Notes under the pieces: generated by a model
Told to the model about the DNA's origin: nothing
What the model saw: only the letters and a program-made list of their open reading frames with translations
Databases searched by the model: none
Assembly (NCBI GenBank): GCA_964016885.1
Contig: OZ024741.1
Location: 129,208,001-129,272,000, forward strand
Reading direction: 5' to 3'
From: Eledone cirrhosa
Lineage: Eukaryota
DNA length: 64,000 nucleotides
In this document: piece by piece, positions 1 through 64,000 of the stretch
How the letters are laid out: every line of letters starts with the position of its first letter
How positions within the stretch are numbered: position 1 is the first letter of the stretch
Position numbers and translations under genes: made by a program

Positions 1-272
1 AGTTATCGATTTCAAGATTTGAAGAGTACATTTAAAATTGTATCATAGAGAGCAATTAAGAAACAGTGTTAAACTGTTTCATTTGAATGTTATATCAGAA
101 TTACTTTTTATAGCATATCTTATTACCACAGTGTAATAATATGATTATCTTATATATTTATATAAAGTTATATCTGTATAAATATCAAGAGTGTAACTGA
201 GACTGCACTAACGTGTATAAATATATTTATACAGATATGACTTTATCATATTTTTTGGCTGCTAGCACACAC

Positions 273-307
<35 letters not shown>

Positions 308-375
308 GTAGAACACTGGAAGGTAATATCCGTAGTGGTAGAGCACTCAGTCCATGGGACGAGTTAAGTAGAAGT

Positions 376-507
376 GGTTACACAAGTTAGTTCACCATAC
401 CGAGAACAATTGTTTCACCTTAGCGGATCATCAGCTCCATTACGAGCTGAGGATCTGCTAAGGTGAAACAATTGTTCTCGGTATGGTGAACTAACTGTTG
501 TGTAACC
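376..507. mobile_element. Short fold-back element with a minimal hammerhead motif in each arm (PLE-type)
   Basis: About 60 bp inverted arms. The + arm reads CGAG-CTGAGGA-TCTGCTAAGGT-GAAAC-AATT-GTT-CTCG and the - arm reads GAG-CTGATGA-TCCGCTAAGGT-GAAAC-AATT-GTT-CTC. Stem I is CGAG/CTCG. Confidence 0.65.
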
Positions 508-509
508 TC

Positions 510-973
510 ACCTCTCCAAGACAATGTCACTGGACCGAGATCTTTGGCGCTACGCAGTAATACAGAAGACCCGCCTTGCCTAAGTGCAAAGCGAAACCTA
601 CAGTCAGTAGGCACCTCTTACCAAAATACACCCCCGTCCCACTACCCCCAACCCATCCACACCACCCCCTTTCGATGTAAAGTTATGTTGGTACCACAAC
701 ATCCAGTCCTAAATAAATGAGGTCGTGTAGGTGTCACGACAAAAAAACACACAGTCCACGCTGTAATGTGGCCGTGTAGGTAACACAGTAAAAACCTCCC
801 AGTCCACACTGTAAACGTGGTTGGTGTTAGGAAGGGCATCCAGCCGTAGAAAACCCGCCAGACAGTCCTATATGAGCAAGACAACCAATCTTGCCTCAAG
901 TGGGAAAATACCCGTCCAAACTCATGCTAGCGTGGAAGATGGACGTTAAACGATGATGATGATAATGATGATG

Positions 974-976
<3 letters not shown>
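510..976 (+). mobile_element. RTE-clade LINE, extreme 3' fragment (ORF end, 3' UTR, (GAT)n tail)
   Basis: Highly similar to 7409-7841 (HLSKTMSLDRDLWRY.VI.KTRL); ends ggacgttaaac(gat)n. Confidence 0.85.
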
Positions 977-1021
<45 letters not shown>

Positions 1022-1647
1022 GCACACACATATAAAAACATACATACATACATGATAAACATGTGTGTGTGTGTGTGTGTGTCATCATCACTGTTTACCA
1101 TTCATTTTTCCACACTAGCCTGGGTTAGATGAGTTGTTCCATTGTGAGACAAGCCAGGTCAGATGACCATGTCTTGCTCATACAGAACTGTTTCTGGGTT
1201 GGGTTTTACAGCTGGATGCCCTTTCTAACGCCAACCACCTTTTCAGTATGGACTTGGCACTTATTGTCATGTTGCCATCATGACTACTTTACTGTGTGGG
1301 CTGGGGACTTGGGTGGGGGCAGTGTGTGGGGGATTGGGGAGGTAGATTTAGGGATGTGTGAGGGGCGGAATGTTAGGACATGGGTGGAATGTTAGGACAT
1401 GGGTGGAATGTTAGGACATTGGGAGGTGTATGGAAAACAGATTAAGGGGAAGGTGGTGCATACTAAATGTATGTTTCAACATGTGCTCATGGGAAGGCGG
1501 GTCTTCTGTATTACTGCATAATGTGAGAGATCTCGGTCCTATGTCATCATCTTTGAGATATACAATTGGGTAAGATTACCTTTTATCACCTCCTAAGTCT
1601 TCCTACACACACACATACATGATAAACATGTGTGTGTGTATGTGTGT

Positions 1648-1996
1648 ATGTGCAATGTAAGTGTGAGAGAAAGGCAGAGCTTGGACAAGCTGAGGGAGAA
1701 GCTGGGTTTAAGATGAATTTGAGATGGTGTGCAAGAGAGAAGACGGCGTTGGTATGGATATGTGATGCACATGAACAATGATCGCTGGGTAAAGTAATGC
1801 CTGGAAATCCCAGTGGAAGGAAGCTGTAGTGGAGGAAAACCAAGAAAGACCTGGGCAGAGGTTGTGAGAGCTGACTTCAAATTGCTAAGATTGGCAGAGG
1901 AGAGGATGAAGGAATGCAGCAAGTGCATAGATGCTGTGATGAGCAGGACCCATCCAACTCCTGCAAGCATGTAAAAAACGTTTGTAAAAATGATGA
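1648..1996 (+). mobile_element. Degenerate RTE LINE 3' fragment, older subfamily with short 3' UTR
   Basis: Translates with stops as CNVSVRERQSLDKLREKLG...ERRRRWYGYVMHM...GKPRKTWAEVVRAD, homologous to the 6906-7484 ORF; ends in tgatgat. Confidence 0.75.
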
Positions 1997-2016
1997 TATA
2001 TGTGTGTATCTGTCTA

Positions 2017-2086
<70 letters not shown>

Positions 2087-2099
2087 CATGTATAGATAC

Positions 2100-2315
2100 T
2101 GACAGTCGATCGACTTTCGTCAAATCGGACCAAGGAAACAATGTTTCCATCGGTCTTTCCAATTGCTAATACTATCTATCGTATCTCCAGGTAGAAGGAG
2201 CAACGTGAAATAAAGTGTCTTGCTGAAGGACATAATGCATCACCCTCTCCAGGAATCAAACGCACAACCTCACGATTGCGAATCCAATTCGCAAACTACT
2301 CAACCACACGCCTTC
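2100..2315 (-). mobile_element. tRNA-derived SINE, family with gaccaaggaaacaatgtttcc tail (other copies about 23050-23260, 26225-26440, 63170-63352)
   Basis: - strand A/B-box-like head, then a CORE-like CAGCAAGACACTTTATTTCAC segment; four related copies in the window. Confidence 0.6.
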
Positions 2316-2331
2316 ACAAAAATAATATATG

Positions 2332-2408
<77 letters not shown>

Positions 2409-2602
2409 ATCGAGTGAAACACGGTCACCCAACCCAACTTGCCTCTAAATGAGACAAACCCGTTTAACCCATGCACGGAAAATGGATGTTAAACGATGAT
2501 GATGATGATGATTGTATATATACATGTTTCCATCTATCTATATATAAACATAAAACGAGTGAGAGAGAGGTGTGTCTGAGTTTATCTTGTGAATGTGAGT
2601 AT

Positions 2603-2664
<62 letters not shown>

Positions 2665-2968
2665 TTCATTTTTACCATCATCATTTCAGAATTTTATCTT
2701 TCCTCCTCTTCCACTCTTAGTCTGGTGTGGTCTGGTCTTGTCTGGTTGGGGAATTAGGGAGAGGATAAAATATCAGTTTTTGTATGAGTTTGTCTTTTGG
2801 GAGATTACAGTTGATTTTATTTTCTTAGATCCTGGCAAACTTTGACGGAACTTACCATTGCTACCATTGCTACCATATTCATTAATTTACAGCTGTTTTT
2901 CCATGCAGGCATAGGATATATGAATGTTTTGAAGGCAGTACTCTACTGCTTGATGGCCTTCCTTTAGT

Positions 2969-3197
2969 TTAACCCTTTAGCATTTAAACCGGCTTCATCT
3001 GGCCAGAATTCTCTCGCCTCTTTCTGTTCAAACCAGCTGTAACGGGCTGCTCATACTGATGTTAAGGTATCGTTCTCAAAATAAATAACATCAAAATTTC
3101 ATAGATTCGATATTATGTGAGATAATTATGTAAGATAAAGCCTTTACCTTGAAAATACAATAGTATATATAGAGCAATGTAAATGCTAAAAGGTTAA
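2969..3197. mobile_element. piggyBac-like MITE (TTAA-CCCTTTAGCATTTA TIR family)
   Basis: TTAA at both ends and TIR CCCTTTAGCATTTA / TAAATGCTAAAAGG; copies at 23684-23900, 33608-33820 and 34249-34478. Confidence 0.75.
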
Positions 3198-4941
3198 CTA
3201 ATATAATTATTACACTGGATTTCATTCATCATGCAGTTAAGCTGCAGGAAACCATACACCACCAGTTATTTCATCAAACATCATCAGCTTGATATTGATA
3301 AAGTTGGTTACATTACTAAATCCCTCCAAATTCTTGATTATTTTCAAAATGTGTCTTTCATTAGAATTAGGGTAACAAAACGGTTAATAGGTTGGCTGGG
3401 TGTCATTTGTGGATTATTTGGCTTCTATTTCTAGCATGTTGAGCAACTGGGGTGGCTTACTCTAGATACTCAATATCTGTGCCTTAGGGTATCTAATCTT
3501 AATGCAAATTGAATTGATGTATGAAGAATACAAAATCTCCACCATTGCCCCCCACCAGCAGCATCAACACCACCACCGCCACCACCACCACTGCCAATAC
3601 CATCTCCACCACCATTGCCACTACCACTGCTACTACCATTTCCACCACAAGAGACTCCCCCCCCCCCCAACACCATCATAGTCATATTGAAGTAGTTATT
3701 CTATTAACACTTTTATTAGATCAATGATTTTCAAGTTTTACAGTCTCCCACCTCTCATCTTATGCCTGATGACACCAACACCACCACTACATCACCAGCA
3801 CCACTACATCACCCGCACCACAACACCACCCGCACCACAACACCACCACCACCTCTGTAATGGCTACTTTTACTCACATGTATGAATGTGTGTGTATTCT
3901 AAACTGGAAATCTGGTTCTTTAAGAGTTAATCACTTTATAGGTTACAGCTGTGCTGACAATTCTTTAGTAAACATTGTTTCTCCTCAGCAGCTTGCTCTA
4001 CCTCACTCCTCCTCTGTCTCCTACTATTATTACTACTAATACCACCACCACTATCATTACCACTGCCATCATCATCACCACCACCACCACCAGGGACTGG
4101 AGTCAGCTTTGGCCATATCCTTGTCATCACCCAGTATGCAGGTTTTCAAAGCAGTGGATACAAGGTATCAAATGCAGGTCAACCTTCAGGCAGATAGTCT
4201 TCCTTAGACCAACACCATCTTGCCTGCCTCTATTCTGCCTTGCAGCCAAACAGTGGCGCAGGGTCAATTCAATGCCTTCCTCATTGATTAGTACCCTTCT
4301 TGATGATAAGTGCACCTGCATTGGAGTGTCTGAGTGATTCACACTCTGCATGTGTGAGCCAAGCTGGAACACAGCTAATTTCTTCCAGAGAGAAAAAGAA
4401 TTGATCCCAGTACAGGACTGGTACTTTATATATTTACTGTGAAAAGATGAAAGGCAAAGCTGACCTCAGACACAGAATTAGTTTTTTGACTCTAGTTGTG
4501 GTACAAGATAAAATGCACCCAGTATACTCTGTAAAATGGTCAGTGTTAGGAAGGGCATCCAGCTGTAGAAACCATGCCAAAAATAGAATATACGAGCAAG
4601 CTGTAATTCCCCTCTTTCGACCTCTCTACTCTCAGGCTTTCACAACTCATCCAACCCATGCCAGCATGATGATGATGAGGATGACATTTCTTAGATAGCA
4701 TCAATCCATTGTAATTAGTCTTACTTCTCACACCTGTTGTCTCTGCAGGGTCCTCAGCACTTAACTTTTGATGTGTAACTTATGGAAACAATTATATATA
4801 TATACATCTATATATGATAATATATAATTGCACATCATTTCAGAATTAGCTCAATGTGTTTATATATTATATTGGTCTGAAGAAAAAGTAGATTTTTTAG
4901 GGAGAAAGAGTTGGAAAGGCAGACATGAATACAGAACAAAC

Positions 4942-5660
4942 ATAATCAAATATACAGATGGAAAAGTTAGCTTTTAAATCATTTTGAATTCCTTACATAT
5001 GTTTCAAGAGAGTTGTACATCAAATTATTTGAATAATGAAATTATTGTGTACAGTGCTCAGGTGCACTACAACTCATCAAAGGTGCATGTATAGTACATA
5101 GAATAATGTACAAATGTCAGAAAATTGAACAGTGTACGAGTCATGATATACACAAAGACATGACTGCGTATGTATGGAGGGAGAATATCAGGTGTAGTGT
5201 TGGTGAATTTGGGAAGCATGGAAGTTTGAAAGATGCTAACAACTGATGCAGGTAGTTTGTTCCATGCTTCAGCAACTCTGTTAGGTGAAAATGCATATAA
5301 TCAAGATCTATACATATACAATGATATAGATGTACGTCTCCATCTTTGGGGGGGTTGAAAAAAACTTATCAAATTGAAGCAGTTGCTACGCCAATGGGTA
5401 GACTTGAGATATTTTCCATCCTGTGTAAGTTGGGAATTGAATTGTGGGTATATTCTGCTTCAATTTAATGTTTTTTTAAACCCTCCAAAGATGGAGAAGC
5501 ATAAACAATATCTATATATCATTGTGTATGTATAGATCTTGATTATACAAATTTTCACCTAATATTATTTGAAAAGTTTGATATACAACTCTCTTGAAAT
5601 ATGTGTAAGGAAGCAAAAATGATTTAAAAGATAATTTTTCCATCTATATATTTGATTATA
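4942..5660. repeat. Diverged long palindrome interrupted by a CR1-like fragment
   Basis: 4942-5035 plus 5281-5381 pair with about 5455-5660; 5035-5280 has no partner. Confidence 0.7.
5035..5280 (-). mobile_element. CR1-like LINE 3' end
   Basis: - strand encodes RVAEAWNKLPASVV, like the CR1-clade C-terminal RVVxxWNxLP motif; 3' UTR recurs at about 5719-5850 and 45510-45541. Confidence 0.6.
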
Positions 5661-5682
5661 TATATATATGTGTGTGTGTATG

Positions 5683-5723
<41 letters not shown>

Positions 5724-5855
5724 GAAAGTTATTGTGTACAGTTGTCAGATGCCCTACAACTCATCAAAAGTGCATGTATAGTACATAGAACAATGTACAA
5801 ATGTCAGGAAAGTGAACAGTGTATGAGTCATGATATACACACATGTATGTGTGAG

Positions 5856-6177
5856 TGTATTTTGAACAATGAAAATAAAAAAAAAAAAGATGTAGGTTGT
5901 TGAGAATACTCCATTGTTTAACAATCATTTCAGTGGGTTGATTGATCATGGTAAACCAAATGATCAAACACCATGTAGAGGTTATGTCACTACCTATTTT
6001 TAGTGCCAATACTCGAGATCAATCACTCTGTCTTTCTCATGGAGTGATTGATCTTGAATATCGGCACTAAAAATAGGTGGGGATGTAATCAATCAGCCCT
6101 CTGAAACGATCATAAAACAATGAAATACACTTAATAATCTACATCAGACCTATTTTATTTTCATTGTTCAAAATACA
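5856..6177. repeat. Diverged fold-back element
   Basis: Termini tgtattttgaacaatgaaaataaaa / ttttattttcattgttcaaaataca; inner cctatttttagtgcc / ggcactaaaaatagg. Confidence 0.75.
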
Positions 6178-6343
6178 TATTTTATTGCGGCCTGTGTACA
6201 TTCTCCAAAGATACTTTATGAAACCGGTGCCTACCAAAAAAGACTTAAGCCCTGAAAGCATTACCTTGATGAATCTACCACTACAATTCTGCATTGAGTT
6301 TTATCAACATTATCTTCTCCATATTAAATAGGTGTATACCAAA

Positions 6344-6439
<96 letters not shown>

Positions 6440-6523
6440 AAGTTATATTTAAAATTGTTGGGTTACAACTAGTAAATATTTATAACTGATATAAAAGCAC
6501 TCGACAAATATTTGGAGTATATT

Positions 6524-6872
6524 TACAATATTAAATAAATGGAAAACTATATTTATAAAACCATATTTATTTCATTATATATATTTCGGGGATATCATAT
6601 TAACAATATGTTATGCCTTCATCAGACAAAATACAATATAAACAGTTTTATAGATAAATATATTCGACATACCGTAATAACTGCTAGAGTAAACCTCTTC
6701 AAATGAAGTTGATGTTTATTACGGTATGTCGAATATATTTATCTATAAAACTGTTTATATTGTATTTTGTCTGATGAAGGCATAACATATTGTTAATATG
6801 ATATCCCCGAAATATATATAATGAAATAAATATGGTTTTATAAATATAGTTTTCCATTTATTTAATATTGTA
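6524..6872. mobile_element. Perfect 157 bp-arm palindromic element with HHR on both strands (PLE-derived)
   Basis: Arms 6524-6680 and 6716-6872 with a 35 nt spacer; flanked by (TA)n; unpaired extension at about 6474-6523 shared with 59975-60029. Confidence 0.85.
6763..6828 (+). ncRNA. Type I hammerhead ribozyme (mirror copy on - strand at about 6568-6633)
   Basis: TATTTTGT-CTGATGA-[stem II including CATATT/AATATG]-GAAAT-ATAT-ATA-ATGAAATA; stem I pairs with G-U; predicted cleavage after 6820. Confidence 0.7.
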
Positions 6873-6890
6873 TATATATATATATATATA

Positions 6891-7841
6891 TGTTCTATAG
6901 AAATAGTGGACAGCTTCCGTTACCTGGGCGACAAAATCAGCAGTGGGGGAGGGTGCTCTGAAAGTACAGTAGCTAGAGTCAGAACTGGTTGGAAAAAGTT
7001 CAGAGAGCTTATACCACTATTAGCTGCTAAAGGGTTCTCCCTAAGAATGAAAGGCAGGTTGTATGATGCCTGCATACGAACAGCAATGTTGCATGGCAGT
7101 GAGACCTGGGCATTGTGTGCAGAGGATATACGCAGACTAGAGAGGAACGAAGCTTGCATGCTCCGCTGGATGTGTAATAGTAACATACGTGAACGGCAAA
7201 GCATAAGCGAACTAAGGAAAAAATTAGAAATAAGAGGGATCAGATGTTGTTTACTCGAGAGAAGGCTACGTTGGTATGGTCACGTGATGCGCATGAAAGA
7301 CGACAGCTGTATAACAAAGTGCAGGGCAATAAAGATAGACGGTAGCTACGGAGTAGGCAGACCCAGAAAAACCTGGGACAAGCTGATAAATTCTGACCTC
7401 ACACACTTACACCTCTCCAAGACAATGTCACTGGACCGAGACCTTTGGCGGTACTCAGTAATAGAGAAGACCCGCCTTACCTAAATACAAAGTAAAACCT
7501 ACTACAGCCAGTAGGCATCTCTAACAAAATACAGCCCCACCCCACCCCATCCACACCGCCCCTTCAATGTAAAGTTAGGTTGGTGCCACAACATCCAGGC
7601 CGAAACAAATGAGATCGTGTAGACACAGTCCACGCTGTAATGTGGCCGTGTAGGCAACAAGGTAAAAACCTCCCAGCCCCACACTGTAAATGTGGTTGGT
7701 GTTAGGAAGGGCATCCAGCTGTAGAAAACTCGCCAGATAGTCCTCTGCGAGCAAGACAATCACTCTTGCCTCAAGTGGGAAAACCTCCGTCCAAACCCAT
7801 GCAAGCGTGGAACACGGACGTTAAACGTTGATGATGATGAT
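6891..7841 (+). mobile_element. 5'-truncated RTE-clade LINE (uninterrupted C-terminal ORF 6891-7484, 3' UTR, (TGA)n tail)
   Basis: VDSFRYLG...KGRLYDACIRTAMLHGSETW...RRLRWYGHVMRM...GRPRKTW are the characteristic post-RT motifs of RTE elements. Confidence 0.92.
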
Positions 7842-7854
7842 ATATATATATATA

Positions 7855-8231
7855 TCATCATCATTTTACGTCCACTTTTCCCTGCTTGCAAGGGTGGGAC
7901 GGGAACTGATTATGGTTTGATTTCTACAGCTGGATGCCCTTCCTAACACCAACCTCATTTACAGTGAGTGCTGGGCGCTTTTTTTTCCGTGGCGTCTACA
8001 CGTCCACTTTACAGTGTGGGCTGGGTGCTTTTTTGACATGGTACCTCCACGACCACTTTGCAGTGGAATGATAGGGACTCCAGTCCCTATCATCTCATTT
8101 CTACAGCTGAGTAAACAGGAGCAATGTGAAATAATGTCTTGCTCAAGGAAACAACACATCACCCGGTCTGAGAATTGAACTCACAACCTTTCGATTGCAA
8201 GGCCAAAGCTGTAACCATTAAGCCATGTGCC
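7855..8231 (-). mobile_element. tRNA-derived CORE-type SINE with RTE-shared 3' tail
   Basis: Close reverse complement of 60725-61066; head TGGCTTAATGG...GAGTTCAATTC, CCTTGAGCAAGACA core. Confidence 0.85.
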
Positions 8232-8351
8232 CCCCCTCTCTCTCCCTCTCTCTCTCTCTACACACACACACACGTAGAGTAGGATGGGCAGAGAAATTAC
8301 CTCTCTTCTCTGAATGAACATTATGTGAAAATTAATTTTTCTTTCCTTGTT

Positions 8352-8626
8352 TATTTTCATTTCCTTCATTATTATTATCACTATTTGTACAAATATGCAA
8401 CTTAACAATATTCTGCAAATCCGCAATTAAAAATGCATTTAATGCTGAAAGCGGTATTGTTAAATAGATTAATGTTTTGATATCTCACTGAAAAAAATCT
8501 CTTCAACATTTTCTACTGAAAGAATCTTTTTCCTTTCTACTATTTGTTTATATATATAACCAAACAGTGAGTGTGTTCTGTTATTAATTCTGGTAATATT
8601 ACACAAATATGACCCTCCCCAAGTAT

Positions 8627-8670
<44 letters not shown>

Positions 8671-8939
8671 ATACTTGGGGAGGGTCATATTTGTGTAATA
8701 TTACCAGAATTAATAACAGAACACACTCACTGTTTGGTTATATATATAAACAAATAGTAGAAAGGAAAAAGATTCTTTCAGTAGAAAATGTTGAAGAGAT
8801 TTTTTTCAGTGAGATATCAAAACATTAATCTATTTAACAATACCGTTTTCAGCATTAAATGCATTTTTAATTGCGGATTTGCAGAATATTGTTAAGTTGC
8901 ATATTTGTACAAATAGTGATAATAATAATGAAGGAAATG

Positions 8940-8945
<6 letters not shown>
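8352..8945. repeat. Near-perfect 282 bp-arm palindrome of PLE pLTR-type sequence centred on (TA)n
   Basis: Arms 8352-8633 and 8664-8945 with one visible mismatch; inner ends match the pLTR terminus at 39815 and 27121. Confidence 0.85.
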
Positions 8946-8976
<31 letters not shown>

Positions 8977-8991
8977 ATATATATATATACA

Positions 8992-9066
8992 CACGATATC
9001 CCCCCAAAATATATACACACTTCAACAGCATTCTAATCAAAGTCTGTGTACATTTTTGAGGACACC

Positions 9067-9068
<2 letters not shown>
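8992..9068. mobile_element. Degenerate copy of 78 bp Tc1/mariner-type micro-MITE
   Basis: Matches 63909-63986 (atacacacttcaa.agcatt.taat...tacatttttg.ggacacc.tg). Confidence 0.55.
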
Positions 9069-9136
<68 letters not shown>

Positions 9137-9572
9137 AGAGAGAGCACTACGATGTAATAAAAAAAATGCACCATAGCCAGTGAACTGATTCATTCGGCCA
9201 GGAGGGTGGTGGTGGGGTTGTGCTTGCGGTCTTTGTGAAGTGATGATGATGATGATGATGGTGATGGTGCATGTATTTGTGTGTGGGTGGTTTGTAACTC
9301 TTAAGACTTAGTTTCCTATTTGTAATGAATATGCTCTCCAATCCTATTTCTCCATCATCACACACTCACCCACTCAGTCAGTCTGTCAGTCTGTCTCTCA
9401 CAGACATACATACATATATTTACGCATAACCAGACAGACATATTTACACATATACACACTCATGTGGTTTGGTTGGGCGTTGGTGTGTTGGTGTATGTGT
9501 ATGGAAAACAAAAAAAAAAAAAAGAAACAAGCTATTCTTTTGGGTTTTCTGTTTGGAAAATCTCCCCGCTCC

Positions 9573-9579
9573 TATATAA
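9573..9579 (+). promoter_or_regulatory. Candidate TATA box
   Basis: TATATAA in unique sequence 160 nt upstream of a strong-context ATG and a splice donor. Confidence 0.3.
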
Positions 9580-9732
9580 CAGACTTACAGACTTTTGGCG
9601 GCAGAAAGCAGACACACTCTGGCTACATAGAGGAAGAGTTTTCTGTTCTTTACTTTCACTCCACCTTCATATTTCTTCAACTCTTCCCCTCCCTGCGTTC
9701 TCTACCGGTTGTTATTGTAGGAAGTATGTACA

Positions 9733-9747
9733 ATGGTTTTAATAGAG
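9733..9747 (+). CDS. Candidate first coding exon (MVLIE) of an AKAP9/pericentrin-like isoform
   Basis: acaATGG Kozak context; ATG GTT TTA ATA GAG|gtaacg is a phase 0 donor matching the phase 0 acceptor at 14330. Confidence 0.45.
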
Positions 9748-9889
9748 GTAACGTGCAATAATTATTATATTCCTTGTGTCAGAAACCATCATTACCATCA
9801 ACATTATCATTATTACCATCAACATTATCATTATTACCATCATTATTATTATTATTACCATCATTATTATCATCGTCATCATTGTTGTC

Positions 9890-10070
9890 TTGGCAGTATA
9901 GGTAGAGGGTCGGACGCCATGCTTTCCAGCATAGTTACGTCCCTTTACGATCTGAGTTCAAATCCCGCTGAGGTTGACTCTGCCTTTCATCCTTACGGGG
10001 TCGATAAAATAAAAGTACCAGTAATGTACTGGGTAATTGCTGGCCTTGTGCCAAAAAGTAGAAACAATTA
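9890..10070 (+). mobile_element. SINE with GCCTTTCATCCTTACGGGGTCGATAAAAT...GTACCAG domain (Meta/MESC-like)
   Basis: B-box GAGTTCAAATCCC; copies at about 10125-10270, 22780-22910, 25535-25750, 32985-33200, 53876-54056, 61210-61365 and 62615-62760. Confidence 0.7.
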
Positions 10071-10409
10071 TTTGATACAAAGGATGTTGTTCGATACTAC
10101 TACTACTACTAATAATAATAATAATTGTTTCTACTTTTGGCACAAGGCCAGCAATTAGACAGTGCATTACTGGTACTTTATTTTACCTTTCATCCTTACG
10201 GGGTCGATAAAATAGAGTACCAGTAATGTACTGAGTATTTGCTGGCCTTGTGCCAAAAGTAGAAACAGTTATTATTATTAGTAGTAGTAGGAGTAGTAGT
10301 AGTAGTAGTAGTATCGAAGAACATGCTTTGTGGCAAATAGTTACGGCATTTTAAGTTCTGAGTTGAAATCCCTCCGAGGTTAGCAACACACACGCGCTCA
10401 CGCTCACGC

Positions 10410-10411
<2 letters not shown>

Positions 10412-10460
<49 letters not shown>

Positions 10461-10530
10461 AGAGAGAGAGAGGGGGAGAGAGAGAGGGAGAGAGAGAGAG
10501 GGAGAGAGAGGGAGAGAGAGAGAGAGAGAG
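10412..10530. repeat. (GA)n microsatellite
   Basis: Direct reading. Confidence 0.95.
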
Positions 10531-10744
10531 TTTTAGCCAGAAATTTCTATTTCTGTGTTAAAGAAAACTGCCACATATGCGTGGCTACAGACATTGGAGG
10601 TGTTGCCAATGACAACAATGAAAACATCAATAATGACGGTTGGGGTGGACACACTACACACACACACGAAGTGAGGTCATAAGCCTTTTAATATGAGAGT
10701 TTGGTCTGTCTAAGCCTTACAACATATAAATAAATTTAAGTCAA

Positions 10745-11140
10745 GGATGTGTGTATTTGTGTGTGTATTTTGTGTGTGTGTGTGTTTGTGTTGTGCGTCT
10801 CTGAGTGTCCAAATGATATTGTGTGTCTGTCTACCCAATATGCATGTGTGTGTAAGCATGCGTCTGTCTGCCTCTGTTTGTGTGTGTGTGTGTCCAAGTA
10901 GGATTACATGCCTGTGTCTTTGTGTGTGTCTGTGTATATATGTCTGTTTGTATGTGTGTTTGTACCTGTCTGTGTGTATTTGTCGGTGTGTGTATATATG
11001 TGTTTGTATCTGTGTGTTTTTGTATTTGTGTGTGTTTGTATCTGTGTGTATGTATGTGTGTGTGTGTATCTGCATGTGTGTGTGTATCCGTGTATGTATT
11101 TGTGTCCGTGTGTGTTTGTATCTGTGTGTTTGTGCCTGTG

Positions 11141-11197
<57 letters not shown>

Positions 11198-11320
11198 GTT
11201 TGTGCCTGTGTGTGTTTGTATCTGTGTGTTCATATTTGGCCCTGTGTATTCCATTGTATATGTCCATATTTATATCTGTGTACATGTGCCTATAATTATG
11301 ATTCTGTGTGAGAGTGTGTG
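10745..11320. repeat. Degenerate (GT)n low-complexity tract
   Basis: Direct reading; source of the spurious C/V and H/T ORFs. Confidence 0.9.
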
Positions 11321-11985
11321 TCTGCAATTTGCCTATGGTAAGTTACATACAATTGCTGTAGATGATACACACAGACACACACACACTTTTTCCTGGTCCT
11401 TGTCATTGGACTGCATCCATATTGCACTAATCAAATAAACCTGTGATTCAAAGCCAGTCCAGCCATGGCCATCCTGTATTCACTTCAGATACAGAAACAA
11501 GATATCCTCCACCGTTTGTTTTTGTGATGGTAGGGTGTGTGGTTTGAAGAATATTTTAGCTGCTATATCTAGCAGATTATGCAATGACATAGAAGCTCCT
11601 TAGTTGAGTTGATCTTTATGTATTTGGTGTAATAATGTGCACCATTTGAAGCAATGGGATTAAATGCAGCTTCTATTTTGTTTGTTATTTTCTTCTTCTT
11701 CAAATTAAAAATAGCTAGATAAGTGAGTATTTTAAATATATATATATCTGTGTACACACCTGTAATTTTAGGTGATATCTAGCTCTTCCTTCTTCAAAGA
11801 TTATGCTCAGGAGAAACTTGCTTTTAAAAGCTTATGTTTTTGGCAACTCTTCGTTTCTGCCCTACTACTTAACCATAGGGCTGCAAGACAATTTCTTTAA
11901 AAAAAAACAAATAGCCCAAATTGAACAGAGAGAGAGAAAGAGGGAGATTAGCTGCAGGCTGGTTTTAATCTACATGGTTGCTAAT

Positions 11986-12225
11986 TTAACCCTTCGTTAT
12001 CTTATTTCTAGAGAAATCTTTTTTGAAAATAAAAAAATTTGGAAGGAGGTAGTAATATAACTAATTTTCTCGTTATTAAGCTGATATTTGACGCATAACT
12101 TAACACATTTTCTTACATAAACTTATGGTGGAAGGTTTTTAGATAAACATAAACACTTTAAAACAAATAGTGTTATATCAAAGAACCAGGGACAGTTTCA
12201 AGCTGTTTGGTATCAGAAGGGTTAA
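11986..12225. mobile_element. piggyBac-like MITE, second family (CCCTTTTGATACC-type TIR)
   Basis: TTAA-CCCTTCGTTATC ... GGTATCAGAAGGG-TTAA; relatives at 48385-48809, 34019-34237, about 20697 and about 57344. Confidence 0.6.
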
Positions 12226-12446
12226 TTTCATATGATTCTAACCTTTTTATAATTGTAAAAGTAACATGGGAGCCCGAATTAATAAAAAAAAAAAAGAAAA
12301 AAAAAAGGCGCATGCAATCCGGAAAAGTCCCATAATCTCCTACTTGTAGCTTGTAGACCCAAATGGGACCCCCCCCCCCCCAAAAAAAAAAAACTATTAA
12401 AAAGAAAGAGAAATGATAACTACAACAACAGTAACAGCGACAATTC

Positions 12447-12572
12447 CTGCTGCTGCTGCTGCTGCTACTACCACCACCACCAACACTACCACCACCACCA
12501 CCACCACCACTACTACCACCACCACTACTACCACTACTACCACTACTACTACTACTACCACTACTACCACTA

Positions 12573-12603
<31 letters not shown>

Positions 12604-12608
12604 CACTA

Positions 12609-12651
<43 letters not shown>
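12447..12651. repeat. (CTG)n/(ACC)n/(ACT)n trinucleotide microsatellite
   Basis: Direct reading. Confidence 0.95.
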
Positions 12652-12653
<2 letters not shown>

Positions 12654-12849
12654 TGAGGATATCCTTCTCTGTCCCATGTATCCTGTCACAGGGACCCTAA
12701 AAAATACCCATGGATATTACTCATCCCTCTCTGACGAGACAGTTTAAAAAAAAAAAATTCAATCCTGAAAGTTATTCTTGTTGCTTTTGCTGTATTTTTG
12801 CTTTCTAATCAGCTTCCAGCCTAATTTCTATTTTAATTTTATTTCATTA

Positions 12850-12853
12850 CCCT

Positions 12854-12884
<31 letters not shown>

Positions 12885-13132
12885 TCCTCTCCCTCCCTCT
12901 CTCTTCCTCTCCCTCCCTCTCTCTTCCTCTCCCTCCCTCTCTCTTCCCCCTCCCTTCCCCCCTCTTCCCCTCTCTATCTCCCTTCCCCCTCTTCCCCCTC
13001 TCTATCTCCCTTCCCCCTCTCCCCCCTCTCTTTCCCCTTCCCCTCTCTTCCTCCTCTCTTTCTCCCTTCCCCCTCTTCCCCCTCTCTTCCCCCTATCTCT
13101 CCCCCCCCCTCCCTCTCTCATGCCCTCTCTCT
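12850..13132. repeat. Polypyrimidine (CT-rich) low-complexity tract
   Basis: Direct reading. Confidence 0.9.
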
Positions 13133-14329
13133 TCTGTTATGCTCTCTATCATTCTATGTTACTATCTCTTCCCCCTTTACTCATTCTGGTTTATGTGTAT
13201 GCATATTATATATATGTGTGTGTGTGTGTGTGCGTGTGTGTGTGTGTGTGTGTATATATATCATCATCATCACCATTTTACGTCCATTCTTCCATGCTAG
13301 CACGGGTTAGACGGGTTGTCCTGTTGTTGGCTGACTATGCCTTGCTCATACGGAACTGATTCTGGCTTGATTTCTACTTATATATATATATATATATAAA
13401 TAATCATGTCTGCTTTTCATGTTGGCATGGGTTGGACAGGCTACCATGGTCAGAGACCAGATGACACCAAGAGACCTCATCTTGCTCATATCTATATTTG
13501 CCATGGTTTCTTTGCAGGATGTCCTTCCTAATGCCAATAGGATGTACTCGATAAATGTTATTATGGCACCAGCACTTGCACTTTACAGTGTGTACTAGGT
13601 GTATTTTGCCATAGAAACAGCACTAATATTTTAAAGAGTGTACTGGATGCTGCCATATATTTGGCTCTGCTGAAGAGTCCTCTCTATCCTGTATTGTTTT
13701 CATTTGGTTACCATCCTCTTTACAAAGTGTAATAGGTGCATTTTGTGGTACCAACACTTGAGATGTTGTCAGGTACTTGACAGAACTGGAGGGTACTCAT
13801 CTCTACAATGTTGTTTCTGTCTGTTCATCCACCAGATTATGGTGGGTTAAATGGATACAGAAAGTGTGACATTGCCACTCAGCTCAGTCTTGTATCATCT
13901 CTTTTGTGAGGTTCAGTTTGTTGAAGTTGTTCTTCATAACCTCATCCCATGTCTTCCTTCATCTCCTTCCTCATCCCATGTCTTCCTTCATCTCCTTCCT
14001 CATGTTCCATCCACATCAAGCACTTAGCATGTGTGTGTGCATATATATATATGTATATCATTTAAACTCTGCTTCTACTGCTGATAGATTATCAGCAGAC
14101 ATGGTTGGTACTCAAAACAGAGGTACTGACTCCAGGGTTGACCAAGAGCCTGTATCCCACTATATAAGTTTCTGAAGCCTACTGGGTGCTCAGATGGGCT
14201 GGCTGGCTGCCTACAACTCACTTAAATGCCTTTGACACAGCTGAGAGGTCCTCCCTATATATATATATATATATATATCATGTTCATATGATGCTCTATA
14301 TTATACTCTCTCATTCTACTCCCCAATAG

Positions 14330-14783
14330 GTAATATCACAAGACCTGATCGCCAATACCAACAGCCCAACAACACCCGAGAACATGACCCCTTGTGTGCT
14401 GCCACGCCCTGACACTTCCACATTCATTGACTCCCACGGCAGCACTGATGAAAAAAGCAGTAGCAACAAAGACCCAGCTGGATTAGCAGATGTCAGCACA
14501 AGCCACTGGCGCCTGAACGACGCCACTGGCGCACCTAGTGGAGATAGCATCTATAAGTGTCTGGAGGAGCAGAAGGACGAGATCCTGTTGCTGCGATCAA
14601 GGATCCTCAAGGAGTACGAGCAATTGCTGAAGGCAAGAACCGATTCAATGGTTACAGAGTCGTCAAAGGACATCGTAAACTTGCAGGACGAGATTGATGC
14701 CCTTCAGCAGCAGCATGAGATACAGATTTCTACCATGAAAGAGAGGTCAGCAGGGAAGAACATGTCTTCCACTGAACATACAG
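14330..14783 (+). CDS. AKAP9: AKAP9/pericentrin-like exon A (VISQDLIAN...SSTEHT), phase 0 to 1
   Basis: ccccaatag| acceptor, open frame with coiled-coil EEQKDEILLLRSRILKEYEQLL, CAG|gtcggt donor; phase fits next exon. Confidence 0.8.
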
Positions 14784-15646
14784 GTCGGTCAGTCTATGTA
14801 TGTTGTGTTGTAGTGTATGTAGTTTGTGAGGGTTCCACAGATTGTGCTTGAGCACATGCATATAAATATGATATGTGTAAGAGTGTACATGTATATAAAT
14901 ATGATATATGAATATGTGTATAAATTTGATATGTGTGCTTGTATATAAATGTGATGTGTGCTTTTCTGCATGTAAACTCTCATATACTACTATCCAGAGT
15001 TATGTAGGTATGAATTATAGAAATTTCAATCATCCTTCCATGTCTGTGTTAATCTGCTGTCGGGGCCATCTGTACTATTTATTCCCTTCCTAGCTGATAT
15101 AGTAGGTACCTGTCACAACCATTAGTCATTACAAGCGATTGTATCCCTCTCTCTTCAGGCTGGGAATTAAAATGTCAGATTAAAGAATTTGCAGTGTTTG
15201 TTCCAGCTCCCAGCTCTTTGAGGGATCAACTTGCAGGGATCAACTTTGCCTTTCATCCATTCAGATTTGACAAATAAAGCAACCAGTTCAGCACAGTGGA
15301 TTGGTGAAATTGTCAGAGCATTGGACATAGTGCCTTGCAGTATCTGATCCAGTCATGTGTGTTCTGAGTTCAAATCTCACCTCCTGTCATCAGAAAAATA
15401 GTGACATGATAAAATTGGATTCCCTATTGTGTAAACACCCTTCTATGAAATGCAACCTCATAGGAGGTTAGTTAAACTCATGCAGGTCTGAGTTGTAACC
15501 CCACCACCACCACCACCACTTTTCTCATACCTCAGTCTAGTAAAAATTTGGCTTTGTGTCTTGTGAAGAAGAAAAATTAATATTATTTACTTATTTGTTT
15601 TGTTGTTCTTTCTAATATATTTTTTTCTAATATATCTTTTATGTAG

Positions 15647-16747
15647 ATGAGAGTTCTCTGTCTCAGAGTTTAGATGAAGACCAGCGTCAAACACTGAGTA
15701 AGCTGCTTTGTCACTATGAAACCCAAGTACATTCAATTGAAGACCGCTTCAATCATCACATGAACAGGCTGAAGTCTAAAATTGAACAAGATCTCTCTGC
15801 CAGCTTTGGGGATCTCTCTGGAGAATTGGACCTAAACTTCAGCTTAGGCAAAATGTCACTGCTCAAAACAGGTCGGTTTTCTCCTGTTGTTCACCAAACC
15901 AACCAATTCCCTGAATTTTCTGCTTCCAGCATAGAGCAACAGCAGCATGTTCCGATGAATTCTCAGATAGTTGCTGAGGAAGCATTTGTATTAAATGACA
16001 CAAACAACTCTGCTTCAATCAGAGGCAACAGCTTGGATGTAACAGACAGAGGTATGGATGAACATGGACACACCAGGTGTACAAATAGTGCCACACGTGA
16101 AGAACAACTGGCTCAGTTGCAGAAACAGTACACAGAATTTGCTGCATCAGAATCACAATTGTCTAGTGAAAATGCAGAGCTGACTTCTATCCATGAGAAA
16201 GTGCTGAGAGCACAAAAAGAATTCTTAGAACAAGAACACAAACTGGACATTGATGAACAACAGTCAGAGTTTGAGGTTAAGCTGCAAGTTGAGCTGAAAA
16301 AGCAGGCAATTGAGCTGTTGGAGAAATTTCAGGCAGGAGTGTTGAACAATGATGAAAGCAAGGTGAGTCTGACACGGCGTGAGTCCTTTGAGAGGGAACT
16401 TGTTAAACGGACGATGACAGCTGGCCACTTTGATAGCTTTGATGCAAACACAAACCGCAACAACAGTGCAAGTGTTAACAAAGATAGATTGAATGTTCCT
16501 GTTTTTGCACCAGTACTGGTGTCTGAGAATAAGCCTGATGACAGCAATAAACTTGTGGCAGATTACGAAGCTCGAATTAATTCGATGCAGTCAGAATTTG
16601 AGCAGCGTTTTGAGGCATTACGGAGAGAGCTGACAGAACTTGGTGAGAAAGAAAAACAAGAGATAACAACAAAACTACAAAAGGAAATAGCGAATCTGCA
16701 AAATCAGTTGTCGGACAGTGAAGATAAATATGAAAATCTAATGGATG
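15647..16747 (+). CDS. AKAP9: AKAP9/pericentrin-like exon B (1101 nt, coiled coil), phase 1 to 1
   Basis: ttttatgtag| acceptor, 367 open codons rich in E/Q/L/K, G|gtaagt donor. Confidence 0.9.
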
Positions 16748-17633
16748 GTAAGTGAATTTTTTTTTTGTTTGTAAAATTTGTATTTTGATTAATTAATGGT
16801 TTGCATATGAGAACCATTATAGTTTATGTTGATTACTGACACATGGAAGTGATTAAAGATAGAAATGAAATTTTAATTATCTATTACTAGGATATAATTA
16901 CATAAATGTTAATCATATATATACAAATGACATACAGGATTAAATGTATGTGTAACTTTGGAGATATAACTATTTACAGGGACAAAAGCAAACTTCTCAC
17001 TGTAGCAACATGACTGAAATAGGAAATTTGTATTTTGTATACTGATGCATGTGTGTGTATGTTAGTGTGTAAATTTTAATGAGTTACAGACAGAGATCAT
17101 CATCATTTTTACATCTATTTTTGATGTTGGCAGGGGTTGGATGGGCAGTTATGTCCAAATTTGGTATGATTTCTACAACTAGGTTCCCATCCTAACACCA
17201 ACCACTTCACATGGTGTATTGCATGCACTTTTTCATGTTGGTGACATGATGAAAAGCACCCAGTTCACCCTATATATAAAGTGGTCACGTTGTTGACATG
17301 ATAAAGAGCATCCAGAATACCCTGTAAGGTGGTCATGCTGGTGACAATGAAAACATACCCAGTCTAACCTGTCAGTTGGTTGTTTAGTGCCACAATAAAA
17401 AGCACCCAGTCCACACTGAAATGCAGTTGGCATTAGGATGGGCATCCAGCTGTAGAAACCAAGCCAGAAACAGTTCTGTATGAGCAAGACGCTGTCACCT
17501 GATCTGACACATCTCACAACGTCAGAACAACTCATCTAACCCATGTTAGCATGGAAAATAGATATTAAACAATGATGATGATATACAAACACACATGGCA
17601 TATTATTATGGTTGATTTTTTTTGTACTTGCAG

Positions 17634-17755
17634 ATTTACGCAGTGGCAAAGTCCCCGAAGTTGCACAGCTGATGCACGAGAAGTATGATACAGAATTAGA
17701 ATTTGCCAAGACTTTAATGCAACAAGAGTTTGATGAATCTCTCGAGGGGGAGCAG
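17634..17755 (+). CDS. AKAP9: AKAP9/pericentrin-like exon C (DLRSGKVPEVAQLMHEKYDTELEFAKTLMQQEFDESLEGEQ), phase 1 to 0
   Basis: tacttgcag| acceptor and CAG|gtaaat donor; absent from the ORF track but open and phase-consistent. Confidence 0.85.
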
Positions 17756-19487
17756 GTAAATTGTGATATCTGTAATATGTTATAGGTGCAGGTATGGCTG
17801 TGTGGTGGAGTAGTTTGCTTCAGAAAGATGTAGTTCCAGGTTTGACCCCACTGTGTGGCACCTTGGACAAGTCTCTTTTATTATAGTCTCAAACTGACCA
17901 ATATTGTAGCAATGAAATTGGTAGATGGAAACTGAAGAACCCCTCTGTGTGTGTTGGTATCTGGTTTAGTGATTATAGTGTTTGGTTCATGATTGTAAAG
18001 TCGTGAGTTTGATTCGTAGTGTCTTTGAGTAAGACACTTTATTTCACATTGCTGCAGCCCACTCAGTTGGCAAAAATGGGTTATACCTGAAGTTCAAAAG
18101 CCAGCCTTATCACACAGTGTCAAACTGTATATCTCTGGGAATTATGTTAAGTGTACACGTGTCTGTAGAAAGCTCAGCCACTTACATGATGATCTCATGG
18201 GCAGGTTGTTTCATTGATCAAACAACTGGAACACTCGTGGTCAAAGCCGATGGAAGTACAACAACAGTGTGTGTGAGTGTTTGTCTCCTGATGTCTTCAC
18301 ATTGACACTGGTTAGAAAGCCAGTGCCATTTCTTTGTCTCATGTAATCAATATGTCTTGCAGCTCAGTGGTTCAAAATGTGAAGTTCAGTAGAACAAATG
18401 ACTTACTTAAAAATAAATAAAAGGCTGGTGCCAAGTAAAATAACCAGCTATAAAATACTGTTTAAAGAAAAAAAAAATTATGGTAGTCCAACTGTACAAA
18501 CCAGGATGTGAGAACCCTTTGGTTGTGTCACAGACACAACAACCTCTCTAGTGTTGGTGATTTGCATGATAAAACTCACCCAGTATACTCTGTAAAGTGG
18601 TTGGTAATCAGAAAGGCATCCAACTCTAGATAACTAGCCAAACAAAGGGTTGAGAGGAGTCTTCAGTTGTGTGAAAGACATGACAATCTCTCTAGTGCTG
18701 GGACCACAATAAATTGCACCTGACATACTTTGTAGAGTGTGGGAACATATGTAAGCAAGATGTTTTGTCAGTTTTTAGTTATCTAATCCCAAGTCTATCC
18801 TGATCCAACTTACCTCTTATCAAAGATGTTCCAGCCATGACCATTCAGTTTTATTTTCAAACATAGTATACCTAAAGCTTCATTATCCAATTCGCTTTGC
18901 CTTGTTAAAATATCACATCCAAGATCTAACAGGTTGGAAAGACAGCTACAGGCAGGATTTGAACTCAGCACACAGAGCTGGAATAAAATACCCAGTGTTC
19001 TAATGACGACCAAATCGACCCCCAAACTAATTACACTACATTCTTTTCTTTGGATTAGTCTATGCTGACAAAACAAAACATGGTTATTAAGTAAGAATCT
19101 TATTAGTATATAAATGTATTCCCTCCCTCCTGAACTCACCCCCACCTATCTTGGACTAGTCTATGTTGGCAAAATAAAACATGGCTATTTTTATATAAGA
19201 TTTTGATTAATATATTAATGTATCTCGCCCACACACCTATCTTGGACTAGTCTATGTTGGCAAAACAAAATTTACTATTTTATGTTAAGATCTAATTAAC
19301 ATATGAATGGCATTATTTCTCTCTCTCACTCTCTGCTTTATGTCCCAATCACAAAGTTTTGGAATAAAAAGAAAAAATACCTAGTTCACCAGATATGGTT
19401 TGCAAAATAATGTGAAAATTTCATTGATATATATTATCTATTACCTCATATATTATGTATTACCTCTCTTCACCTAAACTTTTGCCC

Positions 19488-19535
<48 letters not shown>

Positions 19536-20320
19536 AAATTATAAATTAAGATATATCAATTGAGAAACTAACTAGGCTTTAATACAAATACACATAAATA
19601 ACATACAATTTTCGCCGTACTTTCAAATATGACCATGGTCATATATATATATATGTATAATAAATGATGGGAATTTCTGTGCATGTGACCACTGCTGATG
19701 TCAGTCACGGGGCAATTACCACGGGGTAATAACTTCAAGTGAGAAATTAAATTACATTGATCTGAGTTCAAATTACTGACAGTTAAATTACATTGATCTG
19801 AGTTCAAATTACTGTTATGTTCTCTTTTATAAGCAATAAACTATTCACACACCAATATGGAAAAATGGATGTTTAATGAAATCATGATGTTATACTTATC
19901 CCTATGTGTCATAAAAGACAACTAAAAGGGTTGGTGCCAGGAAAGACTATAAAACCGAATGGACTGGGGACATTTTCATCATAGCACCAGTATTACTGCC
20001 TTACAGGGTGGATTAGGTGTTTTTTGTTATGGAACCTTAGATTATTAATTGGTTGCTTTTTTTCATGACACCAGCACCAAACCTTACTGGGTAGACTGGG
20101 TGTGTTTTGTTTGTGGCACTAGCATTACCTTCTTATAGAGTGAACTGGTTTCTCTTTCTCTTGGCACCAGTATTACCAACTTACTGAGTGCTTTCTGTTA
20201 TGGTACCAGCACTACCACCTTATAGGGTAAACTGGGTGTTTCTTTTTTTTTTATTTTGGTACCAGCACTACCACCTTACATGATATATTAAGTCTATGTA
20301 TAAACTCCTATTATTTACAG

Positions 20321-20669
20321 TTTCGGTTGAAAGAACTCCAAGAGAAGCAAATGCAAGAGCTGCTGTTTGAAAAGACAAAAGAAATGCAGGAGCTGCAGCA
20401 GAAGTATGAAGGGAATCTTACTTCATTGCAAGAAACTTTAAGCCGTTATGAAAACCACAACAATGCCAAAGACAACACAGACAACAGCAACAAAGGCAGT
20501 AAACAACAACAGAAACATCAGGATCAGCAGCTCAAATATTTACATCAACAGCTAGAAGAAAAAGATCAACTAGTAGAAGTACAGAAGAAGACACTTCTGG
20601 AGAACCATAACAAGGAACTAGAAAAACTTCGAGAGGAATACGAACTAAAGTTGAGTGAACAGCAAAAAC
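20321..20669 (+). CDS. AKAP9: AKAP9/pericentrin-like exon D (FRLKELQEKQ...LSEQQK), phase 0 to 1
   Basis: atttacag| acceptor, C|gtaagt donor, coiled-coil composition. Confidence 0.88.
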
Positions 20670-21327
20670 GTAAGTAGTGTTCTGATTGTTGTTCCTTAAC
20701 CCCTTATCAACACTTTTGATATAAATGATACAAAAATGCTTGAAATAACACATGGTTCTACTATACAAAACTGTTTATTTTCTTACCTTCATATTTATCT
20801 AAAACATTCCATCATAATTTTATGTAAAAACCTTTAACTCTCCTGCTGATTCACCACCTCATATGGATGTGTGTGTGTGTAGTACAACTTGTAAAGGGCA
20901 TTCAGTTGTAGAAACCATGTCACATGTGTCAAGGGCATGACAAGTGTTCTCCTGTTGGTGACATGATAAAACATACCCATTACACTGTGATGTGATTGGT
21001 GATAGGAAGGACATCCAGCCATAGGAAACTTGCCAAACAAAGAGTTAAGAAGGTTCTCCAGTTGTGTCAAAGACATGACAACCTCCCTAGTGCTGGTGCT
21101 ATGATAAAATGCCCCTGGTGCACTCTATGAAGTGCGGGAACATATTTAAACAAGATGTGGACTCCACTTCCATCCATGGCATGTGTGAGAAGTCTGTGAC
21201 TCCGATTAAGTGCTGACTTGGTTTGTGATGACTTGTCTAACCCTTGCTAATAGGGAAAACAGATTTTAAATGATGATGATGATGACTTAATCTAATCCTT
21301 ATTTGTTTGTGTTGTCTTGTTCTTCAG

Positions 21328-21557
21328 GTCTTACAGAAAGCCATAATGACCAGTTGTCTGCAATGGTCATACATTCCGATTCGATAAAGTCTGAATTAGA
21401 CGAAGCTCACCAAGCAGAACTAAATCATGTCCGTGAACAACTGACTACCAAACACACCAAGATGATGGAGAACCTCAACAAGAAACACAAGATGAAAATT
21501 GAAGATTTGGAGAAACAGTTTCAAATTAAAACTGAAGAATTGGAGATAAGACATCAG
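21328..21557 (+). CDS. AKAP9: AKAP9/pericentrin-like exon E (RLTESHNDQL...LEIRHQ), phase 1 to 0
   Basis: ttcttcag| acceptor and CAG|gtaaaa donor. Confidence 0.88.
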
Positions 21558-22414
21558 GTAAAAACTTGTAAAAAATTACAGCCGTCTCTTGCAATCAAGT
21601 ATGACTTGGTAGGGTGTACCAGGCTTTCACTATGGCTTTTAGGTGGACATGTACTTACAAAAAATGCATTGTTATTTGTTTGTTTGTTTAAATAATCATC
21701 ATCATCATTTTATGTCTGCTTTTCCCTGCTTGCAAGGGTGGGACACAATTTATTTTGAAAATGTGGGAATCCTAAATGCAGTAACTATAGCAACAGTTTG
21801 ATTACTATAAACAAAGGCTTAGAAACCTGGGTAATATAACCCAAGGGCCAAAAATACCAATGGCCAGCAGCAGCTACGGAAAATTGAACACCTTGCAGCA
21901 GCTGTTTGCCACTTTTATTCCATCCCTAATATTATTTTCTTTGTTAGGTCAGGGTTCTGTCTGCTATTGGTATCGTGGAACTCAGTACAACTCGCTTCAT
22001 GATCAAGTCAGTATCAACTAAACTGGCTCCCCCACCAGACCCTGGTCTGGTAAAGAGGCTAAGTGGAACCTCAGCAGCTTAAAAAACAAGAGCTGTTAAA
22101 AGAGCAGATGACCTCCACAGCGTCAAGTCATCCACCCTAAATATGGATTAAATAGCTTCACCAACCTGCAATTGGCCAAGCTACACCCCGGACATGACCA
22201 ATACCAAACAGAAAGTGGTAGAGGTCAAACAGGGAGGGGTTCCTCCAACAGAAGTAAAAAAGGCCCTGGATTGGAATGTTACTTTACCTGATTTTCTAAG
22301 ATATTGTTTATAGCAATTGATGTTGAAATTACTGTTTGGGATTCCCACAAAATTTCAAATTTACTCAGTGCTTTGATAATTTATAAGATTTATTTGTTTA
22401 TTTTAATATTCCAG

Positions 22415-22501
22415 TTGGAAGTTGAATGTCTGAAGAAGGAAATGGAAAACCTTGATACTAAAGAAGAACCCCTTCTGTCCACAGCCATTGTTGCTGTTCA
22501 A
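22415..22501 (+). CDS. AKAP9: AKAP9/pericentrin-like exon F (LEVECLKKEMENLDTKEEPLLSTAIVAVQ), phase 0 to 0
   Basis: tattccag| acceptor and CAA|gtaagt donor. Confidence 0.82.
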
Positions 22502-22535
22502 GTAAGTATACCTCTTTTACTAGTCAAGTAACAAA

Positions 22536-22780
22536 CATGATGATAGTAATGGTGGTGATGATGATGGTGACAGTAATGGTGCTGATGGTGGTGATGATGA
22601 TGGTGACAGTAATAGTGGTGATGGTGATGATGATGGTGACAGTAATGGAGGGGATGGTGAGGATGATAGTGATGGTGACAATAATGGTGGTGATGATGAT
22701 GGTGGTGACAGGAATGGTGAGGATGATGGTAATGATGATGATGATGGTAAAGGTGAGGATGATAGTGATGGTGATAATAA
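22536..22780. repeat. Degenerate (GAT/GGT)n tract
   Basis: Direct reading. Confidence 0.9.
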
Positions 22781-23603
22781 TTGTTTCTACTTTTGGCACA
22801 AGGCCAGCAATTACCCAGTGTATTACTGGTACTTTATTTTATCAACCCCGTAAAGATGAAAGGCAAAGTTAACCTCGGCAGGATTTGAACTCAGAATGGC
22901 AAGGGCCGTGATGAAGATGATGATTCATGCTAGTAATGAAAACATTCTTTAAATGTAGCATCTTTACTTCCGTATTTCATTCATTTTTTTTTCACATCTG
23001 GTTGGCTTAAGAAATATTTGAAAAATTTGAAATGTAGTTGACCCAATGTCGACTGAATGGGGTGGAACTCGTCAGATTGGATCAAGGAAACAATGTTTCC
23101 ATTCATCTTTCCATTGCTGATACTATCTACCAGTTGTAACTCCTGGTAGAAAGAGAAATGTGAAATAAAGTGTCTTGCTGAAGGACATATCACGTCATCC
23201 AGACAAGGAATCGAACACGCAACTTCACACTTGCGGCTCCAAGTCTCTAATGACTAAGCGCCATGTAAATGACTATAATAATAGTCATATACATAGGGAA
23301 GACAACATTTCAAATTTATTATTATTATTTTTATTTTTATTTAAAATAAAAGCAACAACAGTGTTACTGTGATGACATTTTTTTTTAATTTGTCTCTGGC
23401 CAGGTTCTGATATTTAACAAATTAATTGCTGAAATATTGATGGAAATGACGTTAAGACACTATAAGCTCCAATTTAGAGACATTATCATTCCTAATATCT
23501 TCTGATGACATTTTACTTTCAAATAATTACTGTCTTCATTATAAAATTATGTAAATGCATAATTGGAAGATATGTGTGTCTGAATAATGTATATGTATGA
23601 ATA

Positions 23604-23644
<41 letters not shown>

Positions 23645-23683
23645 CCATAGAGCAAATATTTATTATTAGTACAGATTAAAGGT

Positions 23684-23900
23684 TTAACCCTTTAGCATTT
23701 ACATTACTCTATATTTACTATTGTAGTTTTGCAGTAAAGGCATTACCTCACATAATTATCTCACATAATATCGAATCTGAGATTTTGAGGTTATTTATTT
23801 TGAGAACAATACCTTAATCTAGGTATAGGTGGCCAGTTTGAACAGAAAGAGGTGAGAGAGTTCTGGTCGTATATGGCCGGTTTAAATGCTAAAGGGTTAG
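23684..23900. mobile_element. piggyBac-like MITE (inverted copy of 2969-3197 family)
   Basis: TTAA-CCCTTTAGCATTTA ... TAAATGCTAAAGGG-TTAG. Confidence 0.75.
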
Positions 23901-24796
23901 ATAAATAATTTCTACTTTCACCCTTTTACGGGATCCTCTGAAACATATATATATGACCTGACTTCACATGGGTACAAGCTGAAGCATATAGACAATATGT
24001 CCCCACCCCCTCCCAAAGTGGTCATGGAGGTGTCACGACAAAAAAGCACCCAGTCCACACTGTAAAGTAGTTGTGTAGGCACCATGGAAAAAAGAACTCT
24101 GCACTCACTGTAAATGAGGTTGGTGTTAGGAAGAGCATCCAGCTGTAGAAATCAAGCCAGAATCAGTTCCCATATGAGCAAGAGAAGGTCACTCGACCTG
24201 GCATTGCCCACAACAGGACAACCCATCGAACCCATACTAGCGTGAAAGAATGGACGTAAAACGGTGATGATGATGATATATATCCAATCTGTGGAAACAG
24301 ATATGAATATTTTGAATTGTGTTTTGTTTAACATTTGCTGTCAGTATAGTAGAAGTAGTAGTGGTGGTGATGGTGGTGGTGGTGAGGGCAGGGTGAAAGT
24401 TTTGACCATCTGGCCCTCTTTAGTCATCAATGCTTGTCTCATCTCCTCTCCACTTTACTACTCTTGTAAATTGTTATGTCATTCTATTAGGTCATCACAT
24501 CTTTCCCTTCCTCCTCATTACACCACTACTACTACTACCGTCACCACTACCACTATAGTCTGTATTAGTAGTGGAAGTAGTATTAGTAGTAGTATCACTC
24601 TTTATTACCTTGCTTGTCCAGTTACTGTGAGCTTGGTTATAGTGGTATTTGTTATAATAATCACAAATGTAGCATATATATATGTATGTGTGTATATGTA
24701 TATATGTGTGTGTATATATATATGTACATGTGTGTGTATATGTATATATGTGTACATGTGTGTGTATGTGTATATATGTGTGTGAGTGTGTGTATG

Positions 24797-24859
<63 letters not shown>

Positions 24860-26530
24860 GTATATGTGTATGTGTGTGTGTGTATATATGAATAGTATGT
24901 TGTGTGTTAAAAATCTGTTTCATCTACTTATTTGCAATTTTCTTTTGAAAGTATTTATATTAGTTGATATTAGTCATCTGCTATTATCATCATCATCATC
25001 ATCATCATTATTGATTTTATTATTGTTTTCATTATTGCTATTGTTATTTATGTGTTTGTTCTGTAGACTGGGGTGCAGGGACAGGACAGCAGGGACAGGA
25101 CACATGCCCATCATGGGTCATATGTGGCTGGTAGGGGGGGGGGGGGAGTTGTCAGCAGGTGGGAATGGGGAGATATAGTTCAGAACATGTGAGGCTCTTT
25201 GATTTTGGATCTTACTAACTTGCCCTCCTCCCACCACTCCATATTGTTTTTTTTTTCTTTGTTGTTACTTTTTTTATTTTTCACTTGTTTCATGTTTTTT
25301 TTGTGTTATTTTCTGTTTATACGGTGGGGTGGGTGGTTCAGGGTTCTGATGTACCCTTGTGTGTGTGTGTGTGTGTGTGTGTGTGTCTGTGATCCCCAAT
25401 TAAGAATGTGTTATATAAGAGGTGACAACAAAGTTGGCCCCAGGAAGGGAATCCTTAAAACTGTGTGTTGTATTATCTTTGAGTCCTTGTGGCTAATATA
25501 GAAATTATTGTTATTATTTGAATTAATATTAAGGCCAGTGGATTGGCAGTATCAGAAGAGCGTCAAACATCATGCTTTGCTGCATATAGTTACATCCCTT
25601 TATGTTCTGGCTTTAAATCCCGCTGAGGTTAGCTTTTACTTTCATCTGTACGAGGTTGATAAAATAAGGTACCAGTAATGCATTGGTGTTGATTTAATCA
25701 ACTTTCTCCTCCTCCAAAATTGTTGGCTTTGTGCCTAAATCAGAAACTATTATTATTTGTAGGGACAAAAGTGTGAGATTGGCAGTATTCATAGAACATT
25801 AGATAAAATGCTTTGCAGTATTTAGCAATGATTTTTTAGATTCTGAATTCAAATCTCACTAAGGTCAATTTTATCATTTATTCTTCTGTGGTTGATAAAA
25901 TAGTGTACCAGTTAATGTACCAGTTAATGAACCAGAAATGTATGAATGTGTATTACTTTTGCTGATGCCTATTGGTGAAGAAATGTTAGAAGCAAAAAAA
26001 AAAAAACAACAACAAAAACAGTGCTCTTTTAAATGTCTTTTGTGGTATTTTTTGTGCCCCAAGTTACAGATGCTCCCTTGTCACTCGTACCATCAGAAAT
26101 ATTGTGAAATACAGTGACCCGGTCATTGGTCCATTAGAAACCTGTAACCAAGGATGCTGTTGTTTATCAGTTGCAATATAGATCATGTAGAATCGATCGA
26201 CAAGATCCGACCTCATTCATTTACTGAGTGGGGTGGAACTCATTAAATCAAACCAAGGAAACAATGTTTTCATTTGTCTTTCCATTGTTAATGCTGTCTA
26301 CTGGTCACAACTCCTGGCAGAAAGAGCAACGTGACATAAAGTGTCTTGCACAAGGACATAGCGTATCAACCAGTCCAGGAATCAAACTCGCAACCTCAGG
26401 ATTGTGAATCCAATTATCTAACCACTAAGCCACACACCTCCAGATCCTAAAAAATACATACTTTAATAATCTTCTGAGGTACATCAACCACTTATTCCAT
26501 TCACTTCTTCTGGATTACTTACTACTACAG

Positions 26531-26752
26531 CAGGAACAACAGGCACAGCAGTGCTTCAAGAAAGATAAGGGCACTGATTCTACAGACCACAACCCTGTTG
26601 AGGCAACAGTTCGCCGATCATTTGCTGATGTTGTCAAGAGTGCTCCTCCCAAATCACAATCGCCCCCAGCACTTCAACCCTTACCTAAATCTATTGGCTC
26701 TGCAGATCATCATAATGAACTGTCTCATCAAAGACATAAACAACCTCGTCAG
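26531..26752 (+). CDS. AKAP9: AKAP9/pericentrin-like exon G (QEQQAQQCFKK...RHKQPRQ), phase 0 to 0
   Basis: tactacag|cag NAGNAG acceptor, 74 open codons, CAG|gtgaga donor. Confidence 0.78.
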
Positions 26753-26980
26753 GTGAGATGTTTTGAGGTGCACTAAAGGACTGCTTACAAGAAAGCTAAT
26801 GATGTGGTTTTGCTTTATTGGGAATACTTTTATCAGCTGACTTTTTTTCTCAAGTTTTACTAATATATATTTTTTATCTTGGTTTACTAATATATCTTTT
26901 TGGTCTGTTTTACTAATATATTTTTTTATTACTTTGGAATTTATTTCATTGGTTTGGGTTTTTCTTTTATGAAATGTGTC

Positions 26981-27028
<48 letters not shown>

Positions 27029-27120
27029 GTTATGTAATTATAAATCTACATTGAGAGGTGTTCTGCTTCGCATGGCAGTGTGTGTGTGTGTGTTTGTGTA
27101 TATATATATAAGTATATATA

Positions 27121-27600
27121 TATTGTTATATTTGGGGATGTTCATCTTGCCAATACAAAGAAACTGATGCACCTTATAATTTTCACTTTATCTTTGTTTA
27201 TTATTCATTCGTTTGTCAAAGACACACAGCAAACGATACAACGCCCCTCCCCCTCACAAAACATACATAGACCTGACAAACACAAAACACACACACACAC
27301 ACACACAGATGTGGGCACAAATGCATGCACTGACACGGAACACACACCACAAAACAAACAAAGACAAGATGGAATAGAAGTTTAAGAGCAGGTAAAAGAG
27401 GAGGCACAAAACAGATAGTTATTGAGAAGGTCACAGAATGTGTGATGACAGGTCTTTGACAAATGAATGAATAACGAACAATAAAGATAAAGTGAAAATT
27501 ATATGGTGTGTGTGTTTCTTTTTATTGGCAATGTGATGATCCTCAGATATAACAATATCAGTTTCAACACAATTTCACATTAAGAATCTTATAGAAAAAA
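27121..27600 (+). mobile_element. Non-autonomous PLE remnant: inverted pLTR arms, degenerate HHR and 3' tail
   Basis: Arms 27121-27223 and about 27452-27557; tail 27558-27600 matches 39770-39814 and 45135-45170 in reverse; degenerate HHR at 27418-27460. Confidence 0.7.
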
Positions 27601-27630
27601 TACATAAACGTGTTTGTATATATATATATA

Positions 27631-28902
27631 CAGGGTGCGGACGATATTTGTTCGCAAGATTACTGTCTAGGAAAAAATAACACAGTAGTTTTATTTTTTA
27701 AGATATATTTATCAAACTTGGATCAGTTCGTCTTCATGACTTGTTCTTTCGATCTCACTCGATAAACCCGCCATTGGCTTTGATGATGGCCTCAGAAGCG
27801 GCTACAGGCCTTCGTCACTGTCCCCCGACTTAGGCCCCTAAAGACACTTGTGATCCTGGCCTTCAGATCGTCTTTCGTATTGCAGCTAGATCTGTTGGTG
27901 TCTCGTTCCACTGCGCCCCACACAAAGAAGTCGAGGGGGTTGCAGTCAGGCAAGCTGGGAGGCCAGATGTCAGGTGAAGTGTGGTCGACGAAGTTCTCTG
28001 ACAGCCAGGCTTGGGTCTTTCGGCTGGTATAGCAGGGCGCTGAGTCTTGCTGCCACACGTACGGCCTACCTGCAGCTACCTGGTCGATCCAGGGCTTTAC
28101 TACCTCGCTCAGAACGCGGATGTAGTCATTGGTGTTCAGCTTGAGGCTCTCAGGGAAGAAGTGAGGTGGCATGACGTTACCTTGACTGCTGACGACACCT
28201 AAAACCAATGTAGTCGCTGAAAACTTTGTCTGCATGACTCTGGGCATGTCTTTGGATGAGACAGCGAGCCACCTGTTGTTCTGGGAGTTGATCTTCTGGT
28301 CTTGGCAGAAGTTTTTCTCGTCGGAGAAAAACCACAGCATGTCTGGCTCCAGTGGGTGTTTCAACTTGTTGATCAGCTTCTTTGCGTGCTTCAGTCGCTT
28401 TTCTTGCATCGCCTTTGACAGAAATTGTCTTTTCCTCATCTTGTATGAAACGTAGCGAATGTCTTCATGTACCACCAGCCTTTCTTCCTTGCAATGGCAC
28501 GCATCGACTTGCTAGGTTCATTGTTGATGATATCCTGAACTTCAGCGACAAACTCGGGCGTTCTGAAGGCATCAGATCGTCGATCATGTGTTTTCCTCTC
28601 TGATGTTGCTTCGTAGTCGAATCCTGAATCTTCCAATTCCTTTCTGATCTTTTCCACCATTCTCCTGCTGACGCAGAGAAAGTCTGAAATTTCCTTATTT
28701 GTCCCCCCGGCGCAGATTCCAAGAAGAACTCTGTGTCTCTTCCACAAATTTGGAGGTTCAAAATTATTCATAATCAATTATTCTGAAAATAAATAATGGA
28801 AATATAGTCTGTTTTTATGAAGACAAGAGTGACAATGGAAGTAAAAAAAATTTGCATAAAATTAGCAGTTGAAAATTGTGAACAAATATCGTCCACACCC
28901 TG
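27631..28902 (-). mobile_element. Tc1/mariner DD37D (maT) DNA transposon, full length, 1272 bp
   Basis: 27 bp TIRs CAGGGTG(C/T)GGACGATATTTGTTC(G/A)CAA, TA target site in (TA)n, transposase inside. Confidence 0.93.
27755..28777 (-). pseudogene. DD37D transposase, frameshifted
   Basis: HTH N-terminus (28777 to about 28480), then WFFSDEKNF...WQQDSAP-x-WPPSLPDCNPLD with 37 residues between D2 and D3. Frameshifts at about 28480 and 27793; the C-terminal EAIIKANGGFIE* lies in another frame. Confidence 0.9.
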
Positions 28903-29058
28903 TATATATATAAAGTATTTCTGTAGGAAAGGTAAAGGAAAAGAGTGCTCTATGTAGGCTACAGAGTTTTTTTTTTATTACATAACTAAATATATATATA
29001 TATATAGTTTCTAATACTTAAACATCTCAATGAGAGAAATTTCTCAGAGAAGCAATAT

Positions 29059-29300
29059 TATATATTAAAATTAAGGAAAGCTCTAATTATAGGAGTACAA
29101 ACAAGATAGACAAAAAAAGTATTCTAGTTAACCTTGCTTATAGATAAATCTCCCTACCATGGTTTTGTATGGGGAAGAATTCTTATTGGAACCACCATGG
29201 TAGGGAGATCTATATTTAAAGGATGTTAGATAGAATACTTTTTTGTCTATCTTGTTTGTACTCCTATAATTAGTTTTTTCTCATTTAATTTTAATATATA
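29059..29300. repeat. Fold-back element flanked by (TA)n
   Basis: ctaattataggagtacaaacaagatagacaaaaaa / ttttttgtctatcttgtttgtactcctataattag and atctccctaccatgg / ccatggtagggagat. Confidence 0.8.
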
Positions 29301-29358
<58 letters not shown>

Positions 29359-29644
29359 TAAATTATGTCCATAGAATCATTTGATAAAATATATACACTA
29401 TTTCCTCTCCCAACTAGCATAATTAACCACATAAAAAATCAATTAGACCAGGCTATAAGAATAAAGGCTCCTATGAAGAAATACTTGATAAATAAACTAC
29501 AGCAGCCTCTTTGCGGCCGACCGCAACAGAATATTTACCCAACATTTCAACAGCATGTAGAAATCGACTAAATATACCGTCAACCATACACAATTAGGTA
29601 TAAATTTAAAGTTAGAAGAAATGCGTACACTCTTACCGTGATTA

Positions 29645-29726
29645 TGTCCCTACCCTGGGTTTCGTTCGCGTTTTGAGATATATCCTATTAAGGATAAATC
29701 TCGAGTATCGAACTCATCAGGAGACA
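29645..29726 (-). ncRNA. Canonical type I hammerhead ribozyme
   Basis: - strand TGTCTC-CTGATGA-GTTCG...GAGAT.TATCCT-TAAT-AGGATA.ATCTC...CGAAC-GAAAC-CCAGG-GTA-GGGACA: full core, stem I TGTCTC/GGGACA, long stem II, GUA cleavage triplet. Confidence 0.85.
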
Positions 29727-30784
29727 AACTCATAGGACAGTTAATTTTCCAAATCGATCCCCGCCAGAGATAGATTAAAAAATGGTTAAGAATCGTGACG
29801 TGGCAGTGGTCAAGTTAGAAAGAATGTGATTAGTTGCTTACGGCGAGTGGGCTGGTTGCTAGAAAGCGCATGCATATATAGACACACACTCTTGTGTGTG
29901 CATTGTATTTTCTCTATGCTTTAATTAGTGTGTGGTGAAGGGTAACAAATGCAAATTCAGTTATTTTTGGTTTTTGTTATTTGAAAAGCAGTGGAGTGTC
30001 AGTAATTATTGTAAACAAAAAAAAAAACAACAAATGCTACTTCTTTTTACCACCAAAAGCAGCAACAAAACTAATATCAATATCACCACCAGCAATATCA
30101 ATACCACCACTAACAATACCACTACCAACACCAACACCATCACTAACAACATTACCAACAAAAACATCACCACTAATAACACCAACATTACCATTATCAT
30201 CACCACCACCATCCAACAAAACCAACATCACTAACACCACCAATAACATCACCAGTAAAAACAACACTACTAATAACACCACTAACACCAACACTAATAA
30301 CACCACCACCAACAACAACAAAAACAAAATCACCACTACCACCTCAACCATTGATTTTCTGCATGACTTGGTTCTTTACCTTTTGACAGTGTTTTTGATA
30401 AATCTGTGATCTTGAACCATGTAATATAGTGAGTTGAAAATCTACAATGAACTTATTATTTGAGTTGTTAGTAGGAAAAGAAAGAAGAATCACTCTCAGG
30501 ATATTAAATAATCTTTAAAATCACCAAACAAGGGAGATAACTCCAGTAAGAGTAACATTGAAAGTTTTAGACACTTCTGATTGAAGTGGATGTGGTCTTT
30601 TATGCCAATTGGTGAAAGCAATGTCTTATTTGACTTCTCAGTGAAGAATGTTGTACTCAGACAAGATGTGGGACAGAATATTTAGGTGGACCATAGAAAA
30701 ATTTCACTGGCTGCTCCAGGTGGTATCAATGCAAAGCAAAGATGCACACGGATATCTAATCTCTGTTTGTCTTTCTCTCTGTAG

Positions 30785-30861
30785 CGCCAGTTGGATGTAG
30801 TCAAAGAGGTTCCACAAGAATGTACAGAGGTCGAAGCTTCATTAAATGAATCGAATAAAAC
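30785..30861 (+). CDS. AKAP9: AKAP9/pericentrin-like exon H (RQLDVVKEVPQECTEVEASLNESNK), phase 0 to 2
   Basis: ctctctgtag| acceptor and AC|gtaagt donor; supplies the phase 2 needed by the next exon. Confidence 0.82.
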
Positions 30862-30925
30862 GTAAGTTTATTCATTTATAAAAATATTCAAGAGTAATTT
30901 TAATTCTGTCCCTCTCTCCTTCCCT

Positions 30926-31065
30926 CCCCCTCATATCTCTTTCCCCCTCATATCTCTTTCCTGCTCATATCTCTTTCCCCCTCATATCTCTTTCCCCCTC
31001 ATATCTCTTTCCCCCTCATATCTCTTTCCCCCTCATATCTCTCTTTCCCCTCACATCTCTCTTTT
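30926..31065. repeat. About 17-18 bp minisatellite (CCCCCTCATATCTCTTT)n
   Basis: About seven tandem units. Confidence 0.85.
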
Positions 31066-31234
31066 TCCCCTTCCATCTCTCCCATCTCTCTCTATCTCCC
31101 AATCTTTCTTCTCCCACTACTCTCCCACTCCCTTCCCATCTCTCCCTCTCACCTTTTATCTCTCTTTCCCCTTCCATATCTGCCAGTCTCTCCCTCTCCT
31201 ATCATTCTAATATTCTATTATTCTTTATCCATAG

Positions 31235-31560
31235 GGAAATATTTAAAGAGACCAACAAACAGCTGTTACGACACCTGTCCAGTTTAGTACGAACCTACCT
31301 GAACATTGAGGATTCCATAAACAAAAAGCTAAGTCAGGTGTTGGCTGATAGTAAGAATGCATCCGAGAAAGGGTCTCGCTCCAACCACCTGGGAATTCCA
31401 CAGTCTACCTCAGACACAGACTCTGGCTTTTCAAAACGACAGAGACGTCGCTATAAATCAGCCGAAAGACTCGACTTCAGTAAGTCCTCACCTGAAGAAT
31501 CATTCCAACGGGTATCACGAGCTCGCTCCATGGATCCCATCCACCCATTCTCCAGTTCCC
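31235..31560 (+). CDS. AKAP9: AKAP9/pericentrin-like exon I (EIFKETNKQLLRHLSSLVRTYLNIEDSINKKL...), phase 2 to 1
   Basis: atccatag| acceptor and C|gtaagt donor; resembles the vertebrate AKAP9 segment ANNRLLKILLEVVKTTAAVEETI (recalled, not aligned). Confidence 0.88.
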
Positions 31561-33607
31561 GTAAGTTTTTTTGTAAATTTTATTGACTAATGTCTTTTAC
31601 TCATCAGATAATTATTACTTCTAGTTGGATTTAATTGCTTATCATCATAATTTCTCATCCATTTTTTTCTATGCATGGGTTGGACAGATCATGATAGACC
31701 AAGTTAGTACTTAATCAGAGCTACTCACATCCTTGGTGTGTTGGAGGACCACGTCTCACTCCTAAAGTTGACTTTGGTGGGATTTGAATTTAAAGAGTGC
31801 AGAGAGCTGGAATGAATACCAGAAAATATTTTATCTGATGTCCTAATGACTGCCAATTTTACAGAGTATACTGGGTGCATTTTATCTAGACATCAGCTCA
31901 GTGTATTAAATATGTTAATACTCAATTTATACTTAGAATATTGTGTAAGGCCTTATAATAGTGAAGATAAAGTTTTGCACTACTCACAATTTATAAGTTC
32001 AAATCTTGCTATTATGTCGTCTCCCCATACAAAACTCCTAATTCTGTTATATCTATCTGGAACAAGAATCTAGTTCTGTTTCCTACTTTATAATTTGCTG
32101 GTTAGTTGTAGGAAGAGCATATATCTAGCCATAAAACACACAAACAATTGTTCCTGTAATAGACTATCCCAACCATAATCATGTGAAAATGGATGGCATT
32201 ACAGGGCTGAGACCCTTTAAATGAAATTTGAGGTGCTTCTCGAAAAAAATTTGAGTAAAAAAATTTTAATTAATTATACTTGGTTATTATTTATTAATGA
32301 TTATAATTAGTTACAAAATGTTCCTTTTAGCTAGTTAATTGATTTATTCCATTTGCCGCATAGAAAATGAAAATATATTAAAAAAAATTAGGCCCCTGGG
32401 GTGTGTGACTCTAAGCTATAGCTTATTTAGCTTATAGGTAAGTCAAGAACTGTGTCATTATCATCAAGATCTGTCAAGAAAGGGTTTGACACAGGAGGAT
32501 GCTTAGGAAAGGGATAGCTGTAGAGAATATCAATTTACAAAGGCCAAGACACAGCAACATTGCTGGATAAAGTAGATGATGATGATGATCATTATTTTTA
32601 TGTCTACTTTTCCATGCTTCCTGACCCCCAACTCTCCCTTTATTTCTATGTATGATATATACCACATATGTCACTCATCCTCATTGAACTGCTAAGAAAG
32701 CTGTCGGATATGTTGTTTATTGATTATGCAAGACATTTATATTTAAATGGTACCAGTATGAAAATTACAAGCAAAGATAGATACATGCACAGGCAAACGC
32801 CCCCAGCCCCACATATAAACAAGGGGCTTTTACCAAATTCACTGACATGCCATTGAATGATGCCAAGGCCTTCGTAGAGGACAATTACCTAGGGTTCCAT
32901 GTAGTAGAGTCCAACCTGAAACTATTGGTGCAAAGTGTACTTGGTAACTACACAACTATATTTGCACATGTAAAAATATAATAATGATTTCTGATTTAGG
33001 CAGAAAGCCAACAATGTTTTGGGAGGGAAAGTCGATTAAATCAACTCCAGTGCATTACTGGTACTTTATTGTATCGGTCCTGTAAAGATGAAAGGCAAAT
33101 CTAACCTCGACAGGATTTGAATTCAGGACATAAAGAAACGTAATTATATGCCGCAAAGTATGTTGTCCAACGCTCTACCAATACTGCCAATCCATTGCCT
33201 TGTAAAAAATGTAATAATACGAAAAAATAATAATTAATCTCATAGAAAACCTGTCTTTGACCTTTGGTTATTGTATCTGCTGAGGAATCTGTCTATGAGG
33301 AGACTCTGTTTACCATTTCAGAACACATTTCAAAGAGATGTAACATTTATAAGATGCAATGTAAGAGATTTTAATTCTTTATCTAATTATTAAGTTAATC
33401 CAGAAGAATCTGAGCCAAGGAATATAATAGGATCAAAACCTTAGACTTACTGGATGACTAAGTTACAACTTATTAAAACTTCAGGGAAACTACATGGAAA
33501 ATTGTTTGGAAACCTGAATGAAAAAAAGAAATTGAATTGTAAATATTTATACACAACACAGCATATATTGATTCAAGATAAATTTAATATGGATACATCT
33601 ATAGATT

Positions 33608-33820
33608 TGAACCCTTAAGCATTTAAACCAGCCGTATCTGGCCAGAACTCTCTCACCTCTTTCTGTTCAAACTGGCTGTAACTAGCCGTTCATACCTACA
33701 ATAAGGTATTGTTTTCAAAATAAATAATACCAAAATCTCATAGATTCGATATTATGTGAAATAAAGCCTTTACTTTGAAAATACAATAGATATAGAGTAA
33801 TGGAAGTGCTAAAGGGTTAA
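33608..33820. mobile_element. piggyBac-like MITE copy
   Basis: Similar to 2969-3197; ends TGCTAAAGGG-TTAA. Confidence 0.7.
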
Positions 33821-34248
33821 ATAATAAACTTGCAGTGTGAAAATAATGAGTTTTTTAACATTTGTATGGATTTTAGAGATTTTCTCTTCATCAGAAAATA
33901 ACAAATTTGCCTACAGAGAGGGTTTATAGTAGTTGCAGATATAACAGTAGAAAGCCTGTTTACTGTTCATTAATGTCACAGCGAGGCTTCTAATTTATAA
34001 ACTGTAGTTATATCTATATTAGCCCTTTCTTGGTTGTATTTCTAATGAAATACACTCTATTTCAATTAATTTATGAAGAATTTTAAGAGATTTACTAAAA
34101 TTAATTATTTCATTATGAAGAAACTTAACATGGTTCTTATGTTGGAAAATTTTAATTCAAATATGAACTCTTTAAAATTGGTGGTTTTGTTTCATACAAC
34201 CAGTTTCTTTTGGCTGGGTTGGTATCAAAAGAGCTAAATAGAAACACT

Positions 34249-34478
34249 TTAGCCCTTTATTTAGCATTTAAACTGGCTGTATCTGGCCAGAATTCTCTCA
34301 CCTCTTTGTGTTCAAACCGGCCATAACCGGCTGCTCATACTTATGTTAATGTATTCTTCTCAAAATAAATATCAAAATCTCACAGATTCGATATTATGTG
34401 AGATAATTATGTGAAATAAAGTGTTTACTGTGAAAATACAATAGTAAATATAGAGTGATGTAAATACTAAAGGGTTAA
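34249..34478. mobile_element. piggyBac-like MITE copy beside a second-family MITE
   Basis: Similar to 2969-3197; ends TACTAAAGGG-TTAA. Confidence 0.7.
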
Positions 34479-35455
34479 AATGGGTGGTTTTGTTGCATAG
34501 AATTTTGGTTGGGTTGGTATCAAAAGAGTTTAGTAATAAGTTGAATGTTAAAACAAGATGTGGTTGATGCACAAGTTTTCTGTGAATTAACAAGCTGTTT
34601 CATCAATTGTGACCTTGTCATCTAATGAGGCTAAGATTTTGATTTTATTTCTCTTGAGCTGAATTCTTTGAAAAATATGTTTGAGTCTATTAAATCTCCT
34701 GCATGGGAATCAGTGATGTCCTGCATGGGAATCAGTGATATCCTGCATGGGAATCAGTGATGTCTGTCTTGGTACTGGTATTGGATGTTTCAGTTCTGTG
34801 GGTGAGGTGGTGAATGTGCACTCCTGGAGCAGTTACACCAAATTTGAGCATTCACCTTGCCTTACCCACACATATTTTTTTTATTTTAACTTTTTTCTTT
34901 CTTATTTAAAAAAAAACAAACTATTTTACAACTTTTCTGTGCATGGTTGGGTCGTCGGTGACTAAACCAGCAACCCCACCAAGCTGGCTTAGTGAGGAGG
35001 GTGATTTTGGACACCCTGTGGGATGAAAAGCAAAAGCCGTCAACGGGTGAAGGTACTCAGGAGAGTCAACAGCCATCCAATAAATATTTTCTTTTTTTTG
35101 TGGAGCGAGAGACTCCTAGTCTTCATTAAGACATCTCTCTAGGAGAAGGTCACCCTGATATAAACCCTGCGACTTTGTTTGCATCCATTTGATGTTCAGA
35201 GTGTGGAATTGGTCCCATGCAAAGCCTTTCCTCATTTAAAAAAGCTTCAAGCACAGGCATCACTTGATGTGATATTTTTTGCGATGCATGACATTGCTGC
35301 CCTAGGCAAGTCCCCAGCAAAATTAAAAGCCATGTCCGTGATGTTTATGCTTAAGTATCAAGCAATGGCATTACTCGAAATCGAGTTGTAGCCATCATAT
35401 ATATATACTCTTTTACTCAGTGGTGCTAACTCAGAGTGGTTCATGATAGTGGTGT

Positions 35456-36130
35456 ATCATCATCATCATCATCATCACCACCGTTTTACGTTCGTTCTTC
35501 CACGCTAGCATGGGTTAGACGGGTTGTCCTGTTGTGGGCAGTGTCTGGTTGGCTGACCATGCCTTGCTCATACAGGAACTGATTTGGCTTGATTTCTACA
35601 GCTGGATGCCCTTCCTAACACCAACCTCATTTATAGTGAGTGCTGGGTGCTTTTTCGTGGCACCTACACGTCCACTTTACAATGTGGGCTGGGTGCTTTT
35701 TTGCCGTGGCACCCCCACGACCACCTTGCAGTGGGGGGTGTGGGGGCATATTGTCTATATGCTTCAGCTTGTACCCATGGGAGGTCGGGTACTCTGTATT
35801 ACTGCGTGACGCCAGAGGTCACGGTCGTGTGTCATCGCCTTTGAGAGGTGTAATTGGGTAAGGTCGGCTTTTATCACCTCATCCCAGGTCATCTTGGGTC
35901 TCCCCACTCCATGGTTTCCATCGACTTCTAGTGCTCTGCACCTTTTTATGCAGCTGTCATCCTTCATACGCATCACATGTCCATACCAACGCAACCGCCT
36001 CTCCTGCACACAGCATTTGATTCCTCTTATGCTCAGTCTCTCTCTCAATTCATTTATGCTTTGTCGTTCGCGTATATTACTATTACACATCCATCGGAGC
36101 ATGCAGGCTTCGTTTCTCTCTAATCTACGT
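35456..36130 (-). mobile_element. 5'-truncated RTE LINE
   Basis: MLRWMCNSNIRERQS...ERRLRWYGHVMRMKDDSC...GRPKMTWDEV, 3' UTR and (TGA)n tail. Confidence 0.9.
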
Positions 36131-37567
36131 GTATATGAAAGAATATATGATATGTTTATGTATAATAAACATACAAGAGTCTGGCTATGAATATTTTAAT
36201 CTGTGATCATGTCACAGCTATCTGTGAAGCTGGTGACAGTGCCAGATTACTGTTTCTAGATTTTCAACCTTCATTGGTGACATTTACTCACTCGGTACTG
36301 AGATGAGAATAAGCTGAAACTTATACTCTGTCACTTAACATCAATGAAACTGAGATAAGCACTGGTCTGATGAGCATCAGGGCTTGGGACAAACTTTGTA
36401 TATATCATCATCATCGTTTAATGTCCATTTTCCACACTAGCATGGGTTAGATGGGTTGTCCCATTAGAAGCGAGTTGGATCAGGTGACAATGTCTTGCTC
36501 ATATCGGACTGTTTCTGGCTAGATTTCTATGGCTGGATGCCCTTCCTAATGCCAACCACATTTACAGTGTGTGCTGGGTGCTTTTTGTCGTGACAACCGC
36601 ATGACCACTTTACAATGTGGGCAGGGTGCTTTTTGTTGTGACACCTACATGACCACTTTACAGTGTGGACTGGGTACTTTTTGTTGTGACACCGTCATGA
36701 CCACTTTACAGTGTAGGCTGGATATTTTTAGTGATACCAACATAACTTTACAGTGTAAGTAAGGGTGGTGTGGACAGAAGTGGAAGGGTGGGTGTATGGG
36801 TGTGGAGGTGTATGGAAGGGAGTACAGTGGTTAAGAGCTGCCTACTAGATGTATGTTTGAGTCCATTTGCATGGGAAAGCAGGTCTTTTGTATTACTGCA
36901 TAATGTCAAAGATCTCGATCATATATATACATATATATATATACGATCACCATATATCAGCATATATGTGTGTGTGCATGTAAAATAAATAACTGCTATC
37001 ACAATATTATAAAGATTTCTATATTTTTTCTCATGCATGTGTTTGTATTAGTGGTGGTAGTTGTTATATAAGCTTGGTCAGCTCTTCTTGACCAAGGCAT
37101 GTGGCTGTCACAACTTTCTCATGGATGAAAGGTTATTGAAATATGTTGTCTTGGGACCACATATTACATATAATGTTATTGTCCTGTTTTGCCTTTCATG
37201 TATGTATATATGTCTGTGTATATATTTTTATACACACACACAACTTTTTGTTATAGAAGCTTGCTCCTGGGAGCATGTGACACATAACACTGATGTTATG
37301 GGTTCCCTTTCATGTATGTATATATGTCTGTGTGGTCTATATATATTTATATACAGACACAACTTTTGTTATTTATTTTTATGAAATTCTTTTGGTTTAT
37401 TCTTCTATTACCTCAGAATATTCTCTTAAATTCTCAAACTTCTCACTTTCTTCCCTCTCTAATCTTGTAGATATATGGAAGTTTATGTGTGGCATGGTAC
37501 CTGTAATTTTGTGGAGGAAATCCATCTTTTCATGATTCTTCAACACAGTCTTTTTTTCTCCATTTAG

Positions 37568-37720
37568 GTTCCCCATTTGAAGAAAACCGATCGGATGTCC
37601 TACATCTAACCAATTTAGTATCAAGTATCTCAGATGAAGGCCTGGTACTCTCCCGGCAGTTTGATAGTAATATATTTTCTGGACCTGGTCTGGACAGTGA
37701 TAGTGAGGAGTTGATTAATG
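37568..37720 (+). CDS. AKAP9: AKAP9/pericentrin-like exon J (RSPFEEN...SDEGLVLSRQFDSNIFSGPGLDSDSEELIN), phase 1 to 1
   Basis: ccatttag| acceptor and G|gtaagt donor; resembles AKAP9 TEEGTELSQRL...FAGTEIDPENEELM (recalled). Confidence 0.88.
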
Positions 37721-38841
37721 GTAAGTTGTTTTCCCATTCTGGCATGGGTTGGATGAGAATTTTTGAGCAGTATTCTATAGTCAAATGCCCTGAATTACTT
37801 TTAAATATGCTATTTATCCCACTGATCTTCACCTGTTGAAACTGCTAAGCTATGAAACATAAACAAGCAGTGCCATGGCCATTCCCATTAAGAACAATAT
37901 ATGAGCATCCATTTGTTTTAAAAAAATATGATCTACTCAATGAATTATTGTGTAAGTGGCTGAGTATTCCACAGATGCATGAAGCATTAAACCTTCATTT
38001 CTGTATGAAGTTCACTGTATTTCAATTAATTATTGAAAAATTTTATGGGATTTATTAAAATTATTATTTCAATGCCTAGAGAGTCACTTAATATATGGTT
38101 CGTATATAGAATTGTTGGAAGATTTTAATTTATACAGGAACTGTTTAAAAGGCCTTTGTGAGGTTGTGAGTTTGATTTCCGGACTGGGCAATGCATCATG
38201 TCCTTCAGCAAGAGACTTTATTTCATGTTGTTCCTTCTGCTGTGAGTTGGAAAGACAAATGGAAACCACAGGCAGAATCCTTCATGAGAAATATGGTAAT
38301 AAAAAGGTTTAAGTATTGATACTGGACAGCACCTGTGAGGAAACTATATTGGGGTAGTCCAGTGTTTAGATGTTTTGGCTTTCCTGGATCAGCTGTGGCA
38401 AAATTCAAGCTGCGATGCGTTTATTATACTGGGTTGCAAACCCGTCCAACCAATGCCAGCAACAATAGTATAAACATTAATTAGAATGTTAATAATGATC
38501 TGTCATTGTAACCCACCCTACAACTTGATGGGGGTTGCTTTTCTGAAACTCTGTTGTCCAGCTCTCTTGGGAGTTTCTTACCACTTGTAAGGAACTAAGA
38601 TGACCAGTGTTAATTAACCAACACCACCATCACTACTTCCACCACAAGCAACAACCTCACCACAACCAACACCCCATCCACAACCACAACTGGTTACCAT
38701 GACAGAATTCTTAGAGGGGTAAAAGTTGAACCAAAGCAGTTTAGTGTTACAGAAGTCAGTCTAGCAGTTGACTTTAACACTGCTTTGTAAAGACAAAGGT
38801 CAAATATATGTAATGCTATTGTGTAGATGAGTGTATATAGA

Positions 38842-38890
<49 letters not shown>

Positions 38891-39302
38891 TATGTGTGTG
38901 TATGTATGTTTATAGGAATATTTGTGTGTGCATATATATGCATGTGTGTAAGCATACATGTGTGTTTGTGAAAGTTCATACCTACATACACACTTACCAA
39001 CACATACCTACCTATATAGGTATACACATTTATACACCCACCTATATACACATACCTACACATCTCTGCCCATCTAGCACCATTCATAGAAGTGATAATA
39101 ATGGCTCTAAACACATCAACTGAAAATGTCTCCTTCCTCATTGATCCAACTTTCCAGGATATTTTCTATTCAGAGATCCAGAGATTTCCTATCAAATCTC
39201 CAGGTTGGGTGTCCTTTTGTTTTTTTATTATTTTTATATTTTTCTTTTGTTTTTGCCACTTTTTATTTCATCACCATTATTGTTATCTTCAACACACGAT
39301 TT

Positions 39303-39336
<34 letters not shown>

Positions 39337-39977
39337 ATCATCAACACCAACATCATCGTTTAACGTCCATCTTCCATGCTAGCATGGGTTGGACGGTTTT
39401 GTCTCACTTAAGGCGAGATTGGTCGGGAGACTGTGTCTCGCTTGTACAGAACCGTTTCTAGCAGATTTTCTACGGCTGGATGCCCTTCCTAACACCAACC
39501 ATATTTACAGTGTGGAGTGAGAGCCTTTTTACTGTGTCTTCTACACGACCACTTTACAGTGTAGACTGGTTGCTTTTTGTTGTCACCTACACGGCCGCTT
39601 TACAGTACACGGAAATGGGAGAATGGGGTAGGGTGTGTGGGATGGAGTGTATATTGGGTTAAGAGGTGCTTACTGACTGTAGGTTTAAGTTTGTAAGCAT
39701 GGGAGGTGGGTCTTCTGTATAATTGCATAGTGCCAGACATCTTGATCCAGTGACATTGTCTTATATATATTCATTTTGCAAGGTTCTTGATATGAAATCG
39801 TGTGTTGAAACAACTATTGTTATATTTGGGAAGGGTCTTATTGTTATAATATTGCCAGAAATAATAATAAAACACTCTCACTGTTTGGTTTTGGTTGGTT
39901 TTCGCTTCTGTATATTTTATATCCCTATAGTTAATTTAGCTGGCAATCAATGTTTATCAGTAATTGACCAACAGTTA

Positions 39978-40038
<61 letters not shown>

Positions 40039-40342
40039 TATCAAAGTTTTTTCATTATACACCTGTGACATTATCAGTGGTACTATTATGTTTCCTCCTG
40101 TTGTATTGTAATGTCTATTCTATTTTTTATTCATTTATTTTTGTCTCTATTTGCGCATGCGTTTGTGTGTGTGTTTTCTGTTTGGTGTGTGTTTGTGTCT
40201 GAGTCTGTGTGTGCTTGTATTCTATCTTTACTCACTTGTGTGTGTTTATGTGTTGTTGTTGTTATTGTACCTGTGTATATTTGTTTATATTTATCTTAGG
40301 TCACTATTGTGTGTTTGTGTATGGTTGTTGTTATTCCATTCA

Positions 40343-40635
40343 TTATTTTCTGTTAAACTTTGGTTTTCTTGGTTCTATTTCAGTTGCTTCCCTAATTTGT
40401 CTACCTTTTGAATCATTTCTATGTTTAGATATTATTTGAATTTCTATGTTGTGTATATTACCATCATGTCTTAGTCTGGCCGGTTCATATAGTACCGAAC
40501 CATCTTTTTGTCCTTTTAGTTCACTCCATTGTTGGTATATTCCCTCCCCTATGCTCCAAGCTGTCTCTCCTATGTATATAGTTGTCATGTTTCTGCAAGT
40601 ACCCTCTGTACATCTTATGCTATAGACTACATTCC
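40343..40635 (-). pseudogene. PLE GIY-YIG endonuclease domain (C-terminal remnant)
   Basis: NVVYSIRC-x3-C-x6-YIGET...S.L...H...R.IREA.EI...PKFNR; the usual R..EH residues have decayed. Confidence 0.85.
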
Positions 40636-40687
40636 ATAAATAAAAAATAGAATAGACATTACAATACAATGGAGGGAAATATAATAA

Positions 40688-40731
40688 TACCACTGATGAT
40701 GTCACAGGTGTGTGATGAAAGAACTTTGGTA
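40688..40731 (+). ncRNA. Minimal type I hammerhead motif in PLE pLTR
   Basis: TACCA-CTGATGA-T-GTCACA-GGTG-TGTGAT-GAAAG-AA-CTT-TGGTA; stem I TACCA/TGGTA. Confidence 0.7.
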
Positions 40732-40904
40732 GACTATATTTATATCTATATTTTTAACTGTCGGTCAATCAATGATAAACATTGATTGCCAGCTTAATTA
40801 ACTATAAGGATATAAAATATACAGAAGCGAAAACCAACCAAAACCAAACTGTGAGTGTGTTTTATTATTATTTTAGACAATATTATACCAATATGAACCT
40901 CCAA

Positions 40905-40983
<79 letters not shown>

Positions 40984-41666
40984 TTAATACATTAGCAGAG
41001 AAAGCTATTAGCGATACTCCGACCAACTTCCATCTCACTCAACAAACATTAGGAAATACCTAAGTATATTCCCAATTATACGTTTGGGGTGCTAACTATA
41101 TTGTATTGTGTGGATAGTCGGCTGTATTATTTTATATGAGACATATATATGTATATATATATACCCATGTACACCTCCCACGTCCTAACACCCCACCTCT
41201 CAACCATGCTACTAGATCTACCTCCCCCACCCAAGTCCACAGTGTAAAGTGGTCATTTTGGTGCCATGTCAAAAAGTGGTCAGTCCACATTGTAAAATGG
41301 TTGTGTGGGTGTCATGACAAAATGTGCGTAGCCCACTGTAAATGTGGTTGGCATTAGGAAGAGCATCCAGCTGTAGAAACCAAGCCAAAATCTGTTCTGT
41401 ATGAACATGTCACTGTCGTCTGATCTGGCTTGTCTCACAATCAGACAACTCATCTAATCCTTGCTAGTGTGGAAAAAGACGTTAAATAGTGATGATGATG
41501 ATATATAGGTGTGTGTGTATATATATATATATATATACATACGCACAGAGAAAGAGAGTAGGATTGGCTCTGTAGTTGCTAGTTAAGGTAGGCTTAAAAA
41601 TAAGAATAAAGAAAGAGGGGGGGGGGTTCATCAGTTGTCTTCTGGGGGTCTCAGATATTTCCATGC

Positions 41667-41735
<69 letters not shown>

Positions 41736-42129
41736 CACGTGTAAGTTTTGGAATATTTGAGAGATGTTTATTCAACATTCCAATGTTAGCTTCATTTGAA
41801 GACAATAGTTTTATTTTAAAAAAAAACAATAAAAATACGAAAATCTGTCGAATATTTACACCTTTTTTTTTCATTTTCTTTCTCATTAAAAACTAGAAAA
41901 CATATACACGTATTTGATTATCTAATATAAAGTTCATTTTAATGTTTTAAATGCTATGAATATGGAGTAGAGAAGGTGCAAAGGTCATAAAGAAAACAGA
42001 CAGACAGATGCTTGGTAAAATGTGGCTAAGATCAGGTTTCAATGCTCACTGTGGCAATTTCACTTTAGTTTATAAAACACTGTTGATGAATTGAGAGAAG
42101 ACTGAGTGTCACTATCTCTATCTTTGATG

Positions 42130-42500
42130 AGCAGTGTTGATGCCTTGATGAAATACAACCAGCTCACTTTGTAAAGTGGCAGAGTTGATGCCATATTCAA
42201 ATATAACCAGCCCACATAAAGTGGTAGAGCTGGTACCACCATAAAATACACCCAACCCATGCTGTAAAGTGGTAGAGCTGGTGCCACATTAAATGCATCC
42301 AGCCCACTCTGTAAAGTGGTAGTGCTGGTTCCACCATAAAATACACACAACCCACTCTGTAAAATGGTAGTCTTGGTGTCACAATAAAATATATTTAACC
42401 CACTTTGTAAAATGGTAGTTTTAGTGCCATGATAAAATACACTCAGCCCACTCTGTATAGTGGTAGTCCTTGTGCTACGATAAAATGCACCCACTCCATT
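42130..42500. repeat. About 48 bp tandem array derived from the SINE/RTE tail subunit
   Basis: About 7 units of cccactctgtaaagtggtagtgctggt.ccac.ataaaatacac. Confidence 0.7.
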
Positions 42501-44100
42501 TTGTTTATGTTGGGGTGGGTGAGAAGAGGTAATCAATTCCAGTACTTGACTCAGTGGTTAGGCTGTGGGACTTGTTGGATTGTAATGTTGGACCAGGTGG
42601 TGCAGTGTGTTCTTGAGCAAAACACTTCATTTTATATACTCCAGTTCCCTCATCTAAAAAGAAATACCAGGTGTAGCTGGGGATTAACCTTGTGATAGAC
42701 TGGTGTCCTCTCCAGTGTGGAGTCATATACACTCAATCGCTTAAAGTCAATGGAAGCAGGATGGGCCTCCAAGCTTGGGATTGTTTTTAGTGGAAGTCGT
42801 TACCAATTCGCTCCCCCTCTTTCTTTATCTCTTTCTTTTTCTCTTTCTTTTTCTTCTTCATTTTCACTGCCCCCCCCCCCTATTATAGTGATAGTTATTG
42901 TGTATGTTGTTACACTTTCCATTAGCCCCAGTCTACCTGGGGTGATTGGGCTGGTGTTGTCATTGTTGTTGTTTAGTTCCAGGTCAGCCTTGACTCAGTA
43001 GATCTATGATCAAAGGTATTTCACTCATAGTCTATATAGTCTTTTTAAGACTATATAGGACTATGTTACTATTTAAAGTTTTCCCATTTTTTTTTTTTTA
43101 TCATTTGGGTCTATGAAACAAGATCATCTGCCAATTTAAAGAATTCCTATTTAGTATATATTTTTACCTTTTGCTATTTTAAGGCAATGAATTGGCAGAG
43201 TTGTTAGACTGTCAGATAGAATGCTTTGTGGTATTCATTCTGGATCTCTGTACTCTAGTTCAAATCCTGCCGAGGACAACTTTGCCTTTCATCCTTTCAA
43301 GGTTGGTAAAAATGTACCAGTCCAATACTGAGTTGATTCTTCCTCTGTTTCTTTCTCTTTTTCTCCATCACTCTTTCTCATTTTTTCTCTATCACTCTTT
43401 CTCACTTCTCTATCATTGTTTCTTTCCTTTTCTCTGTCACTCTTTCTCTTCTCTTCTCTGGAAGAAATTAGTTGTGTTGAGACCTAGAGAGGGATGGGCT
43501 CTTTTAGGTTAAAATGCTATATATGTCACTACAGCACCCCTACTCCATCAGGAGTTATGGGTCCATACATACATAAGTTATGTTACAAATGCCATCTCAA
43601 TGAAATAGTTAATAATTTCAGTAAATCCAAAGAAAATTCTTTATTAAGTAATTCAAATATTGTGTAAGTCATTAGAAATGTGGCAACAAAAGTGAAGTTG
43701 TGATTTGAGGAAGATATGACTTCTGTTTCTAGCAGATTGGAAGACCATGTAAAGGGTCTCTTGTTGACATTGGTAGGTGTGGTGTATGATAAGGTTGGCT
43801 ATAGTGTGATGGGTGCCACCCTCCTCCATCCTCACACATTGTTTAGGTTATTGATTTCTGTATTTTTGTTTGTTTGTTGCTTTTGAAATGTGTCACCCTG
43901 ATTATGACATTGCATCCTCCCCTCACCCTCTTCTCTCCATTGCACCCCTCTCCTCCACTCTTTCCTTTCACTATACCCCCTCAATCTCATCCTTATCCTC
44001 CCTGCTCATTTCTGTTTTTTTTTTTGAGGGGGGGGGGGGTATGGAGACTTCTCCCATCTCTTCAGCAGCATCGTGTGTGTGTGTGTGTGTGTGTGTAATT

Positions 44101-44268
44101 TAATATAGAAATGGCATCTACAGGACTAGAACTGTTTCATTTGAAAGGAAACAGTTCTAGTCCTGTAGAAGCCATTTCTATATTAGATTTTATACATACT
44201 CTACTAATGTATTGAGTACTTCACTTACTGTGGTTACCCCCCCCCCCCCCCCCCCATTGAACCTGGGA

Positions 44269-44270
<2 letters not shown>
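44101..44270. mobile_element. Small fold-back element with unpaired tail (family also at 44830-44985 and 58930-59120)
   Basis: Palindrome 44101-44185, then tail tgtattgagtac...tactgtggttacccc shared by the three copies. Confidence 0.7.
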
Positions 44271-44311
<41 letters not shown>

Positions 44312-44829
44312 ATGTGTGTTTAAAATGCTATAGTATTTAAAACATTCAAGCCTTAATTGAGCACTTAGTGGTGTGGTGGTGATGGGTTTTAATGTCATTG
44401 TTGTTGGTTGTGTGTAGCTTTTATTTTCTAAATATGAAAATAGCTGTGACTTCGAAGTTTCACTGTTTGTGTGTACTTGTGTTTGTGTCTGATTTTTGCC
44501 CTCCTGTCATATCTCACTTTCAAGAGTTTCTTCATGTATCTCATACCCCCCCCCCCCCCTCAACCACAAGGTGTATACTTTATATACTTTACTATAAACA
44601 TTGTGTGTACATGTCTATATCATCATCATCATCATCATCATCATCATTTAACGTTTATCTTCCACGCTAGCATGGGTTAAATGGGTTTGTCCCATTTGAG
44701 GCAAGTTTGGTCAGGTGACCGTGTCTCACTCATATAGGACTGTTTTTGGCCTATATATATGTCATCATCATCATCGTTTAACGTCCATCTTCCATGCTAG
44801 TATGGGTTTGACGACTTTGTTCCATTTGA

Positions 44830-44985
44830 TGTTTCATTCGGGAGAAATCATCAGGAAGCCCCTGATGATTTCACCCAAATGAAACAGTTCTAGTCCTGTA
44901 GAAGCTATTTCTATACTAAATATTTATACTCTGCTTTGTATTGAGTACCTTTCTTACTGTGGTTACCCCCGATTGAACCTGGTAT
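44830..44985 (+). mobile_element. Fold-back element with HHR-like motif
   Basis: CTGATGA-TTTCACCCAAAT-GAAAC-AGTTCTA-GTC; left arm cut by an RTE/SINE tail insertion. Confidence 0.6.
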
Positions 44986-45114
44986 AAACTTATATATATA
45001 TATATACATATATAGTTATGTAATAAACAACATAATTATGTTGTTTATTACATAATTATTAAGCTCTGTTACCTACATAGAGCACTCTCTTTTCCGACGG
45101 AATTACTTCATATA

Positions 45115-45430
45115 TCGTTTCTGAATTTGTTTAGCAAGATTCTTTATCTGAAATCGTGTGTTGAAACCGATATTCTTATACTTTGGGAGGGTCATGTTGC
45201 CAATAAGAAACACACGCACCAGTTGCTTTCACTTCAATTTATTATAATAAATTTATAATAAATTTATAAATTTATAAATTTCTGGTTGGTTGGTTGGTTC
45301 CACAACCAGATAGTTGTTTATATATTGTCATAGTTCTTTCGTCACACACTCTGTGACCTCTTCAGTGACTGGGGATTCCTTTCTTTGTTTTTGTGCCTCT
45401 CCTTTGTTCTGTCCTACGCCATTTTGTTTC
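45115..45430 (-). mobile_element. Solo PLE pLTR with tail
   Basis: aagattc...gaaatcgtgtgttgaaac.gatatt.ttata.tt.gggagggtcat terminus shared with 39780-39840 and 27545-27590; contains an HHR. Confidence 0.7.
45327..45369 (-). ncRNA. Minimal type I hammerhead ribozyme
   Basis: - strand GTCA-CTGAAGA-G-GTCAC-AGAGTGT-GTGAC-GAAAG-AA-CTA-TGAC; stem I GTCA/TGAC, stem II GTCAC/GTGAC. Confidence 0.75.
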
Positions 45431-45554
45431 ATATATATATATATATATATATATGCCTATGTGTGTATTCTAATCTATGTACTATATATGCATCTTTGAT
45501 GGGTGTAGTCCACCTGAGCACTGTACACAATAATTTTCATATTATATGTATGTA

Positions 45555-45614
<60 letters not shown>

Positions 45615-47649
45615 CACATACATGGGTGGGTGAGTGTTTGACTGTGGTGCTACTCCCTTAGTAAAGGATTTGTCTTGCTGTTTCCTTAAATGATTATTAT
45701 ATCTGTATGTGTCTGTCTGTATCTCATCCCACACCTCCATTTCATCCAAGCAGAGTGTGTATTCTCTGAACTCCTTCCTGCTTCATCAATTACTTTCTTT
45801 TCCTACAAACCTCATTGTGTCCTGTGTGTGTGTCTGTCTGTCTGTAGGACTTCCCTCCTCTTAATTCTAAATTCCCTCTGTATGTTCCCTTAACCCCTGC
45901 TGCAACACAGTGAGGTATGTTTGATTTCTTTCTCTTCCCTCTCCCCTTTACTCTGAGGCAACTCTTCCATCACACCCTTTGTGTATGTGTGTATGAATGA
46001 CTGACACACCCACAAAAGTGTTCACTTACTCTCACACTCTCTGTCTCTAACAGTCTTTGTCTGTTTCTGTCTACCTGTCTCTCCCTCTCTAACTGTCTTT
46101 GTCTGTCTATCTGTCTCTAACAGTCTTTGTCTGTCTCTGTCTATCTGATGTTCTGTCTCTAACAGTCTTTGTCTCTCTGTCTATACCATGCCAGGCTGTC
46201 CCCTCTACTACTACTACTACAACACATCTCCACTTACACAGACACTAGGAGGATAATTATCCTTGTTAATGGTAACATTTTCTTTATATTTTGTGTGTTT
46301 TCACCTGATATTGTTATTGTTGGTGGTTGGCTATGTTGTTGTTGGTGGTTTATGTTTGGCTGTAATTTCTACTATGTCAACTAACAATATAGAAGCTTTC
46401 TCTCCTCCTTCAGCATTTCAACTTTGACCATGCTGTGTTTTTATTTTTTAAAGATCACATTATCTGATGTCATTGTCATTGTCGACATCATCATCATAGG
46501 TCAGCTTTCCATACTGGCATGTATTAGCCGGGAGTTATGATGGCTTGGAATCAGTTGTTTTTCAGAGTTACTGCCCCTTCTAGATGGGTCAGGGAACCAT
46601 GTCATACTTGAACAGTCCAAATTTTGGCATAGTTTCTATAGAGCTGGATGTCCTTCTTAACACCAACCATTTTACAGAGTGTATTGGGTGCATTCTACCA
46701 TGACATCGACTCTAGAGAGGTTGTCATGTCCTGTCCTTAACAGAACTAAAGAGTCCTTTTTATCCCTATGTTGTACATTGTATACTATTTTATAGAGTGT
46801 ACTGGGTGCATTCTGCCATGGCACACACTAAAAAGGTTAGTGCCATGATAAAACCTATTCAGTACATGTATGTCTTTTTTTTTTTCTTTTAAAGAGGGTT
46901 TGAATGTGATTTGAGGGAGCTTTGACTATAATTTCTAGCAGATTTATGTGCACAATGTTGTGTTTATTTGTTTGTTTTCAGTTCTGTTTGCACATGTGTA
47001 TGTGTGTATAAGTGTGTGTATGTGTACATGTTTGTGTGTGTTTGTGTAAATGTGTGTGTGTGTGTGTGTCTCCTGTCAACTACTAAACATTCTTTATAAT
47101 TGCATTGTGTAAATATTCCTTCGTTCTTGGAAACTACTGACTTTCTGTCCCCCCCCCCCCATCAATGACCACCACCACCACCATTTGATGAGGATTATGT
47201 ATTTATCACTGTTTCTTCATCTCTTCCTTCCCACTTCCTCAACTCTTCCCTCCTTCTTCCTTATCCCTACCTTCCCCCTTTCCCTTTTCTTGGCTAACTA
47301 TGGAATTTATGGATTCTCTGTACATGCCTTTATGTGTGTGTGTTGGGGGGGGGGGGGCACGTATGCATGCCTGTGTGTGTGCGGAGGGGATGTATGCATG
47401 CCTGTGGGTGGGGTGGGGGGTGTATGCATGCCTGTGTGTGTGTGGGGGCATGTATGCATGCCTGTGTGTGGGGCATGTATGCATGCCTGTGTGTGTGTGT
47501 GTGGGGGCATGTCTGTGTGTGTGAATATGGGGTGGGGTGACGTATGCAAGCCTCTGTGTGTGGGCACATGCAAGCCTCTTTGTGTGTCTGGGCGTGTATG
47601 CATACCACTGTGTGTGTGTGTGGGCACATATGCATGCCTCTGTGTGTGT

Positions 47650-48107
47650 ATCATCATCATCATCATCATCAACGTTTAACGTCCGTGTTCCACGCTTGCA
47701 TGGGTTTGGACGGGGGTAGTCCCACTTGAGGCAAGAGTGATTGTCTTGCTCGCATAGGACTGTCTGGCAGGTTTTCTACAGTTGGATGCCCTTCCTAACA
47801 CCAACCACATTTACAGTGTGGGTCTGGGAGGTTTTTACCGTGTTGCCTACACGGCCACATTACAGCGTGGACTGTGTGTTTTTTTGTCGTGACACCTACA
47901 CGATCTCATTTGTTTCGGCCTCGATGGCGCGGCACCAACATAACTTTACATAGAACGGGGTGGTGTGGATGGGGTGGGGGTGGTGGTGGTGGGACGGGGT
48001 GTATTTTGTTAGAGATGCCTACTGGCTGGAGTAGGTTTTACTATATATTTAGGTAAGGCGGGTCTTCTCTGTTACTGAGTACCGCCAAAGGTCTCGGTCC
48101 AGTGACA
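47650..48107 (-). mobile_element. RTE LINE extreme 3' fragment
   Basis: MSLDRDLWRYSVTEKTRLT* plus a 3' UTR near-identical to 7485-7841. Confidence 0.85.
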
Positions 48108-48384
48108 TGTGTATGTGTGCATGTATGCATGCCTGTGTGTGTGTGTGTGTGTCATGAGCACGGATACATATTACTGTGTCTGTAAATAAATTCCTTTCCT
48201 CACTGTTTTTCTCTACCATTCGTATTGTAATTATATACATATGTACACACACATACACACACATACGGATACAGATGCATACATACATGCAGTCATACAA
48301 ACACATATATTCACACATGGACACATACAGACACAGACAGGCACACATACTCACAAATATACACACAGAGGCATGAACATGCAT

Positions 48385-48809
48385 TTAACCCTTTTGATAC
48401 CAAACCCCCATAAAACCACCCCTGGTTCGGTGATACAAAACTGTTTATTTTAAAGTGTTTACATTTATCTAAAAACCTTACATAATGATTTTATGTAAGA
48501 ACCTTTGTTAAGTTCTGGTCCAAACACCAGTTTAATAATGGGAAAGTTAGTTATATTACTAAAGTCCTCCAAATTGTTGGTTTCAAAATTAATCATAGAC
48601 AATGTCTTCCATGAGAAATATTGTTTCTACTTTAGGCACAGAGCCAGCAATTTGAAGAGGAGGGGAAAGTCGATTAAATTGACCCCTTTATTTACCGGTT
48701 CTTTATTTTATTGATCCTGTAAGGATGAAAGGTAAAGCTAACCTCTGTGGCATTTAGCTTTGCATTTCATCCTTATGGGGTCGATAAATAATGGTGACAA
48801 AAGGGTTAA
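48385..48809. mobile_element. piggyBac-like MITE with nested SINE
   Basis: TTAA-CCCTTTTGATACCA ... TGGTGACAAAAGGG-TTAA; SINE fragment at about 48620-48790. Confidence 0.7.
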
Positions 48810-50204
48810 AATGTTGTGTGCTTTTCATGACATTGACATCATCGTGATATCATCATTATCACTTTTACATTTAATATTTTCATGCTGACATGTGTTGAAT
48901 GAGACATTGTTAAGGCAGTATTTTATGGTTGGATGCCCTTCCTGATATCAATCCTCACTTTATTTTCAATGCTTTTGATACAAAACTGTTTATTTTAACA
49001 TATTCAAATTCATCTAAAAATGTTCCATTATAATTTTATGTAAGAACCTTTGTTAAGTTATGTTCCAAACACTAGCTTAATAATGAGAAAGTTAGGTTAT
49101 ATGACTAAATCCTCAAATTTTTTTCCATTCCTTCCTTTTATCATTATGTCTTTCTATTTCATCTTTTATACCTCATTCTATTTTCTGCTGAAGGACTAGT
49201 GTCCGAAATGTTAAGACTATTTTCCTGTTATTTCAAGTGTTTTAAACTAATATATTTCTTCATCGTATTGGGTTATTTGCTTTGTTATTTCTGTTTACAT
49301 TTTAAATAAATACATACATATGGATGCTCTTCCTAATCACAACCAGTTAACAGAATGTACCAGAAGCAGTTTTACATGGCATCAGCATTATCAATTTACA
49401 GGTTATACTGGCTACATTTTTTCATGGCACTTTTAGAGGGTGTAATGTGTAAGTTTTTTTTTTTTTTTGTAGCACCAGCACTTACAGTGTAGGGTGTATA
49501 TTATAGTAGAAAAAACTACCCTTGAAGTGTATTTAAAATCTAAATGCAACAATTAAACCTGTACCTGTGAGTTACTAAAACATTTAATCAACCCTCAATT
49601 TGAAGTGGAAGTGTGTGGCCTAGTGATTAGGGTGTTGGACTTGTGATCATAATGTTGTATGTTCATTTCCTAAACTGGGTTGTGGGTTCATTTCCTAGAT
49701 TGAGTTGTGTGTTGTGTTCTTAAGCAAAACGCTTCATTTCCCAGTGCTCCAGTATATTCAGCTGAAAATGAGTATGAGCAATAGCTGCGAGTTTAACTCT
49801 GCGATGGACTGACATCCTGTCCATCGCAGTTGCTTCACATCATGGAAAATGGGATATGCACTGGCTTGATAAACCTCCAGGGTTGAGACAGACTTAAGAC
49901 ATAGACAATTTCGTCACTACCTCTCTCATTGCTATTTCTTCTTCCTCTATTCCACCCTCTTGGCTGTCTGTCTTTGAATTAATGGAGACACCCTTTAGTA
50001 GTTATAACTTCTTTTTCCCAACCTTAATTGCCAAATATCATTTTTCTTGGTGATTTCCATGCAGATGCTTAGGATTAGAGACTGCACACATGGCAGTGAA
50101 AGTTTAAAGGGTGAGAGACTACACATAGCAGAGTTTAAAGGGTTAATAGATTCATGTGACAATGCTGAAGACCTCATACTACAACATTCAACACCATTGT
50201 CATT

Positions 50205-50543
50205 CATGTCCCTTATTTTTATTCTTCAGCAGATATAAGTAACATGTCCCTTCTTTTTTGTTCATCCTCATATACACACATCATGTCCTTTCTTTTTTGT
50301 TCTATTACATATACAATCAACATGTCCCTTTTTTGTTCTACAGATACAAGCATCATGTCCTTTATTTTTATCCTACAAATGTCTCTCTCTCTCTCTCTTT
50401 TTGTTTTGTTTTTCAGAAGATGCAATCATCATGTCCCTTTTTTTCTTGTTCTATTACAAATACAATCAACATGTCCCCATTTTTTTTGTTCTTCAGAAGA
50501 TACAATCATCACGTCTCTTTTTTTTGTTTTACAGATACAAGCA
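50205..50543 (+). repeat. About 38 bp tandem array overlapping the exon K acceptor
   Basis: About nine units CATGTCCC-(T-rich)-GTTCT..CAGATACAA.CA; the last unit is the real 3' splice site. Confidence 0.8.

Positions 50544-64000: not shown

What the first reader, a model, noticed from the sequence alone, without database searches (positions are those of the whole stretch)
6474..6872. Paired elements at 6524 and 60030 show covariation around a conserved hammerhead core
The two share outer arm and tail but have diverged internally. Both keep CTGA(T/A)GA and GAAAT-ATAT-ATA. Stem I (TATTTTGT/ATGAAATA versus TATTTTAT/ATAGAATA) and stem II (CATATT/AATATG versus GTACCAA/TTGGTAC) differ in sequence yet still pair. 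This is the strongest internal evidence for selection on RNA structure. Arms within each element are near-identical although the elements differ from each other, so each palindrome was made at or after insertion.
Basis: seen in the sequence. Interest (0 to 1): 0.75.

Follow-up and report, generated by a model that had tools for sequence, protein, structure and literature searches.

The report
Penelope-like transposon ends carrying hammerhead ribozymes
The two palindromes are back-to-back stumps of two related Penelope-like jumping-gene families, each arm carrying a hammerhead ribozyme motif found over 46,000 times in this genome; its stems keep pairing as families diverge, so the RNA fold is under selection, but it is predicted to cut slowly and likely only as a dimer or with protein help.

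Summary
Confirmed and explained. Window 6432-6872 (A) and about 59912-60362 (B) are truncated, inverted-duplicated 3' ends of Hydra-type Penelope-like retroelements (PLEs), inserted in (TA)n. Long copies of A carry an intact 737-aa RT plus GIY-YIG-like ORF with Hydra motifs. The hammerhead pattern occurs 46,580 times in the genome against 22 in controls. A versus B alone is weak evidence: stem I differs only by three one-sided G-U changes, stem II by two double changes. Across families the covariation holds: 12 of 15 pairs change on both sides in 24 representatives; 90.8% of cells pair against 56-67% in tree-aware simulation. Only one pair is significant alone. Not in the Hydra ribozyme table I read: AUA cleavage triplet, all-AU palindromic stem III, conserved C-C mismatch in stem II, AAUAAA just after the cut. 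Arms share private variants and either can be longer, which fits two primings on one RNA; the copied RNA was mostly uncut. PLE hammerheads and inverted PLE ends are published, and this scan already reported such palindromes elsewhere in this genome. No cleavage or RNA data.

The parts
6432..6523 (-). Element A tail (about 92 nt, present on one arm only), ending in (TA)n; continues toward the ORF start in full-length copies
6524..6680 (-). Element A tailed arm (pseudo-LTR, sense on minus strand), identical to the right arm
6568..6633 (-). Hammerhead motif, left arm of A; predicted cut after 6576 on the minus strand
   Evidence: mirror image of 6763-6828
6680..6715 (+). Unduplicated centre of A; belongs to the tail-less arm and starts at the A (6680) where arm ends pile up (inferred RNA 5' end)
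6716..6872 (+). Element A tail-less arm, ending at the family's fixed inner end (about 51 nt after the cut site), then (TA)n
6763..6828 (+). Type I minimal hammerhead motif of A: stem I 6763-6770/6821-6828, core 6771-6777, stem II 6778-6808 with C-C at 6781/6805, GAAA 6809-6812, palindromic stem III, AUA triplet, predicted cut after 6820
6825..6830 (+). AATAAA overlapping the 3' strand of stem I (candidate polyadenylation signal; inferred)
59912..60029 (-). Element B tail; about 20 nt longer than in 7 other B-family copies shown
60030..60193 (-). Element B tailed arm; hammerhead core starts at 60128, with 2 extra nt in the stem III palindrome
60189..60362 (+). Element B tail-less arm, starting 5 nt after the family's inferred +1, then (TA)n
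60257..60317 (+). Type I minimal hammerhead motif of B: core 60265-60271, C-C at 60275/60294, GAAA 60298-60301, predicted cut after 60309; AATAAA at 60314-60319

Best explanation
A and B are truncated, inverted-duplicated pseudo-LTR ends of two related Hydra-type Penelope-like retrotransposon families, each arm carrying a minimal type I hammerhead motif whose stems keep their pairing across families, which is predicted to cut slowly and likely only as a dimer or with the element's protein. Shown: the link to an RT plus endonuclease ORF, two fixed 3' ends joined to (TA)n, the covariation, and the likeness of the arms. Inferred: the protein nicks both strands of a (TA)n tract; each nick primes reverse transcription at one of two internal sites (about 51 and 144 nt after the ribozyme cut site) on the same, mostly uncut RNA; both cDNAs read through the ribozyme, often run off the RNA 5' end about 90 nt before the core, and are joined through microhomology, giving a palindrome with a one-sided tail. 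Selection acted on the transposing master lineages; the inserted stumps decay neutrally. The ribozyme would process multimeric or read-through transcripts, helped by pairing of two AU palindromes in stem III.
For: Copies with arms 2.6-6.6 kb apart hold an RT ORF. At least 30 of 150 scored matches lie in 738-codon open frames. P0003 has RWR, DKT, CxCx5C, CxxC and CxH, as described for Hydra, and is collinear by eye with Hydra-1_Obim. B: two independent insertions are 92% alike from the ORF C-terminus (47% aa identity to A's) to the ribozyme. Families with GC-rich stem I carry ORFs 38-51% identical to A's. Covariation: 12 of 15 pairs change on both sides, 91.6% of cells pair against 71.8% shuffled and 29-48% slid; RNAalifold finds stems I and II unprompted; the 6 best of 1,596 column pairs are helix pairs; 90.8% paired against 55.9% and 67.1% simulated on two trees, 0 of 500 reaching it; pairing kept in 61 of 79 internal-branch against 74 of 183 terminal-branch changes. 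In a sample anchored on the tail, base 7 takes all four letters while the other core positions differ in at most 2 of 71. Centre belongs to the tail-less arm in 10, the tailed arm in 6, neither in 8 of 27 junctions. Nine arms start at one A, 5 with an extra G. 220 head-to-head joins near that A for A's subfamily against 73 near the cut site for all AT-rich-stem families.
Against: No cleavage or expression data. Only 1 pair reached E < 0.05 alone in my R-scape-like test, and no stem I pair did; the number of independent double changes is small (0-3 branches per pair). Stem III and core were fixed by my search pattern, so their invariance is circular; one search covers only A/B-type families and allowed up to 4 mismatches. 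For A and B the hammerhead fold lies 6.8 and 4.4 kcal/mol above a fold that pairs stem I's 5' strand with GAAAUAUA. A has A-C at 10.1-11.1. [quoted passage not shown] Rfam, Pfam and PDB gave no supporting hit. Shared variants between arms could also come from gene conversion.
Confidence: 0.85

Rival explanations
1. The motif is a hammerhead-derived structure that no longer cuts in families A and B and is kept as a binding or folding element for the PLE protein, or to bury the AAUAAA.
For: Slow AUA triplet; weak all-AU stem III; misfold predicted for A and B; A-C at the base of stem II in the youngest family; templates mostly uncut. In the anole PLE, ribozyme mutants did not affect insertion in vitro (PMC11167929).
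Against: Catalytic positions stay fixed while base 7 varies; the loop III variant AUGU still allows a self-duplex with G-U pairs (41 of 71); GC-rich families have stems I and II in their minimum-energy fold (G1 fully, G2 stem I and distal stem II).
Confidence: 0.2
2. The palindromes arise by fold-back of one cDNA that copies itself, or by later gene conversion between arms, not by two primings.
For: 8 of 27 junctions are symmetric with microhomology; B's centre is a small imperfect hairpin.
Against: In window A and 9 more junctions the unduplicated centre belongs to the tail-less arm; fold-back of a tail-primed cDNA cannot give that, and a cDNA primed at the inner site lacks the tail. The short arm ends at a fixed site in each family. 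B's arms have diverged 3%, so conversion is not continuous.
Confidence: 0.15
3. The stem pairing is a by-product of AT-rich, palindrome-prone DNA and shared ancestry, with no selection on RNA.
For: A and B differ in stem I only by wobble-type changes; single-pair E-values are mostly not significant.
Against: Tree-aware simulation and slid controls; GC-rich families found by the core pattern alone pair in the same register; contrast of internal and terminal branches.
Confidence: 0.03
4. A and B are non-autonomous retrozymes or MITE-like DNA transposons.
For: Short, non-coding, palindromic, very abundant.
Against: Continuous with PLE ORFs in longer copies; asymmetric ends; variable inner breakpoints; no tandem monomer array in the two window elements.
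Confidence: 0.03

Closest known systems
Hydra clade of C-terminal EN+ Penelope-like elements, including Hydra-1_Obim (Craig et al. 2021, PMC8557442; read: passages, section 11, supplement parts 2 and 3 of 59 and search hits)
   Same: DKT, RW(K/R), CxCx5C linker, CxxC and CxH, (TA)n targets, hammerhead near the 3' end, inverted 5'-truncated copy and one-sided tail; non-canonical pair at the base of stem II is common in their table.
   Different: Unit about 4.0 kb (theirs mostly under 3 kb); tail about 92 nt (text: 30-40); all Hydra rows in their File S2 have GAAAC...GUH, none has GAAAU-AUAU-AUA or the 3 bp + C-C stem II.
Minimal hammerheads of metazoan PLEs (Cervera and de la Pena 2014, PMC4209133; parts 1-2 of 4 read)
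   Same: Type I, in pseudo-LTRs, long helix II, short helix I, small palindromic helix III, families with covariation, many dispersed truncated copies, some as close pairs on opposite strands.
   Different: They stress an extra base after A9 and a conserved G10.1-C11.1; here 10.1-11.1 is AU 57, GU 48, GC 20, AC 10, UU 8 of 151 rows. Copy number is at least five times their highest (about 9,000). I did not see their supplementary alignments.
Poseidon PLE of the green anole (Frangieh et al. 2024, PMC11167929; parts 1-2 of 4 read)
   Same: Two internal RT start sites that define the tail, both strands nicked at AT-rich DNA, uncut RNA as main template, protein-assisted hammerhead.
   Different: Other clade; there the ribozyme overlaps the ORF start and the RT sites lie in the ORF; here ribozyme and both sites lie before the ATG.
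Penelope of Drosophila virilis (Schostak et al. 2008, PMC2377424; passages)
   Same: Transcript starts inside the upstream pseudo-LTR; partial tandems flanked by inverted repeats of variable size.
   Different: 34-37-bp tail; intron near the start; other clade.

Membership tests
Hammerhead ribozyme, type I | Core CUGANGA and GAAA with only base 7 free | tested here: met
   (base 7: T48 G11 A7 C5; other core positions at most 2 of 71 changed; 8 of 79 contexts lacked one half and were left out)
Hammerhead ribozyme, type I | Helices I and II supported by covariation | tested here: met
   in aggregate; single-pair significance only for one stem II pair
Hammerhead ribozyme, type I | NUH triplet with A15.1-U16.1 and a helix III (short palindrome in PLE forms) | tested here: met
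   AUA; AUAUAUAU self-duplex -3.2 kcal/mol; invariance partly imposed by the search pattern
Hammerhead ribozyme, type I | G10.1-C11.1 closing pair of helix II | tested here: not met
   GC in 20 of 151 rows; A has A-C, B has G-U. A can form extra-A plus G-C in a shifted register. Published Hydra ribozymes often have U-U there.
Hammerhead ribozyme, type I | Match to an Rfam hammerhead model | tested here: not met
   none among 112 matches at E <= 1
Hammerhead ribozyme, type I | Self-cleavage after H17 | not testable with these tools
   bench test; genomic joins near the cut site are few and scattered (73)
Penelope-like element, Hydra clade | Single ORF with RT and C-terminal GIY-YIG endonuclease between pseudo-LTRs | tested here: met
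   by motif inspection (YRDD; IVY...YVG...R...E...N, motif reading recalled); Pfam and PDB gave no hit
Penelope-like element, Hydra clade | DKT in place of DKG; RWK motif | tested here: met
   SDKTNN; IRWRA, i.e. RWR
Penelope-like element, Hydra clade | CxCx5C linker, CxxC and CxH around the conserved E and N, no CCHH | tested here: met
   CNCRDRSKC, CDLC, CKH; absence of CCHH judged by eye
Penelope-like element, Hydra clade | Insertion into (TA)n; inverted truncated copy; one-sided tail | tested here: met
Penelope-like element, Hydra clade | Generally under 3 kb | tested here: not met
   ribozyme-to-ribozyme period 3,993-4,011 nt, with a long simple-repeat 3' UTR; descriptive, not diagnostic
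Penelope-like element, Hydra clade | Placement in the Hydra clade on an RT tree | not tested
   reference proteins were seen only as cut text
Non-LTR retrozyme | Tandem non-coding monomers with one hammerhead each | tested here: not met

The most novel reading that the evidence does not exclude
This PLE lineage uses a distinct, deliberately throttled hammerhead: slow AUA site, all-AU dimer helix, and a conserved C-C mismatch as docking site for the element's own protein, coupled to an AAUAAA that stem I partly buries. The fold would act as a switch that decides whether a transcript entering a pseudo-LTR is read through (template for two-ended reverse transcription), polyadenylated or cut. Over 46,000 copies in many families would be a natural mutational scan of that switch.
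Probability: 0.2. Interest if true: 0.7.

Novelty: new variant of a known kind. Interest (0 to 1): 0.42.

Why it matters
What PLE hammerheads do is an open question (stated in PMC8557442). This genome offers young families with intact ORFs, tens of thousands of insertions that record both RT start sites and the RNA 5' end, and ribozyme variants from marginal (A) to well folded (GC-rich families). That makes role, dimer dependence and protein help directly testable. The class itself, its ribozymes and its inverted ends are already published, so the surprise is moderate.

Tried and rejected
Rfam scan: no hammerhead model matched. Single-strand folding of the four ribozyme stretches: z from +0.46 to -2.45, no hammerhead fold as minimum. 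Pfam on 4 and then 3 proteins and PDB sequence search: nothing meaningful. The 'extra base after A9' register for stem II fits A but fails at the second pair in the GGAC and GGTC families (pair II5.3-II3.2 paired in 109 of 151 against 141 of 151). The pyrimidine tract before the pile-up site as a 3' splice site: not favoured, because arms starting there are preceded by target or inverted sequence, not by a common exon. L328 did not link B to an ORF (adjacent fragment); L329 and L065 did. Apparent arm ends at +35 to +79 largely reflect subfamily divergence from the reference and were not used. Rows dropped: 3 of 154 chance matches; L068 is mis-binned (equal arms, 38-nt insert). Lunse et al. (PMC5785218) was not held; it may describe AUA or C-C variants. 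Searches with no paper on the point: hammerhead + stem II + C-C mismatch (0), Penelope + twin priming + inverted (2 unrelated listings), Penelope-like + hammerhead + polyadenylation signal (1 review, passage not read). bioRxiv 10.64898/2026.07.22.740005: only term search, no mollusc or AUA mention. PMC13282606: passages, no mention of hammerheads.

Full report
Observation. Both elements are as described. A has arms 6524-6680 and 6716-6872 with no difference in 157 nt; B has arms about 60030-60193 and 60200-60362 with 4 internal substitutions and a 2-nt indel. Each lies between (TA)n tracts and has a tail on the left only. The predicted cut sites 6820 and 60309 are correct. Two sequences cannot establish covariation, so I went to the genome.

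What carries the motif. G000 is a 3.0-Gb genome. A's arm has 44 full-length 100% matches, the window's two included, among 40 of 277 candidate regions scored; B's arm has relatives at 94-98%. Copies of A with distant arms contain an ORF. L032 reads ribozyme, 5' leader, ATG, ORF, 3' UTR, ribozyme, tail, (TA)n. At least 30 of 150 scored matches sit in 738-codon frames; three copies lie head to tail at a 4,011-nt period. The protein P0003 has DKT, RWR, CxCx5C, CxxC and CxH, the marks given for the Hydra clade of PLEs in PMC8557442 section 11 (lead from note e1-10323346, tested here), and follows Hydra-1_Obim by eye. Its best named relative is an Argonauta hians protein, 39% identical. For B, two independent insertions agree at 92% from an ORF C-terminus (47% identical to A's) to the ribozyme. 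So A and B are 3' ends of two related PLE families.

Abundance. Three exclusive core patterns give 29,822, 13,095 and 3,663 matches against 2, 10 and 10 in controls; copies with the AUGU loop are extra (41 of 71). A canonical GUC pattern gives 69 against 1. The core patterns, which ask for no pairing, brought in families with GC-rich stems whose ORFs are 38-51% identical to A's.

Covariation. In 24 representatives that I picked for diversity from the 154 distinct rows, 12 of 15 pairs change on both sides; 91.6% of cells pair against 71.8% shuffled and 29-48% slid. RNAalifold predicts stems I and II without being told. On 151 rows (3 chance matches dropped) the six best of 1,596 column pairs are helix pairs, but only one has E < 0.05 alone, and no stem I pair does. 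A simulation that keeps the tree and the branches of change gives 55.9% or 67.1% pairing against 90.8% observed, 0 of 500 on either tree; changes keep pairing on 61 of 79 (or 44 of 70) internal and 74 of 183 (or 33 of 113) terminal branches. That is selection on master lineages and decay after insertion. In a tail-anchored sample, base 7 takes all four letters and other core positions change in at most 2 of 71 copies; 8 of 79 contexts were truncated.

Special features. The triplet is AUA and stem III is U-AU(A/G)U-A, a self-complementary AU run. C-C at the fourth position of stem II holds in 139 of 151 rows. Pair 10.1-11.1 varies. AATAAA lies within 35 nt after the cut in 18 of 24 representatives, against 2.75 expected from shuffles and 0 of 24 in the windows before and after; the rows are related, so this is a lead. 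None of the Hydra ribozymes in File S2 of PMC8557442 has the AUA form or this stem II. I could not read Lunse et al. or the Cervera supplements, where such variants may appear.

Against efficient cutting. For A and B a fold that pairs stem I's 5' strand with GAAAUAUA is 6.8 and 4.4 kcal/mol better than the monomer hammerhead. AUA is reported slow (PMC3138052 passage). Minimal PLE hammerheads cut only weakly and as dimers (PMC4209133) or with the element's protein (PMC11167929).

How the palindrome forms. Arms end at two fixed sites, about 51 and 144 nt after the cut site in A, each merging into (TA)n; PMC11167929 shows in vitro that such ends are RT start sites. Arms of one insertion share base 7 in 70 of 72 inverted pairs (the two exceptions are a chance match and two different families), 37 pairs are identical, and in L327, L323, L130 and L167 the arms are identical while the nearest other arm differs at 4-8 places. 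B's two arms share A at base 7, unlike the other B-type rows. The unduplicated centre belongs to the tail-less arm in 10 of 27 junctions including A, to the tailed arm in 6, is absent in 8, and 3 have two tails. This excludes simple fold-back for those 10 and fits two primings on one RNA (inferred). Nine of 123 A-family arms start at one A (window 6680), 5 with a G that the element lacks, 2 of them directly after (TA)n; 17 more start at +2 to +16 and only 3 in the 12 nt before. This fits run-off at a capped 5' end, a reading taken from notes e1-9926904, e1-9550100 and e1-10348905 and partly tested here; the sample is biased towards arms that reach +37. Head-to-head joins number 220 near that A for A's subfamily and 73 near the cut site for all AT-rich-stem families, with scattered spacers. 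So the copied RNA was mostly uncut.

Verdict. Real, conserved RNA structure; a hammerhead variant in Hydra-type PLE ends. The class, its ribozymes and its inverted ends are published, and earlier notes of this scan reported such palindromes on other DNA of this genome (none by sequence for this stretch). New here are the quantified covariation and the AUA, C-C and AAUAAA features. Cleavage is untested. Interest 0.42.

Noticed in passing
window 8352-8945: Perfect 594-nt palindrome centred on (TA)n, without a hammerhead motif; its central 180 nt recur in many fetched loci.
   Followed up: partly
window 39760-40910: Element with inverted repeats, similar at its ends to the previous palindrome and 70-80% alike to stretches in several fetched loci; no hammerhead motif.
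   Followed up: partly
window 6893-7484 (+): Open frame right after element A that looks like the C-terminal part of an RTE-type LINE reverse transcriptase (family assignment recalled, not tested).
   Followed up: no
L319-L320 (G000:C7:78451000-78466000): Three full-length copies head to tail, 4,011-nt period, intact ORFs, four ribozymes: a natural multimer for dimer cleavage.
   Followed up: partly
L168-L187: 69 canonical GUC-type hammerhead motifs of other, diverse families against 1 in the control.
   Followed up: no
window 6507-6523 (-) and other families: An ACTC(C)...GAGT hairpin starts about 8 nt beyond the inner end in most families; it may mark the RT start, like the stem-loop in the anole element.
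   Followed up: no
window 60435-60680: Further short imperfect inverted repeat right of element B, with a weak tRNA match below threshold at 60524-60585.
   Followed up: no

What the first reader, a model, noticed from the sequence alone, without database searches (positions are those of the whole stretch)
29356..29880. About 520 bp CpG-rich non-coding insert with a textbook hammerhead
The - strand HHR (29645-29726) has a complete core, G10.1-C11.1, a long stem II, stem I extendable with mismatches, a near-palindromic CCCAGGG stem III and a GUA site. The insert is not palindromic, has no convincing ORF and is unrelated to the other families here. Its size fits a retrozyme monomer or solo pLTR. 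It is antisense to the host gene, so it would not cut the pre-mRNA.
Basis: partly seen in the sequence, partly recalled or inferred. Interest (0 to 1): 0.7.

Follow-up and report, generated by a model that had tools for sequence, protein, structure and literature searches.

The report
Truncated hammerhead retrozyme with Penelope ends
This is a cut-short copy of a 660-base non-coding repeat that carries a predicted self-cutting RNA motif and has spread widely through this animal genome; the ends of its copies suggest that Penelope-type jumping-gene enzymes likely copied it from RNA that was sometimes cut at the ribozyme site and more often read straight through it.

Summary
The hammerhead and the CpG-rich insert are real (29356-29870, minus strand, in an intron, antisense to the host gene). 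It is not a whole monomer or a solo pLTR. It is a 5'-truncated copy (515 of 663 nt) of a dispersed, ORF-less family: 1,039 hammerhead-motif matches, several subfamilies, compensatory stem changes. Copies bear Penelope-like (PLE) insertion marks: (TA)n targets, partial tandems and head-to-head arms. There are two fixed 3' ends 106 nt apart, and 58 of 60 classifiable two-armed insertions use one of each. In a pre-stated test, 8 of 41 arms stop within 16 nt of the predicted cut (0.8 expected); 33 pass it, and read-through is seamless. Units within one insertion share private variants. Best reading: a non-LTR retrozyme (non-autonomous PLE), likely copied from circular or uncleaved RNA and sometimes from self-cleaved RNA. 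Cleavage, expression and circles are untested, and the helper element is not identified. This copy has one ribozyme and is probably a dead end. The scan's notes already report this kind of element and these insertion marks for other families in this genome. New member of a known kind.

The parts
29356..29870 (-). 5'-truncated single arm of the 663-nt retrozyme unit (unit positions 151-663; unit reference L002:1501-2163 minus)
   Evidence: 97.5% identical to L002 over 151-663; sharp shared 3' end in other copies
29645..29726 (-). type I hammerhead motif: stem I 6 bp, core CUGAUGA at 29720-29714, long stem II, GAAA, near-palindromic stem III, GUA; predicted cut 3' of A 29651
   Evidence: sequence; core intact in 121 of 129 family motifs, with compensatory stem changes
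29356..29650 (-). 295-nt segment from the predicted cut site to the main (tail-less) 3' end; it would be the 5' part of a self-cleaved monomer
   Evidence: cut at unit 368|369; 5' ends of other copies pile up at its start
29780..29840 (-). block conserved between subfamilies (unit 181-240, 97% against 67-77% over 241-360), with a CACGTCACG motif; promoter role is inference only
   Evidence: window coordinates approximate; motif name recalled, not tested
29305..29355 (.). (TA)n microsatellite that follows the 3' end: the insertion target
   Evidence: 112 of 118 arms ending at unit 663 are followed by TA repeats
22502..31229 (+). intron of the host gene (large coiled-coil protein; nearest named relative annotated golgin B1-like) that holds the insert in antisense
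   Evidence: tblastn of P0001: 10 matched stretches, all on +, residues 3581-3611 and 3637-3752 on either side; exact splice sites not mapped, a small exon for residues 3612-3636 may lie inside

Best explanation
The insert is a 5'-truncated, probably inactive copy of a 663-nt non-coding hammerhead repeat family (a non-LTR retrozyme) that is likely mobilised in trans by a Penelope-like reverse transcriptase/endonuclease. SHOWN: dispersed copies, a head-to-tail unit, two fixed 3' ends 106 nt apart, (TA)n targets, head-to-head arms with the tail on one side only, a conserved and covarying hammerhead, an excess of 5' ends just after the predicted cut, and seamless passage through it in most copies. 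INFERRED: a locus with two units is transcribed from an internal promoter; two hammerheads pair through the palindromic stem III and cut at GUA; the 663-nt monomer is partly ligated to a circle; a PLE protein nicks (TA)n and primes at two internal sites (unit 663 and 663+106), one for each side of the break; it copies 5'-ward, stops at the RNA's cut end on a linear molecule (about 1 in 5 to 1 in 8 arms that get that far) and runs on round a circle or along uncut RNA otherwise. The window copy is one such arm, primed at the tail-less site and stopped after 515 nt. With a single hammerhead, and antisense to the gene, it would neither release a monomer nor cut the pre-mRNA.
For: Copies: 106 exact matches to a 25-mer; 1,039 to a degenerate core pattern with <=1 mismatch; 2,255 and 905 to two 3' patterns; reversed-pattern controls 0 each. 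3' ends: 118 of 192 arms at 663, 53 at the tail end, 21 elsewhere; TA follows 112 of 118 and 42 of 53. Two-armed insertions: 75 in 194 loci, 60 classed at both ends, 58 with one tail, 2 with two, 0 with none; 4 of 4 more. These are the PLE marks in Craig et al. (10.1101/2021.04.23.441226, passages), and Frangieh et al. tie the tail to two internal RT start sites (PMC11167929, parts 1-2 of 4). Hammerhead: stem II pairs swap G-C/A-U (82/34) and U-A/C-G (81/46); a distant 693-nt family has U3-A8 in place of C3-G8 in 8 of 8 matched motifs and a 12-nt palindromic stem III in 5 of 8. Cut-site ends: 6 of 50 in the first set (1.7 expected, post hoc), 8 of 41 in the pre-stated replicate (0.8 expected, p 2e-6); several start at +1 to +4, inside stem I, none at -4 to -16. 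Read-through: 44 of 50 and 33 of 41 pass; at most 2 of 206 copies have a gap at any one position from -1 to +2. One template per insertion: 71 of 76 unit pairs are more alike within than between loci; 46 of 406 private variants recur in the second unit; two 693-nt units are identical at L247 in a family otherwise 79-88% alike. Young intact RT-GIY-YIG PLEs with TA targets and a tail exist in the genome; L191 and L172 join an arm of the family directly to an arm of one of them.
Against: No cleavage, expression or circle was tested. The helper is not identified: no significant likeness between the unit and the terminal region of the best candidate (7 of 100 shuffles scored as well), both chimeras lack a tail on both arms, unlike the family rule, and two other chimeras (L188, L035) involve other PLE families. 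About half of the cut-site ends lie at +6 to +15, where stalling at the base of stem I or TA microhomology could also put them, and other clusters of ends occur (unit ~507, ~524). No strand-biased A>G editing trace (134 against 206; 4.1 against 4.4 per 1000; p 0.58). In vitro, the one PLE tested used uncleaved RNA and did not need its hammerhead (PMC11167929), and only 1 of 9 predicted Xenopus retrozyme dimers cleaved (10.64898/2026.07.22.740005, parts 1-3 of 5). Within-locus likeness can also come from unsampled tandem source loci or gene conversion; pairs are not independent.
Confidence: 0.8

Rival explanations
1. Same family and same PLE helper, but templates are only linear: uncut read-through transcripts of tandem loci plus some cut RNA. 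No circle is involved.
For: Uncleaved RNA was the dominant substrate in vitro for an anole PLE (PMC11167929). Few arms exceed 1.5 units: 4 of 76 and 3 of 53 pass a second cut site. Seamless junctions are expected from uncut RNA too.
Against: A linear route shortens arrays each generation (inference), yet the lineage has kept a 660-695-nt unit across subfamilies 74-97% alike and a more distant family. Units within an insertion share private variants (46 of 406) and can be identical (L247), which points to re-copying of one unit.
Confidence: 0.3
2. The copies are truncated terminal repeats (pLTRs) of a protein-coding PLE that my sampling missed.
For: The unit has the layout of a PLE with its ORFs removed (tail, conserved block, hammerhead, 3' end; compare). 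L115 has a Penelope-type ORF fragment directly 5' of an arm on the same strand. Genome searches score only the best 40 candidates.
Against: The 3' end joins to the unit's own start in many copies (17 of 53 and 21 of 76 arms are longer than one unit). Three-prime-anchored samples with 3.5-4.5 kb of upstream DNA (100 loci) showed no ORF running into the unit. A profile search of the loci then held found only other ORF-less families among the hits inspected.
Confidence: 0.1
3. The ribozyme is a silent relic, and the excess of 5' ends near the cut reflects reverse-transcriptase stalling at the folded motif.
For: Ends at +6 to +15 lie at or beyond the foot of stem I; other structured or TA-like sites also collect ends; the monomer prefers an inactive fold.
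Against: Core kept in 121 of 129 motifs while stems change in compensated ways, with a compensated 3-8 core pair in the distant family. Several ends fall at +1 to +4 and almost none just upstream.
Confidence: 0.15

Closest known systems
Metazoan non-LTR retrozymes (Cervera and de la Pena 2020, PMC7229834, passages and Discussion read; Li, Clavereau and Pollet 2026, 10.64898/2026.07.22.740005, parts 1-3 of 5 read)
   Same: ORF-less head-to-tail unit with one type I hammerhead, GC about 35%, no LTR/PBS/PPT seen, mostly dispersed monomer-sized copies, PLEs present in the same genome.
   Different: Unit of 663 nt is longer than the coral, mussel and axolotl units (about 220-390 nt) though within the 51-972 bp range of the preprint; no long arrays seen (longest arm about 2.3 units). 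Those papers infer PLE mobilisation from shared motifs, co-occurrence and pLTR phylogeny; in the parts read they do not report tails, two-armed insertions or cut-site ends. Circular RNA is shown there, untested here.
EN+ Penelope-like elements and their insertion units (Craig et al., 10.1101/2021.04.23.441226, passages; Frangieh et al. 2024, PMC11167929, parts 1-2 of 4)
   Same: Partial tandems, inverted 5'-truncated arm, tail on one end only, AT-rich or (TA)n targets, type I hammerhead with short palindromic stem III (dimer cleavage per review PMC6765202, passages).
   Different: No RT/GIY-YIG ORF; tail 106 nt against 30-40 bp described; an excess of copy ends at the hammerhead site, whereas no RNA-seq ends were found there for the anole element.
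Plant LTR retrozymes (PMC4918200, search listing only; features as summarised in PMC7229834 and PMC6765202 passages)
   Same: Similar RNA size (600-1000 nt), hammerhead, non-autonomous.
   Different: Type III hammerhead, LTRs, PBS/PPT and 4-bp duplications; none seen here.

Membership tests
Type I hammerhead ribozyme | Conserved core CUGANGA...GAAA...UH with three stems, open at stem I | tested here: met
   the census pattern fixed stem II pairs 2 and 4 and U16.1, so only the core and the other pairs count
Type I hammerhead ribozyme | Match to an Rfam hammerhead model | tested here: not met
   no hit; probably the long stem II insert (inference)
Type I hammerhead ribozyme | Self-cleavage | not testable with these tools
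   only indirect: 8 of 41 arms end at the predicted site
Metazoan non-LTR retrozyme | Non-coding repeat unit with one type I hammerhead per unit, in tandem or dispersed copies | tested here: met
   two-hammerhead loci exist (L020, L050, L165, L294), the window copy has one
Metazoan non-LTR retrozyme | Low GC, no LTR, PBS or PPT | tested here: met
   GC 0.35; no tRNA gene in L165; ends are PLE-type; PBS/PPT judged by eye only
Metazoan non-LTR retrozyme | Expressed as linear and circular monomer RNA | not testable with these tools
   no RNA run was listed for the sequence
Autonomous EN+ PLE | ORF with RT and GIY-YIG endonuclease | tested here: not met
   longest ATG frame 37/54 aa; no in-line ORF in the sampled loci, L115 ambiguous
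PLE-mobilised element | Partial tandem, inverted 5'-truncated arm, tail on one end, microsatellite target | tested here: met
PLE-mobilised element | Terminal sequence shared with an identified autonomous partner | tested here: inconclusive
   no significant shared sequence; chimeric junctions with more than one family

The most novel reading that the evidence does not exclude
The genomic copies record the whole retrozyme cycle in a living animal: hammerhead self-cleavage (ends at the cut), precise religation into a 663-nt circle, and two-site priming by a PLE enzyme that copies one circle from both sides of a break. The ORF-less lineage has evolved independently of any parent element for a long time, keeping a portable 106-nt priming signal shared with other retrozyme families.
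Probability: 0.45. Interest if true: 0.6.

Novelty: new member of a known kind. Interest (0 to 1): 0.35.

Why it matters
Whether PLE and retrozyme hammerheads cut in vivo, and whether circles are the transposition template, are open points: PMC7229834 proposes the route, and PMC11167929 found the ribozyme dispensable in vitro. This family gives defined reagents to test both: a unit, a cut site, two priming sites and young intact PLE proteins in the same genome. The window copy itself is an ordinary dead-end insertion, and the scan's notes hold similar readings for several other families of this genome, so the added value is one more family and a replicated, pre-stated cut-site test.

Tried and rejected
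Rfam: no hit. A MAFFT alignment of 20 motifs shifted stem III in the divergent subfamilies, so pair counting was done by anchors in a script; the pair-count tool gave no result. A-to-I editing trace: not found. A 5'-end peak at unit ~262, seen with a single reference, vanished with subfamily references: artefact. End-class and pair counts printed are contaminated by TA-like spurious hits and were not used; some searches were used. Helper search: the window's own GIY-YIG fragment family (2 of 100 shuffles as good), the 4.2-kb family, profile searches and relatives gave further repeat families but no parent; the loci were not screened for ORFs. ORFs near L041, L042, L053, L113, L200 are separated from the element by TA runs: independent insertions. 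Circular folding worked for 2 of 5 copies tried (z -3.1 and -2.2 on the hammerhead strand, -2.3 and -0.5 on the other; 12 shuffles each): weak. Host-gene search with longer proteins found nothing; the Atlas gave no answer. The first 3'-anchored set left out 10 places already held; adding them gave 6 of 59, p 0.01. Anchored samples come from the first half of contig C1 only.

Full report
OBSERVATION. On the minus strand the window reads stem I (UGUCUC/GGGACA), CUGAUGA (C3 at 29720), G10.1-C11.1 closing a long bulged stem II, GAAA, stem III ACCCAGGGU and GUA with A17 at 29651. The motif folds better than 199 of 200 shuffles. The insert has CpG observed/expected 1.06 against 0.31 for the window. 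Rfam did not match it. The lowest-energy monomer pairs the core with stem III (-27.8 kcal/mol; active fold -25.0), while two stem III strands form a duplex of -11.6. This fits dimer cleavage, described for PLE hammerheads with short palindromic stem III (PMC6765202, passages). The insert lies in an intron of a plus-strand gene: P0001, named golgin B1-like from Argonauta hians by its source, matches in 10 stretches on + at 46-89% identity, on both sides of the insert. The host is therefore probably an octopod cephalopod (inference).

FAMILY. The genome search scored 40 of 5,494 candidates; besides the window's own place, 39 matched over about 500 nt at 94-97%. Homology covers 29356-29870. Other copies continue upstream for 150 nt and then repeat their own 3' end, which defines a 663-nt head-to-tail unit; the window copy is unit 151-663. 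Pattern counts, all with reversed controls of 0: 106 exact, 1,039 for a degenerate core pattern, 2,255 and 905 for two 3' patterns. These are motif occurrences, not insertions. Subfamilies are 74-97% alike with units of about 660-690 nt, and a more distant 693-nt family exists. Among 129 motifs found by anchors outside the core, 121 keep CUGA(U/A)GA; stem II swaps G-C/A-U (82/34) and U-A/C-G (81/46), and stem I changes between C-G, U-G and U-A (counts are sequences, not events; the outer stem I pairs are partly broken in the divergent subfamilies). The distant family has U3 with A8 in 8 of 8 matched motifs and a different, 12-nt palindrome in stem III in 5 of 8. That C3 and G8 pair is supported by the double-mutant rescue in PMC11167929; that U3-A8 occurs in natural hammerheads is recalled.

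INSERTION MARKS. Of 192 arms in 134 loci, 118 end at unit 663, 53 run on about 106 nt into the next unit, and 21 end elsewhere; TA repeats follow 112 of 118, 42 of 53 and 2 of 21. In 194 loci there are 75 head-to-head pairs; 60 could be classed at both ends, and 58 have the tail on one arm only, 2 on both, 0 on neither; 40 further loci add 4 of 4. Craig et al. describe partial tandems, an inverted 5'-truncated copy and a tail on one end as PLE marks, and Frangieh et al. show that the tail lies between two internal RT start sites. So a PLE enzyme very likely wrote these copies (inference).

TEMPLATE. Priming at unit 663 lies 295 nt downstream of the predicted cut, so a cut linear monomer can give at most 295 nt. 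In 60 loci chosen by a 3' anchor, 50 arms reach the site, 6 stop within unit 366-381 (1.7 expected; seen post hoc) and 44 pass. I stated the window beforehand and tested it on other subfamilies (40 new loci plus 8 already held in the same list range): 8 of 41 stop there against 0.8 expected (p 2e-6), 33 pass, and 17 of 53 arms exceed one unit. Junctions: two at +1, two at -1 with a 2-nt overlap, one each at +2, +3, +4 and -3, then a group at +6 to +15; none at -4 to -16. Stalling at the foot of stem I could explain the latter group but not well the ends inside stem I. Copies that pass are seamless: at most 2 of 206 have a gap at any one position from -1 to +2. Units within one insertion are more alike than units between loci in 71 of 76 pairs and share 251 of 333 subfamily variants (pairs overlap). 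46 of 406 private variants recur in the second unit, and L247 holds two identical 693-nt units in a family 79-88% alike. This favours re-copying of one unit, as from a circle, but uncut transcripts of unsampled tandem loci are not excluded. No editing trace was found, and no RNA run was listed.

HELPER. The genome holds young PLE families. One has a 4,202-bp unit, a first ORF and a 775-aa RT plus GIY-YIG ORF in many identical copies, TA targets and a tail of about 60 nt; its CX4CxxC motif before the nuclease resembles the Neptune/Nematis linker, so 'Neptune-like' is an inference. L191 and L172 join an arm of the retrozyme directly, head to head, to an arm of this family. Against it: both chimeras are tail-less on both arms, the terminal sequences are not significantly alike, and L188 and L035 join other PLE families. 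A tail motif is shared with 486-, 591- and 693-nt repeat families. The helper stays open.

COMPARISON AND VERDICT. It works like, and by the features I could test belongs to, the metazoan non-LTR retrozymes (PMC7229834; preprint 10.64898/2026.07.22.740005); expression as circles is untested. Seven full-text searches listed no paper on octopod retrozymes; the giant squid paper only counts 235 hammerhead loci (PMC6962438, passages). Repeat databases were not searchable. The scan's own notes report two-armed, tailed retrozymes and cut-site ends for other families of this genome; none matched this sequence. My arm and tail counts came before those notes were read. New member of a known kind; interest 0.35; the boldest reading, a genomic record of cleavage, circularisation and two-site priming, about 0.45 likely.

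Noticed in passing
window 6518-6878 and 60021-60371: Fold-back pairs of another hammerhead-bearing repeat (stem III AUAUAUAU type) between TA runs, matching 37 and 34 fetched loci; likely two-armed PLE ends.
   Followed up: partly
window 40343-40753 (-): Fragment of a PLE GIY-YIG endonuclease; the family has 33,401 first-look candidates, many identical, unit about 4.15 kb.
   Followed up: partly
window 29056-29303: Imperfect 250-bp palindrome (80%) next to the insert's TA run; only one weak match in fetched loci.
   Followed up: partly
window 27792-28511 (-): DDE transposase remnant (PF13358, below cut-off), Tc1/mariner-like by recall, in the same intron.
   Followed up: no
L234:3982-7643 (+): Young PLE with two overlapping frames (476-aa open frame, then 775-aa RT-GIY-YIG), which may need a frameshift; very small hammerhead-like motif in its 3' part.
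   Followed up: partly
L244-L262: 693-nt relative whose hammerhead has U3-A8 and a GUC site; two identical tandem units at L247.
   Followed up: partly
L188:4414: Family arm starts at the predicted cut site and is joined head to head to the 3' end of a different repeat family.
   Followed up: partly
L242:6035-7501; L264-L274; L063:5680-6741: Other tandem repeats of 591, 486 and 470 nt; the first two share a tail motif with this family, the third carries a small hammerhead in each unit.
   Followed up: partly
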